DNA from: Hyphomicrobiales bacterium
Lineage (GTDB): Bacteria > Pseudomonadota > Alphaproteobacteria > Rhizobiales > JAJFHR01
Reading direction: 5' to 3'
Assembly: GCA_021775475.1 (NCBI GenBank)
Contig: JAJFHS010000070.1
Span: 29,234-93,233 of the forward strand
Length of the DNA stretch: 64,000 nucleotides
Shown one piece after another: positions 1 through 64,000 of this stretch (within the stretch, counting starts at the first letter, position 1; each line of letters opens with the position of its first letter). Under the pieces are notes generated by a model. The model had not been told where the DNA came from and ran no database searches. It saw only the letters and a program-made list of their open reading frames with translations. The translations under genes and the position numbers were made by a program.

Positions 1-329
1 GCACTTATGGAAAAAACCAGCCACACAGATAAATACCCGCCTATCAATACAAGTGGCGATACGGTGATGATCGATTTTACTGTGGCGGTCTGGCAAATCT
101 GCACATAGGCAGAAATCATCGGTATAGCTGTTGGCAGCATCATGGCTACCGACATCGCCACCCACATTGAAGCAAACAGGCCTACAGAATAATTCATTTC
201 CGAGTTGGCACCTGTCATAGACATCGAGTGACCAGACATCATTACCAGATAGGCCCAGGCGATCACAATCATTGCACTCAAACCTGTAAACGCGATGAAT
301 TTCGGGTTAAGGAACGCGGCATATTTCAT
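1..329 (-). CDS. DUF2182-like integral membrane protein, N-terminal part only (gene runs off the left edge)
   Basis: Not in the ORF track because the window truncates it. My minus-strand translation from ATG at 329-327 reads MKYAAFLNPKFIAFTGLSAMIVIAWAYLVMMSGHSMSMTGANSEMNYSVGLFASMWVAMSVAMMLPTAIPMISAYVQ... and stays open to position 1. It has hydrophobic helices and a W..AM..AMMLP.A.P-type motif that I associate with DUF2182. Confidence 0.5.
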   Translation of the reverse strand, partial: MKYAAFLNPKFIAFTGLSAMIVIAWAYLVMMSGHSMSMTGANSEMNYSVGLFASMWVAMSVAMMLPTAIPMISAYVQICQTATVKSIITVSPLVLIGGYLSVWLVFSIS

Positions 330-352
330 TGATGATTACTCGCAATCATAGG

Positions 353-1141
353 CTAACTACCGGTAAATCTTGCATCGCGCTTTTCCTTGAAGGCTGTAAC
401 ACCTTCGCGATAGTCATCTGTGCGCCCGGCTTCTCCCTGCAAACGTCGCTCAAGGTCCAATTGCTGGTCATACGAATTTGAGGAGACAGCATGGATAGCC
501 TGTTTGGTCAATCCAAGAGCAACGGTTGCCTGTTGCGACATTTGTGTGGCCAGAGCCATGACATCGTCCATGAAGGTGTCATCATCAAACACCTGCCACA
601 CGAGCCCCCATTTCTTCGCCCGTTTAGCGCTAATCGGTGTTGCCAGCATGCTCACTGCTTTGGCCCGCATTTCTCCCAGTTTGTGAGTGAGAATATAGGT
701 TCCACCGGCATCGGGAATGAGGCCAATGCGGCTGAATGCCTGAATGAAACGGGCTGATTTGGCAGCCACAACGATATCACCGGTAAGCGCAATGTTTGCA
801 CCTGCACCGGCGGCAACGCCATTGACGGCAGTAATTACCGGAATGGAAAGCCCGCGCAATCGCTTGACCAGGGGATTATAATACTCATCGAGAGATTTCC
901 CCACATCGGGAGCATCATTGGGATTAAACTTTTTCTCGCTCAAATCCTGCCCAGCACAAAATGCCCGCCCGGCCCCGGTTATAACCACAACACGGCAATG
1001 TGGGTCTGCGGCTACCCGGTTTAATTCAGCGGCGAGTTCGCGATGCATTTCGGTGTTAAAACTATTCAGCTTATCCGGCCGGTTAAGGGTGATGACACAG
1101 ATAGCGTTCTTTTGTTCCACAAGGATTGAATTATAAGACAT
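353..1141 (-). CDS. enoyl-CoA hydratase/isomerase, PaaG-like (crotonase fold)
   Basis: 262 aa. Motifs ITGAGRAFCAGQDL, AVNGVAAGAGANIAL, LDLERRLQGEAGRTDDYREGVTAFKEKR. Resembles E. coli PaaG along its whole length as I recall it, but no other paa genes are nearby. Confidence 0.9.
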   Translation of the reverse strand: MSYNSILVEQKNAICVITLNRPDKLNSFNTEMHRELAAELNRVAADPHCRVVVITGAGRAFCAGQDLSEKKFNPNDAPDVGKSLDEYYNPLVKRLRGLSIPVITAVNGVAAGAGANIALTGDIVVAAKSARFIQAFSRIGLIPDAGGTYILTHKLGEMRAKAVSMLATPISAKRAKKWGLVWQVFDDDTFMDDVMALATQMSQQATVALGLTKQAIHAVSSNSYDQQLDLERRLQGEAGRTDDYREGVTAFKEKRDARFTGS

Positions 1142-1211
1142 AGGCTGGCTTCTTGTTGAGTTTTCCTGAGGCTCTATTGCGCATTAAAAACACGGTGAAG
1201 TCCAGCAAATC

Positions 1212-2447
1212 ATGTATACTAACCCCATGAAAAAGAGAGCTTACGATGTGGTCGTCGCCGGTGCCGGGCCAGCCGGACTTGTTGCAGCACTGCTGGTCGC
1301 CAGAACCGGATTGCAAGTTGCCGTCATTGACCCGCTCCTATCCGATAAAAGTTCCAAAAAAGCTCATAAGGATGCCCGCACAGTTGCCTTGATGCAAGGC
1401 GGTGTGCGTCTGCTCAAACACCTGGATATCTGGCCGCAGTGCCACAAGGTTGCAGCGCCGCTGTGGCGAATGCGGCTGATCGATCATACCATGAGGTTTT
1501 TAAAAGCACCGACCGTAACCTTCGATGCCCATGAACTGGGCGATGACCCGTTTGCCTGGAATGTACCTTTGGGGCTACTCAACCAGTGTTTGCAAAAATC
1601 CGCCGATGACATGAAAAATCTTGATCTGATTGGCGGGCGCATAAAGACGGTTGTGTCTGAGGGGCTGGAAGTTGAGATCTCGGTTGAAGCCCAGGCACAA
1701 CCAATTACAGCTAATTGTGTTATAGCAGCAGATGGTCGCCATTCACTGTGCCGCGATGCAGCCTTTATAAAAGTGACAAAATGGTCATATCCGCAAAAAG
1801 CCGTTGCCTGTAGCTTTTCGCATGCGTTACCCCACGAGGATATGTCGGTTGAATTTCATCGTAGCGCTGGCCCCCTCACTCTGGTACCACTGGAAGGTAA
1901 TCGCTCAGGGCTGGTGTGGATTGAAAAGCCTGAGGATGCCGATGAGATATTTTGTCTGTCTGATGATGCATTTTGCTGGCAACTGGAAAAACAATCAGAT
2001 GGTGTTTTGGGGAAAATATCAAATGCGAGCCCACGCGGATTGTTTCCGATTGATGGATTAACCGCCAGACACTTCGCCAAAAACCGCATCATGCTGGTGG
2101 GTGAAGCGGCACACGTATTACCTCCAATTGGCGCACAGGGGCTCAATCTGGGGTTGCGTGATGCCGCATTGGTGGCTGAGTTGATTGGTGATGCCAAGCT
2201 TATGAATGAAGATATCGGTAGCGACAAAATCATGCAAACCTATGACCGCCGCCGCCGCCTCGACATTTTCCCCCGAACCGTTGTGGTCGATCTTTTAAAC
2301 CGTTCGCTCATCCACAATTTCGCGCCCTTGCAAGGAGCGCGCGGGCTCGGGCTTTTCATGCTCAATCAGATCGGCCCCTTGCGCCGTGAAGTCATGCAGC
2401 GCGGCATGCAACCGCTTAAAGATGTGCCGCGCCTGATGCGAGCGTGA
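1212..2447 (+). CDS. FAD-dependent monooxygenase, UbiH/UbiF/VisC/Coq6 family
   Basis: YDVVVAGAGPAGLVAA Rossmann motif, ADGRHS, LVGEAAHVLPPIGAQGLNLGLRDA FAD-binding motif. The start could be ATG 1212 or 1227. Confidence 0.85.
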   Translation: MYTNPMKKRAYDVVVAGAGPAGLVAALLVARTGLQVAVIDPLLSDKSSKKAHKDARTVALMQGGVRLLKHLDIWPQCHKVAAPLWRMRLIDHTMRFLKAPTVTFDAHELGDDPFAWNVPLGLLNQCLQKSADDMKNLDLIGGRIKTVVSEGLEVEISVEAQAQPITANCVIAADGRHSLCRDAAFIKVTKWSYPQKAVACSFSHALPHEDMSVEFHRSAGPLTLVPLEGNRSGLVWIEKPEDADEIFCLSDDAFCWQLEKQSDGVLGKISNASPRGLFPIDGLTARHFAKNRIMLVGEAAHVLPPIGAQGLNLGLRDAALVAELIGDAKLMNEDIGSDKIMQTYDRRRRLDIFPRTVVVDLLNRSLIHNFAPLQGARGLGLFMLNQIGPLRREVMQRGMQPLKDVPRLMRA

Positions 2448-2448
2448 C

Positions 2449-3201
2449 TTAAATACGCAGAGACGGCAGGCCGATGCCAGTGCTTTCAAACCCGCCATCG
2501 GCAGCGATCACCTGGCCGGTCACATAGCTGGCTTTATCCGAACACAAAAACGTAATAACAGATGCAATTTCGTCTTCGGAACCGTAGCGATTTAAGGGGA
2601 TGGCATCGTGATAAGCGTCAACAATATCCTGTGTGTGCACCGCCATCGCCAGTTTTGTGCGCACCGGCCCCGGTGCCACACAATTAACGCGGATGCCGTA
2701 TTCGCCCAACTCCGCTGCAAATTGTTGCGTCAGGTGGATGACAGCGGCTTTTGAAGTACCATAGGCTACCCGCAGGGTTGAAGCGCGCAATCCCGATATG
2801 CTGGCGATATTGACAATGCAGCCTTTTGATTGCTTCAAAGCCGGAGTTACCGCCATCGAGCATAAGAAAACGCCATCGAGATTGGTGGCCATAACGTCGC
2901 GCCAACGCTGGAAATCGGTTTTTTCAATCGGGCCGAAATCGGCGACACCGGCATTGTTGATTAATGCATCTATGTGTCCAAAAGCAGCCTCGGTTTCAGC
3001 TACCATGTGGTCGACCTGTTGAGCATCTGAAATGTCGAAAACCAAAGGCAACACGCTGTTTAATCCGTCGGCAGCACTGGCCAGTTCATCGCCATCACGG
3101 TCGACCATGGCCACGCGACACCCCTCGGCAATCAAGAGTTTTGTTGTCGCTAGCCCGATACCGCGTGCTGCTCCGGTGACAATTGCAGTCTTCTCCGTCA
3201 T
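2449..3201 (-). CDS. short-chain dehydrogenase/reductase (SDR)
   Basis: TGAARGIGLA (TGxxxGxG), NNAG, YGTSKAAV (YxxxK). I chose the start at MTEKTAIV (ATG 3201-3199) because it follows AAGGAG and does not overlap the upstream gene. The track ORF extends to 3306. Confidence 0.9.
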   Translation of the reverse strand: MTEKTAIVTGAARGIGLATTKLLIAEGCRVAMVDRDGDELASAADGLNSVLPLVFDISDAQQVDHMVAETEAAFGHIDALINNAGVADFGPIEKTDFQRWRDVMATNLDGVFLCSMAVTPALKQSKGCIVNIASISGLRASTLRVAYGTSKAAVIHLTQQFAAELGEYGIRVNCVAPGPVRTKLAMAVHTQDIVDAYHDAIPLNRYGSEDEIASVITFLCSDKASYVTGQVIAADGGFESTGIGLPSLRI

Positions 3202-3217
3202 GGAGTACTCCTTGGTT

Positions 3218-4342
3218 TTATTCCTTAAAAAACTCATCGTTGTGAGCACCCAACGCCGGTGCGGATTTTGGCTTGGCAACCTCATCTCTGAATTGCGGCA
3301 CCACACCTACGGGGAGCGCTGGCAATTCATCACCTTCGTCATTAACGAGACGGTGGTCAAACAGGCCACGGGATTTGAAATGAGGATCGTTTAAAGCATC
3401 TTCCAGACTTGATACAATCGAGCAGCAACAATCCTCGCCGCTGAACAGTTGGCGCCAGTGTTGGGCGTTTTGCCCGGCAATTAGAGAGGCCACTGCCACT
3501 ATGGTCTGGTCGGCATCTGAATGGTTGTCTTTGAACCCGCTGAGTTGGCAAAACCGGTTCCAGAATTTCTCCTCCAGAGCAGCAACGGCGACAAATTCAC
3601 CATCACTGGTTGGATAAATCTGATAGCGCGGCGAGCCGCCGGTCAAAAGCTCTCCCCCGTTTTTTGGCCATTGACCGCTTAAGTTACCGGCAGCTGAGGC
3701 CCAATAGGTGAGCATGAACATATTGTCGGTCATGGCAATGTCGAGATGTGTGCCCTGCCCGGTTTTATCGCGCATCAAAAGAGCGAGCAGAATATTGACA
3801 ACGGCGGGATAGGTGCCACCGGCAAGATCGGCAATGAGAACGGGCGGTACCACGGGGTGTTTTTTGTTGCCCATGCCCAGGGACAAAACACCAGTGTCAC
3901 CGATGTAATTAAGATCGTGGCCAGCTGTTGAAGCCTTTGGGCCGGTGGCACCATAGCCGGTGATGGAACAATAGATGATTTTCGGGTTGAGCGTTCGAAC
4001 AGCGTCATAATCCAGTCCCAGTCTCTGCATAACACCCGGTCTGAATTGCTCGAGAATGATGTCTGCATCGCGTATCAATGGTTCCAGCTTTTTGACGACG
4101 CCTTTTGCTTTGAGGTCAATGGTCAGAGATTTCTTGCCACGGTTCAAAACTGAAAAATTGACGGATTCACCGCCCCATCTGGGATCATATTGCCGCAACT
4201 CTTCACCAAACCCCGGTCGCTCGATTTTGATGACTTCCGCACCGGCTTCAGCCAGCATCAGGCTGGCCATGGGACCAGGCAGCAGGGTTGAAAAATCCAA
4301 TACCCGAATGCCGGAAAGTGGTTGTCTGGTCATAGGTGGCAA
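3218..4342 (-). CDS. family III CoA-transferase (CaiB/BaiF), alpha-methylacyl-CoA-racemase-like
   Basis: GIRVLDFSTLLPGPMASLMLAEAGAEVIKIERP N-terminus and a GHDLNY motif typical of the CaiB/BaiF/AMACR family. Confidence 0.85.
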   Translation of the reverse strand: MPPMTRQPLSGIRVLDFSTLLPGPMASLMLAEAGAEVIKIERPGFGEELRQYDPRWGGESVNFSVLNRGKKSLTIDLKAKGVVKKLEPLIRDADIILEQFRPGVMQRLGLDYDAVRTLNPKIIYCSITGYGATGPKASTAGHDLNYIGDTGVLSLGMGNKKHPVVPPVLIADLAGGTYPAVVNILLALLMRDKTGQGTHLDIAMTDNMFMLTYWASAAGNLSGQWPKNGGELLTGGSPRYQIYPTSDGEFVAVAALEEKFWNRFCQLSGFKDNHSDADQTIVAVASLIAGQNAQHWRQLFSGEDCCCSIVSSLEDALNDPHFKSRGLFDHRLVNDEGDELPALPVGVVPQFRDEVAKPKSAPALGAHNDEFFKE

Positions 4343-4357
4343 TCTTCCAATTCAGGT

Positions 4358-5317
4358 TCAGAAAAAATCCAGCGGTAGTCTTCCGCGATCAATCATAATC
4401 AACACAAGCGTCACTGTAATCATCGAAATTGCCGTGGTGACAAGAATTGCACTGGATGAGCCTTCAACGTATTCGTCATATTGCACCGCCATGACAAAAA
4501 CAGTGGTGGCAGTGGGCAGTGATGCCATCAAAACAGCAACCCCCACCCAAAGGGGATCAATCCCGCCCATGAGCGTTAAAATCAACAATACCAAAAGCGG
4601 GTGCAGAACTGATTTGGCAATGACAATCAGGGGGAATTCACGCCCCATTCCGGCCAGCGGCTGATAAGCCACGGTAACACCGAGGATAAAAAGCGCACTG
4701 GGGGCAGCAGCGCCACTGAGAAAATCCAGTAATGTATCAACCGGCAGCGGTAGTTTTATGGAAAATGCCGAGGCAAAAACCCCCAGAATTGTTGCGATGA
4801 TAAACGGGTGCAAAAATACCTGTCTGGCGATCTTGATCAGGATTGCCTTTACATCGGTTTTTTCCGAACTGCCAAAAGAGTTCAACAGCGGCACCAGTGA
4901 ATATTGCAACGTGCTGTCAAAACAGAAAATCAACGTAGCGGGAACAGCGGCTGCTGGCCCAAGGGCTGCTACCGTTAGCGGCAGCCCCATATAACTGATG
5001 TTACCATAACTGGCTGCTGCCCCCTGCATCGCGGCTTCGCCAATACGCTTGTTCAAAATCATAAGCGATACAGCAAAAACCAGAATGAATATTGCATAAG
5101 AAGAAAAAGTTGTAGCCAGAATGAAAGGCCAGTTGGTCAATTGTTCAATCGGTGCCGAGGCGACAGTTTGAAACACCAGCGGCGGCAAGGCGAAGTAGAT
5201 CACGAATGTATTAAACCATTCGATGCCGCTTTTATCCTTGCGTATGAATTTTCCGGCGATGAAGCCTATCAATATGAGGCCGAAAAAGGGCAGAATGAGA
5301 TTTACAACAGTGCTCAT
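4358..5317 (-). CDS. AEC (auxin efflux carrier) family membrane transporter
   Basis: 319 aa, roughly 10 hydrophobic helices. N-terminus (VVNLILPFFGLILIGF) and overall layout are typical of the AEC/membrane transport protein family. Confidence 0.8.
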   Translation of the reverse strand: MSTVVNLILPFFGLILIGFIAGKFIRKDKSGIEWFNTFVIYFALPPLVFQTVASAPIEQLTNWPFILATTFSSYAIFILVFAVSLMILNKRIGEAAMQGAAASYGNISYMGLPLTVAALGPAAAVPATLIFCFDSTLQYSLVPLLNSFGSSEKTDVKAILIKIARQVFLHPFIIATILGVFASAFSIKLPLPVDTLLDFLSGAAAPSALFILGVTVAYQPLAGMGREFPLIVIAKSVLHPLLVLLILTLMGGIDPLWVGVAVLMASLPTATTVFVMAVQYDEYVEGSSSAILVTTAISMITVTLVLIMIDRGRLPLDFF

Positions 5318-5476
5318 AGGCAGGCTCTAGGTTTGGGTCCAGGGTATTGGTTTTAACGCTTTCGAAGCAGCGAGAAACTATGCCTTTTTAGCCGAAGGTG
5401 TCCAGCCCCAGTTTTTCAAAGATATCTCAAAGTGTAAACTGATCGACAAAATTATCCGGGCCGGATGTCGAGGCAT

Positions 5477-5505
5477 TTTACCGGGACCATAAATTTTGGT
5501 ATAAT
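5477..5505 (+). promoter_or_regulatory. candidate sigma70 promoter for cfa (extended -10)
   Basis: TGgTATAAT at 5497-5505 is a perfect -10 with an extended TG. TTTACC at 5477-5482 lies 17 bp upstream as a weak -35. The site is about 40 bp upstream of the cfa ATG. Confidence 0.35.
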
Positions 5506-5542
5506 ACGCTCACTACGGATTGCTGATACAAGGGGGCAAACG

Positions 5543-6757
5543 ATGCTGCTGGTTCGATTGTTAAAAGGTATCGTCAAAATCGGTGAGGTTGTTGTTGTTG
5601 ATTCAACCGGGCGTTCCTGGAACGTCGGGGACGCTTCCACCGGGCCTTCCGTCACCTTAGTTCTGCATGACAATAAGGTAAGTTATAAGTTTGCACTCAA
5701 TCCAAGGCTGTATTTCGGTGAAGCCTATATGGATGGCAGTCTGACGATTAAAAATGGCACGATATACGATTTTATCGACCTCATGGGCCTGAATATTGGC
5801 ACTGGTTCGATAAATACCGCAGACCGGTGGATGACCAGAGCACGGCTTTTGTGGCGCCGGTTCAGACAGGCGAATTCGCTCACCCGCGCCCGGCAAAATG
5901 TTGCCCACCACTATGATTTGTCCAGTCAGCTTTACGATCTTTTCCTCGATAAAAACCGGCAGTACTCCTGTGCTTATTTTTCTGATCCTAAGATGTCGCT
6001 GGATCAAGCCCAGGAAGCAAAGATGACACACATCGCAGCAAAGTTGCTGGTGCAACCGGGTCAGCGCATACTGGAAATCGGTTCAGGCTGGGGCGGTCTT
6101 GCCATTTATCTTGCCAGGGTTACCGGTGCAGATGTTACCGGTGTCACGCTCTCTGTGGAACAACATGAATATTCCTGCAAACTGGTCGAAAAACTCGGGC
6201 TCAGTGATCGGGTACGGTTTTTTTTACGCGATTATCGTGAAGAAGAAGGCACCTACGACCGGGTGGTGTCGGTTGGTATGCTGGAGCATGTGGGCGCCTA
6301 CAGGTATGGCGAATATTTTGGGAAAATCAGACAATTACTGAGTGAGGATGGTATCGCCCTAGTGCATACAATCTCTCATATGGATGAACCTTATCCCACC
6401 AATCCTTGGTTACAGAAATACATTTTCCCCGGCGGCTATGCTCCTGCCCTGTCCGAGTTGTTTCCGGCACTCGAAAAAGCCGGATTGTGGGTCAGTGACG
6501 TTGAGATTTTGCGGATGCATTATGCCTGGACGCTACGGTTCTGGCGGGAGCGTTTTGTTGCCAACTGGGATACAGCCGCTGAGCTTTATGACGAAAGGTT
6601 TTGCCGCATGTGGGAATTTTATCTTGCCGCCAGTGAAATTACTTTTCGCCACCAGGGCCATATGGTGGCGCAAATTCAGCTGACTAAATCAGTAGATACG
6701 GTGCCTTACACGCGCGGTTACATTGCCGAATGGGGAAACCTCATCGATAAATCCTGA
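5543..6757 (+). CDS. cfa: cyclopropane-fatty-acyl-phospholipid synthase family SAM-dependent methyltransferase
   Basis: ILEIGSGWGGLAIYLA (SAM motif I), YDRVVSVGMLEHVG, YIFPGGY. I chose the start at MLLVRLL (ATG 5543) because it follows AGGGGG. The track ORF starts at 5465. Confidence 0.82.
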   Translation: MLLVRLLKGIVKIGEVVVVDSTGRSWNVGDASTGPSVTLVLHDNKVSYKFALNPRLYFGEAYMDGSLTIKNGTIYDFIDLMGLNIGTGSINTADRWMTRARLLWRRFRQANSLTRARQNVAHHYDLSSQLYDLFLDKNRQYSCAYFSDPKMSLDQAQEAKMTHIAAKLLVQPGQRILEIGSGWGGLAIYLARVTGADVTGVTLSVEQHEYSCKLVEKLGLSDRVRFFLRDYREEEGTYDRVVSVGMLEHVGAYRYGEYFGKIRQLLSEDGIALVHTISHMDEPYPTNPWLQKYIFPGGYAPALSELFPALEKAGLWVSDVEILRMHYAWTLRFWRERFVANWDTAAELYDERFCRMWEFYLAASEITFRHQGHMVAQIQLTKSVDTVPYTRGYIAEWGNLIDKS

Positions 6758-6853
6758 ACTCCCGGACAATTGTGCATTGCATCATTTTATCCAGGGGTGC
6801 TATCAATACAGTCATTATTTGACGATTTTTCCAAATTTTCAGCGAGGGAAACG

Positions 6854-7900
6854 ATGGCAAAACTGCCTTCCAATTTTTACAAACCTTTGGCCATCGGCGC
6901 CCCTGATCCATTACGTGAACTACCGGTCAGGCTTGAGAGAATGATCCATTTTCTGCCCCCGCATGTAGAAAAACTGCGCAATCGCATCCCGCAGTTAATT
7001 GATCAGGTTGATGTTATTTTAGGTAATCTTGAAGACGCTATCCCGGTTGAAGCCAAGGAAGAGGCGCGCAAGGGCTTCATTGCCATGGCCAATGAGCATG
7101 ATTATGGCAACACCGGCCTTTGGGTGCGCATCAATGGCCTGCACAGCCCGTGGGTGCTGGATGATCTCACCGACATCGTCGCACAAGCCGGTAACAAGCT
7201 TGATGTTGTCATGGTGCCAATGGTTCAGGGTGATTGGGATATTCATTATGTAGATCAGCTTTTGGCCCAGCTTGAAGCCCGTCATAAGGTTGAAAAACCA
7301 ATATTGATCCACGCAATTTTAGAGACTGCCGAGGGTGTCAAAAATGTTGAGGACATAGCTGCAGCCTCCCCGCGCATGCACGGGATGAGCCTGGGGCCAG
7401 CTGACCTTGCCGCCTCGCGCGGCATGAAAACCACCCGTGTGGGGGGTGGCCACCCCCATTATGGCGTGTTGGCAGACGAAATATCGCCGGATCAAGCGCG
7501 TGGGTTTTATCAACAGGACCTGTGGCATTATACGATCGCCAAAATGGTTGATGCCTGCGCCTCAAACCATATCAAGGCGTTTTATGGACCCTTTGGAGAT
7601 TTTTCAGATGCACAGGCCTGTGAAGCGCAATTCAGAAATTCGTTTCTGCAGGGCTGCGCTGGCGCCTGGACGTTGCACCCCAATCAGATAGATATCGCCC
7701 GGCGGGTGTTCAGTCCTGATGTAGACGAAGTCAAATTCGCTGTTCGGATACTTGCAGCTATGCCCGATGGTGCCGGGGCGGTGATGATCGACGGTAAAAT
7801 GCAGGATGACGCCACCTGGAAACAGGCCAAAGTCATCGTTGATCTGGCAAAAATGGTGGCTGAGACAGACGCGAATTTGGCCAAAGCTTACGGATTTTGA
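6854..7900 (+). CDS. mcl: HpcH/HpaI/CitE-family acyl-CoA lyase, malyl-CoA/beta-methylmalyl-CoA/citramalyl-CoA lyase-like
   Basis: 348 aa from [17 protein letters not shown] (ATG 6854 after GAGGGA). Contains [43 protein letters not shown]. From memory the N-terminus and length resemble the Chloroflexus-type Mcl. Substrate assignment is not certain. Confidence 0.7.
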
Positions 7901-8028
7901 TAAAAAATTCCCCGATGAGGGCTAAAAATAGCCACATGAATGACCTATATTGAAAATAGGGCTTATGCTTTGGGGTTTTGTCCTGTATTCTTGGTAATTG
8001 AGTTTATGAAAGTGGATATACCATCGAG

Positions 8029-8367
8029 ATGGAACAGATTAAGCGGACGGCAAAATTCAGTATCGGCCAGATCGTCGCCCATCGGGTTTTTCCGTTTCGT
8101 GGCGTGATTTTTGATGTTGATCCGACCTTCAACAATACCGATGAATGGTGGGAATCCATTCCCGAAGAAGTGCGGCCAATCAAGGATCAGCCGTATTACC
8201 ATTTGTTGGCCGAGAATGAAGATACTGAATATGTTGCCTATGTGTCGGAACAAAACCTGATTGTTGATACTCTTGGCGAACCCATTCACCATCCTCAGGT
8301 AAATGAAATCTTCAGCAGCTACGAAGAAGGCGGTAATTACAAAATTCGCGATTTTATTGCCAATTAG
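8029..8367 (+). CDS. hspQ: heat-shock protein HspQ (YccV-like hemimethylated-DNA-binding domain)
   Basis: FSIGQIVAHRVFPFRGVIFDVDP....DEWW...P..DQPYYHLLAEN pattern. The opposite-strand ORF 7963-8454 has no recognisable features. Confidence 0.85.
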   Translation: MEQIKRTAKFSIGQIVAHRVFPFRGVIFDVDPTFNNTDEWWESIPEEVRPIKDQPYYHLLAENEDTEYVAYVSEQNLIVDTLGEPIHHPQVNEIFSSYEEGGNYKIRDFIAN

Positions 8368-8404
8368 ACACTGTTCCCCGCGCCTTGCTCCGCTATAGTG
8401 CCGC

Positions 8405-10228
8405 ATGTATTGCACCCGCGAATCACTCATCCGTATATTTGGTTTAATCTGCACTGCGGCTGTTGTCTGGGGGATGCCTTCGCCTGCCTATGCGCAACCC
8501 GCCCCTGCAATCGCCATGCACGGTGAGCCCAAATACCAACTGAGTTTCAATAATTTCGACTATGCCGATCCAAACGCCAAACGCGGTGGCAAAATCTCAT
8601 TTGCCACGGTTGGCACATTTGACAGCCTCAACCCACTGATTGTCAAAGGTGTGGCGGCACTGGGCATTAGAAAACATGTCTATGAAAGCCTGATGGCACG
8701 CAGCTTTGATGAGCCCTTTTCGCTTTACGGACTGATAGCTGAAACCATCGAAGTACCCGATGATCGCTCGTGGGTGAGTTTCACGTTGCGACCCGAAGCG
8801 CGGTTTTCCGACGGCCAACCAATCACTGTTGACGATGTGATCTTCTCGCTTGAGACTTTGCGCGATCAGGGTCGGCCCAATCACCAGTTTTATTATTCCA
8901 AAGTTATCAAAATCGAGCGTAGCACCTCGCATAAGGTCAAATTCATTTTCGGCGAAGACCGCGATCGCGAATTACCGTTGATCCTGGGATTAATGCCGAT
9001 ATTGCCCAAACATGCTTTCGTCGACAAAGCTTTTGATATCACCAGTTTTGACAAGCCGATTGGCAGCGGTGCTTATGTTGTTGATACGGTTTCACCGGGT
9101 CGACGCATCACCTATAAGCGCAACCCGGATTACTGGGGTTATAATCTGGGTGTTAACAAGGGCCGGTTTAATTTTGATGTTATTTCGTACGATTATTACC
9201 GCGATGACACCTCGGCCTTTGAAGCTTTTAAAAGCGGATTATTTGATTTTCGTGCTGAAGAAGACCCGACCAAATGGGCCACTGCCTATGAATTCAAGGC
9301 AGTTAAGGACGGCTCCATTGTCGTTGAGGAATTCAAAACCGGCGTGCCTTCGGGGCTATATGGCCTGGTTTTCAACACACGGCGTAAACTCTTTGCAGAT
9401 GCCAGGGTTCGCCAGGCCATGACCTTGTTGTTTGATGGTAAATGGATCAACAAAAACCTGTATCATGACCGCTTCAAACGCACCCGGAGCTATTTTGGCA
9501 ACTCGGAACTATCATATAAAAACCAGCCTGCATCCGTTGAAGAACGCGAGATACTGGCCAGGGCGCAAGCCATCGTTGCCCCTGAATTTCTCGATAACAC
9601 TTACAGATTGCCGCAAGGTGATGGCTCCGGGCGCAATCGTAAGAACCTGAGGAAAGCCATTGGCCTGTTTCTACAGGCCGGTTATGAGCTTGTGGCGGGT
9701 AAATTAATTCAAAAAGACAGCAAAAGGCCGTTCAGTTTTGAAATTCTCGTGGTTAATCGCGATCAGGAGCGTTTGGTTTTGAGCTATGCAACGGCCCTAA
9801 AGCGCGCAGGAATTGATGCCCGTATCAGGCAGGTGGACACGTCGCAATTTGAGCAACGCAAGCTGAAATATGACTTTGATATGCTGCCGTTTTTCTGGTT
9901 CGCCTCGCTGTCACCGGGAAACGAGCAGAGTTTTTACTGGGGCAGCGATGGCCGCAGCCGTGAAGGTACGCGCAACTATATGGGGGCGAAGGACAAATCT
10001 ATTGACCGTTTGATTGAGGCTTTAATCGAGGCGCGCGACAGAAAGAAATTTGTTACAATAGCGCGAGCAATTGACCGGGTATTGATGAGTAAAAACTACG
10101 TCATCCCGCTATTTTACCTGCCTGCACAATGGGTGGCGCACAAGAAGTATTTGAAACACCCAACCACAACTTCTCTATACGGTTATCGTATTGATACTTG
10201 GTGGTCAGAGGAGAATCAGCCAAAGTAA
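8405..10228 (+). CDS. ABC transporter periplasmic substrate-binding protein, family 5 (YejA/OppA-like), orphan
   Basis: 607 aa. Signal peptide ...AAVVWGMPSPAYA. Contains MHGEPKY, GTFDSLNP, and a family-5 SBP layout. No permease or ATPase genes are adjacent. Confidence 0.85.
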   Translation: MYCTRESLIRIFGLICTAAVVWGMPSPAYAQPAPAIAMHGEPKYQLSFNNFDYADPNAKRGGKISFATVGTFDSLNPLIVKGVAALGIRKHVYESLMARSFDEPFSLYGLIAETIEVPDDRSWVSFTLRPEARFSDGQPITVDDVIFSLETLRDQGRPNHQFYYSKVIKIERSTSHKVKFIFGEDRDRELPLILGLMPILPKHAFVDKAFDITSFDKPIGSGAYVVDTVSPGRRITYKRNPDYWGYNLGVNKGRFNFDVISYDYYRDDTSAFEAFKSGLFDFRAEEDPTKWATAYEFKAVKDGSIVVEEFKTGVPSGLYGLVFNTRRKLFADARVRQAMTLLFDGKWINKNLYHDRFKRTRSYFGNSELSYKNQPASVEEREILARAQAIVAPEFLDNTYRLPQGDGSGRNRKNLRKAIGLFLQAGYELVAGKLIQKDSKRPFSFEILVVNRDQERLVLSYATALKRAGIDARIRQVDTSQFEQRKLKYDFDMLPFFWFASLSPGNEQSFYWGSDGRSREGTRNYMGAKDKSIDRLIEALIEARDRKKFVTIARAIDRVLMSKNYVIPLFYLPAQWVAHKKYLKHPTTTSLYGYRIDTWWSEENQPK

Positions 10229-10249
10229 CCTTAAGGGCTAGAGCCTGTC

Positions 10250-11998
10250 ATGCTTTTAGGCAAGTATTTGACGGGCTCTAATGATAACCGGTGGTGCTTA
10301 TTGATGATACTGTGCGATCAATCCGAAATTGACGGCTATACAAAAGAAGGGGTTTGGGGGCAGGCAACTCTTGATGCCCTGTTTCGCAAAAACGTGCGCA
10401 GCCATGGCGACCAGATTGCCCTGAGCGACCCCCCTAACCGTGAGGATTTCACCTGCGGAGCTGCGCGCCGGCTTACCTATAGTGAAGCTGACGAGATTAT
10501 TAATGATCTAAGCGCCATGTTTCGCGTGCTTAAACTTGACCGTGATGATGTGGTGGCGGTGCAATTGCCCAACACGGTCGAATTGCCCCTGATGATCCTT
10601 GCCTGCTTTCGCGCCGGTTTGATTATTTCAATTCTGCCGACATCGTGGCGCCAGGCCGAACTGGAACGGGCTCTCAATAAAATTTCGCCAAAGGTTTTGA
10701 TTTCGCAATATATTGCCGGTGACGTCAATTTTCCTGATCTGATGCGCGAAACCACCGTCAATGTTCCTTCCATCCGCCATATTCTGGCCTTTGGCGATGA
10801 TGTCCCCGACGGCATTGTTGCGGTCGACAAGGCCATCAGTTTTGCCCGGGAGAATGACAATTTCATCTTTGATGCCGCGGACAATTCTGGTCCGGCAGGC
10901 GCCAATGATGTTGCCATAATTTCGTGGAATGGTACGGTTTCTCCCGATCTTAAACCGATACCACGTACGCACAATCACCTTATATCGGCTGGCCTGACTG
11001 TATTGCTTGAAGCTTCTCTGGAAAACCAGGGCTCTCTATTATGCCCTTTCAGCCTTTCCGGCCTCGCCGCTTTGGGAGCCTTTTTTGTACCGTGGATTTT
11101 AACCGGGAGCAGTCTTCACCTGCACCAGCCTTTTGACCGGTTCTGTTTCATGCAGCAAATCAGGCTGGAAAAACCGACATTCACGGGCCTGCCCGCAGCC
11201 GCACTGACAGGTCTGAGCGGGGGTGTTAAAAAGGGAAATTTGGACATTTCCTCTCTCAAGGCTCTGGCATGCCTGTGGCCGACTTTTGGCTCGCGCAATT
11301 CGAGCGCAAACATCGACGCGTCATTGCTACCGCCGATTATCGACATTGTCAGCATTAGTGAGCTGGCCCTTTTCAGTCATCGCCGCTCGGACAATCCGGC
11401 CATAAACTTCATTCCCCATGGCGACTGCAAGTTCCCCTCGTTTACCGAAGGTGCGCCTTCATTGATAACAACCCGGCTCAAAGGCTGTGCCATGAGAAAT
11501 GGCAGTGCCGGAACCATGTTAGTGGGGCAACTGATGATCAAAGGTCCGATGGTTTGTGCCGGCTGGTTTACGCCCAAAACTGTCGATGGAGAAGAACTTG
11601 CCGCACTGGAAACTGATGGCCAGGGGTTTATTGCCACCGGTGTGAAGTGTGAAATTGTCGACGAAAGCGGCCCCAAGCTGAAGCCTGTCGATCGCCTCAA
11701 CAATATTATTTATCACGGTGGTCTGGCTGTGGCGGCTGAAGATCTTGACGTGATTTATTCGGAATTTTCAGGCGTTGAACACGCTGTTGCCGTCTCTGTG
11801 CCTGATCCGATATTGGGCGAGCGCATCGCCGCTGCTATTGTTCCCGGCAGCGAAGCGGGATTTTCTTATGATGATTTCAAGAGTTTTCTGGAAAATCGTG
11901 AGCTGGCACCTTATAAAATTCCCTGCCGGGTGATTGAAGTGAAAGAAATTCCGGTTGATGACGAAGGTGTTGTTGTGCGCCAAGCCATTGAAACCTGA
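10250..11998 (+). CDS. adenylate-forming (AMP-binding) enzyme superfamily protein with degenerate core motifs
   Basis: ANL-type N-terminal region (RLTYSEADEIINDLSAMFRVLKLDRDDVVAVQLPNTVE..). The P-loop position reads IISWNGTVSPDLKPIPRTHNHL instead of (Y/T)SGTTGxPKG. The C-terminal GxK position reads DDEGVVVR, with no Lys. Start is uncertain (10250 or 10304). Confidence 0.7.
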   Translation: MLLGKYLTGSNDNRWCLLMILCDQSEIDGYTKEGVWGQATLDALFRKNVRSHGDQIALSDPPNREDFTCGAARRLTYSEADEIINDLSAMFRVLKLDRDDVVAVQLPNTVELPLMILACFRAGLIISILPTSWRQAELERALNKISPKVLISQYIAGDVNFPDLMRETTVNVPSIRHILAFGDDVPDGIVAVDKAISFARENDNFIFDAADNSGPAGANDVAIISWNGTVSPDLKPIPRTHNHLISAGLTVLLEASLENQGSLLCPFSLSGLAALGAFFVPWILTGSSLHLHQPFDRFCFMQQIRLEKPTFTGLPAAALTGLSGGVKKGNLDISSLKALACLWPTFGSRNSSANIDASLLPPIIDIVSISELALFSHRRSDNPAINFIPHGDCKFPSFTEGAPSLITTRLKGCAMRNGSAGTMLVGQLMIKGPMVCAGWFTPKTVDGEELAALETDGQGFIATGVKCEIVDESGPKLKPVDRLNNIIYHGGLAVAAEDLDVIYSEFSGVEHAVAVSVPDPILGERIAAAIVPGSEAGFSYDDFKSFLENRELAPYKIPCRVIEVKEIPVDDEGVVVRQAIET

Positions 11999-12017
11999 CC
12001 TCAAAACGGTAGGACAG

Positions 12018-13583
12018 ATGCGCTCAACCCACCACTACAGGGGTGATGCACCACCGGAATTTTTAAATCTGGCGCACTATTGCCTGGCCGCAACTGCGCA
12101 ACAGTTTCCCGAAAAAATCGGTCTGATTGCCGCCACCAACCCACACGGTGCCGGTGATGATGAAAGCTGGACTTTTGCAGAACTTGAAAAAATTGTTTTA
12201 ACCGGTGCGCGAGGATTGCTGGAGTGCGGCATCAATCCCGGCGACAGGTTATTGATCAGGCTGGATAATACTGCAAATTATGCCTTTCTGTTTTTAGCGG
12301 CAACAGCTGCCGGTATCATCCCTATTCCCTCTTCAGCACAATTAACTGCCGAAGAAATCGCATATATAATTGAAGATGCCACCCCTTGCGCCATCGCCGT
12401 TGACCCAGACCTGGCAATGCCTGATGTGTGTGCTTCTGTAAAAATTCTTCTACTTGATGATGTTGCAAAAATCCTCACCACCGGCCCGAGCGGTGCTTAC
12501 GCCAATACTCACAACAATGACCCGGTTTACCTGATTTATACTTCTGGCACCTCTGGCCGTCCCAAGGGTGTTTTACATGCACACCGGGCTGCCTGGGGGC
12601 GGCGACCGATGTATCTGGGTTGGTATGGCATCGACCATGAGGATATTCTCCTGCATGCCGGTGCCTTCAACTGGACCTATACTCTTGGCACCGGATTGTT
12701 GGATCCCTGGGCCAACGGGGCAACAACCGTCGTCTATACCGGAAAACGCGACGCTACTGTGTGGCCGCTACTTATTGCCAGTCATCAAGCTACCATTTTT
12801 GCCGCTGTACCCGGGGTTTATCGACAGGTTTTAAAGTATAACAGGAATTTCAGAAAATCCGTTTCAACACTGCGCCACGGCCTTGTTGCCGGTGAGCCCC
12901 TGCCCGCGAAAGTGGCGGAAGACTGGGAGCGTGAAACCGGCACAAGACTTTATGAAGCACTGGGGATGAGTGAGATTTCCACCTATATATCCTCGAGCCC
13001 GCGCACCGGCATAAAACCGGGTTCTCCGGGAAAGGCGCAAGCGGGACGCTCCCTTGCCATTATTCCTACGACCGGAAATCCCGAGCCGCTTCCAGCCAAC
13101 CAGACAGGGTTGATAGGTGTGCACAGGTCGGACCCAGGGTTGATGCTGAGGTACTGGAGCCAGGACGGTGAGTTTGAAAAGTCGTTTCGTGGCGAGTGGT
13201 TTTGCGGCGGCGATCTGGGCGAATTCGATGAGGACGGGTATTTCTGGTTCAAGGGACGCAATGACGATCTTATGAACGCGCAAGGCTATCGCGTATCCCC
13301 GCTCGAAGTCGAACAAGCTTTGATGCAACATGAAGGAGTTGCCGAGGCAGCGGTTGCGGAAATCAGAGTGCGTGAGGACTTGTCGATTGTCGTTGGTTTT
13401 ATTGTTATGGAAGAAAACCAGACGATTTCCAGTGACGCCCTCAATGTTTTTCTAACTCAACACCTTGCCGATTACAAATGCCCAAAGCAGTTTAAAATGG
13501 TTGCCCGCCTGCCCCGCAGCGCCAACGGCAAGCTTTTACGACGACAGCTTTCCACGCTATTTTCTCAAACTCTGCAACCATAG
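12018..13583 (+). CDS. acyl-CoA / aryl-CoA synthetase (canonical AMP-dependent ligase)
   Basis: IYTSGTSGRPKGVLHAHRA, YEALGMSE, GDLGEFDEDGYFWFKGRNDDLMNAQGYRVSPLEVE, LPRSANGKLLRRQL. I chose the start at MRSTHHY (ATG 12018), just after the upstream stop. The track ORF starts at 11955. Confidence 0.85.
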   Translation: MRSTHHYRGDAPPEFLNLAHYCLAATAQQFPEKIGLIAATNPHGAGDDESWTFAELEKIVLTGARGLLECGINPGDRLLIRLDNTANYAFLFLAATAAGIIPIPSSAQLTAEEIAYIIEDATPCAIAVDPDLAMPDVCASVKILLLDDVAKILTTGPSGAYANTHNNDPVYLIYTSGTSGRPKGVLHAHRAAWGRRPMYLGWYGIDHEDILLHAGAFNWTYTLGTGLLDPWANGATTVVYTGKRDATVWPLLIASHQATIFAAVPGVYRQVLKYNRNFRKSVSTLRHGLVAGEPLPAKVAEDWERETGTRLYEALGMSEISTYISSSPRTGIKPGSPGKAQAGRSLAIIPTTGNPEPLPANQTGLIGVHRSDPGLMLRYWSQDGEFEKSFRGEWFCGGDLGEFDEDGYFWFKGRNDDLMNAQGYRVSPLEVEQALMQHEGVAEAAVAEIRVREDLSIVVGFIVMEENQTISSDALNVFLTQHLADYKCPKQFKMVARLPRSANGKLLRRQLSTLFSQTLQP

Positions 13584-13718
13584 ATTAAAAATTCATCAAA
13601 TATTTACCTAAGTTTCCGATAAAAACAGGGTGTTTTTTTGGAGATTCCCAGTTTCAATCCGCTTCAGGCTTTGAAAAACCGGCCGGAGCAGCGTTTTAGG
13701 TCAAGGGCGTATAATTTC

Positions 13719-15110
13719 ATGCATGTTCAAGCTCGAATTCTCGTAGTCGCAAATCAGGAAGTAATCCGTCATTCATTGGCGCGAAAACTGGAGGAAAACG
13801 GTTACGAGGCAGATTCTGCCAATGTTCTTGTTGCTGAAACGATGTGCGTCGGCGACAAACGACCAGATCTTGTGCTGATTGATCTACAGGGCGAAGACAA
13901 AAATTGCGACATCACTCCTCATCTCAAACTAGCCGATAGATTGAAGTCTGAATTTGGCGGCTCACCTTTACCTATCATAATCATAGGTGGCTCAAGCAAA
14001 CAAATGGCGACGCATATTCATGGCGCACGCGATATGGGGCGCATTGATGATGCTATTCTCAACCCCATAGATGATCTGCAGATATTCGGGCGCATCAATT
14101 CACTGGTGCGCCTCAATACCATGCGCGAAGAACTGGTCCGGCGTCTGGACACCACATCAAAGTATGGTTTGGAGGCACCGGAGTTTACGCACCCGCCCAA
14201 ACATATTGAAGATGCAACAATTCTGGTGCTGGGGGCGAATTCATCTTTCCAGATCATAGAAAATGCCCTGGCCAAACATGCAACCCTGGTGGGGGCTTTG
14301 ACCGCCGGTACGGCGCTGGATTATATGTTGCGGCGGGATTTTGATGCAGTTTTGATTGATGTGGAAGGCTCGGAACACCCCTACCTGGAATTCTGTCAGG
14401 ATATACGCCGTAACTCACAACTCTATAATACGCCGATTGTAATGATCGCTGATCCTGCCACCATGTCAAATCCATCTCGCGCCTTTGATATTGGTGTGAC
14501 TGATATTCTGGCCAAGCCAATTGAGGTGAGTGAGTTGCAAGCGCGCATGCTAACTCTCATCCGCGAACTTCGTTTTCGTGATGCCTTGCGAAATATATAC
14601 TCCAAGGCCCGTCACCTGGCTACCAGCGACGGCCTGACCGGGCTTTACAGTCGTGGGTTTTTACTCGAGCATATGGCCTCCCAGATCGCTAATGCGGAAA
14701 AAACCGGCAAGCCTCTGACAATCGCATTTTTCAACATCACCAACATAAATCAGATCAATGCCAGACACGGGTATGCTGTTGGTGACAGAATAATTCGCCA
14801 GGTAGGTGACGTTATGGGCATGCTGGTGCGTGGTGAAGATTTGACTGCGCGTTATTCTGGTGCGCGTTTTTGTGTGCTGTTGCCAGACACATTACCCGAT
14901 GCTGCCAAAATTGCGGTTAAACGAATTGCCGGTGTGGTCAATTTCACCGAGTTTTCCGTGCAAGATGTGCATGAACCCATCAGGATAGAGCTCGGCCACG
15001 CCGTTGCGGGTTTCCGCTCTGGCGATCGCGCAGAAGAACTGGTGTCGCGAGCGCGCAAACGGATATTCGAAATCGTTAACCCCACACCGCTGGCAATGAC
15101 CGGGGCATAA
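13719..15110 (+). CDS. PleD/PopA-like REC-REC-GGDEF protein with a degenerate active site and a retained I-site
   Basis: ARILVVAN...PDLVLIDL (REC1), ATILVLG...FDAVLIDV...ILAKPIE (REC2), then DGLTGLYSRGF...RGEDLTARYSGARFCVLL (GGDEF domain with SGARF in place of GG[DE]EF). I chose the start at ATG 13719. The track ORF begins at a TTG at 13638. Confidence 0.8.
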   Translation: MHVQARILVVANQEVIRHSLARKLEENGYEADSANVLVAETMCVGDKRPDLVLIDLQGEDKNCDITPHLKLADRLKSEFGGSPLPIIIIGGSSKQMATHIHGARDMGRIDDAILNPIDDLQIFGRINSLVRLNTMREELVRRLDTTSKYGLEAPEFTHPPKHIEDATILVLGANSSFQIIENALAKHATLVGALTAGTALDYMLRRDFDAVLIDVEGSEHPYLEFCQDIRRNSQLYNTPIVMIADPATMSNPSRAFDIGVTDILAKPIEVSELQARMLTLIRELRFRDALRNIYSKARHLATSDGLTGLYSRGFLLEHMASQIANAEKTGKPLTIAFFNITNINQINARHGYAVGDRIIRQVGDVMGMLVRGEDLTARYSGARFCVLLPDTLPDAAKIAVKRIAGVVNFTEFSVQDVHEPIRIELGHAVAGFRSGDRAEELVSRARKRIFEIVNPTPLAMTGA

Positions 15111-15187
15111 TTACCCGCAAAAATTGCAACGTGCAGAGAATTGCACGATACTCTGCCACAACTTAAATTTTGGTAGCAGAAAATCTT

Positions 15188-15841
15188 ATGGCGAATTCAC
15201 AACCTATTGTTATCGACGTCGTTTCCGACGTTATGTGCCCGTGGTGTTACATCGGCAAACGCAGGCTGGAGACAGCCATAAAACAACGCCCGGATCTCGA
15301 TATTGTAGTTCAGTGGCACCCTTTCCAGCTTGATGCCACTATCCCCAAAGGTGGTATGGACCGTCAGGAGTACCTCAGCCGGAAGTTTGGTGGCCCCGAA
15401 GGTGCCAAATCTGTCTATGCCAATATTGTCGAGGCGGGGGTTGCGGAAAATATCCCCTTTGCTTTTGACAAAATTCCCTATTCGCCCAACACCATTAATT
15501 GTCACCGGCTTATACACTGGTCAAAACAAGATGGTCATCAAGACGCTTTGGTCGAACGCCTGTTCGAGATGTTTTTTATCGAAGGGTTAGATGTGGGGGA
15601 TCATACCGTATTGCAAAAAGCGGCCCAGAAGGTCGGTATGGATGGCGAGAAAGTCAAACAGCTTCTGGCTGGTGACAGCGATTGTGACACCATAGAACAA
15701 AGCATTGCCTCAGTTCAAAAGATGGGCATTCAAGGTGTTCCGTGTTTTATATTTGACAATAAATATGCGATCTCAGGTGCGCAAAGTCCTGATGTGATTT
15801 TGGAACTCCTGGATAAAATCACTCAGGAAACCGCCGATTGA
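15188..15841 (+). CDS. DsbA-family thiol oxidoreductase (FrnE / 2-hydroxychromene-2-carboxylate isomerase-like)
   Basis: IVIDVVSDVMCPWCYIGKRRL with a CPWC redox motif, and GVPCFIFDNKYAISGAQ. Start at ATG 15188. The 3' end overlaps the convergent mfd by 19 bp. Confidence 0.85.
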   Translation: MANSQPIVIDVVSDVMCPWCYIGKRRLETAIKQRPDLDIVVQWHPFQLDATIPKGGMDRQEYLSRKFGGPEGAKSVYANIVEAGVAENIPFAFDKIPYSPNTINCHRLIHWSKQDGHQDALVERLFEMFFIEGLDVGDHTVLQKAAQKVGMDGEKVKQLLAGDSDCDTIEQSIASVQKMGIQGVPCFIFDNKYAISGAQSPDVILELLDKITQETAD

Positions 15842-18800
15842 TCTGCAATTTTTGAGAGTTGAGCCAACAGGGTTCTGGCACCATCAAGACGTATTTCAGG
15901 CGACGGCCAGTCGCGTATCAAAACCAGCTTGTGATCGGGTCTGAGTTTGGCATTGCGGCCCTGATCATTGATAAAATCAATCAGTCCTGCCGGATTTTTG
16001 AATTGATCGTTCCTGAATTTGACCACAGCGCCTTTGGGACCGGCATCAATTGACTGAATACCCGCGCCACGACACAGGCCTTTGATGGCGACAACTTTGA
16101 GAAGATGATCGACTTCTTCTGGGAATGAGCCAAACCGGTCAATCAGTTCGGCTGCAAAACTTTCGATTTCATCATTGCTGATGAGTGTCGACAGGCGCCG
16201 GTATAGGCCGAGGCGCAATTGCAGGTCGGAGACATAATTTTCCGGGATCAAAACCGAAGTGCCAATATTGATTTGCGGCGACCATTGACCGTCATCTTCA
16301 TCACCATCACCGGCACGCAGACTGGCGACGGCTTCCTCCAGCATGTCCTGATAAAGCTCAAAGCCCACTTCTTTGATGTGACCTGATTGTTCATCGCCTA
16401 GTAAGTTACCGGCACCGCGAATATCAAGGTCATGACTGGCCAGAGAAAACCCGGCACCAAGCGTATCGAGCGATTGCAACACCTTGAGGCGTTTTTGTGC
16501 CGTATCTGTCAGCTTTTTGTTGGCAGCAAGCGTAAACAGCGCATAAGCCCTGATTTTTGACCGGCCAACGCGCCCGCGCAGTTGATACAATTGCGCCAGG
16601 CCAAACATGTCGGCGCGATGGACAATCAATGTATTGGCGGTGGGAATATCAATGCCGGATTCAATTATGGTGGTGGAGAGCAGAACATCATATTTGCCCT
16701 CGTAAAAAGCCGTCATGATGTCTTCGAGTTGGCTTGAGGCCATTTGACCATGGGCGGTGGCAACTCTCAGTTCGGGCACATGCTCGGTGAGGTATTCGTG
16801 GCGGCCGCGAATGTCGGATACTCTCGGGCAGACATAAAAACTTTGCCCGCCGCGATAACGCTCACGCAGCAAAGCTTCGCGCAATACCATGGGATCAAAC
16901 GGCGTAATGAAGGTGCGCACCGCCAGCCGGTCGACCGGTGGGGTGGCAATCAATGATAATTCGCGCACGCCCGTGAGTGCCAGTTGCAGGGTGCGCGGTA
17001 TCGGTGTGGCGGTCAGTGTCAGCACATGAACATTGGTGCGCATCTCTTTGAGGCGCTCTTTGTGAGCGACACCAAAGTGTTGTTCTTCATCAATGATCAA
17101 AAGCCCGAGATCCTGGAACTTCATATTTTTGCCCAAAAGAGCGTGGGTGCCGATAACGATGTCGACCTCACCTTTGGCGATGTCTTCCTTGGTTTTGACG
17201 AGTTCCTTGGCAGAAATCAGGCGTGAAAGTTGCTCAATTCGTACCGGCAGGCCAGAAAAACGTTCGATGAAGGTGGCAAAATGCTGCCGCGCCAGCAATG
17301 TGGTCGGTACAACAACGGCGATTTGGCGTCCGGCCATCACCGCCACCAAAGCTGCACGCAAGGCCACTTCGGTTTTACCAAAACCGACATCACCGCAGAT
17401 AAGCCGGTCCATGGGCCTGCCACTGGCTAAATCTTCTAAAACCGCATCAATGGCATTGGCCTGATCTTCGGTTTCTTCAAACGGAAAGCGGGCGCAAAAC
17501 TCATCATAGAGGCCGGAAGGCGGGTGCATGATTTCACCGCTTTTTAGTTCGCGCTGGGCGGCAATCTTTATGAGTTGCTCGGCCATGACGCGAATGCGCT
17601 GCTTCAGTTTGGCTTTGCGGCTTTGCCAGCCAAGACCGCCAAGGCGATCAAGTTCAACGGACGTATCTTCCGAGCCGTAGCGACTCAGCAGTTCGATGTT
17701 TTCAACCGGTAAAAACAGCCGGTCACCGCCGCGATAACTCAGTTGCAGACAATCGTGTGGGGCACCGGCTGCATCAATGGTTTTGAGGCCTTCAAAACGC
17801 GCAATACCATGATCGATATGAACCACCAAATCACCTTGCGACAGGCTGGTGGCTTCGGTGAGGAAGGCTGCCGGGCGACGTTTTCGCTTGCTCTGCCGAA
17901 TAAAACGATCACCGAGTATGTCCTGTTCGGCAATAATACCTAGGTTTTCTGATTCAAATCCTGCTTCGAGACCAAGAACAATGAGCCCGACCGATGCTTT
18001 TGAAAGTGCTTGGGCATCGCGCCAGTTATCGACGTTCACAACCTGATCAATGCCATGATCCAGCAACACGCCTTTGAGGCGTTCGCGCGCACCGATACTC
18101 CAGCTTGCCACCAGGGCACGCTTGTTATTTTCCTGTAATTTTTGAATATGGCTGGCCATGGCATCAAAGACATTGCGTTTTTCGTCAGCGCGTTCGGCAG
18201 CAAAACTCCGGCCCTGGCGACCGTTGAAGGCCATTAATTTACCGCTGTCACTGCTGGCCACAACTTCAAACGGGGTGATGAAACGCACCAGACGCTTGTC
18301 CAGAAGATGAACCCACTCCTGTTTGTCGAGGTAGAGACCTGAAGGATCAAGAGGCTTATAGGGCGGTGCGCCAAAAGCCTTGGTGTCGGTTGTGTCTTTG
18401 CGGGCCTGCCAATAATCGTCAAATTGTTTGAGCCGGTCATCTATGGCTTCTTCGACCAGATGGTCCATCACCACCATGGCACCGGGGGCATAGTCAAACA
18501 GGGTCGACAGGTCATCGTAAAATAGTGGCAGCCAATGTTCGACACCTTGATAACGGCGACCATCAGAGATTGCCGCATAAAGCGGGTCTTCATCACGCAC
18601 GGTACCGAATTTTTCCACGTAGCCGGAGCGAAATTTTCGGATCAGATCGGGGTTCAACTCAACTTCGCTGGCCGGAAGAAGCTTTAATTCCGGCAATTGC
18701 TGCAAAGTGCGCTGGCTTTCGGTATCAAACGTGCGGATCGATTCGACCGTATCGCCGAAAAAATCAAGGCGCACAGGGTTTTCTACTCCGGGTGGATAAA

Positions 18801-19329
18801 GGTCAACTATGCCGCCACGCACGGCGAAATCACCCGGCTCCATTACCGCACCGGTGCGGGCATAACCATTGGCGGTAAGAAACGAATTGAGCTTATCCAT
18901 ATCCAGTTGATTGCCCGGGCGTATGCATAAAGCTGCTGCGGCGATATAATCGCGTGGGCTTACACGCTGCAGGACAGCATTGACGGTGGTGAGGATGACG
19001 GCTGCCTGGTTTTCCTCAACCGCCAGTTCACTCAACGCGGCTATACGCCGGGCAACGATCTCTTGATGCGGCGATACCCGGTCATACGGTAGGCAGTCCC
19101 AGGCGGGAAACTCGATTTGTTTTATGTCAGGTGCGAAAAAGCCAAGACTTTCCTTCAGGTTGGACAGGCGCTGGTCGTCCATGGCAATGAAGATCAAAGT
19201 GGATGAGGCACTGTCTGCTGCCGCTGCAAAACTACGAAACAGGTCGCCAAGAACCTGCCCGTCCAACCCTTCAGGTACCCCGGAAAAAGTAGCCTTTTTG
19301 GCTGAAATTATCGATTTGTCGAAATGCAT
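15823..19329 (-). CDS. mfd: transcription-repair coupling factor
   Basis: 1168 aa. GDVGFGKTEVALRAA (Walker A), IIDEEQHFG, LTLTATPIPRTL, QLRGRVGRS, and a UvrB-homology N-terminal region. Confidence 0.97.
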   Translation of the reverse strand: MHFDKSIISAKKATFSGVPEGLDGQVLGDLFRSFAAAADSASSTLIFIAMDDQRLSNLKESLGFFAPDIKQIEFPAWDCLPYDRVSPHQEIVARRIAALSELAVEENQAAVILTTVNAVLQRVSPRDYIAAAALCIRPGNQLDMDKLNSFLTANGYARTGAVMEPGDFAVRGGIVDLYPPGVENPVRLDFFGDTVESIRTFDTESQRTLQQLPELKLLPASEVELNPDLIRKFRSGYVEKFGTVRDEDPLYAAISDGRRYQGVEHWLPLFYDDLSTLFDYAPGAMVVMDHLVEEAIDDRLKQFDDYWQARKDTTDTKAFGAPPYKPLDPSGLYLDKQEWVHLLDKRLVRFITPFEVVASSDSGKLMAFNGRQGRSFAAERADEKRNVFDAMASHIQKLQENNKRALVASWSIGARERLKGVLLDHGIDQVVNVDNWRDAQALSKASVGLIVLGLEAGFESENLGIIAEQDILGDRFIRQSKRKRRPAAFLTEATSLSQGDLVVHIDHGIARFEGLKTIDAAGAPHDCLQLSYRGGDRLFLPVENIELLSRYGSEDTSVELDRLGGLGWQSRKAKLKQRIRVMAEQLIKIAAQRELKSGEIMHPPSGLYDEFCARFPFEETEDQANAIDAVLEDLASGRPMDRLICGDVGFGKTEVALRAALVAVMAGRQIAVVVPTTLLARQHFATFIERFSGLPVRIEQLSRLISAKELVKTKEDIAKGEVDIVIGTHALLGKNMKFQDLGLLIIDEEQHFGVAHKERLKEMRTNVHVLTLTATPIPRTLQLALTGVRELSLIATPPVDRLAVRTFITPFDPMVLREALLRERYRGGQSFYVCPRVSDIRGRHEYLTEHVPELRVATAHGQMASSQLEDIMTAFYEGKYDVLLSTTIIESGIDIPTANTLIVHRADMFGLAQLYQLRGRVGRSKIRAYALFTLAANKKLTDTAQKRLKVLQSLDTLGAGFSLASHDLDIRGAGNLLGDEQSGHIKEVGFELYQDMLEEAVASLRAGDGDEDDGQWSPQINIGTSVLIPENYVSDLQLRLGLYRRLSTLISNDEIESFAAELIDRFGSFPEEVDHLLKVVAIKGLCRGAGIQSIDAGPKGAVVKFRNDQFKNPAGLIDFINDQGRNAKLRPDHKLVLIRDWPSPEIRLDGARTLLAQLSKIADQSAVS

Positions 19330-19336
19330 CTGGTCT

Positions 19337-19645
19337 CTAGTCGATTTTAGTGAAGTCCGGGGGAATCATCTGGAAGGATTTTAGCGTTTTCATGATGTCA
19401 TTGTCGAATTCTTCCGGCACCGGCTTGGCCCCTGACACCCAGGTATAAAGTTCATCATCGGCCTGTTTCAAAAGATGTGAGAAAATATCCATTTCGGCCG
19501 ATGACATTCGGGCTAGATGTTCATCGGCATATTTGCCTAGTATCAGGTCCATTTCCTTGATGCCACGGTGCCAGGCGCGAAATTTAAGCTTTTTACGCCG
19601 GTGTTCAAGAGCTTTATCTGTTGCTGTCATTACATTGGGTGCCAT
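19337..19645 (-). CDS. sdhE: succinate dehydrogenase FAD assembly factor SdhE/SDHAF2 family (DUF339)
   Basis: LKFRAWHRGIKEMDLILGKY contains the RGxxE motif. About 100 aa. Sits between mfd and recG. Confidence 0.85.
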   Translation of the reverse strand: MAPNVMTATDKALEHRRKKLKFRAWHRGIKEMDLILGKYADEHLARMSSAEMDIFSHLLKQADDELYTWVSGAKPVPEEFDNDIMKTLKSFQMIPPDFTKID

Positions 19646-19722
19646 ATTTTATGTGATACCCCATGCGTCTTATCTGATAAACCTATGGTCAGGAAACAAC
19701 ATTTTATTTTTGGTGTGTCTAA

Positions 19723-21840
19723 ATGCGGCCTGAGATACTAAATCCACTGTTTGCGCCCATTGGCAAACTTCAGGGCATCGGCCCCAAACTGGAAAAGCTG
19801 ATCACTGTTTTATTGAAAGGCAGTGGCCAGACAACCATGGCGAATGTTGTCGATCTTTTGTGGCATCTGCCCAGCGGTCTCATTGACCGGCGTTTTCAAC
19901 CTAAAATTTCCGAAGTCATTGCCGGTGAACTGGCAACATTAAAAGTCACCATTGGCGAACATGTGCCACCGCTCGGAAATCAGCGTCGCCTGCCCTACCG
20001 GGTGCATTGTTTTGATGACACCGGTACTATTGATCTGATATTTTTTCACAGCCACACGGATTACCTGCAAAAACAGATACCTGTTGGTTCAGTGCGCTAT
20101 ATCAGTGGCAAAATTGAGGTGTTTCGCGATATAGCGCAAATGCCCCATCCCGATCATATGGTTTCTCAAGAAGAATTCGACAAATTACCTCTGGTTGAAC
20201 CGGTCTACCCGATGACCGGGGGGCTGGCGCGAAAAACCCTGCAACGCTCGGTGTCTCTGGCTCTGGAACGAGTGCCGCAGATGCCCGAATGGCAGGATAA
20301 AGCCTGGAAGAAAAAACAGAAATATCAGTCTTTCAATGAGGCGCTGGTTGATGCCCATGCACCCACCGACCATCAAAACCTCGAACCCAATGATCCTGCA
20401 CGCTTGCGCCTGGCTTATGATGAGCTGTTGGCCAATCAACTGGCTTTAGGGCTGGTGCGCGCGCACATGCGCCGTGCTGCTGGCAGGACCATCAGCGGCA
20501 CCGGTGAGTTGCGGGCAAGATTGCTTGAGCTATTGCCCTTCAGCTTAACGCGCTCACAGGTGCAATCTGTTGAGGAAATCCTCAAAGATATGACCACCCC
20601 TGAACGCATGATGCGGCTACTTCAGGGCGATGTGGGCAGTGGCAAGACCATCGTTGCCCTGCTGGCGATGCTGGCCGCGGTCGAAAGCGGCGCCCAAGCC
20701 GCCATCATGGCGCCAACTGAAATCCTCTGCCGTCAACATTTTGAGATGATGGAAGGTCTGTGCCGGCAACTTGATGTCAGTGTCGTTATCCTTACCGGTC
20801 GTGACACCGGTAAGGCGCGTACAGCGTTGCTGGAAAAAATCAAATCCGGCGCAGCACAGATCATTATTGGCACGCACGCCATATTTCAGGCCGGGGTCGA
20901 GTTTAGGGATTTGGCGCTGGCGGTTATTGATGAACAACACCGTTTTGGTGTTCATCAGCGATTGGCCTTGCAGGAAAAGGCCGGTGGCGGCCACGCACTT
21001 GATCTGCTGGTGATGACGGCAACGCCCATCCCGCGCACGCTGACATTGACAATTTATGGCGATATGGACGTATCAAAGCTGCTGGAAAAGCCCGCCGGGC
21101 GGCTTCCGGTTGACACCAGGGTCTTGCCCATCTCCCGCCTGAACGATGTGACCGGAAGACTTGAACACTCTTTACAACAGGGTGCGCAGGTTTACTGGGT
21201 GTGTCCACTGGTGGAAGATTCTGAGCTACTCGATCTTACATCCGCCGAACAACGCTACGAAAGCCTCAAAGGTCTGTTTGGCGACAGGGTTGGCCTCATT
21301 CACGGACGCATGAAAGGCCAGGAAAAAGAGGCGGTAATGGAGAGGTTTCGCACTTCGCAACTTAGTATTCTGGTAGCGACCACGGTTATCGAAGTCGGCG
21401 TTGATGTGCCCAATGCCACGATTATGATTATCGAACACGCTGAACGCTTTGGTCTGGCGCAATTGCATCAGTTGCGCGGTCGTGTGGGGCGTGGCGGCAG
21501 TAAATCCAGTTGTCTGCTACTCTATCAGTCTCCCTTAAGCGAAACCGCCACCAAACGCCTGAAAATCATGCGGGAAACCGAAGATGGATTTTTAATCGCT
21601 GAGGAAGATTTGAAACTGCGCGGTACCGGAGAATTGCTTGGCACCAGACAAAGCGGCTTTGCTCATTTCCACATTGCCGATCTTGATGCCCATTCAGAGT
21701 TGTTGGCTGCTGCACGCGATGACGCCACAATGATCATCGCCAAAGATGCCAGATTGGAAAGCGCACGCGGACAGGCTTTAAGGGTATTGCTATATCTGTT
21801 TGAGAGAAACGAAGCGATAAAACTTCTGCATGCGGGGTAG
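19723..21840 (+). CDS. recG: ATP-dependent DNA helicase RecG
   Basis: 705 aa. GDVGSGKTIVA, VIDEQHRFGV, MTATPIPRTL, QLRGRVGRG, and an N-terminal wedge/OB region. Confidence 0.97.
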   Translation: MRPEILNPLFAPIGKLQGIGPKLEKLITVLLKGSGQTTMANVVDLLWHLPSGLIDRRFQPKISEVIAGELATLKVTIGEHVPPLGNQRRLPYRVHCFDDTGTIDLIFFHSHTDYLQKQIPVGSVRYISGKIEVFRDIAQMPHPDHMVSQEEFDKLPLVEPVYPMTGGLARKTLQRSVSLALERVPQMPEWQDKAWKKKQKYQSFNEALVDAHAPTDHQNLEPNDPARLRLAYDELLANQLALGLVRAHMRRAAGRTISGTGELRARLLELLPFSLTRSQVQSVEEILKDMTTPERMMRLLQGDVGSGKTIVALLAMLAAVESGAQAAIMAPTEILCRQHFEMMEGLCRQLDVSVVILTGRDTGKARTALLEKIKSGAAQIIIGTHAIFQAGVEFRDLALAVIDEQHRFGVHQRLALQEKAGGGHALDLLVMTATPIPRTLTLTIYGDMDVSKLLEKPAGRLPVDTRVLPISRLNDVTGRLEHSLQQGAQVYWVCPLVEDSELLDLTSAEQRYESLKGLFGDRVGLIHGRMKGQEKEAVMERFRTSQLSILVATTVIEVGVDVPNATIMIIEHAERFGLAQLHQLRGRVGRGGSKSSCLLLYQSPLSETATKRLKIMRETEDGFLIAEEDLKLRGTGELLGTRQSGFAHFHIADLDAHSELLAAARDDATMIIAKDARLESARGQALRVLLYLFERNEAIKLLHAG

Positions 21841-21876
21841 ATGTCCAGAGCCTGTATCTGGTTTACACAAAACTCT

Positions 21877-22584
21877 CTATAAAACGCTCACACCAAAAAG
21901 CCAACCTGCGCCTGCAGTGATGGCCATTGCGAACACTCCCCACACCACAACACGTGCGGTTGCGCGCAAGACCGGGGCACCGCCAGCCTTTGCCCCCAAA
22001 CTGCCCAGTGCCGCCAAAGTAATCACGGTCACAACCAGAACTACCGGAATGATTGATCCTGCTGGTGCTGCGAGAGCGGCAATCAGGGGAATCGCTGCAG
22101 CGACACTGAAAGTCACTCCTGAGGCGAATGCAGCCTGTAGCGGGTTCGCCGCATGGATCTCTGAAAGGCCAAGTTCATCGCGTACATGCGCGCCAAGCGC
22201 GTCATGATCTGTCAGCTCATTGGCAACCAAAAGAGCGGTTTTTTCACTCAGTCCCTTCTCCTGATAGATAGCGGTGAGTTCGGCAAGTTCTGCTTCCGGG
22301 AACTCCCGCAACGCTTTTGCTTCGCGTGCAATGTCGGCGCGTTCGGTGTCGGATTGTGAGGATACGGAAACATATTCACCGGCAGCCATCGACATTGCTC
22401 CAGCTGAGAGCCCGGCAATGCCCGCAATAAAAACAGAACCTGGGTTGGGATCTGCTGCAGCGACACCCACGATCAGGGACGAGACAGAAACTATTCCGTC
22501 ATTCGCACCAAGAACTGCAGCGCGAAGCCAACCACTGCGGGTGATGTAGTGGGGTTCTCCTGGATGGGCCGATAGATCAGGCAT
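21877..22584 (-). CDS. VIT1/CCC1-family iron/manganese transporter
   Basis: WLRAAVLGANDGIVSVSSLIVGVAAA, a central acidic loop (SQSDTERADIAREAKAL), and C-terminal TM helices. Confidence 0.85.
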   Translation of the reverse strand: MPDLSAHPGEPHYITRSGWLRAAVLGANDGIVSVSSLIVGVAAADPNPGSVFIAGIAGLSAGAMSMAAGEYVSVSSQSDTERADIAREAKALREFPEAELAELTAIYQEKGLSEKTALLVANELTDHDALGAHVRDELGLSEIHAANPLQAAFASGVTFSVAAAIPLIAALAAPAGSIIPVVLVVTVITLAALGSLGAKAGGAPVLRATARVVVWGVFAMAITAGAGWLFGVSVL

Positions 22585-22701
22585 TTAGTATCCTTTTCAT
22601 GGTCAGAACAATGCTGGTGTCTTTCGAGAGAAACCCGAAAGCACAGATTATTTTGCAGGTGGAGCCAGCGGTCCCATAAACGAAAATGAAGGCAATACGT
22701 A

Positions 22702-23523
22702 TCAAGCGTTTTCGTGTTTTTGGCTGTCTTCCTGATTTTTGTCTTTATCGCCCGGTTCCTTGCTGTGTGCCGCACGCAGTTCGTCTGCCTGTTTGCCATC
22801 CAAAACCACCGGTTCGTCGGTTTCTCCGTCTTTGGTTTTGGGCGTTACCAAGCCCGCGGATATGACCATTTTGGCGGCTTCTTCCACGCTCATGGAGAGG
22901 ATTTCAATATCCTTGCGGGGCACAAACAGCAAAAATCCCGAGGTTGGATTTGGGGTGGTTGGCAGGAATACACTCAACATGCCATCTTTTTCATAACCAG
23001 CGCGGGTCAGGACTTCACCTTCCGTGCGCGTTGAAACAAAGACGAGTGCGTACAAGCCTTTACGCGGGTATTCAATCAATCCAACTTCCTGAAAAGACGA
23101 ATTGCTTTGCGAAATGGCAGTTTCGAATATCTGCTTGAGCGCTTTATAGAGATTGCGGACAAATGGCATGTTGTCCAAAAACCGTTCGCCAAAACCTACT
23201 ATTGTGCGGCCAAACAGGTTTGCGGTCAGGGCACCAAGAACCATCAGCATTATAATGGCGAAAATCAACCCGACACCGGGCACCGCGAAAGGAAGATATG
23301 TTTCGGGATTGTAAGCTGCCGGCAACAGCGGCTTAAACCAGTCGTCGACAAGGGAGACAAACGACCAGGTAATATATACCGTTATCGAGACGGGGGCTGC
23401 AATAACCAGGCCAGTAAGGAAATAATTGCGCAAACGACTGCCAATATATCCACGCCGTGATTTTGTATCTTTTTTCAAAATCTTGAACTCACCGTCTTTT
23501 TTCTGACTGGTTTTCTTAGACAT
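22702..23523 (-). CDS. DUF502-domain membrane protein with a Lys/Asp/Glu-rich C-terminal tail
   Basis: RLRNYFLTGLVIAAPVSITVYITW..., PGVGLIFAIIMLMVLG, VPTTPNPTSGFLLFVPRKD. These are typical DUF502 signatures as I recall them. Confidence 0.75.
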   Translation of the reverse strand: MSKKTSQKKDGEFKILKKDTKSRRGYIGSRLRNYFLTGLVIAAPVSITVYITWSFVSLVDDWFKPLLPAAYNPETYLPFAVPGVGLIFAIIMLMVLGALTANLFGRTIVGFGERFLDNMPFVRNLYKALKQIFETAISQSNSSFQEVGLIEYPRKGLYALVFVSTRTEGEVLTRAGYEKDGMLSVFLPTTPNPTSGFLLFVPRKDIEILSMSVEEAAKMVISAGLVTPKTKDGETDEPVVLDGKQADELRAAHSKEPGDKDKNQEDSQKHENA

Positions 23524-23681
23524 CGAGGTGCTGATATCCTAAATTTTTTATGTTTCAGGCTAATAGCATATATTGACGCAAGATTTGTCAAAACTATGGT
23601 CGTAGCCCCATATCGCCACGGTATAGCCTACCATACCCGGAGATAAGATGTGCACGGAAAAATTTAAAATATAGCTTTCAG

Positions 23682-24965
23682 TTAACCGTTGCCGCTGACG
23701 GGGAAACAGTTGACAGCACGTTGTTTTATAGCCTCACACATGCGCTGTGCCGCCCGCCAGGACTTGAAGGGGCCGACCTGTATTCTATACAGTATTCCAC
23801 CGCCATCAATTTTAACTTTCTGGAAAGTCGGTTTGAGGTTTTCAAGCAAATCCTCATGTTGAGCGCGGAGGAAAAACCAGACCTTGTTGGCTCTGGAACT
23901 GGTACGACTGGTTCCCAGCTGTACTTTGAAATTACCACGAACGACCCGTTTTTTTGGTAAGGTTTTTGGGCGTTTGGATTTTTGCGCTTTCTTCAGCCCC
24001 GGTCCGGGAACAACAATGGCGACACGGCCACTGGCGGGATCTGTCAGGGTTCCGCGCAAGGTGAGCTTCTTGTATTGAACCGGCTGTTTTTCTACTTTAG
24101 CCACCCCACGCAGTCCCAGGTCCGGGTTCTGGTTCGGGTTCGGGCGGGCAAATTCTGAGATTACACGTCTCGACTTACGAGCCGGATTACTGGTTAGTGT
24201 TGCCTTTGAAATTGAGCTGGTGGCAATCGGACTGTCGTCGTTAATGGATGCGGTTTTGGTTGGAAATGTATACAGGTCCGCGGTCGTCAAACGCGCCAGC
24301 ATATCGCTGGCCTCTTTAAACCTTGGCCGCAGCCGGAGGGCATATTTGAGAGAGGTTATGGCGGCTTTATTGCGATTTAATCTTTCGTATGACATCGCCA
24401 GTCCCAAATAAGTCAGATAGGGTTGTGGATTGCCAAGTTTGAGAGATTTTATAAAATCCCCAATCGCCTGTTCAGGCCTACCCAATTTTCGCAGAACATT
24501 GCCGCGATTATGATAAGCGGGCGCAAATTTCGGATTTTTCTCAATGGCCGAGGTGAAATCAGCCAGCGCGGCTTGTGGGCGCTTGAGACCATCGTGCACA
24601 AGGCCGCGATTGTAGTATACAACTTTGAGAACCTTGTCGTTGAGGGTTTTTAAGTTGATGGCGCTGGAGTAATCAGCGCGCGCCACATCCAGCTTGCCCA
24701 GTGCCTGACTGGCTAATCCGCGGTTATAATAGGCAACACCTTGCAGATTATCATCAACCGGTTTTTGATTAATGACACGGGTCAGTTTTTTGATGGCACT
24801 ATTGAATTGCCGTTTCTTCAGCAGCTTTAATGCTTGCGAAAACACGACCTTGGTTTTCAATGATGTATCGGTGTCGGCGTGGGCCAGAGGTATCATTACC
24901 CATGTGGCAAATGATAGAACCATCGCCAGCCAAAAAGCGTTCAAAATTACCGAAAACCTGTACAT
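23682..24965 (-). CDS. TPR-repeat protein with a C-terminal SPOR domain (secreted or periplasmic)
   Basis: Signal-like MYRFSVILNAFWLAMVLSFATWVMIPLAHA. TPR units (AYYNRGLASQALGKLDVARADY, VYYNRGLVHDGL, AYHNRGNVLRKLG). C-terminus FKVQLGTSR...YRIQVGPFKSWRAAQRMCEAIK is SPOR-like. I chose the start at ATG 24965. Confidence 0.75.
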   Translation of the reverse strand: MYRFSVILNAFWLAMVLSFATWVMIPLAHADTDTSLKTKVVFSQALKLLKKRQFNSAIKKLTRVINQKPVDDNLQGVAYYNRGLASQALGKLDVARADYSSAINLKTLNDKVLKVVYYNRGLVHDGLKRPQAALADFTSAIEKNPKFAPAYHNRGNVLRKLGRPEQAIGDFIKSLKLGNPQPYLTYLGLAMSYERLNRNKAAITSLKYALRLRPRFKEASDMLARLTTADLYTFPTKTASINDDSPIATSSISKATLTSNPARKSRRVISEFARPNPNQNPDLGLRGVAKVEKQPVQYKKLTLRGTLTDPASGRVAIVVPGPGLKKAQKSKRPKTLPKKRVVRGNFKVQLGTSRTSSRANKVWFFLRAQHEDLLENLKPTFQKVKIDGGGILYRIQVGPFKSWRAAQRMCEAIKQRAVNCFPVSGNG

Positions 24966-25069
24966 ATCAACCGCAAACTTCACAACTGAGACATGATGTT
25001 CGACCATCAATCTATTGGTCAATTTAAACTTGCTAACAATATTGGGCTGATTCTGATTAAGAAATCGTA

Positions 25070-26893
25070 TTATTCAATTGTTACGGATTTTGCCAGGTTT
25101 CGTGGCTGATCCACATCAGTTCCCAGCAAAACGGCAGCGTGATAGGCCAATAATTGCACCGGGATCGCATACAGCAACGGATTGATGAAAGAATCAGCCT
25201 TTGGCACATGGATAAGATCGAATAATTCCGTACCAATTCCGTTGCGCTCATCAGCATCGGTTATCATGATTATCTGACCGCCGCGTGCAGCAACTTCCTG
25301 CATGTTGGAGACGGTTTTTTCAAACAGGTTATCGCGTGGAGCAACAATGATTACCGGGACATTGTCATCGACCAGAGCAATGGGCCCGTGTTTTAGTTCA
25401 CCGGCAGCATAGCCTTCGGCATGAATATACGAAATTTCCTTGAGTTTTAAGGCACCCTCAAGGGCAATCGGGTAATTGATGCCGCGACCAAGAAACAGAA
25501 TATCGCGGGCGCTGACTATACGCTTTGCCACATCATGAATTTCGTCGCTTCGGTTGGTGATTTCGGCCACATGACGCGGCACGCCTATCAGGGATGTTAC
25601 CAAATCGTTCTCTTCTTCGATGCTTAAATGCCCGCGCGCGCGACCAGCGGCAATGGCAAGGCAGGCAAGAACTGTTAACTGGCAGGTAAAAGCCTTGGTT
25701 GAGGCAACCCCGACTTCGGTGCCGGCAAAAATTGGAATGACAGCGTCGCTCGCCCGCGCAATCGTAGATTCTTGCACATTGACAATACTGGCGATTTTCT
25801 GGCCGTTATCCTTGCAGTATTGCAAGGCTGCCAGAGTATCAGCAGTTTCGCCCGATTGTGATATGAACAGGGCGAGGCCATCATCGGCCAAGGGTGCTTC
25901 GCGATAGCGAAACTCGGAGGCTATATCGACATCGACCGGCAGGCGGGCATATTTTTCAAACCAGTATTTAGCCGCCATTCCGGCATAAAAGGCTGTTCCA
26001 CACGCACTTATGGTGAGGCGGGGCAGATTGGCGAAATCAATCCCGAAGGCATCGGTTTTTATTGTGCGCGATGCCAGGTCAACGTAATTGGCAAATGTAT
26101 GGCCGATAACTTCGGGTTGTTCAAAAATCTCCTTGACCATGAAATGGCGGTGATTGCCTTTGTCGATCATGGCCGCCGATACAGACGTTTGTTGCCATGG
26201 CCGCCCAACGAGGTTTCCGGAAAAATCGAATATTTCATGGCTGTCATGGCTTAAGACGACCCAGTCACCGTCTTCGAGAAAAATCACCCGATTGGTCAAG
26301 GCCGCAAGTGCAATGGCGTCCGAGCCCAGATACATTTCGCCTTCACCTCGTCCCACCGCCAGCGGACTGCCTTTGCGTGCGCCAATCAAAACTTCCGTGT
26401 TGCCATCAAATAGCATGACCAGACCAAAAGCACCTTGCAGCTGTGGCAGAACCGCGCTCACGGCATCTTTGGGGCTGGCACCATTTTCTATTTCAACGGC
26501 CAGAAGCTGGGCTACGACTTCGGTATCGGTTTCGGTTTCAAATATTTTTCCTTTGCCTTCAAGCTCGCGTTTTAGTTCAAGGAAGTTTTCGATAATACCG
26601 TTATGAACAACAGCTACCGAGCCTGCTGCAACGGGATGCGCATTGCCAACGGTGGGGGCGCCGTGTGACGCCCATCTTGTGTGACCGATGCCGATAGGGC
26701 CGAACAAAGGTTCCGCTTCCACAAGTTTTTCGAGATTGTGCAGTTTCCCGGCGGCGCGGCGGCGTTTAAGCCTGCCGTTTTCCAAAGTGGCAATACCGGC
26801 TGAATCATAGCCGCGATACTCCAACCGCTTGAGACCATCGAGCAAACGATTGGCTGCGGGCTCGGTTCCAATAATGCCGACAATTCCACACAT
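25070..26893 (-). CDS. glmS: glutamine--fructose-6-phosphate aminotransferase
   Basis: True start is MCGIVG (N-terminal Cys nucleophile) at 26893. Two SIS domains and a C-terminal ...PRNLAKSVTIE. The track ORF carries a spurious 35-aa N-terminal extension. Confidence 0.97.
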   Translation of the reverse strand: MCGIVGIIGTEPAANRLLDGLKRLEYRGYDSAGIATLENGRLKRRRAAGKLHNLEKLVEAEPLFGPIGIGHTRWASHGAPTVGNAHPVAAGSVAVVHNGIIENFLELKRELEGKGKIFETETDTEVVAQLLAVEIENGASPKDAVSAVLPQLQGAFGLVMLFDGNTEVLIGARKGSPLAVGRGEGEMYLGSDAIALAALTNRVIFLEDGDWVVLSHDSHEIFDFSGNLVGRPWQQTSVSAAMIDKGNHRHFMVKEIFEQPEVIGHTFANYVDLASRTIKTDAFGIDFANLPRLTISACGTAFYAGMAAKYWFEKYARLPVDVDIASEFRYREAPLADDGLALFISQSGETADTLAALQYCKDNGQKIASIVNVQESTIARASDAVIPIFAGTEVGVASTKAFTCQLTVLACLAIAAGRARGHLSIEEENDLVTSLIGVPRHVAEITNRSDEIHDVAKRIVSARDILFLGRGINYPIALEGALKLKEISYIHAEGYAAGELKHGPIALVDDNVPVIIVAPRDNLFEKTVSNMQEVAARGGQIIMITDADERNGIGTELFDLIHVPKADSFINPLLYAIPVQLLAYHAAVLLGTDVDQPRNLAKSVTIE

Positions 26894-26897
26894 GAGG

Positions 26898-28256
26898 TTA
26901 GTCCTTTGCCGTTTTTTTGTTTTTAACGTTTTTGCATCGATAGGTTTTGGCCCACCCGTCGATATTCTTTTGTTTGCCGCGCGATATCGCCAGCGCATCG
27001 CGATTTACATCTTTGGTAATAACACTGCCTGAGCCCACATAAGCGCCGTCAGCGATACGAACAGGGGCAACGAGTGATGAGTTGGAGCCGATAAACGCGC
27101 CCTCGCCTATTTCGGTCAGATGCTTGTTAAAGCCATCATAGTTGCATGTGATTGTGCCAGCACCGATATTGGCGTGAGCGCCAACTTTGGCGTCCCCCAC
27201 ATAGGACAGGTGGTTAACTTTGGCACCTTTGCTGATTTCGGCATTTTTTATTTCGACAAAATTACCAACTTTTACGGCATCCGACAAAACCGTTCCCGGA
27301 CGCAGTCTGGCATAGGGGCCGATACTAGCGTTTTTTCCGATCAGTGCGCCTTCAATATGGCAAAAAGCGCGAATGGTAGCGCCGCTGGACACAAAAACAC
27401 CGGGGCCGAACACGACATTGGGCTCTATTATCACATCGGGTTTTATGACGGTGTCATGACTGAAATAAACCGTTGTGGGCGCAACCATCTGAACACCATT
27501 TTCCATGGCGCGGGCGCGGGCGCGATTTTGATATATGGTTTCCGCGTTGCTTAATTGCGTTTTCGTGTTGACGCCAAGAACTTCTTCTTCATCACATTCT
27601 ATCGCGCCAACTTTAAGCCCCAATGACGCGGCAATTTCAATGACATCGGTGAGATAATATTCACCATTTGCATTGTCATTGCTCAGCGCTTCAATCAGCA
27701 CTGGAAAATCTTTGCCCGCCATGCCAACCACACCGGAATTGCAAAAATCAATTTCACGTTCCCCGGCACTGGCGTCCTTGTGTTCTCTTATGGCAGTGAT
27801 GTTGCCATCATCACCACGTATGAGGCGTCCGTAACCTGTGGGGTCATCGGCCCTGAAACCAATGACACCGACATCATGAGCCTGCATGAGTTCGTCAAAA
27901 CGCTGCAACGTTTGAGCCGTCATCAAAGGGGTGTCGCCAAAAAGTACGACAATATTGCCGTTGAATTTCACTAACTTCTCAGCGACACATTGAACCGCGT
28001 GACCAGTACCAAGTGTTTTGGGCTGGACCACAATTTCGACCGTATCATCGTCGTTCAGAACCACCCGGGTGACATCATCCATATCCGGTGAGACAACAAC
28101 AATTTTCTTCTGCGGATTAAGGCTTTCAACGGCATCCAGCGCATGCAAAACCATGGGCCGACCGGCAATCTCATGAAGGATTTTCGCCTTGGTCGATTTC
28201 ATTCTGGTACCCTTGCCCGCGGCAAGGATAATTACTGCACAGGGAATATGTGTCAT
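26898..28256 (-). CDS. glmU: bifunctional UDP-N-acetylglucosamine pyrophosphorylase / GlcN-1-P acetyltransferase
   Basis: ILAAGKGTRMKS and C-terminal left-handed beta-helix hexapeptide repeats. Confidence 0.97.
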   Translation of the reverse strand: MTHIPCAVIILAAGKGTRMKSTKAKILHEIAGRPMVLHALDAVESLNPQKKIVVVSPDMDDVTRVVLNDDDTVEIVVQPKTLGTGHAVQCVAEKLVKFNGNIVVLFGDTPLMTAQTLQRFDELMQAHDVGVIGFRADDPTGYGRLIRGDDGNITAIREHKDASAGEREIDFCNSGVVGMAGKDFPVLIEALSNDNANGEYYLTDVIEIAASLGLKVGAIECDEEEVLGVNTKTQLSNAETIYQNRARARAMENGVQMVAPTTVYFSHDTVIKPDVIIEPNVVFGPGVFVSSGATIRAFCHIEGALIGKNASIGPYARLRPGTVLSDAVKVGNFVEIKNAEISKGAKVNHLSYVGDAKVGAHANIGAGTITCNYDGFNKHLTEIGEGAFIGSNSSLVAPVRIADGAYVGSGSVITKDVNRDALAISRGKQKNIDGWAKTYRCKNVKNKKTAKD

Positions 28257-28396
28257 TTTCTTGTTAATTCAGAATCCGGCCAGTGTTGATTAAAAGATGT
28301 AACAACTACAATACTTATCTTGAATTATCATGTTTTGAGGAGGCAGGGTTGAATGTTTTGCCCTGCCAACAGCCTTATTTGGGGAAATTGTTTAAT

Positions 28397-30406
28397 TTAC
28401 GGCACATTGGCGGCTGACTTAGCCTCATCCGGTATATCTTTCACCATTACTGTCGACAACAACCGCAAAACTTCCTTACGCGCACCCGACGTGGCGGCGG
28501 CTTCAAGGGAAATGATATAACGGTTGGTGATGCCGAAGTCAGCAATATTTGATTTGGCCAAAAACAGGTTTTCATTCTCGGTCACGCTGTGTTCTTCATT
28601 ATCGTTAAAAAGCTGCTCATGAACCCGTTCACCCGGGCGCATACCAATAAACTCAATAGCGATATCCTCTTCCGGCCGCATGCCGGACAATCGTATCAAC
28701 TGATGAGCGAGATCGAGAATTTTGACCGGCTCTCCCATATCAAGCACAATAATGCCTCTGGTCTCGCGATTGCCGTTGGACAGCAGGCAGGCCTGAATAA
28801 TTAGCTGCACGGCTTCACGTATGGTCATCAGGTAACGGGTGGCGTCCTTGTGAGTGATTGTCACCGGCCCGCCGTTTTCAATCTGTTCCTTAAACAGCGG
28901 CACAACAGAGCCACTGGAGGCCAGCACATTGCCAAATCGCACTGTCATGATTTTAGTGCCACCGATTTTATTCATGTCGGCATCGAGGCCGCAGCAATAG
29001 GATTCAGCTATTTTTTTGGTGGCACCGAGGATATTTATCGGTGCTACCGCCTTGTCGGTTGATATCAGCACCATTAAAGCGACACCGGTCTCAACACTGG
29101 CGTCCGCAATGTTTTTGGTTCCCACCACATTGGTCAAGACGCCTTCTTCGGGGTTATCTTCCAGCAGGGGAACATGTTTGAGGGCGGCAGCATGAAAGAC
29201 CATATCGGGTTTGGCTTTCCTGAAAACCCTGAACATTGTGTCGCGATCGCGAATATCTCCGATAATACAGTGCCAGTCAAAGCCCGCGTTCAACTGCTTT
29301 AGTTTCTTGTCGATCAAATAAAGATTATATTCGCTGTTATCGATAAGGGTCAGATGCCCGGGTTTTTGCTCGGCTATCTGCAACACCAGTTCGGCACCGA
29401 TACTGCCGCCTGCCCCGGTAACCGCAATACTGCGACCTTTGATCATCTCGCGGATTTTATGCATCTCGAGTGGAACTTCGATGCGGCGCAACAAATCTTC
29501 CGGGGCCAAGGGTCCGACTTCAAACTTTTTGGCGTTGGGGCCTTTGAATTCATCGGGGCGAGACAGGCGCTTAACCGAAAGCGACAGGGATTGAGCTGTA
29601 CGAAACAGTTCCTGAATATTGACACCAGGAACGTCTGATGCAGCAATAATCAAGCTGGTTGGCCGCCTGCCCTTGCGTTCAAGTTTTTCAACCACACTTT
29701 CAAGATCACTGATCTGACCGACAATTGACACACCGCGCAACCAGGTTCCCACCATTTTCGGGCGACGCGTTAACAGGCCGACAATTGCATAAGGACCAGC
29801 CGAATCGCGCTCAATGTGACGGATAAAGGCTTCAGCCTCATTACCGCTACCAACCAGCAATACCGGTTCGCCATTGCCTTTTTGTGCGTCCGTCATGGAG
29901 CCAAGAACATCAATCAACCGATGTTCCTTGAGCAGCCGATAGAGCACGCGCGCAAAGACCATGATGGCTGCCAAGGTCAATGTATTAATGATCACGGTTG
30001 TTCGCGGGAAATTTGCCCCACGGTCAACCATAAAGAGTGCGGCCAGAAAGACCAGATTGACAGCAACCACATAGCGGCCAATGACGATCGTGTCACTCAG
30101 GGTTATATGGCGCCAGCTAATTCGGTGCAGGCGCGAGGCCAGTAGAACGGCAGTAACAACAATCAGATAAAGCCCGAAATTGGTCCAGCCGATCGTCGGT
30201 TTCAAAAACTCATCAGGTCCCAGTCGCAGGGCCAGGGCGACAGGCAGAGATATGGCAGCAAAAATCAGATCGAGGCTGAAGATTACCGCGGTCCGGAATT
30301 TTAAACTCAAAGACAATTTCACTTTGGATGCCAAGATAGCCTCACTATTAACTTTTCGCCAAACCCCTTGTCGATATCCTACAAGTTTATCATCGCAAGG
30401 CTCCAA
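28397..30406 (-). CDS. membrane-anchored polysaccharide biosynthesis protein CapD/PglF/WbpM-like (nucleotide-sugar 4,6-dehydratase family)
   Basis: N-terminal TM helices, VTGAGGSIGAEL, HAAALKHVP, STDKAV. Start is uncertain. The track start is TTG 30406, and an alternative TTG at about 30334 follows GAGG. Confidence 0.85.
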   Translation of the reverse strand: MEPCDDKLVGYRQGVWRKVNSEAILASKVKLSLSLKFRTAVIFSLDLIFAAISLPVALALRLGPDEFLKPTIGWTNFGLYLIVVTAVLLASRLHRISWRHITLSDTIVIGRYVVAVNLVFLAALFMVDRGANFPRTTVIINTLTLAAIMVFARVLYRLLKEHRLIDVLGSMTDAQKGNGEPVLLVGSGNEAEAFIRHIERDSAGPYAIVGLLTRRPKMVGTWLRGVSIVGQISDLESVVEKLERKGRRPTSLIIAASDVPGVNIQELFRTAQSLSLSVKRLSRPDEFKGPNAKKFEVGPLAPEDLLRRIEVPLEMHKIREMIKGRSIAVTGAGGSIGAELVLQIAEQKPGHLTLIDNSEYNLYLIDKKLKQLNAGFDWHCIIGDIRDRDTMFRVFRKAKPDMVFHAAALKHVPLLEDNPEEGVLTNVVGTKNIADASVETGVALMVLISTDKAVAPINILGATKKIAESYCCGLDADMNKIGGTKIMTVRFGNVLASSGSVVPLFKEQIENGGPVTITHKDATRYLMTIREAVQLIIQACLLSNGNRETRGIIVLDMGEPVKILDLAHQLIRLSGMRPEEDIAIEFIGMRPGERVHEQLFNDNEEHSVTENENLFLAKSNIADFGITNRYIISLEAAATSGARKEVLRLLSTVMVKDIPDEAKSAANVP

Positions 30407-30553
30407 CAGCTTGGCAAGCTACCACGTGAATGACATTTTGCAAGCCACCAACCGCACCTATCGTTAATCCTTTTTTAACCCGGTTGACGGCACTTTATAA
30501 CGTCTGTCATTGTCAGTCGAGACTGGAATTGTGCCAAATCGGAACATCTGAAT

Positions 30554-31390
30554 ATGCTCAAAAAGAATAAACATCCCAGTGAACCTGAAAAATCAGATAC
30601 CAAACCGGGGTTTGACTTGCCCGTTATACTTTCGCTGACGGGTATTGTGTCTGTTATCGCTGCAATCGGCCTTGCTACGCTTAACGGCAAAATGGTTGAT
30701 GAGGGAATAACAGATATTACCAGCATGATGGGGGCATCGGAAGTTATAAATGCCCCGGCGAAACCAGATATCTCGATGGAAATTGCCCGTCTTGACAAAA
30801 AACTGGCCGATATTTCCATGCTGTTAAAGACGATCTCGTCCAGGCAAGTCACCACCACCTCACGGGTTGAGAAGATAGAAGAAGCCTTTAGCCCAACAGC
30901 AAGCATCTCTAACGCTGCTGTTCAAAGTTCCTCCCCCTATTTTCGAATTCAGGAATCCGGGTGGAATGCAGACGATATGGTGACACGCACCCAAAAACGC
31001 GATCGCGTCGCCTTGTTCGAGACTTTGGCGACAATACCAGATACCGATCAAGAACAAGCTGACAGTAGCCTGCCACAATCCCGATATGCTGTTGATCTTT
31101 CTTCTTATGAAAACATCATAACCGCACGAAATAAATGGGAAAAATTTAAGCTGATTTACCCAGACCTCTTTATTAAGCTGGAGCCTAATCTGTTGCCGGT
31201 CCTGGGTAGTAAAGATGAAAAAGGCCAGGTAAAACTGGTTGTCGGGCCGATTAAAACAGCGGCCAGAGCCGCTCAGATATGTTCGATATTGCGAAGCAGT
31301 GGGCAAGCCTGTCAGGAACGTATTTTTTCCTTGTCAAATGTTGCAGTGGTTTCTGTGCCGGAAAACAGCCCTAAAAAATCAACAGAATAA
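30554..31390 (+). CDS. membrane-anchored SPOR-domain protein
   Basis: N-terminal TM (LPVILSLTGIVSVIAAIGLATL). C-terminus YAVDLSSYENIITARNKWEKF...VKLVVGPIKTAARAAQICSIL is SPOR-like. The overlapping minus ORF 30475-30906 has no features. Confidence 0.7.
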   Translation: MLKKNKHPSEPEKSDTKPGFDLPVILSLTGIVSVIAAIGLATLNGKMVDEGITDITSMMGASEVINAPAKPDISMEIARLDKKLADISMLLKTISSRQVTTTSRVEKIEEAFSPTASISNAAVQSSSPYFRIQESGWNADDMVTRTQKRDRVALFETLATIPDTDQEQADSSLPQSRYAVDLSSYENIITARNKWEKFKLIYPDLFIKLEPNLLPVLGSKDEKGQVKLVVGPIKTAARAAQICSILRSSGQACQERIFSLSNVAVVSVPENSPKKSTE

Positions 31391-31499
31391 TACGTTGTTG
31401 CCTGCCTGAAATTTATTGCTATTGAAACTGGCGCGCGTTAGGAAATATCAGGGATGCATCCCTGTTCACAGCTACGCCCGTTTTTTTTCTGGAAATATC

Positions 31500-32438
31500 A
31501 TGCCCGCAAACACTGTTGTCAGCAGCAGTTTTAAAACACTTCTGATTCTTCAAGCCATTCCGTTATTTTTTTCAAGTAACATCATTCTTGGCCGTGCCCT
31601 TAACACCATGGTCGAGCCGGCAACGCTGGCGTTTTACCGCTGGTCGATTGCCGCGGTGATACTGCTTATGTTTTCTGCGTTCAAGCTATGGAAGTTTCGC
31701 ACGCAACTGTTTCGCGTTATTGATCTGCTTTTCATTCTCGGGTTTTTGGGGATGTTTGTCAGCGGTGCTGTGTTTTATGCCGGCCTGCAACAGACAACAG
31801 CCATCAAAGGGGCATTAATCTATATGGCCTCCCCGGCCATCATTGTTCTTCTTGAAGTGGTTTTTCGCGGCCTTCGCGTCAACATTACCAGAATTTCAGG
31901 CATTTTTGCCGCCATGGTAGGTGTATTCATCATCCTGGCTGGCAGTGCGGACCAGAATTTGAAGCTGTTTTCGTGGCAAGCCGGGGATTTATACTGCATA
32001 GCTGCCAGCATATCGTGGGCATTGTATTCTGTGATCCTGAAATCTGAACGCCTGGTGAAAATCCCCACAATTGTTCTGTTTAGCGCGATTGCCATAGCGG
32101 GCTCTATTATTCTATTTCCATTTTATCTCTGGGAGAATGGTCTTCGTGCCAGCTACGAGTTTTCCACCGAGACCTGGACCAGCATATTTTTCATTGCCAG
32201 TGTGTCATCGGTTCTGGCATTTGGCTGCTATCAAAAGGGTGTTGAACTTGTCGGTGCCAGTACGACCAGCCTCTATCTTTATCTGCTGCCGGTGTATGCT
32301 ACCGTGATCGCCGTGTCGTGGCTGGGGGAAGCCCTGTCAATCGTTCACATCATCGGTTTTGTTCTTATTGCGGGCGGTCTTTATTTTTCCACCCGATCGT
32401 TTCGTAACCCCCAGAAAAATGCCGTGAAAAACCAATAA
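31500..32438 (+). CDS. EamA/DMT-family transporter
   Basis: About 10 TM helices in two EamA-like halves. I chose the start at MPANTVV (ATG 31500). Confidence 0.8.
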   Translation: MPANTVVSSSFKTLLILQAIPLFFSSNIILGRALNTMVEPATLAFYRWSIAAVILLMFSAFKLWKFRTQLFRVIDLLFILGFLGMFVSGAVFYAGLQQTTAIKGALIYMASPAIIVLLEVVFRGLRVNITRISGIFAAMVGVFIILAGSADQNLKLFSWQAGDLYCIAASISWALYSVILKSERLVKIPTIVLFSAIAIAGSIILFPFYLWENGLRASYEFSTETWTSIFFIASVSSVLAFGCYQKGVELVGASTTSLYLYLLPVYATVIAVSWLGEALSIVHIIGFVLIAGGLYFSTRSFRNPQKNAVKNQ

Positions 32439-32576
32439 AAACATAGATTTTAGCCAATTTTCATTTTCTGGATAATCGAATTTACGCGACTTTAACTTTG
32501 CCAAAAAAAATCCAGAACCTTCTCCTTGCAAATCCCTGCAATTTCCGTTACATCATCGCGTACTCCGCAAAAAGGG

Positions 32577-32652
32577 GGGCCCATAGCTCAGTTGGTAGAG
32601 CACCTGACTTTTAATCAGGTTGTCGCAAGTTCGAACCTTGCTGGGCTCACCA
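32577..32652 (+). tRNA. tRNA-Lys (anticodon UUU), CCA encoded
   Basis: GGGCCCATAGCTCAGTTGGTAGAGCACCTGACTTTTAATCAGGTTGTCGCAAGTTCGAACCTTGCTGGGCTCACCA. The acceptor stem GGGCCCA/TGGGCTC pairs, the anticodon loop is CTTTTAA, and the T-arm has GTTCGAA. Confidence 0.93.
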
Positions 32653-32722
32653 TTCTCAAACCCTCCCAAAAAAACCTTCGCTTTTCCCAGACAGGCTCTA
32701 GACGTTGGTGCTTTGCCAGTCG

Positions 32723-34447
32723 TTAGAACAGTTTTTTGAACGGTGCTTTTATTATATTGCCGATGGGAGAGGTAACCGTTTCTACCACTCCAACCACACC
32801 TTTGATGCCGCTTTTACCCACAGTTGCCAGTCCTTTGAGGGCAATTTCAGGTGCATCAAGAAAGCCGGGAAGGTCCGGGTAAACTTGCGGGTTTGCCCAC
32901 GGGCCGGTGATGATAATCGGCACATTGATACCCAGAACAGATATCCCGCTTTTGCCGACAAGCGATGGATTGACCCGAAAAGAAAGCGTTCGCGGTGGCA
33001 TTCTAACCTTGCCGCCACCGGTGATGAGTACTTCACCGCCACTCATGCGCAGGTTTTTGTTGGTGCCAACACCTTTGCGAAAGCGAAACTTGGCTCGAAA
33101 CGTGCCAAAGGGTGTCTTGCCACCTCTGGCAAAACCGCTGGTTTTACCTTTTTTTATGCTGCGCAAAATACGCCCGATGTTGACACCAAGCAGCGCTCCC
33201 TTGCGAAAATTAAAATCAGTTGAGCCCCTAAGTGTCTGCATAAACGCATATTGGCTGCGACCGCCCGCCGCCAGGTTGAAACCGATATTGGCACGACCTG
33301 ATATTTTGCGGATGTCGGCAGCATCGAGCAAAAACGACAAGGTCTTCACATTTCTGATATTACCGCTGAAGGCCACAGCTGCCCTGGGTTTGCGGCCATC
33401 CACAGAAAGCTTCAATTTGGCCGTACCGCTGTATAGCGCCAGTCTGGGCATGTTGACCTTCAAGACACCACGCTTCAGCTTTGCCGTGAGGGTTGCTGCA
33501 CCTGTCTTGATCTTGTCATATTGCACAACGTCGACGGAAAGATTGAATTCTCCATCAAGTGACAAGAGGCGGGAAAAATCAATTTTCTGCTTACTCCAGC
33601 CAGCGGCTTTCCTTGATCCAATTCCCAGATACCTGGTGAGGTTGAGCCTGTCTAACTTGAAGTTGGCGAAAATATAGGGTCGTTTTTTACCATATTTATA
33701 AGTCACGTTGCCGATAGCCGTCATTCCATCGGCCTGTAATTTGGCTTTGGTAAGTTTCAGGCTGCTTTTTTGCTGTAACAGGTTTCCTGAAAAATCGGCT
33801 GAAAACTGCTTACTGACAAGCTTGATATCAATCCTGGCATCTTCACCTTTATTGAGCAGCTCAAGGGTGGTGAAAGATGACGCAAGTGTCATTTTTTCAC
33901 CCTTCCAATTGACCGCCCCGGTTATTTCGAGCGGATCGGATTGCGAAGCAGCGCTGATTTTCAGATTAACATCGGCGAATTCATATTCAGTGGCATTTTG
34001 GGCATTGGAATATTTCACCACACCATTGGAAATCTCAAACACTCCGGCCTGGAGCGCCTTGGCACCAAAAGTCCAGTTGTTAGCCCCGGATTTGTCGACC
34101 AACAGGTTGATCACAGGCTTTTCCATAACAAAGCCATTGATGTTGAAGTTGCCGATAAGGGCGGATCCAAAATCGAAGGTGATATCTATCTGGTCCATGG
34201 TGATAAACGCGGTGTCACCGAAGCCTTCAGGGTTGGACAAAACCACTTGCGTTGCCGACATTTGCGGGCTTGGTTGCATGGAAAAACTCAATTCTCCATT
34301 GATAACAAGTGTGCGCCCGGTTTTTTCCTTTACCGAGGCGATTACGGCGTCGCGCACGGTTTTGGTAAAGTTTTGTGCCTGCACGGGTTGTGTGAATGTA
34401 ACCAGTATTGCGACAATGGCCATCACCGCAAAATTCAATCTGCTCAT
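32723..34447 (-). CDS. AsmA-family outer-membrane biogenesis protein
   Basis: 574 aa. Signal/anchor MSRLNFAVMAIVAILVTFTQPVQA, then a long beta-rich repetitive body typical of AsmA family proteins. Confidence 0.8.
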   Translation of the reverse strand: MSRLNFAVMAIVAILVTFTQPVQAQNFTKTVRDAVIASVKEKTGRTLVINGELSFSMQPSPQMSATQVVLSNPEGFGDTAFITMDQIDITFDFGSALIGNFNINGFVMEKPVINLLVDKSGANNWTFGAKALQAGVFEISNGVVKYSNAQNATEYEFADVNLKISAASQSDPLEITGAVNWKGEKMTLASSFTTLELLNKGEDARIDIKLVSKQFSADFSGNLLQQKSSLKLTKAKLQADGMTAIGNVTYKYGKKRPYIFANFKLDRLNLTRYLGIGSRKAAGWSKQKIDFSRLLSLDGEFNLSVDVVQYDKIKTGAATLTAKLKRGVLKVNMPRLALYSGTAKLKLSVDGRKPRAAVAFSGNIRNVKTLSFLLDAADIRKISGRANIGFNLAAGGRSQYAFMQTLRGSTDFNFRKGALLGVNIGRILRSIKKGKTSGFARGGKTPFGTFRAKFRFRKGVGTNKNLRMSGGEVLITGGGKVRMPPRTLSFRVNPSLVGKSGISVLGINVPIIITGPWANPQVYPDLPGFLDAPEIALKGLATVGKSGIKGVVGVVETVTSPIGNIIKAPFKKLF

Positions 34448-34758
34448 CGGCTCGCCTCCCAGGAATATCGCTGTCGATAATCAAAGGTATACAGCCATGA
34501 CCGTAAAGTCCACTTTCTGTAATTTTTTAAACGACAATAAGGATTGATTTACGGCCAACGCCATGGCGGGTTTACAAACGAAATTGTCACGAGCCATCAA
34601 CAACGATCACAAGCCCGGGAGGTGGCTATCAATATGCTTTTGATTGCCTTATCTAGGAGTTAGGTATTGTTTTGCGCTACTCAATTCACACCACGGTTTT
34701 AAAATCGGTAAAATAACACCTTCGGATTACCCCATCCCCCGGGATAGTCCGATCCCCG

Positions 34759-34800
34759 AGGAGCAGATGGCCGTTTACGGCCCTCTGCTCCTTAATTTTT
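34759..34800 (+). terminator. intrinsic terminator oriented on the plus strand, no annotated gene upstream
   Basis: AGGAGCAGA-T-GGCCG-TTTA-CGGCC-C-TCTGCTCCT (34759-34792) followed by TAATTTTT. On the minus strand the same hairpin is followed by CGGGGATCGG, with no U-tract. Confidence 0.6.
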
Positions 34801-34804
34801 GGCG

Positions 34805-35947
34805 CTAATGCACGTCCAGCCCACGGCTCCATGAGGCTTTGGTTTCAGCGGCGAAATCGTTAAATGTACCCGCCTTAATGGCATCGCGAATGCCGCGCAT
34901 AAGATCCTGATAATAATGAATATTGGCCCAACTTAACAACATGGCGCCGAGAATTTCTTTCGATTTGAACAAGTGGTGGTAATAGGCCCTTGAGTATGAA
35001 TTGGCGGCGGGACAGGTGCTTTGGGGATCGAGCGGGGTTGAATCATCGGCAAACCTTGCGTTTGTCAGGTTGATTTTACCAAAACGGGTAAAGGCCTGAC
35101 CGTGGCGACCCGAGCGTGTGGGCATGACGCAATCAAACATATCGACACCACGCAGGCAGGATAATAGCAGATCTTCCGGCGTGCCCACCCCCATCAGATA
35201 CCTTGGACGGTCGTGCGGCATCAAGGGTGTAGTGAAATCCAAAACACGCAGCATTTCTTCCTGCCCCTCGCCCACTGCCAGTCCGCCAATGGCCAGCCCG
35301 GGAAAATCGATATCAATCAGAGTCTCAATTGAACGCGCCCTTAGATCCTCATGCACGCTGCCCTGAACGATACCAAAAATGGCCTGGCCGGGACCACCAC
35401 TGAAGGCTTGTTTCGAGCGTTTCGCCCAGCGCATGGACAATTCCATCGAGCTTTCAGCTTCGTGTTTTTCACACGGGAACGGCGTGCATTCATCAAAAGC
35501 CATTTGAATATCGGAATTGAGCAACGCCTGAATTTCCATCGACCTTTCCGGCGTCAACATATGAGTGGAACCGTCTATATGGGATTGAAACCGAACACCC
35601 TCTTCGGTAATTTTACGTAATTTGGCCAGTGACATCACCTGAAAACCGCCCGAATCCGTCAAAATCGGATACGGCCAGTTCATGAACTTATGCAGCCCGC
35701 CAAACCCGTGAATGCGTTCAGCTGTCGGTCTCAACATCAGATGGTAGGTGTTGCCTAAAAGGATTTCTGCGCCGGTGGCATGCACATGTTCCACCATCAT
35801 CGCCTTAACCGTGGCAGCCGTTCCCACCGGCATGAACGCCGGGGTTTGAATGGTGCCGTGGGCCGTGGTTATTTCACCGGCGCGCGCGCAACCATCTGTG
35901 GCAAACAGTTTAAACGAAAAATCCTGCGGTTGATTTTCTTCACTCAT
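34805..35947 (-). CDS. tgt: queuine tRNA-ribosyltransferase
   Basis: [39 protein letters not shown], and a C..C.C Zn region. Overlaps queA by 4 bp. Confidence 0.96.
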
Positions 35948-37029
35948 GGGTTTTGACGCTCCAGTAAACAGGCATCGCCATAGGAATAAAACCGATAATC
36001 TGTTGCTATGGCATGGGCATAGGCCTCACGCATTTGACGCAAGCCGCAAAATGCCGATACCAGCATAAAAAGCGTCGAGCGTGGTGTGTGAAAATTGGTG
36101 ATCAGGCCATCCACCGCCTTGAACCTGTAACCCGGAGTTATGAATATATCTGTCGCCCGCGCCATGGGCTCAATCGTGCCATCCTCCAGGCTCGCAGTTT
36201 CGATCATTCTCAGGGACGTCGTGCCGACACAAATGATGCGCCGCCCTTGCGCTTTGGCCTCATTGAGTGAATTTGCGGTTGCTTCAGTGATTTCTCCCCA
36301 TTCACTGTGCATCCTGTGATCGGCAATTTGATCAACCTTGACCGGTAAAAACGTTCCTGCCCCCACATGCAGGGTCAAAAAATGACAGGAAATATCGCGG
36401 GCCGTGAGGGCGGCCATTAAATCGTGGGTGAAATGCAGCCCGGCAGTGGGGGCTGCAACCGCACCTTCACGGGTCGCATATATGGTCTGGTAATCGCGTT
36501 CATCACGGCTGTCAGGCGCACGCTGGGTGGCAATGTACGGTGGCAGCGGCATTTGCCCGTGGGTGGCCACAGCTTCGTCGAGGAAAGCCCCGCTGAGTTC
36601 AAATTGCAAAGCAATCTCACCGCCTTCGCGTTTTTCTCTCACCGTTGCATCGAGACTGTCACGATAACAGGTCTCGCCACTTCCCCCCAACCGAATGACG
36701 TCGCCGACACGCAGCTTGCGGCCCGGCTTGGCAAACGCCAGCCAGACGTTATCGCTGCTGCGTTGATGCAGGGTGACTTCAATTTTGGGGGTGGTGTTGC
36801 CACGGCCAATGCGGTGTCCAGACAGTCGTGCGGGGACAACTCTGGTATTGTTGAAAACCAGCGCGTCACCGGGCCGAAGCAGACTTGGCAAATCTTTAAC
36901 GTGGTGATCACTGTAAACCGGTTGGTCTTGGGGCGACACACGCAAAAGCCTGGCTGCCTCGCGCCGGGCAAGCGGGCGCAAGGCTATGCTGTCGTTTGGC
37001 AGCTCAAAGTCAAAGTCATCAACACGCAT
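35944..37029 (-). CDS. queA: S-adenosylmethionine:tRNA ribosyltransferase-isomerase
   Basis: [42 protein letters not shown]. Confidence 0.96.
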
Positions 37030-37071
37030 GATCAGGCCTCAATTGCAGGCGATGGCCTGATCGTAATTGTG

Positions 37072-37542
37072 TCAGAGGTCTGCAGCAACACGCAAAGAGA
37101 CGATGTGGTCGGGATTATCTACCGGTTCACCGCGCTTGATTGTGTCCACGTGCTCCATGCCCTCAATTACCTCACCCCAGGCGGTATATTGTCCGTCGAG
37201 AAAGCCGGCGTCATCAAAACAGATGAAAAACTGACTGTCGGCACTGTCAGGCATTTGCGAGCGCGCCATTGAGGCAACGCCACGTTTGTGCGGCCGGTCA
37301 TTAAATTCAGCCTTGAGGTTTTGACCCGACCCACCGGTGCCCTGACCTTGGGGGCAGCCTGTTTGCGCCATAAATCCTTCGATGACGCGGTGGAAGACGA
37401 TACCATCATAGAATTTTTCACGCGCTAGTTCCTTGATGCGGGCGCAATGGTTGGGTGCAGAATCGGTGTAAAGCTCAATCACAACTTTTCCGGCTTCAAG
37501 CTCAAGCACAAGTGTGTTTTCGGGGTCTTTAAGATCACTCAT
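37072..37542 (-). CDS. ppiB: cytoplasmic cyclophilin-type peptidyl-prolyl isomerase
   Basis: FHRVIEGFMAQTGCPQG, SQFFICF. No signal peptide. Confidence 0.9.
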   Translation of the reverse strand: MSDLKDPENTLVLELEAGKVVIELYTDSAPNHCARIKELAREKFYDGIVFHRVIEGFMAQTGCPQGQGTGGSGQNLKAEFNDRPHKRGVASMARSQMPDSADSQFFICFDDAGFLDGQYTAWGEVIEGMEHVDTIKRGEPVDNPDHIVSLRVAADL

Positions 37543-37567
37543 TCGTTTTTCTCCAATTATCTTTCAA

Positions 37568-38110
37568 TTATTTGACGTCAGCAGCAATCTGCATTTTGAT
37601 GATTTTATCCGGGTTTGCAGGTGGCTCGCCACGGACGATCTTATCGACGAATTCCATACCCTTGATTACTTTTCCCCATACCGTGTACTTGCCATCAAGA
37701 AATGCGGTACTGCGGAAGGTAATGAAAAACTGACTGTTGGCGCTGTTGGGGTTCGACGAGCGCGCCATGCCCAATGTACCGCGCACATAAGGCGCTGAGG
37801 AGAACTCTGCCTTTAAATCGGGATATTTTGAACCACCGGTACCAGTGCCGGTGGGGTCGCCGCTCTGGGCCATAAATTTGTCAATGACACGGTGAAAAAC
37901 GATACCGTCATAAAAGCCTTCGCGCACCAGCTTTTTAATTCTGATAACATGTTTAGGCGCAAGATCGGTGCGCAATTTGATCACTACGCGACCGTACTTC
38001 AAATCCATAAACAGAGTGTTTTCATCTTTACCCGCCCTGGCATCTTCCGGTGTCGCTATCACCAACAGCCCGGCGAATAGAGCCAAGCTCAAAATAGCAA
38101 TTTTTCTCAT
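37568..38110 (-). CDS. ppiA: periplasmic cyclophilin-type peptidyl-prolyl isomerase
   Basis: Signal peptide MRKIAILSLALFAGLLVIATPEDARA, FHRVIDKFMAQSGDPTG, SQFFITF. Confidence 0.9.
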   Translation of the reverse strand: MRKIAILSLALFAGLLVIATPEDARAGKDENTLFMDLKYGRVVIKLRTDLAPKHVIRIKKLVREGFYDGIVFHRVIDKFMAQSGDPTGTGTGGSKYPDLKAEFSSAPYVRGTLGMARSSNPNSANSQFFITFRSTAFLDGKYTVWGKVIKGMEFVDKIVRGEPPANPDKIIKMQIAADVK

Positions 38111-38171
38111 ATTCAGTTTCCCATTTTTTTCAACTAAATTATCAATAGAAGCATCTAATTCTTTCTTATTT

Positions 38172-38660
38172 CTATGTTTTTAAAGCCTTCAAAACTGTCC
38201 TCGCAGTTGCCGGTGGTACAAAGCCGGAAATGTCCCCCCCCATCCGCGCGATCTGCTTTACCAATGATGAGGCGATAAATCCGGTTTTGGGTGATGCGCT
38301 CAAAAATACAGTTTCCACTTCACCAGCCATGGCAGCATTCATCGCTGCCATTTGGGCTTCGTAATCAAAATCTGTTGTGTTGCGCAATCCGCGCACAATA
38401 ACACCGGCGCTGTGGTTGCGCGCAGCCTCAACCACAAGGCCATCAAACGTGATGAACTTGACATTGTTGATGTTAAGAGTTGCGACTTCAGTTTCAAGCA
38501 AAGACAGGCGTTGATCCAGAGGCAATAATGAAGTTTTTGAGTGGTGTGCCCCAACGGCTAAAACGAGCGTGTCAAATATACGCGCCGCTCTGGCGATAAT
38601 ATCCAGATGACCAAAAGTCACCGGATCAAAACTGCCGGGATATAGGGCTGTCGTGCTCAT
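38172..38660 (-). CDS. coaD: phosphopantetheine adenylyltransferase
   Basis: ALYPGSFDPVTFGHLDII (HxGH-type motif). I chose the start at MSTTALY (ATG 38660). The longer track ORF would overlap the lysE-family gene. Confidence 0.93.
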   Translation of the reverse strand: MSTTALYPGSFDPVTFGHLDIIARAARIFDTLVLAVGAHHSKTSLLPLDQRLSLLETEVATLNINNVKFITFDGLVVEAARNHSAGVIVRGLRNTTDFDYEAQMAAMNAAMAGEVETVFLSASPKTGFIASSLVKQIARMGGDISGFVPPATARTVLKALKT

Positions 38661-38698
38661 GTTAATCGAATGCCAAATAATGAGAAGAAAAACAAGCT

Positions 38699-39313
38699 CT
38701 AATTCCGGCGCGAAAGCATCAACCAAACTCCGCCACCTATGAGCAATACACCGCTGATTTTTTCAAACAGGGCAAATCGTTGTTGCGAGAGGAAGGATTT
38801 GGTCTTGCCGGTTGCCAGCACACACATCAGATCGATAGCGGAAACGACAGCAATAAAACTTGCGCCATAGACCACCAATTGAAGGCGCGTGTCATACTCC
38901 GGGCTCAAAAACTGCGGTAAAAACGCTGCCAGAAACAGCAAAACCTTCGGGTTGGAAACAGACACTACAAAACCCTGAACAAAAAACCGGCGTGGTTTAT
39001 TGGTAGCGGGAGTAACGTCAATGTTTGCACCTGAGGTACGGATTTTGTTGAAACCCAGCCAGATAAGATAGATAGCACCGGCCAATTTCACCCAATCAAA
39101 CCAGTCTGCCATAAACTGAACAATCGATGTCAGGCCCAGAACAATACTGAACACCAGCAAGGCCAGTCCCAATACGCTGCCCCCAAGGGTGCGCAAACCA
39201 GCCTGTAGGCCGAAAGACATGCTGTTTGAAATCAGCAACGCAAACATGGGACCCGGCGCGAGACCCAGCAAAACAACCGTTACCAGAAAGGTGAGATATA
39301 ACTCTACGGGCAT
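38699..39313 (-). CDS. LysE/RhtB-family amino-acid exporter
   Basis: 204 aa, 6 TM. N-terminus YLTFLVTVVLLGLAPGPMFALLISNS is typical of the family. Confidence 0.85.
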   Translation of the reverse strand: MPVELYLTFLVTVVLLGLAPGPMFALLISNSMSFGLQAGLRTLGGSVLGLALLVFSIVLGLTSIVQFMADWFDWVKLAGAIYLIWLGFNKIRTSGANIDVTPATNKPRRFFVQGFVVSVSNPKVLLFLAAFLPQFLSPEYDTRLQLVVYGASFIAVVSAIDLMCVLATGKTKSFLSQQRFALFEKISGVLLIGGGVWLMLSRRN

Positions 39314-39328
39314 GTTAATTCTTCCACA

Positions 39329-42163
39329 TCAGCTATCGTCTGCAGGCGTCTCATCAGGACTTGTGCCCTCTTCGCCAGTGTTTTCACCGCCTTCATCTGT
39401 TTCATCGTCTTCCCCGGCATCACTGACGCGGGAGACGGAAACGACTTTTTCATCGTCAGCAGTATCAAAAACCGTAACGCCCTGGGTGCTGCGGCCGAGC
39501 AGGGAAATATGCTGTACCGGGCAGCGGATAAGCTGACCGCCATCGGTTACCAGCATGATCTGATCACTTTCCTCAACCGGGAAAGAGGCAACCAGATCGC
39601 CATTGCGGTTATTGGTGACCATGGCGATAATGCCTTTGCCACCGCGACCCGATGCGCGGTACTCATATGTAGATGTGCGTTTGCCGTAACCATTTTCCGA
39701 TATCGACAGGACAAACTGTTCAGCTGCACCCAACTCGATGTAACGTTCAGGTGAAATGGCAATGTCTTCACTTTCACCACCACCGTCTTCATCGGGCTCT
39801 TCTGTCTCATTGTCGGTCTGATCGTCGCCTTCTTCTATGCCTTCCATGGCGCGGCGCTGTTTTAGGTAGGCAATTCGTTCGCCTGGCTCTGCGTCCATAT
39901 GGCGGATGACACACATGGAGATGACCTGATCATCCTTAGCTAACCTGATACCGCGCACACCGGTTGAGTTTCTGCCGACAAATACGCGTATGGCGGTAAC
40001 GGGAAAGCGGATACAGCGGCCTTTGGCGGTGGTCAGCAGGATGTCGTCATCCTCGGTACAGATATGGACATCCACCAGCACATCATCTTCATCAAGCTTC
40101 ATGGCAATCTTGCCATTGCGGTTGACTTGGGTGAAGTCAGACAGATCATTGCGCCGGGCACCGCCACTGCGCGTTGAGAACATCACGTGCAGGTCGCCCC
40201 ATTGTGCCTCATCTTCAGGCAGCGGCATGATGGTGGTGATGGTTTCGCCTTGTTCCAGCGGCAGCAGATTGATCATGGCTTTGCCAAGTGATGTGGGCGA
40301 GCCAACCGGCAGACGCCAGACTTTCATCTTGTAAACGATGCCTTTGGAGGAGAAAAACAGGATGGGCGTGTGGGTATTGGCAACAAACAGGCGGGAAACG
40401 AAATCTTCTCCGCGTGTTGACATGCCCGAGCGCCCCTTGCCGCCACGACGCTGGGCGCGGTAGGTCGAAAGCGGCACACGCTTGATGTAACCCTTGTGGC
40501 TAACCGTCACCACCATGTCTTCGCGCTGGATCAGGTCTTCGTCTTCAACACCAAATTCGGCATCAATCAATTCAGTGCGGCGCGGATCGGCAAATTCCTC
40601 GCGGATTTCGAGCAAATCTTCGCGGATAATACTCATCACCCGGGCGCGTGAGCGCAGAATATCGAGATAATCCTCAATGTAGCCACCAAGTTCAGACAAT
40701 TCTTTGCCGATTTCGTCACGACCAAGCGCGGTCAGGCGGGCCAGACGCAACTCTAAGATGGCGCGTGCTTGAGTCTCGGAAAGACGGTACGTACCATCTT
40801 CACGGATCTTGTGGCGCGGATCATCAATCAGCAGCAATAGGGATTCAACGTCGCGTGCGGGCCAGTAGCGTTCCATCAATTGCGCGCGCGCAGTAGCAGG
40901 GTCCGGTGCCTTGCGGATCAAAACAATAATTTCGTCAATATTGGCAACGGCAATGGCGAGACCAACCAGAATATGGGCGCGTTCGCGCGCCTTGTTGAGC
41001 AGGAATTTTGTACGCCGGGTAATAACTTCTTCGCGAAAAGCCACGAAAGCCGTGATCATGTCCAGGATGTTCATGACTTCAGGGCGGCCGGAATTCAACG
41101 CCACCATATTGCAACCAAATGAGGTCTGCAGATTGGAAAAGCGATAAAGCTGGTTCAACACCACGTCAGCAACAGCATCGCGCTTTAATTCAATGACCAT
41201 GCGCATGCCATCGCGGTCACTTTCATCGCGGATATCACTGATGCCCTCAACGCGCTTGTCACGCACCAGTTCGGCAATTTTTTCAATCAACGTGGATTTG
41301 TTTACCTGAAACGGAATTTCGGTAACAACCAGCGCTTCACGATCCTTGCGAATGATCTCGGTGGTAACGCGCGCGCGCATAATGACCGAGCCACGACCGG
41401 TATGAAAGGCTGACTTGATGCCTGCACGACCAAGAATGAAACCGCCGGTGGGAAAATCCGGGCCGGGAACGATTTCCATGATGTCGTCAATACTGAGAGC
41501 CGGATTGTCAATATAGGCCACACTGGCATCAATGATTTCGCCGAGATTATGCGGCGGAATATTGGTGGCCATACCCACAGCAATGCCACTGGCACCATTG
41601 ACCAGAAGATTTGGAAAACGCGCAGGTAGTACTTTGGGCTCGGTTTCGGAATTATCATAATTGGGAGTGAAATCGACCGTGTCCTTGTCAAGATCACTCA
41701 TCAAGGCATGCGCCGGTTTGCCCATGCGTACTTCGGTATAACGCATGGCGGCCGGTGGATCACCGTCAACCGAGCCAAAGTTGCCCTGGCCATCGAGCAA
41801 GACAAAACGCAAGGAGAAATCTTGTGCCATGCGCACCAGTGCATCATAAATCGACTGGTCACCATGGGGGTGATATTTACCAATCACATCACCGACAACA
41901 CGGGCTGATTTTCTGTAAGCCTTGTTCCAGTCGTAGCCGTTTTCATGCATGGAATAAAGAATGCGGCGATGAACCGGCTTCAACCCGTCGCGCACATCGG
42001 GCAACGCACGCGAGACGATGACGCTCATGGCATAATCGAGATAAGACTTTTTCATCTCATCAACAATGGAGACCGGACTTACGTCACTATCAACGGGCCC
42101 CTCGCCGCCGGGATTGCCCTCACCGGACGGTGTTGGCGGTGTGGTATCATCTTGATCTGGCAA
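39329..42163 (-). CDS. gyrA: DNA gyrase subunit A
   Basis: 944 aa. [19 protein letters not shown] (QRDR), [10 protein letters not shown] (active-site Tyr), a beta-pinwheel CTD, and an acidic insert and acidic C-terminal tail. Confidence 0.98.
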
Positions 42164-42517
42164 GTGAGCCTCTTAAATTTCAAGCCGGATTGAACGCAGG
42201 CTTTATCAGTTGTTTTTTACAGTGATCACAGGTTGAAAATTCAATAAAATTCTCAACTAAAACAATTGTTTATGTATGATCAGAATTCCATTTACACTTA
42301 TACCCGATTCCCGGTGGGCAGAGCAACCAATTTAGGGTTTTTAATTCCCTTATTTTCTATTTGTTTTCAATACCTTAGAAAGTATTCACAGCTTATTTTC
42401 AAACCTGTGCACAGAAATTGCGCACAAATGGTAAATTGCATGAATTCCCAAGCCGTTAACAATGCTATGGATAAGACAACACAGTGCTGTTTTTGGGGCT
42501 TAAATCAGGAGAGTGGC

Positions 42518-43147
42518 ATGACACCCGAATTGATCATTTCAATCTTTGTTACCTTGCTGGTGACCATTGACCCGTTGGGAATTGTGCCGATTTTCGTTTC
42601 TTTGACCGTTGGCATGACGCCCCGGCAAAAACGTACCGTGGCCATTCGCTCGTCTGTCATTGCACTGGTGGTTTTGTCCGTCTTCGCATTGTTTGGTGAA
42701 AAAGTCCTCGGCGTCCTTGGCATCACCCTGCCCGCTTTTCGAACCGCTGGCGGGTTGATGTTATTGTGGATCGGGTTTGAAATGGTGTTTGAAAAGCGCG
42801 AGGAACGTAAATCCGCCACCGCCGAGCGCGCCGTCTCAGACAAACACGTCAATGACGTTGCAGCTTTCCCGCTGGCCATACCGCTGATGGCCGGTCCCGG
42901 CGCCATAACAGCCACCATGCTGATTGCCGCAAAGTCTGACGGAAACTGGATTGTTCTGGGCACGCTTATAGGTATTATCGCGATACTGCTGCTGATCTGT
43001 ACCGCAATATTTGTCCTGTCAGGGCGCATAGAAAACCTGATCGGAGAAACAGGCCGTATCGTACTCTCACGGCTTCTGGGCGTCATCCTCGCAGCTCTCG
43101 CAGTGCAGTATATTGCCGATGGCATTATACAACTGGCGCGCGCTTAA
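42518..43147 (+). CDS. MarC-family (UPF0056) membrane protein
   Basis: MTPELIISIFVTLLVTIDPLGIVPIF... 210 aa from ATG 42518, preceded by AGGAGAG. The track ORF's 84-aa N-terminal extension lies in an AT-rich intergenic region. Confidence 0.85.
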   Translation: MTPELIISIFVTLLVTIDPLGIVPIFVSLTVGMTPRQKRTVAIRSSVIALVVLSVFALFGEKVLGVLGITLPAFRTAGGLMLLWIGFEMVFEKREERKSATAERAVSDKHVNDVAAFPLAIPLMAGPGAITATMLIAAKSDGNWIVLGTLIGIIAILLLICTAIFVLSGRIENLIGETGRIVLSRLLGVILAALAVQYIADGIIQLARA

Positions 43148-43157
43148 AAGTGGCGTA

Positions 43158-43545
43158 TTTTTAGTGGCGCTCAAGCGGCGCGCAGCCTGCGGGCCCGTTG
43201 GGCCCTAGTCCAACGCTTCGCTCGTCCGGGTGCTTTACGGATAATTCCTCAGTTGGTCTCCGGGTGCCTTACCAATAATCCGTCAGTTGGTCCTTGCTGG
43301 AAGGGGTTTGTAATCCCTTTCGGAATTTTCATGCCTATGTTGCTGCAGGCTCAGTTTTCAGCAACCCTCTTTAACATCCTATATCAATTCACCAAACGCA
43401 GGTTCGGGAACGTTCAGGAAGGGGGTACAAACCCATTCCTGCAATGGGAAGGGGATTTATCATTGTGGCACCCGGAGGAGCGTAAGCGAACGACTAACGA
43501 GCGACCGCGAGTGCAGGCTGCGCGCCGCTTGAGCGCCGCTAAAAA
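43158..43545. repeat. about 390-bp imperfect palindromic, MITE-like element with 33-bp terminal inverted repeats
   Basis: 43158-43190 TTTTTAGTGGCGCTCAAGCGGCGCGCAGCCTGC is the reverse complement of 43513-43545 with 1 mismatch. Further imperfect pairing runs inward. An internal 2 x 34-bp tandem repeat lies at 43225-43292. No coding capacity is credible. Confidence 0.6.
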
Positions 43546-43574
43546 CCCGCTAAAAACCCAAGTTTTTAGCGGGG
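43541..43574 (-). terminator. intrinsic terminator of the 43566-43940 gene
   Basis: Stem CCCGCTAAAAAC (43546-43557) pairs with GTTTTTAGCGGG (43562-43573) around a 4-nt loop. On the minus strand it is followed by TTTTT (43545-43541). The stop codon lies inside the stem. Confidence 0.6.
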
Positions 43575-43940
43575 CACTTTAACCATTATTTCCTTGCCAC
43601 CATATTTATGTACGCTGTCATGGGCGCGTATGGTGACGGTGGTTAAGTCTGCCGGGATTTTTACTCCCGAAAGACTGCGGGTGAAAGGTTGTTCGTTTTC
43701 ATGGGGATGAACAAGGACCCGCTTGCCTAAAATATTGCCGTTATTATCAAGCACTTCCCAGGCATCAGCGTAATGTTTCCAGCCGGTGTCGGCATGTTTG
43801 ACAGCGACATCAAAGCTGTAACCGCCGCTGGAAGACTGCGATATATTAACGTCAACGACGTCGGCCTCGCCAGCATTGGCGTTGGTTGCCAGTATCGCGC
43901 CAGCGATAAGAACAACTGGTATTGTAAAGAGATTTTTCAT
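43566..43940 (-). CDS. small secreted protein of unknown function (His-rich beta-type domain)
   Basis: From ATG 43940: MKNLFTIPVVLIAGAILATNANA|GEADVV... is a signal peptide. The mature ~100 aa contains KHADTGWKHYADAWEV and LVHPHENEQPFTR. I recognise no family. The track start at 43976 is a TTG. Confidence 0.6.
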   Translation of the reverse strand: MKNLFTIPVVLIAGAILATNANAGEADVVDVNISQSSSGGYSFDVAVKHADTGWKHYADAWEVLDNNGNILGKRVLVHPHENEQPFTRSLSGVKIPADLTTVTIRAHDSVHKYGGKEIMVKVPR

Positions 43941-43999
43941 CGCCAGAGTTAAGCAACCTTCGTCTGCCCCCGTCAAGACACAAGAGATTGATTACAAGA

Positions 44000-44752
44000 T
44001 CAAAAGGCAGAAATAATGGCCATGAAGCCCGAGGCTATCAATACGGCTAAAATAAGCATTGTGAAGGTTTTGGGATCAATTTTGTTCGACACCCTGTCGC
44101 CCAACAATGTACCGATATAAGCAGCCGGTGCCAGGGCTATGGCCCACATCCAGGTGGTGGCATCGATACCCACCAGCACGGCTTGAGCGAGAAGTCCGAA
44201 TGAATAGCCAAACAGGAAAAGACCGAAAATAGCTGAACGCGTCGCCTGCTTGGTGGTGTGCAGGTAGGTGAGGTAAAGGGCAACAGCTGGACCCGTCATG
44301 CCAAGGGTGGTGGTCATGATGCCGGTGGCAACCCCAATACTTAAATCAATGCCAAGAGGTCCAGATGGTGAAGCGTTCCCCTGCCCGGTGCGCTCTTTGC
44401 CGGTGGCCAGCAGATAAAGCGCCAGAGCAGTTACGATGATACCGGCTCCCAGTTTAAGTGAAGTGACATCTGCAAGGCGATAGATCTCAATGCCGATGAA
44501 GGCGCCAACGGCATTGCCGATAATCAGGCGCACCAACAAAGGTTTGGGAAAGTGTTGATAGATTTTCGGTAAAATCGCAATGGCGGTGACCAGGGTAACA
44601 AAAATAATCACCTGAACCGCAATGACTGAATTAAAAACCGTGAGAAAAATCGGCGTGACAAAAAGCGCAAAACCAATGCCCACAGCCCCTTGCACCAGGG
44701 CTGCAACAAAAGTCACGGCTGATAATAACAACAGTTGATCAATTTCCATCAC
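44000..44752 (-). CDS. TauE/SafE-family (DUF81) anion exporter
   Basis: 250 aa, 7-8 TM, AALVQGAVGIGFALFVTPIF and a duplicated 4-TM layout. Confidence 0.85.
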   Translation of the reverse strand: MMEIDQLLLLSAVTFVAALVQGAVGIGFALFVTPIFLTVFNSVIAVQVIIFVTLVTAIAILPKIYQHFPKPLLVRLIIGNAVGAFIGIEIYRLADVTSLKLGAGIIVTALALYLLATGKERTGQGNASPSGPLGIDLSIGVATGIMTTTLGMTGPAVALYLTYLHTTKQATRSAIFGLFLFGYSFGLLAQAVLVGIDATTWMWAIALAPAAYIGTLLGDRVSNKIDPKTFTMLILAVLIASGFMAIISAF

Positions 44753-44794
44753 ACATCCATTAATCAGCTCTCACAATTCGTCATTCCCGTGCTA

Positions 44795-44885
44795 CTTCTT
44801 CGTCATTCCCGCGCAGGCGGGAATCTGCTGCCGGTACTTTCCGGACTGACAGAAGATTCCCGCCTGCGCGGGAATGACGAAGAAG
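44795..44885. repeat. nested palindromic REP-like element (ATTCCCGC-N4-GCGGGAAT cores) downstream of ssb
   Basis: 44795-44830 CTTCTTCGTCATTCCCGCGCAGGCGGGAATCTGCTG is the reverse complement of 44850-44885 with 1 mismatch. Each arm is itself a palindrome. The centre has CCGGTACTTTCCGG. A partial extra copy TTCGTCATTCCCGTGC lies at 44778-44793. Confidence 0.7.
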
Positions 44886-44920
44886 ATAAATCTGATTGTT
44901 CGAATACTAGGGTCAACCCC

Positions 44921-45415
44921 CTAAAACGGCACTTCGTCATCAAGTTCCTGGGAGAAGTTTTGTGAATCACCGCCGGATTGAGAGGATTGGGCTGGTTGTG
45001 ACATCGGGCTCGACTGGCCGAAATTGCCGCCTGATGCATAATCACCGCCGCCCTGACCACCACTGCGGCCATCGAGCATAGTAAGAGTTGAATTAAAGCC
45101 TTGCAGAACAACTTCAGTAGAATATTTGTCCTGACCGGACTTGTCCGTCCATTTTCGGGTCTGCAACGCCCCTTCGAGATAGACCTTGGAGCCTTTTTTA
45201 AGATATTGCTCGACAATCCGGCACAGGCCTTCATTAAAAATCACCACACGATGCCATTCGGTGCGTTCGCGGCGCTCGCCGGTCGATTTGTCGCGCCAGC
45301 TTTCGGAAGTGGCAATACTTAAGTTGGCGATAGGTCTGCCATCCTGGGTGCTGCGCATTTCCGGGTCCGCACCCAAATTGCCAACCAAAATTACCTTGTT
45401 CACTGATCCCGCCAT
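44921..45415 (-). CDS. ssb: single-stranded DNA-binding protein
   Basis: [21 protein letters not shown], an OB fold, a Gly/Ser/Gln-rich linker, and the C-terminal acidic tip DDEVPF. Confidence 0.95.
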
Positions 45416-45560
45416 GTTATTGGCCTTTCCTGTATTGTCCTTGCGGCTGAATTATCAAACCCACACACCTGTTAGTGGTACACTACCTGATTGCGATCCC
45501 CTGCTCTAGCAACCAGCCGGTTTATCCACAATAGGCTTTGGGTGATTGCCTTTTTAGATT

Positions 45561-45575
45561 GTTCCTGTTATGTTC
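45561..45575. promoter_or_regulatory. alphaproteobacterial-type LexA (SOS) box GTTC-N7-GTTC in the ssb/uvrA divergent region
   Basis: GTTCCTGTTATGTTC is an exact match to GTTC-N7-GTTC. It lies about 80 bp upstream of the uvrA ATG. ssb and uvrA are classic SOS genes. Confidence 0.55.
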
Positions 45576-45620
45576 TTTTGGTTGAATTAGTCGATTTGCT
45601 GGTGTTATCTACTTTCTTTT

Positions 45621-45635
45621 GTTTGTGTTTTGTTC
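45621..45635. promoter_or_regulatory. second, imperfect SOS-box-like direct repeat
   Basis: GTTTGTGTTTTGTTC is GTTt-N7-GTTC (one mismatch), about 20 bp upstream of the uvrA start. Confidence 0.3.
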
Positions 45636-45654
45636 CTGATTGATATATCCCCCT

Positions 45655-48552
45655 ATGATGGCTAAAAAATCGGATCAAAAGTTCATCTCGGTCAGGGGTG
45701 CGCGCGAACATAATCTCAAGAATATCGATATTGACCTGCCGCGTGACAAGCTGGTGGTGATTACCGGTCTGTCGGGTTCGGGAAAATCATCGCTGGCGTT
45801 TGATACGATTTATGCCGAGGGCCAGCGGCGGTATGTGGAATCGCTGTCAGCTTATGCCCGCCAGTTCCTTGAGATGATGCAAAAACCTGATGTGGACCAG
45901 ATAGACGGTCTGTCTCCGGCAATTTCGATTGAGCAAAAAACCACGTCACGCAATCCGCGCTCGACCGTTGGCACGGTCACCGAAATCTACGATTATATGC
46001 GATTGTTGTTTGCCCGCGTCGGCATCCCCTATTCGCCCACCACCGGCCTGCCGATTGAAAGCCAGTCGATCAGCCAAATGGTTGACCGCACGCTGGCACT
46101 GGAAGAAAAAACCCGGGTCTATCTTCTCGCACCCATAGCGCGCGGTCGCAAAGGAGAATTTCGCAAGGAATTCGCTGATCTGCAAAAGCGTGGATTTCAG
46201 CGGGTAAAGGTCGATGGTGATTTTTTTGAACTTGAAGACGTGCCAACTCTGGATAAAAAGTTCAAACACGATATTGATGTTGTCGTCGACCGGCTGGTTT
46301 TAGGCGGTGATCTGGCCGGACGTCTTGCCGACAGTTTTGAAACCGCACTTGAACTTGCCGATGGCCTCGCGGTGATTGAGTTTGCCGACAAGGTTGATAA
46401 AAAAGGCAAGCCTGAGCGTATCATATTTTCGGCCCGCTTTGCTTGCCCGGTTTCCGGCTTCACCATCGAAGAAATTGAACCGCGCCTGTTCTCCTTCAAC
46501 AACCCTTTTGGTGCCTGTCCCGCCTGCGATGGTCTCGGCGTTGAATTGCAATTTGAAGCTGAACTTGTGGTGCCCAACGAAAAGCTTTCTCTGGCAAAGG
46601 GTGCTGTGGCTCCCTGGGCCAAAACCGGCAGCACATCGCCTTATTATGCCCAGACGCTCGAAGCTATTGCAGCACATTATTCGGTATCAATGTCAACACC
46701 GTGGGCTGAATTGCCGGAACAGGTTCGTCAGGTGGTATTATTTGGCTCGGACACAGAAGAAATCAGCTTCACCTATGACGATGGCGTGCGGCGTTATACC
46801 AATGAAAAACCGTTTGAAGGTGTCGTTAATAATATCGAACGGCGCTGGCGCGAAACCGAATCAAACTGGGTGCGTGATGAGCTGTCGCGGTTTCAATCAG
46901 AACATGCCTGCAGCCGCTGCAAAGGCTATCGTTTAAAACCCGAAGCCATGGCGGTAAAGCTCGACAACAGGCATGTGGGCGAGATATCGCAATTTTCGAT
47001 TATGGGCGCGCAAAACTGGTTTGAACAATTACCTGAGAGCCTGAGCGCCAAGCAAAATGAAATTGCCGGGCGTATCCTCAAGGAAATTCGCGAGCGCCTC
47101 AATTTTCTCAATGATGTCGGCTTGGGTTATCTCACGCTATCGCGAAAATCCGGCACGCTTTCGGGCGGTGAAAGCCAGCGCATCCGTCTTGCCAGCCAGA
47201 TTGGCTCAGGACTTACCGGTGTTTTATACGTGCTAGACGAGCCCTCTATTGGCCTGCATCAGCGCGACAATGCCCGATTGCTCGAAACCCTCAAACACCT
47301 GCGTGAACTTGGCAATACGGTGCTGGTGGTTGAACATGATGAGGAAGCCATTATGGCGGCTGACTTTGTCGTCGACATGGGACCGGCGGCAGGCATGCAT
47401 GGCGGAGAAATTGTGGCCTCGGGCACACCTGAACAGGTGATGAGATCGACCAAAAGTCTCACCGGGCAATATCTAACCGGCTTGATCCAGATACCCACAC
47501 CGCCTCATCGACGGAAAATCACCAAGAGCCGAATAATAAAGATTGTCGGAGCCCGCTCCAATAATCTTAAAAACATCTCGGCCGAAATTCCCCTTGGCAC
47601 TTTTACTTGCGTTACCGGGGTATCAGGTGGTGGCAAATCCACCCTGCTGATTGATACGCTGTACAAGGCGACAGCACGGGCTTTGAACAATGCACGTGCG
47701 CATCCCGGTGAACATGATCACATCGAAGGTTTGCAACACCTTGACAAGATAATTGATATTGACCAATCCCCCATTGGCCGCACACCGCGTTCCAATCCGG
47801 CAACTTACACCGGCGCCTTTACGCCTATTCGCGAATGGTACGTGGAATTGCCCGAGGCGCGCAGCCGCGGCTATAAACCGGGACGGTTTTCGTTCAACGT
47901 CAAGGGCGGGCGCTGTGAAGCGTGCAAGGGCGACGGGGTGATAAAAATCGAGATGCATTTTTTACCGGATGTTTATGTCACCTGTGATCAATGCCGGGGC
48001 AAGCGCTATAATCGCGAAACGCTGGAGATAAAATTTCGCGGCAAATCAATCGCCGACGTACTCGACATGACGGTTGAGGAAGGTGCGGAGTTTTTCAAAG
48101 CGGTGCCGACCATTCGCGAAAAACTGGTGACCCTGAAGCGCGTTGGTCTTGGTTATATCAAGGTTGGGCAACAGGCTAACACATTGTCGGGCGGTGAAGC
48201 GCAGCGGGTTAAACTTGCCAAGGAGCTGGCAAAACGTGCCACCGGCAGAACGCTCTACATCCTCGATGAACCAACAACGGGGCTGCATTTTCATGATGTC
48301 GCCAAATTGCTGGAGGTACTGCATGAACTGGTTGATCAGGGTAACTCTGTTGTGGTGATTGAACATAATCTTGAAGTCATCAAGACTGCTGACTGGATCC
48401 TTGACCTTGGTCCCGAAGGCGGTGATGGTGGCGGTGAACTGGTGGCAGCTGGCACGCCGGAAGCTGTGGCAAAAGTCAAACGCAGCTATACCGGGCAGTA
48501 TCTGAAAGATATCCTGTCTAAAAAGAACCGGCCCTCGCAGGCGGCTGAATAA
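45655..48552 (+). CDS. uvrA: excinuclease ABC subunit A
   Basis: [14 protein letters not shown] and [10 protein letters not shown] Walker A motifs, two LSGGE signatures, and CxxC zinc modules. I chose the start at ATG 45655 (or 45658). The track begins at a TTG at 45640. Confidence 0.98.
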
Positions 48553-48568
48553 TTCAAGGAAAACCAAA

Positions 48569-49975
48569 TTGAACCCCATTCATATTATCGGTGGCGGCCT
48601 TGCGGGCTCGGAAGCCGCCTGGCAGATCGCCCAACGCGGCATACGCGTTATCGTGCATGAAATGCGTCCGCATCAAAAAACCGATGCGCACCAGACTGAC
48701 GGATTGGCGGAGCTGGTGTGTTCGAATTCCTTTCGATCCGATGACTGGCAGAATAATGCGGTTGGATTGTTGCACGAAGAGATGCGCCACGCCGGTTCGA
48801 TCATTATGCGCGCAGCTGATTTGCACAAACTTCCCGCAGGCGGGGCGCTGGCGGTGGACAGGGATGGCTTTTCCGATGAAGTCACCAAAATCCTCAACAA
48901 CCATCCCCTGATAAGCATTGAGCGTGGCGAGGTAACCGGAACGCCGCCGCCTGAGTGGACAAATGTCATAATCGCCACCGGGCCGCTTACCTCAAAAAGC
49001 CTGGGCGAAGGTATTCAATCATTGACCGGCGAAGATGAATTGGCCTTTTTTGATGCGATTGCGCCGATCATTTATAAAGACAGCATCAATTTTGATGTCT
49101 GCTGGTTTCAATCGCGCTACGACAAGGAAGGCCCCGGCGGCACTGGTGCTGATTATATCAATTGCCCGATGACGGAGGAGCAATACAACAGATTTTTGGA
49201 TGCGCTGTGCGCGGCTGAAAAAACCGAATTCAAGGAATGGGAAGGAACGCCTTATTTCGAAGGCTGCCTGCCGATTGAAATCATGGCTGGGCGCGGTCGC
49301 GAAACCCTGCGCTATGGCCCCATGAAGCCGGTCGGCCTCACCAACCCCCATAACCCGCAAGTTAAAGCGCATGCCATTGTGCAATTGCGCCAGGATAATG
49401 CACTTGGCAGCCTCTATAATATGGTAGGCTTTCAAACCAAGCTGAAATATGGCGCCCAGACCGAAATTTTTCAGATGATACCGGGCCTTGAAGACGCTCA
49501 ATTTGCCCGACTTGGTGGTCTGCACCGCAATACCTTTCTCAACAGCCCCAAAGTGCTCGATACCGAACTCAGGCTGCATAACGACAGACGCTTGCGCTTT
49601 GCCGGACAGATTACCGGGGTTGAAGGCTATATTGAAAGTGCGGCCATCGGGTTGCTTGCCGGATATTTTGCCACCTGCGATCTGACCGAACAAGCAGCGG
49701 TTGCACCACCGGTGACAACCGCCCATGGGGCTTTGCTCAATCACATCACCGGTGGGCATCTTACTGGTGATACAGAAGTTGGAGCAAAAACTTTTCAACC
49801 AATGAATGTCAACTTCGGTCTGTTTCCCGAAATCGAAATCCCTAAACCAGAAGATGGAAAACGCCTGCGCGGCAAGGAAAAACCCCGGGCCAAACGTAGA
49901 GCAGTGAGCGCGCGAGCGCTAGAGGATTTTGATTCCTGGCTCAAGCAAACCAAAACCAGTTCCGATCAACAATAA
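48569..49975 (+). CDS. trmFO: methylenetetrahydrofolate--tRNA-(uracil-5-)-methyltransferase TrmFO (Gid)
   Basis: [48 protein letters not shown] start 16 bp after the uvrA stop, preceded by AAGGA. Confidence 0.95.
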
Positions 49976-49976
49976 T

Positions 49977-50834
49977 TCAGCCAAATCTCCCCTTGCGCGC
50001 TGCCCGCCACAACCGCCATTGGCGCACAAATTGTGAAGTTTTTATGGGCCGGGCAAACGGGTCATAGTCGTGGCTGGAGATTTTTTTGAGGTAGGGTTTT
50101 ATCAAACTTGCCGGCAGAAAAGCCGGAAACACGGCGTCAGGAACAATTGCCAGATGTTCTTCTGCCAGTGCCAGATGATAATGGGCAATATCGTGCAACT
50201 CACGGAAAGCTGCACTCAGCGCGGGCGTCATTGTGGTTGAAAAATAATCCCTCATTACCACGTCTGAATGTTCCAGCACTTCCAACGGAAGATAGAGCTG
50301 ACCACGCTGGGCGTGAATGGGCGCGGCGCGGATAAGCCCCTGCAAGGCATAGGCAACACCGGCATGGCCGCTGGCATCTGCGGCTTTTGCCGCTGCCGGT
50401 CCGGCAACTATTATACCAGCCAGATGAAACAACACGGATGAAGTTGCACCGGCATAGGCATCAAATTCGGCCACCGTTTTCATCGGCACCTCATAAAGAT
50501 CGAATTGCCGGGCATTTAAAAGGTCGAGAAATGGCTGGCGCGGCAGTGCACATTCCACGATCGCTCGTTCCAGAGCTACAACAACAGGATGGTCGCCTAC
50601 GTCACCGTGAAAAATTGCCTCAATAGCCTCACGCCACCAGGTCAGCCGCATTTCTCCCAGCAGGGCTTCACTGACACCTTCACGAATTTTACCGATTTCG
50701 ATATTGAAAGCATACAGCGCAAACAAATGCTCGCGTGCAGCTAGCGGTGCCAGCAAAACAGCGAGATAGCGATCTTTATCAAACGCCCTCACCTGGCTGG
50801 CACAATAGTTCTGGCTTGTATCCGGTTGAGGCAA
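49977..50834 (-). CDS. squalene/phytoene-synthase-fold protein, NDUFAF6-like
   Basis: 285 aa. YCASQVRAFDKDRYLAVLLAP...LFALYAFNIEIGKIRE...MRLTWWREAI is the pattern I associate with the alphaproteobacterial NDUFAF6 (C8orf38) homologues, not with carotenoid CrtB. Confidence 0.72.
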   Translation of the reverse strand: MPQPDTSQNYCASQVRAFDKDRYLAVLLAPLAAREHLFALYAFNIEIGKIREGVSEALLGEMRLTWWREAIEAIFHGDVGDHPVVVALERAIVECALPRQPFLDLLNARQFDLYEVPMKTVAEFDAYAGATSSVLFHLAGIIVAGPAAAKAADASGHAGVAYALQGLIRAAPIHAQRGQLYLPLEVLEHSDVVMRDYFSTTMTPALSAAFRELHDIAHYHLALAEEHLAIVPDAVFPAFLPASLIKPYLKKISSHDYDPFARPIKTSQFVRQWRLWRAARKGRFG

Positions 50835-50864
50835 AATATAACCCCTTCCCTAAAGTAGCCTTGT

Positions 50865-51245
50865 TTACGGGTTTTCCACGGCAATGACAGCGGCGGCTAT
50901 GTTACGTTTTTCGGCCAGAAGAATATTGTAGGTTCGCACAGCGGCACCTGTACTCATATATTCCAGCCCGATATCATGAGCGTCAAACGCCTGACGGATA
51001 TCCGTGATCGGATTTAACAGGTGGGGCCCGCAGCCGAGCAAGAGAAAGTCGATTTTTACAGCCTGGTCAAATACCGGTTGAAAGTGGTTTGCATTCAGGT
51101 GTGAAAATTCTTTCACACCCCAGGCATAGATACCACCTGGCAACAGCAACAATGATCCTTGGTGAGAAATTTCGGCAAACCGGAACCCCCCATTACCATA
51201 TTCCGAAATGGGTGCTTGTACCGGGTATTTTGCTGTTTGCGCCAC
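50865..51245 (-). CDS. Mth938-like DUF498 protein, NDUFAF3-like
   Basis: 126 aa. GFRFAEISHQGSLLLLPGGIYAW...IDFLLLGCG...GLEYMSTGAAVRTYNILLAEKRNIAAAVIAV is typical DUF498. Confidence 0.75.
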   Translation of the reverse strand: MAQTAKYPVQAPISEYGNGGFRFAEISHQGSLLLLPGGIYAWGVKEFSHLNANHFQPVFDQAVKIDFLLLGCGPHLLNPITDIRQAFDAHDIGLEYMSTGAAVRTYNILLAEKRNIAAAVIAVENP

Positions 51246-51249
51246 AGGG

Positions 51250-52194
51250 TCAGCTTATGGCGGGTTTTTCGTCCGCCTTGGCTATTTTTTTCCCGGTCCA
51301 GTTGCGTTTCACCTCCAACAACAGAAGTATGGGCGAAGCGATAAAAACCGAAGAATAGGTGCCAACCAAAATCCCCCAGATCATGGCGAATGTGAAACCT
51401 CTAATGACTTCGCCGCCAAAAACATAAAGAGCAATTAACGCCAGTAAGGTTGTAAACGAGGTTAAAACGGTTCGCGACAGCGTGTTATTTACGGATAGAT
51501 CAAGCAGTTCAACCATCGGCATTTTCTTGTACTTGCGCAGGTTCTCCCGCACCCGGTCAAATACGACCACCGTATCATTGAGAGAATAGCCGACAATGGT
51601 CAGGATTGCCGCGATTATCGACAGGTTGAACTCCAGTTGCAGGGCAGCAAACAGCCCGATTGTCAGCACAACGTCATGAACCAGGGCGACAACAGCGCCG
51701 ATGGCGAACTGCCATTCAAATCGGAACCAGATATAGATCAAAACAGCAAAAATGGCGGCAATGACAGAGATAATACCGGATTCTATTAATTCGCCACTGA
51801 CGGTTGGGCCGACAACTTCAACACGGCGAAATTCTACACTTGCGCCCAGAGCAGCTTTCACCTTTTTGACAACATCCTGCTGGGCTTTTTCGCCGCCGGA
51901 TTGTTGCCCCACACGAATTAGAACTTCGTTTGGTGCCCCAAATTCCTGAATTTGAACATCACTCAACCCCTCTGCGCCGACCTGCTTGCGGATCTGTGAT
52001 ACATCAGCCACCGCAGCTGTGGTCTGTACCTCCATCAACGTTCCGCCTTTGAAATCAATGCCAAAATTGAGGCCAAGAACAAGCAGCAGAACAATAGAAG
52101 CTGCAGCCATTGCGCCGGATACAGCCAGGCAGACTTTGCGCAGACGCAAAAATTGAAATTTGGTTTCTGCTGGGACTAATTTAAGCAAAATCAC
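51250..52194 (-). CDS. secF: protein translocase subunit SecF
   Basis: LGLNFGIDFKGGTLMEV, GYSLNDTVVVFDRVREN. Confidence 0.95.
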   Translation of the reverse strand: MILLKLVPAETKFQFLRLRKVCLAVSGAMAAASIVLLLVLGLNFGIDFKGGTLMEVQTTAAVADVSQIRKQVGAEGLSDVQIQEFGAPNEVLIRVGQQSGGEKAQQDVVKKVKAALGASVEFRRVEVVGPTVSGELIESGIISVIAAIFAVLIYIWFRFEWQFAIGAVVALVHDVVLTIGLFAALQLEFNLSIIAAILTIVGYSLNDTVVVFDRVRENLRKYKKMPMVELLDLSVNNTLSRTVLTSFTTLLALIALYVFGGEVIRGFTFAMIWGILVGTYSSVFIASPILLLLEVKRNWTGKKIAKADEKPAIS

Positions 52195-52214
52195 GTGCGT
52201 TGTTCCCCAAATTA

Positions 52215-53831
52215 TTAAATTGGAATACTCGATGGACGTTTATGTTTAACCCACATGGAAACCAGTAGTCGGGTTAAGGTGAAAGCTGTGAATACGGATG
52301 TTACAATTCCGATTGAAAGTGTGACGGAAAATCCGCGTACGGGTCCAGACCCAAGCGAAAATAGGATAAAGGCGGCGATGAAGGTGGTGATGTTGGCATC
52401 AAGAATGGTCGACAGTGCACGCGAATATCCAACGTCAATGGCAGCAATAGGTGTCTTTCCTGATCGAATCTCTTCGCGAATACGCTCAAAAATCAACACA
52501 TTGGCATCAACCGCCATACCAATCGTCAAAACAATTCCGGCAATGCCAGGCAAGGTCAGTGTCGCTTGCAGCAGGGAAAGTGTGCCGATAATCAACGCAA
52601 TGTTTACCGCCAGCGCTATATTTGCAAAAACGCCAAACAAGCCATAGGAAATAAGGATAAAGATAACCACAGCGGCGAGGCCGATTACCGAGGCAATTTT
52701 GCCCGAAGCAATTGAATCCGCACCAAGGCTGGGACCAACAGTGCGTTCTTCAATAATCTCCAGTGGCGCTGGCAGAGCGCCCGAACGCAACAGAATGGAA
52801 AGATTGACGGTTTCTGCAACGGTAAAACTTCCGCTAATCTGGCCGCTGCCACCGGTAATCGCAGTCTGGATGACGGGAGCACTTATGACTTTATTATCGA
52901 GTACAATGGCGAATGGTCTGCCAACATTATCGCGGGTGATTTTGGCAAACCGGGTGGCGCCGGCCGAATTAAACCGGAAGGTTACAACGGGTTCATTGGT
53001 CTGGCCGTCAAAAGACGCCTGTGAATCAACCAACTCCTCACCAGAGACAATAACGCGCTTTTTAATCAAATAAGGACCAAAGCCGTCATTGGGATTTACA
53101 GATGGCAGAACTTCCGAGCCAGCCGGGGGTCGTGAACTCAAAGCCTGTTGCGCCGACATTGACTGGTCAACCATTCTAAATTCAAGTTTGGCTGTAGCAC
53201 CGAGCAGGTTCTTTAATTGCTGCGGATCATCAAGGCCCGGAACCTGAACGATAATACGGTTGAGCCCCTGGCGTTGAATAATGGGCTCTGTTGTGCCCAG
53301 ATTATTGATACGGCGACCGACAGTCTCGATTGACGCATCCATAGCGGATTTCAAACGCTGTGAAATAGCCAGTTTCGATGGTGTGGCGACAATAACACCG
53401 GTGGCGCTATCGGCCTCAACATTGAAATCGAAATCTGATGCGCCGCCCAAAACGGATGATTGCAGGGCCTGGCGCATGGACTTGACCATCGTCAGGGCTT
53501 TGTCAAAATCTTCCGGGTTGCGGATTTTTACCCGTACATGAGACTTGGTTGCCTTGAGGCCTGTATAGCCGATTTTGTTTTCGCGAAACTGCCGCCGCAA
53601 ATCACCTCTGAGTGATTCGAGTTTATCCTTGAGCAGAGCGTCGGTTTCCATGCTCAACAGCATGTGAGAGCCGCCCTGGAGATCGAGCCCAAGGTTGATC
53701 TGCTGTTTAGGCACCCATTGGGGTAATGCGTCCAGCGTTTTGGTAGAAATGGCATTCGGCAACGCCAGCAAGATCCCCAGAACCGAGATTGTGACAATGA
53801 GAATGATCTTCCATTTGGCAAAATAGAGCAT
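52215..53831 (-). CDS. secD: protein translocase subunit SecD
   Basis: LGLDLQGGSHMLL, GMAVDANVLIFERIREE, and a large periplasmic domain. Confidence 0.95.
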   Translation of the reverse strand: MLYFAKWKIILIVTISVLGILLALPNAISTKTLDALPQWVPKQQINLGLDLQGGSHMLLSMETDALLKDKLESLRGDLRRQFRENKIGYTGLKATKSHVRVKIRNPEDFDKALTMVKSMRQALQSSVLGGASDFDFNVEADSATGVIVATPSKLAISQRLKSAMDASIETVGRRINNLGTTEPIIQRQGLNRIIVQVPGLDDPQQLKNLLGATAKLEFRMVDQSMSAQQALSSRPPAGSEVLPSVNPNDGFGPYLIKKRVIVSGEELVDSQASFDGQTNEPVVTFRFNSAGATRFAKITRDNVGRPFAIVLDNKVISAPVIQTAITGGSGQISGSFTVAETVNLSILLRSGALPAPLEIIEERTVGPSLGADSIASGKIASVIGLAAVVIFILISYGLFGVFANIALAVNIALIIGTLSLLQATLTLPGIAGIVLTIGMAVDANVLIFERIREEIRSGKTPIAAIDVGYSRALSTILDANITTFIAAFILFSLGSGPVRGFSVTLSIGIVTSVFTAFTLTRLLVSMWVKHKRPSSIPI

Positions 53832-53907
53832 ACAGGTATATTTTCTCAGAACATTAAACTTAGGAGATACTTAGGGATAGATCGGCCCTTTGCCTAGGTT
53901 CTGTTGA

Positions 53908-54303
53908 CTATTCTTTCGTTACGGTTTTTTTCGGCGTTTTAGTCGCTCTGGGTTTTTTGACCGGTTTTGCGGGAGTGTCATCATTTGCAGGTTCGGTTTT
54001 TGAACGCACTTCGGCGATTGATCCCCGCGAAACTTTGACCTTTACGTCGGTGGCAATTTCGACGGAAATTTCATGGTCATCGATAACTTTGGCGACCTTG
54101 CCAATCAGTCCCCCTGAGGTAACAATTGTATCTCCGCGACGAACGGCGGCAATCATGGCCTGATGTTCTTTGGCGCGCCTTTGCTGCGGGCGAATGATCA
54201 AAAAATACAGGATGATGAAAATAAGAAGGAAGGGTACCAACTGGATTAAGAATCCACCGTCACCTCCAGCGGCTGTTTGTGCAAATGCAGGGGTAATAAA
54301 CAT
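53908..54303 (-). CDS. yajC: preprotein translocase subunit YajC, with a Lys/Pro-rich C-terminal extension
   Basis: LVPFLLIFIILYFLIIRPQQRRAKEHQAMIAAVRRGDTIVTSGGLIGKV. Confidence 0.9.
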   Translation of the reverse strand: MFITPAFAQTAAGGDGGFLIQLVPFLLIFIILYFLIIRPQQRRAKEHQAMIAAVRRGDTIVTSGGLIGKVAKVIDDHEISVEIATDVKVKVSRGSIAEVRSKTEPANDDTPAKPVKKPRATKTPKKTVTKE

Positions 54304-54491
54304 AGTCTCCCTCCTTGGAGCCTGAACTGCCTTTTGGCAATTTGAATAAGTTGTAACGACACGAATTAAATCAATTTTGCCGGACTATAACCATCGCACC
54401 CAACATTGCAACCAGTGAGCCGTTGAATTCAAACTTTTTAGGCAATTTCTCGACCCGGATATGATTTTCCATGATATAGGGTTCTCAACCA

Positions 54492-55406
54492 TTGACGGAG
54501 ATAGAACCTTTGCCTGATAACGACAATATTAGCATTTCAAGAGACCTTTTAAAACACCTGAACCGTATTGCAGATGCATTGGAGCGCAGCGCACCACCAA
54601 TCGCTGATGGATGTGATTTATCACCGGCCGATGCTTTTATCTGGCAGGCTGACAGGGCTTTTTTGCAACCTGTTAAAACCGTCAACCGAATCGATCTCGA
54701 CCTGCTTCAGGGGATTGATCATGTGCGCGATATTCTTTTAAAGAATACTGACCGGTTTGCCCGCGGACTACCTGCGAACAATGCCCTGTTGTGGGGGGCA
54801 CGCGGCATGGGGAAAAGTTCCCTGGTGAAGGCTGCCCATGCATTCATTAACGAAAAAAACACGCCCAAAGATGACCCGTCACTCAAACTTATTGAAATTC
54901 ATCGCGAAGACATCGAAAGCCTGCCGGTTTTAATGAACCTCCTGAGGTCGTATAAGGGTCGCGTGATCATTTTCTGTGACGATCTGTCCTTTGATCAGGA
55001 CGATACGTCATACAAGTCCCTTAAAGCTGTGCTGGAGGGAGGAATTGAGGGGCGCCCTGTCAATGTCATTTTTTATGCCACATCCAACCGGCGTCATCTT
55101 ATGCCGCGTGATATGGTGGAAAACGAACGCTCAACAGCTATAAACCCTTCGGAAGCAACGCATGAAAAGGTTTCGCTGTCGGACCGGTTTGGCCTGTGGA
55201 TCGGGTTTCACAACTGCTCACAGGACGATTATCTGGCGATGATCGAGGCCTATGCCGATCATTATAGTCTTAAAGACATCTCGAAAATCGAGTTAAAGGC
55301 CCGTGCCCTGGAATGGGCCGCCACGCGCGGCAGCCGATCGGGCCGTGTTGCCTGGCAATTCATTCAGGATCTTGCCGGTGAACTTGGGGTTCGAATTTCC
55401 GGCTAG
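54492..55406 (+). CDS. DUF815-family AAA-type ATPase
   Basis: LLWGARGMGKSSLVKA (Walker A), VIIFCDDLSF (Walker B-like). TTG start. Confidence 0.8.
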   Translation: MTEIEPLPDNDNISISRDLLKHLNRIADALERSAPPIADGCDLSPADAFIWQADRAFLQPVKTVNRIDLDLLQGIDHVRDILLKNTDRFARGLPANNALLWGARGMGKSSLVKAAHAFINEKNTPKDDPSLKLIEIHREDIESLPVLMNLLRSYKGRVIIFCDDLSFDQDDTSYKSLKAVLEGGIEGRPVNVIFYATSNRRHLMPRDMVENERSTAINPSEATHEKVSLSDRFGLWIGFHNCSQDDYLAMIEAYADHYSLKDISKIELKARALEWAATRGSRSGRVAWQFIQDLAGELGVRISG

Positions 55407-55419
55407 ACCCTGAATTTTA

Positions 55420-56490
55420 TTAACGCGAGGCCAGTCTTGTGCTGGAAAGATAATTTCTCGGGTTTACCGGGGATGAGCCGCGTCTAATTTCAAAGTGCAG
55501 CTGTGGGCGCGATACCGCGCCGGTCTGTCCGGCTTTGGCGATGACCTGCCCGCGCCGTACCTTCTGACCTTTTTTCACCAGCATCTTGCTGATATGGGCG
55601 TAAGCTGTGGACCATCCGTTTTTGTGGCGGATTAAAAGCAGATTACCAAAGCCTTCCAGTTCGTTTCCGGAATAAACCACGGTGCCATCTTCGGCTGAAA
55701 CGATGGCAGCACCCTTGGGCACGGAAAGGTTGATGCCGTCATTTCTTGTACCATTGGGTTTGGCGCCAAATTCGGAAATCACCCGACCACGCAGAGGCCA
55801 GCGGAAACTGTTTCCTGTTCTTACCGCCTGTTTCATTGAAGCGCGTTTAAGAGCCGACTTTTTACTGGCTTGTGGCTTTTTCACACCGGCTATTTTCACC
55901 GGCTTTTTGGTGGTTTTTTTAATTCTGGCCTGTAGGCTAGATTTTTTGCGCAAGTCGGTAGCTTTTGCCAGTTTGGTTTTTGACCTTGTTGCCTTGCGGG
56001 CAATCTTTCTGGGGGTGGTTTTACGCTTTAACTCCGCTGTTTTAACTGACCTTGATCCCGGCAACACCAACTCATCGCCGACGTTCAACTCATAGGGTGC
56101 TTCAATACCGTTCAACTCTGCCAGTTCAACCGCATCTACCTTCTGTTCGCGGGCAACGCCTAGCAAGGTATCACCGTTGCGAACAACCACCACACCGTTA
56201 CCCGATTTGGGCGTTGAGGTTTTGACCGTGACTTCAGCCACATCATTCTCAATCGGTGCCAGCGAACGGCTGGTTACACGCCGCGAAGGTGCGCTTGATG
56301 TTTTTGTTACCGGTGAGGTTGAATTGGTAATAAATGAGGCTGCCAATGGATAGATCGGCTCATTGCTGGCGGATCCGCTCAATCGGCTTGACAGTGGACT
56401 ACAGGCTGAGAACAACAAAGCTGTGCTGATAATTATCGTATTCCGCACAACTTTTTTGTCGTTGGTTTTGGCTTGACCCGCGCTACGCAT
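55420..56490 (-). CDS. LysM-domain M23 metallopeptidase (NlpD/DipM-like)
   Basis: Lipoprotein-like signal (IIISTALLFSAC), LysM (VVVRNGDTLLGVAREQKVDAVELAELNGI), a Lys-rich linker, and M23 (GFGNLLLIRHKNGWSTAYAH, PQLHFEIRRG). I chose the start at ATG 56490 after AAGGGAG. Confidence 0.85.
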   Translation of the reverse strand: MRSAGQAKTNDKKVVRNTIIISTALLFSACSPLSSRLSGSASNEPIYPLAASFITNSTSPVTKTSSAPSRRVTSRSLAPIENDVAEVTVKTSTPKSGNGVVVVRNGDTLLGVAREQKVDAVELAELNGIEAPYELNVGDELVLPGSRSVKTAELKRKTTPRKIARKATRSKTKLAKATDLRKKSSLQARIKKTTKKPVKIAGVKKPQASKKSALKRASMKQAVRTGNSFRWPLRGRVISEFGAKPNGTRNDGINLSVPKGAAIVSAEDGTVVYSGNELEGFGNLLLIRHKNGWSTAYAHISKMLVKKGQKVRRGQVIAKAGQTGAVSRPQLHFEIRRGSSPVNPRNYLSSTRLASR

Positions 56491-56535
56491 TACTAATACT
56501 CCCTTAAAGAACAGGACCATTGTCGCGTCAATTCA

Positions 56536-56550
56536 TTAACGTAAAATTAA
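56536..56550. promoter_or_regulatory. CtrA-box-like TTAA-N7-TTAA motif upstream of the LysM/M23 gene
   Basis: TTAACGTAAAATTAA, about 46 bp upstream of ATG 56490. A single exact match is expected about once by chance in a window of this size. Confidence 0.25.
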
Positions 56551-56622
56551 TCGGTGGTTTTAGGGTTAGTGATTCGTTAATTTGCCGTCAGGCCGGATCA
56601 AATTGAAATTTTTGGAACCTGC

Positions 56623-57297
56623 TCAACCGTTTTTAATCGCGCCGGAAACAAGTGGAACAAATCGCACGACACACAAAACCTCAGCGCTGACAGCTTCATC
56701 TTCGTCTTTGTGAAACAGAATAAGATCCTGTTCTCCCTGACTGTTATCTACCGGAACTATCATCTTGCCACCTGCCTTTAGCTGGGCCAGCAATTGATCC
56801 GGCACGCGCGGGGCGGCAGCTGTTACCATTATCCTATCAAAAGGTGCCTGGGCGGGCCAGCCTTTGGTACCATCACCCGTCATTGAAGTAATATTGGTGA
56901 GCCGAAGTTTGCGGAAACGATATTCGGCATCTTCCAGCAACCGGCGATAGCGCTCAATCGTATACACACGCCGACACAATTGTGCCAGAATGGCGGTCTG
57001 AAATCCTGTGCCGGTGCCAACTTCAAGAATTTTACAGCGATCATTGAGATCGAGCTTTTCGGTCATCAAGGCAACCACATAAGGTTGCGATATGGTCTGG
57101 CCACATTCAATCGGCAGGGTTGAATTGTTGTAGGCTTCAAGACCAAACATTTCCGGCACGAATAATTCGCGCGGAACTTTTTCCAGAGCCGACAGCACAG
57201 AGGTGCTGCTGATCCCGCGGGCGCGCAATTCCATAATCAGTTTTATGATGCGATAATTGCTCGCACCAAACTCACTCGTACCAGTTACAATATTCAT
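56623..57297 (-). CDS. pcm: protein-L-isoaspartate O-methyltransferase
   Basis: QTISQPYVVALM, ILEVGTGTGFQTAILA. Confidence 0.93.
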   Translation of the reverse strand: MNIVTGTSEFGASNYRIIKLIMELRARGISSTSVLSALEKVPRELFVPEMFGLEAYNNSTLPIECGQTISQPYVVALMTEKLDLNDRCKILEVGTGTGFQTAILAQLCRRVYTIERYRRLLEDAEYRFRKLRLTNITSMTGDGTKGWPAQAPFDRIMVTAAAPRVPDQLLAQLKAGGKMIVPVDNSQGEQDLILFHKDEDEAVSAEVLCVVRFVPLVSGAIKNG

Positions 57298-57307
57298 GGC
57301 GCGGAGT

Positions 57308-58120
57308 TTAACCGCAAATCGTAAATTTTTTCTGCAACTCCGCCAATGAGCGCTCGGCGGTTAAATTCAGGTGTAAAGGCGTCAAGGCGACAAACCCTTG
57401 AGCAAGCGCTGTGATGTCGCCTTCCTTTGGTTGCGGCTCGTCGCGATTGGCATAGCCGATCCAGTAATAGGTTGACCCGCGCGCATCAATTCTTTCATCA
57501 ATATGGGTGGGTAATTTGTTCCTGAGCGACTGATTGGTGATCTTGATCCCTTTGACATCTTCAGGTTTGGTGTCAGGAAAATTGAGATTGATAATGATGT
57601 TGGTCTGCCAGCCGATATCCAGCATTCTGGCGATGATCTGAGGTGCAAATGTCTGTGCTGTCGCCCAGTTTGGCTCGTTTGTGCGTATGGATGAGAAGGC
57701 CTGGCTCAGGGCAATTGAAGGGATGCCCGCACATGACCCTTCCATGGCACCGGCAACCGTGCCGGAATACGTAATATCATCGGCAATGTTCTGGCCATGA
57801 TTAACGCCGGATAAAACCAGATCGGGCCGCCTGCCCTCAATCAGTTTTACCACCCCCATCAACGTACAGTCTGTGGGCGTGCCATTGACGGCGAAAGTAC
57901 GCTCATCTATGCGGCGAACCCTGAGTGGGTCGGAAAGCGTTAAAGAGCGCGAGCCACCGCTTTGTTCGGTTTCCGGTGCCACTATCCAGACATCATCTGA
58001 AAGTTCGGTCGCAATCTGTCGCAACACCTCAAGACCATGGGCGTGAATACCATCATCATTGGTGAGCAGAATTCTCAGGTTTTTTCGTTTCAAGTTACCG
58101 GGATTAGAGGACAGTTTCAT
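57308..58120 (-). CDS. surE: 5'/3'-nucleotidase SurE
   Basis: [23 protein letters not shown]. Overlaps the serS stop by 4 bp. Confidence 0.95.
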
Positions 58121-59406
58121 TTACCGGCAACTCCCTCTATGTCTTTTAATCCGCCCATATAAGGTTGCAGGGCATCGGGAATGTCAATTGAACCGTCAGC
58201 GCGTTGATAGTTTTCCAACACCGCAACAAGTGTTCGGCCAACGGCCAGTCCTGAACCATTGAGCGTATGAACAAATTCTGTTTTCTTTTCCCCGGATTTG
58301 CGATACCGCGCATTCATCCGCCGGGCCTGAAAATCGCCGCACACCGAACAACTTGAAATTTCGCGATAGGCGCCCTGCCCCGGCAACCACACTTCGATGT
58401 CATACGTCTTGCGTGCACCAAAACCCAGATCACCGGTGGCGAGCGTTACAACCCGGTAATGTAAACCTAATCGCTGCAAGATTTTTTCGACACACCCCAG
58501 CATGCGTTCATGTTCGGCTTGGGAATTTTCCGGCGTGGTGATTGACACCAGCTCCACTTTGGAAAACTGATGCTGGCGGATCATTCCACGGGTGTCTTTG
58601 CCCGCAGCTCCCGCTTCAAGCCGGAAACACGGCGTATAAGCCGTATAGCGCAAAGGCAGATCTTCGTCGGCGTGGATGGTTTCGCGGGCAAGATTGGTTA
58701 AAGGCACTTCGGCTGTGGGTATCAGCCAGAAACCATCTGTGGTGCGGAATTGATCATTTTCGAATTTCGGTAACTGACCCGTGCCATACATGGCATGATC
58801 GCGCACAAGTACGGGGGGAGCGATTTCACAATAGCCGTTTTCGCTTGTGTGAATATCCAGCATGAACGCACCTAATGCACGCTCCATCCGCGCCAATGCA
58901 CCTTTAAGAACAACAAAGCGGGCACCGGAAAGTCTGGCTGCGGTTTCAAAGTCCATCAGGCCTAAGGCTTCCCCAAGGTCGAAATGCTGCCTGGGTTCAA
59001 AATCCATCTCAGGCTTTTTGCCCGATGTATGATGCTCTATATTTGCACTTTCGTCTTTCCCCACAGGCACGTCGGCATGGGGCAGATTGGGGATGCCGGA
59101 CAGCAAATCTGTCAGTTCCTGGTTAAGGCGACGTTCGACATCTTCACCAGATTGCACAAATGATTTGAGATCGGCAATTTCGGTGATCAGCTGTTGCGCC
59201 TTTTCCTCATCGCCAGAGGCTTTGGCAGCACCAATTTCCCGCGATGCGGCATTGCGTCGGTTTTGGGCATCCTGAAGCCTGGCCACATGATCACGCCGAG
59301 CAGTATCTTTTTCTAGGACCTTTGCTGCCATCGGCTCAAGCCCGCGCAGGGCCAGACCAGCATCAAAAGCTGACGCGTTTTCTCTGATCCATTTAATATC
59401 AAACAT
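58117..59406 (-). CDS. serS: serine--tRNA ligase
   Basis: [10 protein letters not shown], an N-terminal coiled coil, class II motifs ([46 protein letters not shown]). Confidence 0.97.
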
Positions 59407-59482
59407 ATCCCGGTCCAGACAGATGTTGAGGTTTTATTTTAAGGGTTACACTGATTGGAAGAAGAAAACTATACTACTTTTC

Positions 59483-60328
59483 CTAATCAACATCATCTTC
59501 ATCTTCATCTTCATCTTCATCTTCATCATCGAGAAGACCGTCTTCAGCATCGCGTTCGGCCTGCTTCTTGGCAACGTAGGCGACAGAAAGAATTGAGAGT
59601 TCATATAAAAGCAACGTGGGGATCGCAAGGCCAATCTGACTGATAGGGTCTGGTGGTGTCAGAAAAGCTGCGGCGGCAAAAGTTGCGACAATTGCGTACT
59701 TGCGTTTGTCTCTTAGTCCCTGCGGCGTCACCAACCGGGCCTTGGCCAGAAGCGTTAAGACAACCGGCAATTGAAAAACCAAACCAAATGCGAAGATCAG
59801 TGTCATGATCAAGCTGAGGTATTCGCTGACACGGGGCAAAAGCGTAATCGCCAGTTGGTCCTCACCCCCGGTCTGTTCCATGCTCAAAAAGAAGGACATC
59901 GCCAGAGGCATGACGATGAAATAAACGATTGATCCGCCAAGAACAAACAATATGGGCGTAGCAGCAAGGAATGGCAGGAAGGCCGCGCGCTCGTTTTTAT
60001 ACAATCCCGGAGCGACAAACATATACAGCTGGCCGGCGATTACGGGGAAGGAAATAGCTAAAGCACCAAACAGTCCGAGTTTGAGCTGGGTGAACAAAAA
60101 CTCCTGCGGGGCGGTGAATATCAGCTGCGAATTTCCGTCGGGGCCAACAGCGCGTTCATACGGATACAAGAGGAAATTGAAAATCTCATTGGCAAAGTAG
60201 AAACATATACTGAAGGCTATGACAAATACGATCATGGTCTTGATCAGACGCGAGCGTAATTCGGTTAAATGCTCAACCAGGGGGGCGCGGCTGGCATCAA
60301 TCTCGTCTTCGGGCGTTGTCGAGGTCAT
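59483..60328 (-). CDS. tatC: twin-arginine translocase subunit TatC, with an (ED)n acidic tail
   Basis: PLVEHLTELRSRLI, 6 TM, FLTPPDPISQ. C-terminus is DDEDEDEDEDEDDVD. Confidence 0.95.
   Translation of the reverse strand: MTSTTPEDEIDASRAPLVEHLTELRSRLIKTMIVFVIAFSICFYFANEIFNFLLYPYERAVGPDGNSQLIFTAPQEFLFTQLKLGLFGALAISFPVIAGQLYMFVAPGLYKNERAAFLPFLAATPILFVLGGSIVYFIVMPLAMSFFLSMEQTGGEDQLAITLLPRVSEYLSLIMTLIFAFGLVFQLPVVLTLLAKARLVTPQGLRDKRKYAIVATFAAAAFLTPPDPISQIGLAIPTLLLYELSILSVAYVAKKQAERDAEDGLLDDEDEDEDEDEDDVD
59495..59524. repeat. perfect hexanucleotide microsatellite (ATCTTC)x5 inside the tatC 3' end
   Basis: ATCTTC repeated 5 times, read directly. On the coding strand this is (GAAGAT)5, giving EDEDEDEDED. 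Confidence 0.9.
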
Positions 60329-60801
60329 GCACTTGCCTTTGCAGCGACTTTAGCCGGTTTTTTGGTGGCGGCTTTCTTTACCGGTTTTTTCGCTTTGGCA
60401 GAGCTTGCTTTTGGTGCAGCTTTCTTGGCTTTTGGTGCGGCTTTTTTCTTCGTCGCTTTTTTTGTCTTCTTCTTGGGCGTCTCTAACGGTGGCAATGCTG
60501 TATCCATACCACCGATAGAATCTTTAATGCTGCTTCCCGCTTCTTCAAACGGCGATAGTGCATCCTTAATCTTACTGGTGGGTGACATGTCTTTTACCGA
60601 TTCAATGCCTTCGCGAATCTCTTTGAACTCTTCCTGATCGGCTATGTCATCAAAATGGGATTTGAACTCGCCAGCCATATTGCGGGCCTTTGCCACCATT
60701 TTGCCAATACGGCGCAGCAGACCGGGCAGGTCCTTTGGACCCACCACTATAATTGCGACCACTCCAAGAATGAGAAGTTCCAAGCCACCGATATCAAACA
60801 T
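60325..60801 (-). CDS. tatB: twin-arginine translocase subunit TatB, with a Lys/Ala-rich tail
   Basis: MFDIGGLELLILGVVAIIVVGPKDLP, then an amphipathic helix. Overlaps tatC by 4 bp. Confidence 0.88.
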   Translation of the reverse strand: MFDIGGLELLILGVVAIIVVGPKDLPGLLRRIGKMVAKARNMAGEFKSHFDDIADQEEFKEIREGIESVKDMSPTSKIKDALSPFEEAGSSIKDSIGGMDTALPPLETPKKKTKKATKKKAAPKAKKAAPKASSAKAKKPVKKAATKKPAKVAAKASA

Positions 60802-60866
60802 TTTTCGCTCGCGGTCTGTTGGTCACCATTGCGGACCAACGTCTAGAACAAGCCGGGCCTGATGGC

Positions 60867-61106
60867 TCAGCTTTTTGCTTTTGATGTTCTCTTGACCGAC
60901 GCGACGGTTTCATCAGCGTCATGTTCAATTGTCTTTACGGTATCACTTGCCGCTTCTTCAGTCTCATCGACATCATCAGCCATGCCTTTTTTGAAACTTT
61001 TGATGCCTTTGGCAACGTCCGCCATCAGGCCAGAAATTTTACCGCGCCCAAACAACAGGACGAGCAATACCGCAACGATTAAAATTTGTATCCAACTTGG
61101 TGCCAT
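60867..61106 (-). CDS. tatA: twin-arginine translocase subunit TatA
   Basis: [36 protein letters not shown]. Confidence 0.9.
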
Positions 61107-61275
61107 TTTCTAAACTCTCCACTCAATTACGCAATCTGCGGCACTAATTTTCGCCAGTATGGCAAAATTACAGCCTCGCCGCAATCATTCCCCACTGTTA
61201 ATTGCCAACGGGGTAAATATTGTCAGTTCTATACCCCGCAACCGGCAAAAGTGCTAATCAATATATACGCCTTAT

Positions 61276-62397
61276 CTAGTTATCTTTGCGGGGAAATGCA
61301 AAAATTTGTGCGGGATCAACCAGGATTTTTATCATATCCCCCTGTTTTTCCACAATTTCTCCCGGTATTCGGGCCTGTACAGGATTGTCGAGATTAGCCA
61401 GATGAATATCTATCAGACTGCATTCACCCAAAAACCTTACGTTGCCAATGCGTCCATCCAATCCTTCGTCAGTGGTTGAAATTGTTATCCCTTGAGGCCG
61501 TACCAGAATATTCATGTTTGTACCGGTTGCCAGTTCGGGAGTATTTACCGTGCCCACGGCAGTTTTAATATGCCCGGCTTCGACCACACCTTCCAGTTCA
61601 TTAAAATCACAGAAAAACCTGGCAGCTTCAATATCAACGGGATTTGTATACAATTCTTTTGGCGATCCAACCTGCACCAGACACCCTTCGCGCATCAAAA
61701 TAATGCGATCTGCCATGCGCATGGCTTCCTGTGGATCATGCGTTACCAGCAGGCTGCAGGCACTGGTTTCTTTTAAAACCGCGAGCGTTTCATCGCGCAC
61801 ATTATCGCGCAGACGTTGATCCAGCCCCGAAAACGGCTCATCCATTAACAACACAAGCGGGCGTGGCGCAATGGCGCGCGCCAAAGCGACGCGTTGTTGT
61901 TCACCACCCGACAAAACATACGGATAGACGTGTTCGTATTGTGACATTCCCACTCGTTTTAGCGCTGCTTTGGCGGCAACAATGGATTGGGACTTGCCTA
62001 AGCTGGTGAGACCGAATGTGACGTTTTCAAGAATTGATTTGTGCGGGAACAAGGCGAAATCCTGAAACACCAGCCCAATTCCACGTTTTTCCGGGGCGAG
62101 AAAATTATCAGGCCCGGCGATTTCCTGATTATTCATAAAAATCCGGCCGCTGGTCTGGCGCTCAAGACCGGCAGCTATTCTCAACAAGGTTGATTTACCA
62201 CACCCTGATGGCCCCAGCAGACAGACTATTTCTCCCGGATTGAGGTCAAAGGACACGTCTTTCAGCGTCGGCACATCACCGTAACTATGGCAAATATTTT
62301 TGAACTGAACCCGGGCTGCAAATGTTGCGGCCGCAGTTCCCCGCTTGCCCCAGCTTGCCGGTATGCCGGTTGTAACCGTATCGACCATTTCACCCAT
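61276..62397 (-). CDS. ABC transporter ATP-binding protein (PotA/FbpC/MalK-like importer ATPase with a C-terminal TOBE-like domain), orphan
   Basis: GPSGCGKSTLL (Walker A), LSGGEQQRVALARA (signature), LLMDEPFSGLD (Walker B), VTHD (H-loop). No permease or SBP genes are adjacent. Confidence 0.88.
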   Translation of the reverse strand: MGEMVDTVTTGIPASWGKRGTAAATFAARVQFKNICHSYGDVPTLKDVSFDLNPGEIVCLLGPSGCGKSTLLRIAAGLERQTSGRIFMNNQEIAGPDNFLAPEKRGIGLVFQDFALFPHKSILENVTFGLTSLGKSQSIVAAKAALKRVGMSQYEHVYPYVLSGGEQQRVALARAIAPRPLVLLMDEPFSGLDQRLRDNVRDETLAVLKETSACSLLVTHDPQEAMRMADRIILMREGCLVQVGSPKELYTNPVDIEAARFFCDFNELEGVVEAGHIKTAVGTVNTPELATGTNMNILVRPQGITISTTDEGLDGRIGNVRFLGECSLIDIHLANLDNPVQARIPGEIVEKQGDMIKILVDPAQIFAFPRKDN

Positions 62398-62451
62398 CTA
62401 TCAAAACATGTTTAAAAACGTAAACATTCCAGCAGTGGTGTGGTCGATTTT

Positions 62452-63177
62452 TTATTCCTCGTCAAGTTCGACAAGCGGTTGTGATGAATAATACCCATCG
62501 TCATCCATGGGATCTTCGTCGGGACTAAGGTCATCATCGTTGGGCGACGGCATCTCAAAATCCGGCGGCAGGTTACCATCGAGCAACCCGGCCCCTTTCA
62601 GTTCAGCCAGCCCCGGCAACTCACCAATGGTATCGAGACCAAAGTGATTGAGGAAATGTTCAGTGGTGCCATAGGTAACCGGTCTGCCGGGAGAGCGTCT
62701 GCGCCCGCGCAATCTGATCCACCCCATCTCGAGCAGGACATCCAGAGTTCCGCGCGAAATGCTGACACCGCGCACAGCTTCAATTTCCGCTCGCGTGGCA
62801 GGTTGGTGATAGGCAATGATCGACAGCGTTTCGAGAGCGGCTTTGGACAGCTTTTTTTGCTCAATTGCCTCACGCTGCATTAAGAATCTCAGGTCATCTG
62901 CCGTGCGAAAGGCCCATTTGCCGGCAACCTTGACCAAATGGACACCGCGGCTGGAATAGTCTTCAGCAAGGACATTCAAAAGAGCAGAAATATCCGCGTC
63001 TTGCGGTAATCGAGAGCGCAGACTTTCTTCGTCCAGGGGTTCTGCTGCAGCAAACAGCAAGGCTTCGAGAATACGCCGGTGCTGAGCCACATCGGGGGCC
63101 ACGCTATGCAGAACGGCCACAGTGTTTGTGTCATCAAATTGAGCTTGTCTGGTTTCTATTTTTAGAGGTTTTTCCAC
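62452..63177 (-). CDS. scpB: segregation and condensation protein B
   Basis: ILEALLFAAAEPL, LSKAALETLSIIAYHQPATRAEIEAVRGV, GRPVTYGTT, and an acidic C-terminus. Confidence 0.9.
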   Translation of the reverse strand: MEKPLKIETRQAQFDDTNTVAVLHSVAPDVAQHRRILEALLFAAAEPLDEESLRSRLPQDADISALLNVLAEDYSSRGVHLVKVAGKWAFRTADDLRFLMQREAIEQKKLSKAALETLSIIAYHQPATRAEIEAVRGVSISRGTLDVLLEMGWIRLRGRRRSPGRPVTYGTTEHFLNHFGLDTIGELPGLAELKGAGLLDGNLPPDFEMPSPNDDDLSPDEDPMDDDGYYSSQPLVELDEE

Positions 63178-63230
63178 AATTTCAATCCAACTTTCAAAAA
63201 TACATTACTCAACAGTGCCGATCGGCATGG

Positions 63231-63989
63231 TCACGCCACTTTTCGTTTGCGCATATAAAGCGGGGCAAACGGTTTGGTTTGCTTTAATTCCAACGCCCCT
63301 TCACGCACCAGTTCCAGCGTGGCGCTGAAGCTGCTGGCCATAACTGAGCTACGGGTTTCTTCCGTTGTCAGATATTCCACCAAAAACGCATCAATCGTGC
63401 CCCAGTCATCCATCTCGCCGAGAAGACTTTCAAGACATTGCCGCGCCTGTTTAATTGACCATACCGGTAGGCGCTTAAATTTGATCTCAGTTATTGCCGA
63501 GCGCTGCACCCGGGTGGCGTAGGCAGCCAGAAGGTCATAAAGATTATCGCTGTACTCGCTGGTGGTAATCACCCGTATGCCTTCAGGTTCACCGCGTGCA
63601 AAGACGTCTCGCCCCAGGCAATTGCGCGCCATTAGGTTGGCGGCGGCTTCGCGCATGGCTTCAAGGCGCTTTAACCGAAACGCCAACATTGCGGCCAACT
63701 CTTCACCACTGGCTCCGGCTTCTTCTTCGGGTTCGGGCAACAAGAGCTTTGATTTGAGGTAGGCGAGCCAGGCTGCCATTACCAGGTAATCTGCCGCAAG
63801 CTCCAGGCGAAGTTTGCGGGCGTTGTTGATGAAAACCAGATATTGTTCAGCCAACGCCAGAATTGAAATTTTGGTCAAATCCACTTTTTGAGTGCGGGCA
63901 AGATTTAACAGAAGATCCAGTGGTCCTTCAAAACCATCAAGATCAACAACAAGAGCTGCTTTTTCATCGCGCTGCTCAAACGGTACCAC
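63231..63989 (-). CDS. scpA: segregation and condensation protein A (kleisin); the true start may lie beyond the window edge
   Basis: LDGFEGPLDLLLNLAR..KVDLTKISILALAEQY. The track start is a GTG at 63989, but the frame stays open to position 64000. Confidence 0.85.
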   Translation of the reverse strand: MVPFEQRDEKAALVVDLDGFEGPLDLLLNLARTQKVDLTKISILALAEQYLVFINNARKLRLELAADYLVMAAWLAYLKSKLLLPEPEEEAGASGEELAAMLAFRLKRLEAMREAAANLMARNCLGRDVFARGEPEGIRVITTSEYSDNLYDLLAAYATRVQRSAITEIKFKRLPVWSIKQARQCLESLLGEMDDWGTIDAFLVEYLTTEETRSSVMASSFSATLELVREGALELKQTKPFAPLYMRKRKVA

Positions 63990-64000
63990 GTCGTCAAAAT

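Follow-up and report, generated by a model that had tools for sequence, protein, structure and literature searches.

A probable composite member of a REP/BIME-like mosaic repeat family between two convergent genes of a marine alphaproteobacterium

Introduction

Of the repeat systems described in bacteria, the closest to the subject of this report are the REP/BIME elements of Enterobacteriaceae and the REPINs of Pseudomonas, whose units are short non-coding palindromes, scattered in tens of copies or more. Most are extragenic and sit just past genes, and pairs of them in inverted orientation form long hairpins. All of these properties are shared by the family described here, as are the variable linkers and copy numbers of REP/BIME elements and their long persistence at orthologous sites; where BIMEs alternate Y and Z units, the present family alternates two kinds of arm, here called M1 and M2. 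IS621 (of the IS110 family, which is known for bridge-RNA-guided recombination) and IS1397 target REPs, and this preference of specific insertion sequences also has its parallel in the present family, the elements concerned being of the IS110 and IS481 families. However, there is no sequence similarity between the two: the arm of the present family (about 75 nt) is longer than a REP and is not one simple palindrome, the conserved 5' GTAG of REPs is absent from it, there are tens of copies per genome as against the hundreds typical of REPs, and several alphaproteobacterial orders have the core 20-mer in common, a given REP being specific to a species or genus. REPINs are in addition tied to RAYT (Y1/HUH), for which no match was found near the present family using approximate queries against flanking sequence only. 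RAYTs have been reported to be rare in Alphaproteobacteria (PMC5581495).

Two other groups of elements invite comparison. The BOX elements of Streptococcus pneumoniae (boxA-boxB(n)-boxC) and the RIME/Sm repeats of rhizobia are likewise modular mosaics in which the number of central units between the two end modules varies, and are likewise intergenic, non-coding and without a transposase, but BOX belongs to a different host phylum, and the end modules of the present family are inverted copies of each other, unlike those of BOX or RIME. The comparison with RIME is by description, and the absence of any blastn match between the element and 72,556 plasmids, presumably including rhizobial megaplasmids, is at most weak evidence against such similarity. 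The Correia (NEMIS) MITEs of Neisseria, for their part, also have terminal inverted repeats, a length of 100-400 bp and multiple non-coding copies, and can form RNA hairpins near gene ends, but they have fixed termini and a TA target duplication, and the present family has neither.

The copy with which this report is mainly concerned lies in a 64,000-nt stretch of DNA from a Hyphomicrobiales bacterium (GCA_021775475.1, contig JAJFHS010000070.1, positions 29,234 to 93,233), referred to throughout as the window; all coordinates are those of the window.

Structure of the window copy

The element occupies the spacer between marC and a convergent gene for a small secreted protein, the genes around it being gyrA, marC, the small secreted protein, TauE, ssb and uvrA. 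As the initial annotation had noted, there is no transposase or other enzyme gene near it. Its parts are as follows.

43140..43162, + strand: weak hairpin GCGCT-TAAAAGT-GGCGT then ATTTTT (5 pairs, 3 of them G-C; tail ATTTTTAGTG)
43158..43233, + strand: left arm (nhmmer match 43157-43245, 79 bits; defined also by the 60-arm alignment and the M hairpin variants)
43158-43164, + strand: T-run and TAG of the left arm
43166-43190, + strand: invariant core of the left arm, with the family 20-mer at 43169-43188
43191-43205, + strand: M1 hairpin of the left arm, GGGCCC-GTT-GGGCCC, perfect
43206-43227, + strand: tail of the left arm, type A, TAGTCCAACGCTTCGCTCGTCC, then GGGTGC
43225..43292, + strand: two tandem 34-nt central units
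43293..43447, + strand: 'long-centre' module of about 155 nt, nested at the apex
43455..43546, - strand: right arm (nhmmer match 43546-43455, 74 bits)
43513-43537, - strand: core of the right arm, whose T-run is the complement of 43541-43545
43497-43512: M2 hairpin of the right arm, on the + strand reading ACGAGC-GACC-GCGAGT, with a tandem G.A mismatch
43474-43496, - strand: tail of the right arm, type B
apex-proximal part of the right arm, - strand: GGTGCCACAATGATAAAT
43546..43573, - strand: intrinsic-terminator hairpin of the small secreted-protein gene, CCCGCTAAAAAC-TTGG-GTTTTTAGCGGG then TTTTT
43253..43582, + strand: 109-aa open reading frame, entirely within the repeat, without a Pfam match

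The palindrome reported in the initial annotation holds up in its details. The two outer segments, 43153-43190 and 43513-43550, are complementary at 92% over 38 nt, and the 33-nt terminal inverted repeat within them (43158-43190 with 43513-43545) has a single mismatch, T/C at 43165; the imperfect pairing continuing inwards was likewise recovered, over 30 nt (43219-43248 with 43453-43482, 77%) and over 37 nt (43294-43330 with 43408-43444, 78%), as were the 2 x 34-nt tandem repeat (43225-43258 and 43259-43292, 85% identity), the local hairpins at 43191-43205 and 43340-43364, and the second occurrence of CCGCTAAAAA at the right border (43536-43545 and 43547-43556). That the window holds no further copy also proved correct: a 25-mer search allowing up to 3 mismatches gave the two arms only (0 expected by chance), and the nhmmer arm profile found these two and no other. 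The folding energy of the whole region is -227.9 kcal/mol for the + strand (shuffled sequences: -147 +/- 6.4 kcal/mol; z = -12.6) and -207.0 kcal/mol for the - strand (z = -10.8), so that the + strand fold is the better by 21 kcal/mol. The sequence thus folds far better than its shuffles. In place of the earlier picture of one giant hairpin, the element is better seen as two arms with nested modules, each a family repeat in its own right.

Both kinds of central module are found in other family copies. The 34-nt unit (34-35 nt) is present 0-3 times in other members (L030, L045, L021 and L058 were compared), while the long-centre module, which has local hairpins at 43297-43323, 43340-43364 and about 43417-43440, is approximately 90% identical to part of locus L132 over 155 nt and 88% identical to part of L074 over 105 nt, with partial matches in L027 and L071; because it recurs inside other family copies, it must be regarded as a module rather than as unique filler.

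Terminator features are seen in the small flanking hairpins, namely that at 43573-43546 (- strand) and, to a weak degree, that at 43140-43156 (+ strand). That of the small gene has a perfect 12-bp stem (43546-43557 with 43562-43573; 6 G-C pairs, tail TTTTTAGCGG), within which lies the stop codon of the gene itself (43566-43568), and the hairpin is kept, with altered stems, in the orthologues L003, L062, L064 and L069. Its T-run doubles as the outermost part of the right arm, and the 5' half of its stem is an additional copy of the arm terminal motif. On the other side, the weak hairpin directly after the marC stop codon (TAA, 43145-43147) could be the marC terminator; the T-run that follows it likewise forms the outer tip of the left arm, and 43148-43157 (AAGTGGCGTA) is a partial additional copy of the terminal motif. 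No tRNA or tmRNA was found in the element region using ARAGORN. There is likewise no promoter-like site inside or adjoining the element. The 109-aa reading frame is judged to be spurious, the sequence beneath it being replaced or rearranged in orthologous elements. The small secreted protein is 61-65% identical to proteins of Pseudovibrio and Lentilitoribacter (few named database matches).

A dispersed family of arms

The 20-mer in the core of the arm occurs at 59 genome loci, against about 1 expected by chance. Three related MAGs carry 15, 12 and 14 of these loci, often at contig ends, and the 20-mer is found in addition in about 10 other alphaproteobacterial genomes, in a viral contig and in 83 metagenome contigs or loci. 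An nhmmer profile gave 104 arms from the first 59 loci together with the window, and 60 arms could be aligned end to end. The consensus of these 60 begins TTTTTAG-NGG-CGCTCAAGCGG, with no GTAG, and the layout over some 75 nt is of a T-run and TAG, an invariant core of about 25 nt with the potential for a hairpin of 5 bp, then another small hairpin (M, the second), and a GC-rich tail of type A or B. A 17-mer of the arm was not found in published full texts, and nothing relevant was found in Rfam, either for the whole window at gathering score or for the region at E <= 10, the best sub-threshold matches (E = 0.28-1.6) being short chance ones. The arm consensus was also compared with, and does not fit, integron attC boxes (RYYYAAC/GTTRRRY), nut boxA/boxB, sigma-54 and EcfG promoters, CcrM GANTC sites and IHF sites.

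The usual family element is about 175 nt long and comprises two inverted arms and an apex, the two-arm elements spanning 174-341 nt as against the 390 nt of the window copy, which is the longest seen; across the family there are 0-3 central units, and the ends are ragged, consisting of variable tandem runs of an 11-14-nt terminal motif. M1 faces M2 in 13 of the 16 elements in which both hairpins could be typed, and in the folded element the two are opposed as in a four-way junction. In the second hairpin the stem sequence varies and pairing is retained: 33 distinct M hairpins have on average 4.6 Watson-Crick pairs out of 6, compared with 2.9 when halves are mismatched between arms, and RNAalifold finds four pairs with compensatory changes.

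In related genomes the two-sided elements lie mostly between convergent genes, 7-40 nt from both stop codons. In distant taxa, solo arms are found upstream of genes, inside operons and in a 23S-5S rRNA spacer, and the arm also occurs in prophage DNA and in the viral contig. Pfam analysis of 150 neighbouring open reading frames gave housekeeping genes, with no recurrent mobile-element protein among the 25 commonest families listed; one recurrent family adjoining the repeats, considered as possible transposases, consists instead of paralogous hybrid histidine kinases. Using phmmer with approximate queries, no RAYT or IS200 TnpA match was obtained among all reading frames of the window and of 60 loci (the first set, with flanks of up to 8 kb).

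Age and turnover at the marC site

The orthologous spacer is filled in five relatives (L003, L062, L064, L066 and L069/L088) and empty in the outgroup L065, where there is a 24-nt spacer without a hairpin; it follows that the insertion is old. MarC of the window is 78% identical to that of L065, as against 90-95% within the filled clade; at the four-fold sites of marC the window is 50-58% identical to L062, L064 and L066 only, yet the arm cores are nearly identical. This shows that the repeat entered the spacer before the clade diversified and has been inherited vertically since; the copy is not a recent insertion. Comparison with the empty site revealed no target duplication, although the L065 spacer is too diverged to align. 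The data also show that this site has undergone continual remodelling, through slippage and through recombination or conversion involving copies elsewhere: M, A and B modules are found in shuffled combinations among these orthologous elements, and L088, a 95%-identical relative, has four tandem terminal motifs to the window's two, three 34-nt units to the window's two, and a different type of tail.

Insertion sequences and the arms

Elements of the IS110 and IS481 families are inserted at fixed positions in arms; their ends are unrelated to the arms, and they interrupt the repeat. One IS110-family element (at L092) has a 204-nt leader upstream of its recombinase and an arm-tail target around CGCTTGTC/CCG, the only stretch shared between leader and target being a 7-mer. 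In the arm, an IS110-family recombinase has a defined natural target. A different association is seen in the metagenome sample Ga0114931, in which a true TIR/TSD element (TIR CAGGGCAATCGGGTGAA; 10-bp direct repeats, e.g. CGGACCTGAT at L130 and CGGACATGGG at L118) is present in about 20 near-identical copies and carries one arm inside it; the ends of this element too are unrelated to the arms.

Weighing the explanations

The best reading of these data is that the family is a REP/BIME-like mosaic, of a kind already known, of which this is a new member; the window element is probably a composite copy of such a dispersed, modular, non-coding palindromic (REP/BIME- or REPIN-like) family in a marine alphaproteobacterial lineage. 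What the window copy is not is a one-off structure, a gene, or a transposon that has recently jumped. The other readings, each of which has points in its favour, are weaker. If the element were a classical MITE, i.e. a deletion derivative of an IS with a DDE transposase, mobilised in trans via its terminal inverted repeats, one would understand the 33-38-bp inverted repeat, the 12-15 loci per related MAG, the empty site in the outgroup and perhaps the TIR/TSD element of Ga0114931 with its internal arm. Such an origin is nevertheless unlikely: direct repeats flank none of the 19 two-arm elements (the window copy and 18 others), there is no fixed terminus, the flanks searched at some 150 loci contain no IS with arm-like ends (those IS481 and IS110 elements that sit in the repeat having unrelated ones), all orthologous sites compared in the clade are filled, pointing to old vertical inheritance, and the systematic difference between M1 and M2 is unexpected for a simple TIR. 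The earlier suggestion of a non-autonomous mobile element therefore survives as regards copy number in relatives and the empty outgroup site, but not as regards a target duplication, a partner transposase or a matching IS.

That the element is a structured ncRNA, or acts in cis as RNA within the 3' UTR of marC, of the small gene or of both, is improbable, despite the strong z-scores (-12.6 and -10.8), the compensatory changes in the second hairpin of the arm, the G.U pairs that are invariant on the strand expected to be transcribed from each flanking gene, and the 21 kcal/mol by which the + strand fold is favoured. Palindromy accounts for most of the fold and lets the two strands form equivalent structures, and the covariation in the hairpin is equally expected if it is recognised in DNA; Rfam gives no match even with the threshold relaxed to E <= 10, no promoter-like site lies in or beside the element, and module content differs between 95%-identical genomes. 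Arms occur, moreover, in either orientation and in unrelated contexts (rRNA spacer, operon interior, prophage, MITE interior), too many for the family to be one RNA gene. An over-grown bidirectional terminator and nothing more, with no repeat identity, is very improbable indeed, being already contradicted by the distribution of the family, since arms of this type are present in other taxa too and at dozens of loci besides this one. The position between convergent genes is what it would predict, and the T-runs of the arms do serve as U-tracts of terminator-like hairpins at both ends, but the 390-nt hairpin itself ends in ...CTAAAAA on either strand, an A-run and not a U-run, and is therefore not an intrinsic terminator, and the outgroup L065 has its 24-nt spacer with no hairpin at all. 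The idea of growth from a terminator hairpin is apt only in part: it fits the window in the same way, but across the family hairpins abut 21 of 62 arms (34%) as against 312 of 1688 control T-runs (18%), leaving two thirds of arms with none. This enrichment is only modest, so that identity of arm T-run and native U-tract was rejected as a general rule and is not used as the main explanation.

The window copy carries at its apex, in addition to the usual parts of a family element, the two 34-nt units and the centre module of about 155 nt, and it encodes no enzyme. Because the terminators of two convergent genes flank it, a transcript running past either terminator would form a very stable hairpin, which could insulate the two transcription units from each other or protect mRNA 3' ends. 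Solo arms upstream of genes, in operons and in the rRNA spacer mean, however, that a single 3'-end function cannot hold family-wide. The near-invariant core presumably owes its conservation to recognition by a protein, encoded by the host or by the element. In the flanks sampled at the roughly 150 loci, no mobilising protein was found.

A more speculative proposal, and a rather doubtful one, is that the arm (about 65 nt, comprising the 25-nt core and the hairpin) is a self-contained module for a putative protein common to Alphaproteobacteria and/or their mobile elements, candidates being a domesticated recombinase in the role of RAYT, or a nucleoid or RNA-binding factor. If true, this would explain the exact 20-mer in several alphaproteobacterial orders, the occurrences in the 23S-5S spacer, operons, prophage and the viral contig, and the carriage of an arm as cargo of an unrelated TIR/TSD MITE, and the palindromic doublets in the clade of the window could then be seen as a lineage-specific expansion of this module.

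Significance

General principles are unchanged by these results, and the window copy taken alone is ordinary. For annotation, the region is a repeat element, and the internal 109-aa reading frame should not be called a gene; the family also accounts for contig breaks in the related MAGs, many of its copies being situated where contigs end. The locus may be hypervariable in the manner of a VNTR and hence useful for strain typing. More broadly, a REP/BIME-like family is added to a class in which RAYT-associated repeats have been reported to be rare (PMC5581495), and the conservation of its core across orders raises the question of what factor recognises it.

The copy in the window

All of the sequence statements of the initial annotation were borne out when positions 42600-44100 were re-read and examined with a repeat finder. 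The terminal inverted repeat pairs 43153-43190 with 43513-43550 (38 nt, 92% complementary, with a 33-nt core containing one mismatch), and the repeat finder also returned the inward pairing (43219-43248 with 43453-43482, and 43294-43330 with 43408-43444) and the tandem repeat of 2 x 34 nt at 43225-43292. Both the GGGCCC-GTT-GGGCCC hairpin and the duplication of CCGCTAAAAA were found, as was a perfect 12-bp stem (43546-43557 / 43562-43573) beside the element; a search of the whole window gave no second copy, again as previously described. Folded as RNA, the region reaches -227.9 kcal/mol on the + strand (shuffles -147 +/- 6.4; z = -12.6) and -207.0 kcal/mol on the - strand (z = -10.8). Neither Rfam, one of the checks proposed at that stage, nor ARAGORN returned anything in the element region. 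The gene order around it is alphaproteobacterial, with a G+C content of about 50%.

Genes and terminator-like hairpins around the element (43158-43545)
gyrA, - strand
marC, + strand, stop 43145-47
43140-43156, + strand, weaker terminator-like hairpin, then ATTTTT
43573-43546, - strand, terminator-like hairpin of 12 pairs, then TTTTT
124-aa secreted protein, - strand, stop 43566-68
TauE, ssb, uvrA

The 124-aa secreted protein (43566-43940, - strand) matches no Pfam family, yet a search of the protein collection gave more than 3000 homologues (E <= 1e-5); the family is widespread and uncharacterised.

A family of modular repeats

The element belongs to a repeat family. A scan of prokaryotic genomes, one per species, with the 20-mer GCTCAAGCGGCGCGCAGCCT (43169-43188) gave 59 loci where chance would give about one; about five of the 59 appear to be chance matches within genes. 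Three related metagenome-assembled genomes (MAGs) carry 15 (CAZJUF), 12 (CAZVAZ; 'uncultured Hyphomicrobiales') and 14 (JAJRTY; 'Alphaproteobacteria bacterium Dive96') of these, many at contig ends; about ten further alphaproteobacterial genomes, including MAGs labelled Rickettsiales as well as Anderseniella, Marinicaulis and Yunchengibacter, have 1-3 loci each. Matches often lie as inverted pairs 110-300 nt apart, or as direct tandems with a period of 125-131 nt. A metagenome scan added 83 loci, and 72,556 plasmids gave no match. A literature search likewise did not find the core in published full text, so that no description of the family was found in Rfam, among plasmids or in any paper; the kind of element to which the family belongs is nevertheless well known.

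Its anatomy is modular, with a covarying hairpin. Sixty arms, aligned over their full length, give the consensus TTTTTAG-NGG-CGCTCAAGCGGCGCGCAGCCTGC - [hairpin M] - TAGTC - [tail A: CAACGCTKCGCTCGTCC, or tail B: GTTCGCTGCGCTCCTCC] - GGGTGCCACAATGAYAGAYT. There are two types of hairpin M: M1 has perfect stems (e.g. GGGCCC, GGACCC/GGGTCC, AGGCCC/GGGCCT, GCGGGC/GCCCGC, GCCCC/GGGGC or GCGCG/CGCGC), and M2 is RCTCGC...GCTCGY, which reads on the opposite strand as ACGAGC-loop-GCGAGT with a tandem G.A mismatch. The 33 distinct M sequences average 4.6 Watson-Crick pairs out of 6, a figure that falls to 2.9 if the 5' half of one arm is joined to the 3' half of another, and RNAalifold on 30 diverse arms found compensatory changes at four pairs, the first hairpin (GCGCU-CAAGC-GGCGC) being invariant.

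The usual element of 174-178 nt consists of an arm, an apex hairpin and an inverted arm; copies of 205-341 nt have one to three additional units of 34-35 nt, identical in kind to the tandem-repeat unit of the window. The two arms of one element usually differ: of the 16 elements with two typeable hairpins, 13 have M1 opposite M2. Tail B is confined to the M2 arm; in the predicted fold the two small hairpins would branch out opposite one another. The outer ends are variable, with an 11-14-nt motif (GTTTTTAGNGGCGC) in one to four tandem copies. At 390 nt the window copy is the longest seen, and the roughly 155 nt of extra sequence at its centre (43293-43447) recurs in other copies as a module: it matches the centre of locus L132 at about 90% identity over 155 nt and L074 at 88% over 105 nt, and parts of it occur in L027 and L071.

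Position and terminators

Where genes were called on either side of an element in the related genomes, the two genes are mostly convergent, with the element 7-40 nt past both stops. In the window a terminator-like hairpin abuts each end of the element, the T-run of the arm serving as its U-tract. Family-wide such a hairpin abuts 21 of 62 arms, compared with 312 of 1688 control T-runs; arms are thus enriched for such hairpins but do not always have one. Because an A-run comes after it, the long hairpin is not itself an intrinsic terminator.

The last two codons and stop of the small secreted-protein gene (CCC CGC TAA; stop 43566-43568) lie within the terminator stem at 43546-43573. This hairpin is kept, with altered stems, in the orthologous loci L003, L062, L064 and L069; it is absent from L065, where the small gene ends CCT CGT TAG.

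History of the marC site

The element was acquired long ago, the outgroup site being empty, and its modules have turned over rapidly. The syntenic JAJRTY locus (L003; gyrA-marC about 90% identical) has a version of about 165 nt with an IS481-family insertion inside. L062 has a 165-nt element and L064 a three-arm element of about 330 nt (small proteins 81% and 76% identical, respectively, to that of the window), and L066 has three arms, one of them variant. L065 has only a 24-nt spacer, with no hairpin. MarC is 90-95% identical among the filled genomes and 78-80% identical to L065, which is therefore the outgroup, so that one old insertion suffices. At four-fold degenerate sites of marC the window is 58%, 58% and 50% identical to L062, L064 and L066, and 34% to L065; despite this divergence the arm cores of the four filled sites are almost identical, and the M, A and B modules on the marC side differ.

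In two metagenome contigs, which share about 95% identity with the window, the contig ends within the element. Comparison of L088 (1-240) with window positions 43140-43292 shows four terminal 14-nt motifs versus two, and three 34-nt units versus two, between flanks that are 95% identical, so the element appears from these sequences to behave as a VNTR-like hypervariable locus. The marC stop is TGA in L088 and TAA in the window. In L069 the arm on the small-gene side has tail A in place of B, with an IS110-family element inside it. The other orthologous pairs of the three MAGs are all filled, differing in module number, in having a solo arm versus a full element, or in an IS inside. Filled orthologous sites, constant cores and differing modules together imply that the family is old and vertically kept and that its modules turn over quickly, the cores being kept constant by selection or conversion.

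Enzymes and insertion sequences

No enzyme of the element's own was found in the sampled DNA: the 150 ORFs nearest to repeats are housekeeping genes, and RAYT and IS200 queries, a weak test, gave no match. RAYTs are reported to be rare in Alphaproteobacteria (PMC5581495). The members of a recurrent ORF family beside the repeats turned out to be histidine kinases.

Two insertion sequences target the arm specifically. One, of the IS110 family (1164 bp; DEDD_Tnp_IS110 and Transposase_20; 204-nt non-coding leader), sits at an identical point in the arm tail at four loci (...CGCTTCGCTTGTC / IS / CTTGTCCCG...); one of these loci corresponds, at 95% identity, to the site in the window.

IS110-family insertions in arm tails
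L092, 2406-3569
L008, ~3759-4935
L069, from 2654 to the contig end
L150, from 13277

By analogy with IS621, this looks like sequence-programmed targeting of a repeat, IS621 targeting REPs and the present element an arm tail. The other, of the IS481 family (LZ_Tnp_IS481 and rve; ends TGTGRAGTYTC...), lies at the TAG next after hairpin M at four loci: L029, L035, L081 and L003 (~870-1905, - strand), the last of which belongs to the 90%-identical relative and is syntenic with the window site.

Arms outside the clade

The usual form of the arm outside the clade is solo, with a length of about 65 nt and TCAAY hairpin loops. In the Marinicaulis sp. chromosome OZ253943 (L042, 2376-2451) it lies in the 23S-5S spacer (Rfam: 23S to 2269, 5S from 2484), oriented such that the rRNA precursor would carry its reverse complement, and is the sole exact 20-mer match in 3.4 Mb. 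In L028 (2977-3052) it occupies the gap that separates a ~60-aa ORF from the membrane-protein ORF behind it (perhaps cbtB-like and cbtA-like), downstream of a cobalamin riboswitch (2525-2728) and therefore within a riboswitch-controlled operon. In L039 it is about 25 nt upstream of an ORF that we take to be purS. In Yunchengibacter salinarum (L037, 2499-2805) three 131-nt units in tandem immediately precede the start of a gene; direct tandem arrays also occur in L016 (3-439), L032 and L053, and JAJRTY has four 127-nt units. Such arrays are half-elements without an inverted partner.

Arms also lie among phage tail and baseplate genes (Phage_tail_S, GPW_gp25) on a JAJRTY contig (L043; 2132-2290, 4176-4245, 4686-4844), and a 41-kb viral contig has one solo arm (L060, 1586-1605), which places the module in phage DNA as well. 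In metagenome sample Ga0114931 another element, of ~190 nt and present in about 20 nearly identical copies, has one solo arm as internal cargo. Its TIR is CAGGGCAATCGGGTGAA, and its direct repeats measure 10 bp (e.g. CGGACCTGAT, CGGACATGGG, GGCCTCACGT); TIR and target-site duplications make it a true MITE in another organism. 'CAGGG' ends and duplications of 8-10 bp are typical of the ISAs1 family, which we treat as a lead only.

Loci of the Ga0114931 element
L070, L076-L079, L085, L094, L095, L101, L110, L116, L118, L120, L128, L130, L131, L136-L138, L141, L142

Nature of the element

The best-supported reading is that of a REP/BIME-like mosaic repeat. The initial annotation had offered a mobile element, a structured RNA or an elaborate terminator; what stood was the repeat or mobile-element direction, with many copies and an empty site, and the three identities in their strict form came out weaker. 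A classical MITE fails because the copies lack target duplications and fixed termini, and because no parent IS turned up in about 150 loci. That the element is a dedicated RNA gene is unlikely given its many contexts and orientations, with no promoter and no Rfam match, although covariation of the hairpin would also be compatible with its being recognised as a single strand, whether RNA or DNA. The distribution of the family speaks against a pure terminator and contradicts that reading.

Read-through RNA would fold into the long hairpin, which might insulate marC and the small gene from one another or protect their mRNA 3' ends, and the invariant core may be recognised by a protein. We think it unlikely, on present evidence, that the arm acts as a portable functional module for which Alphaproteobacteria share a recognising protein. 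The window itself holds one ordinary, if long, copy of the family.
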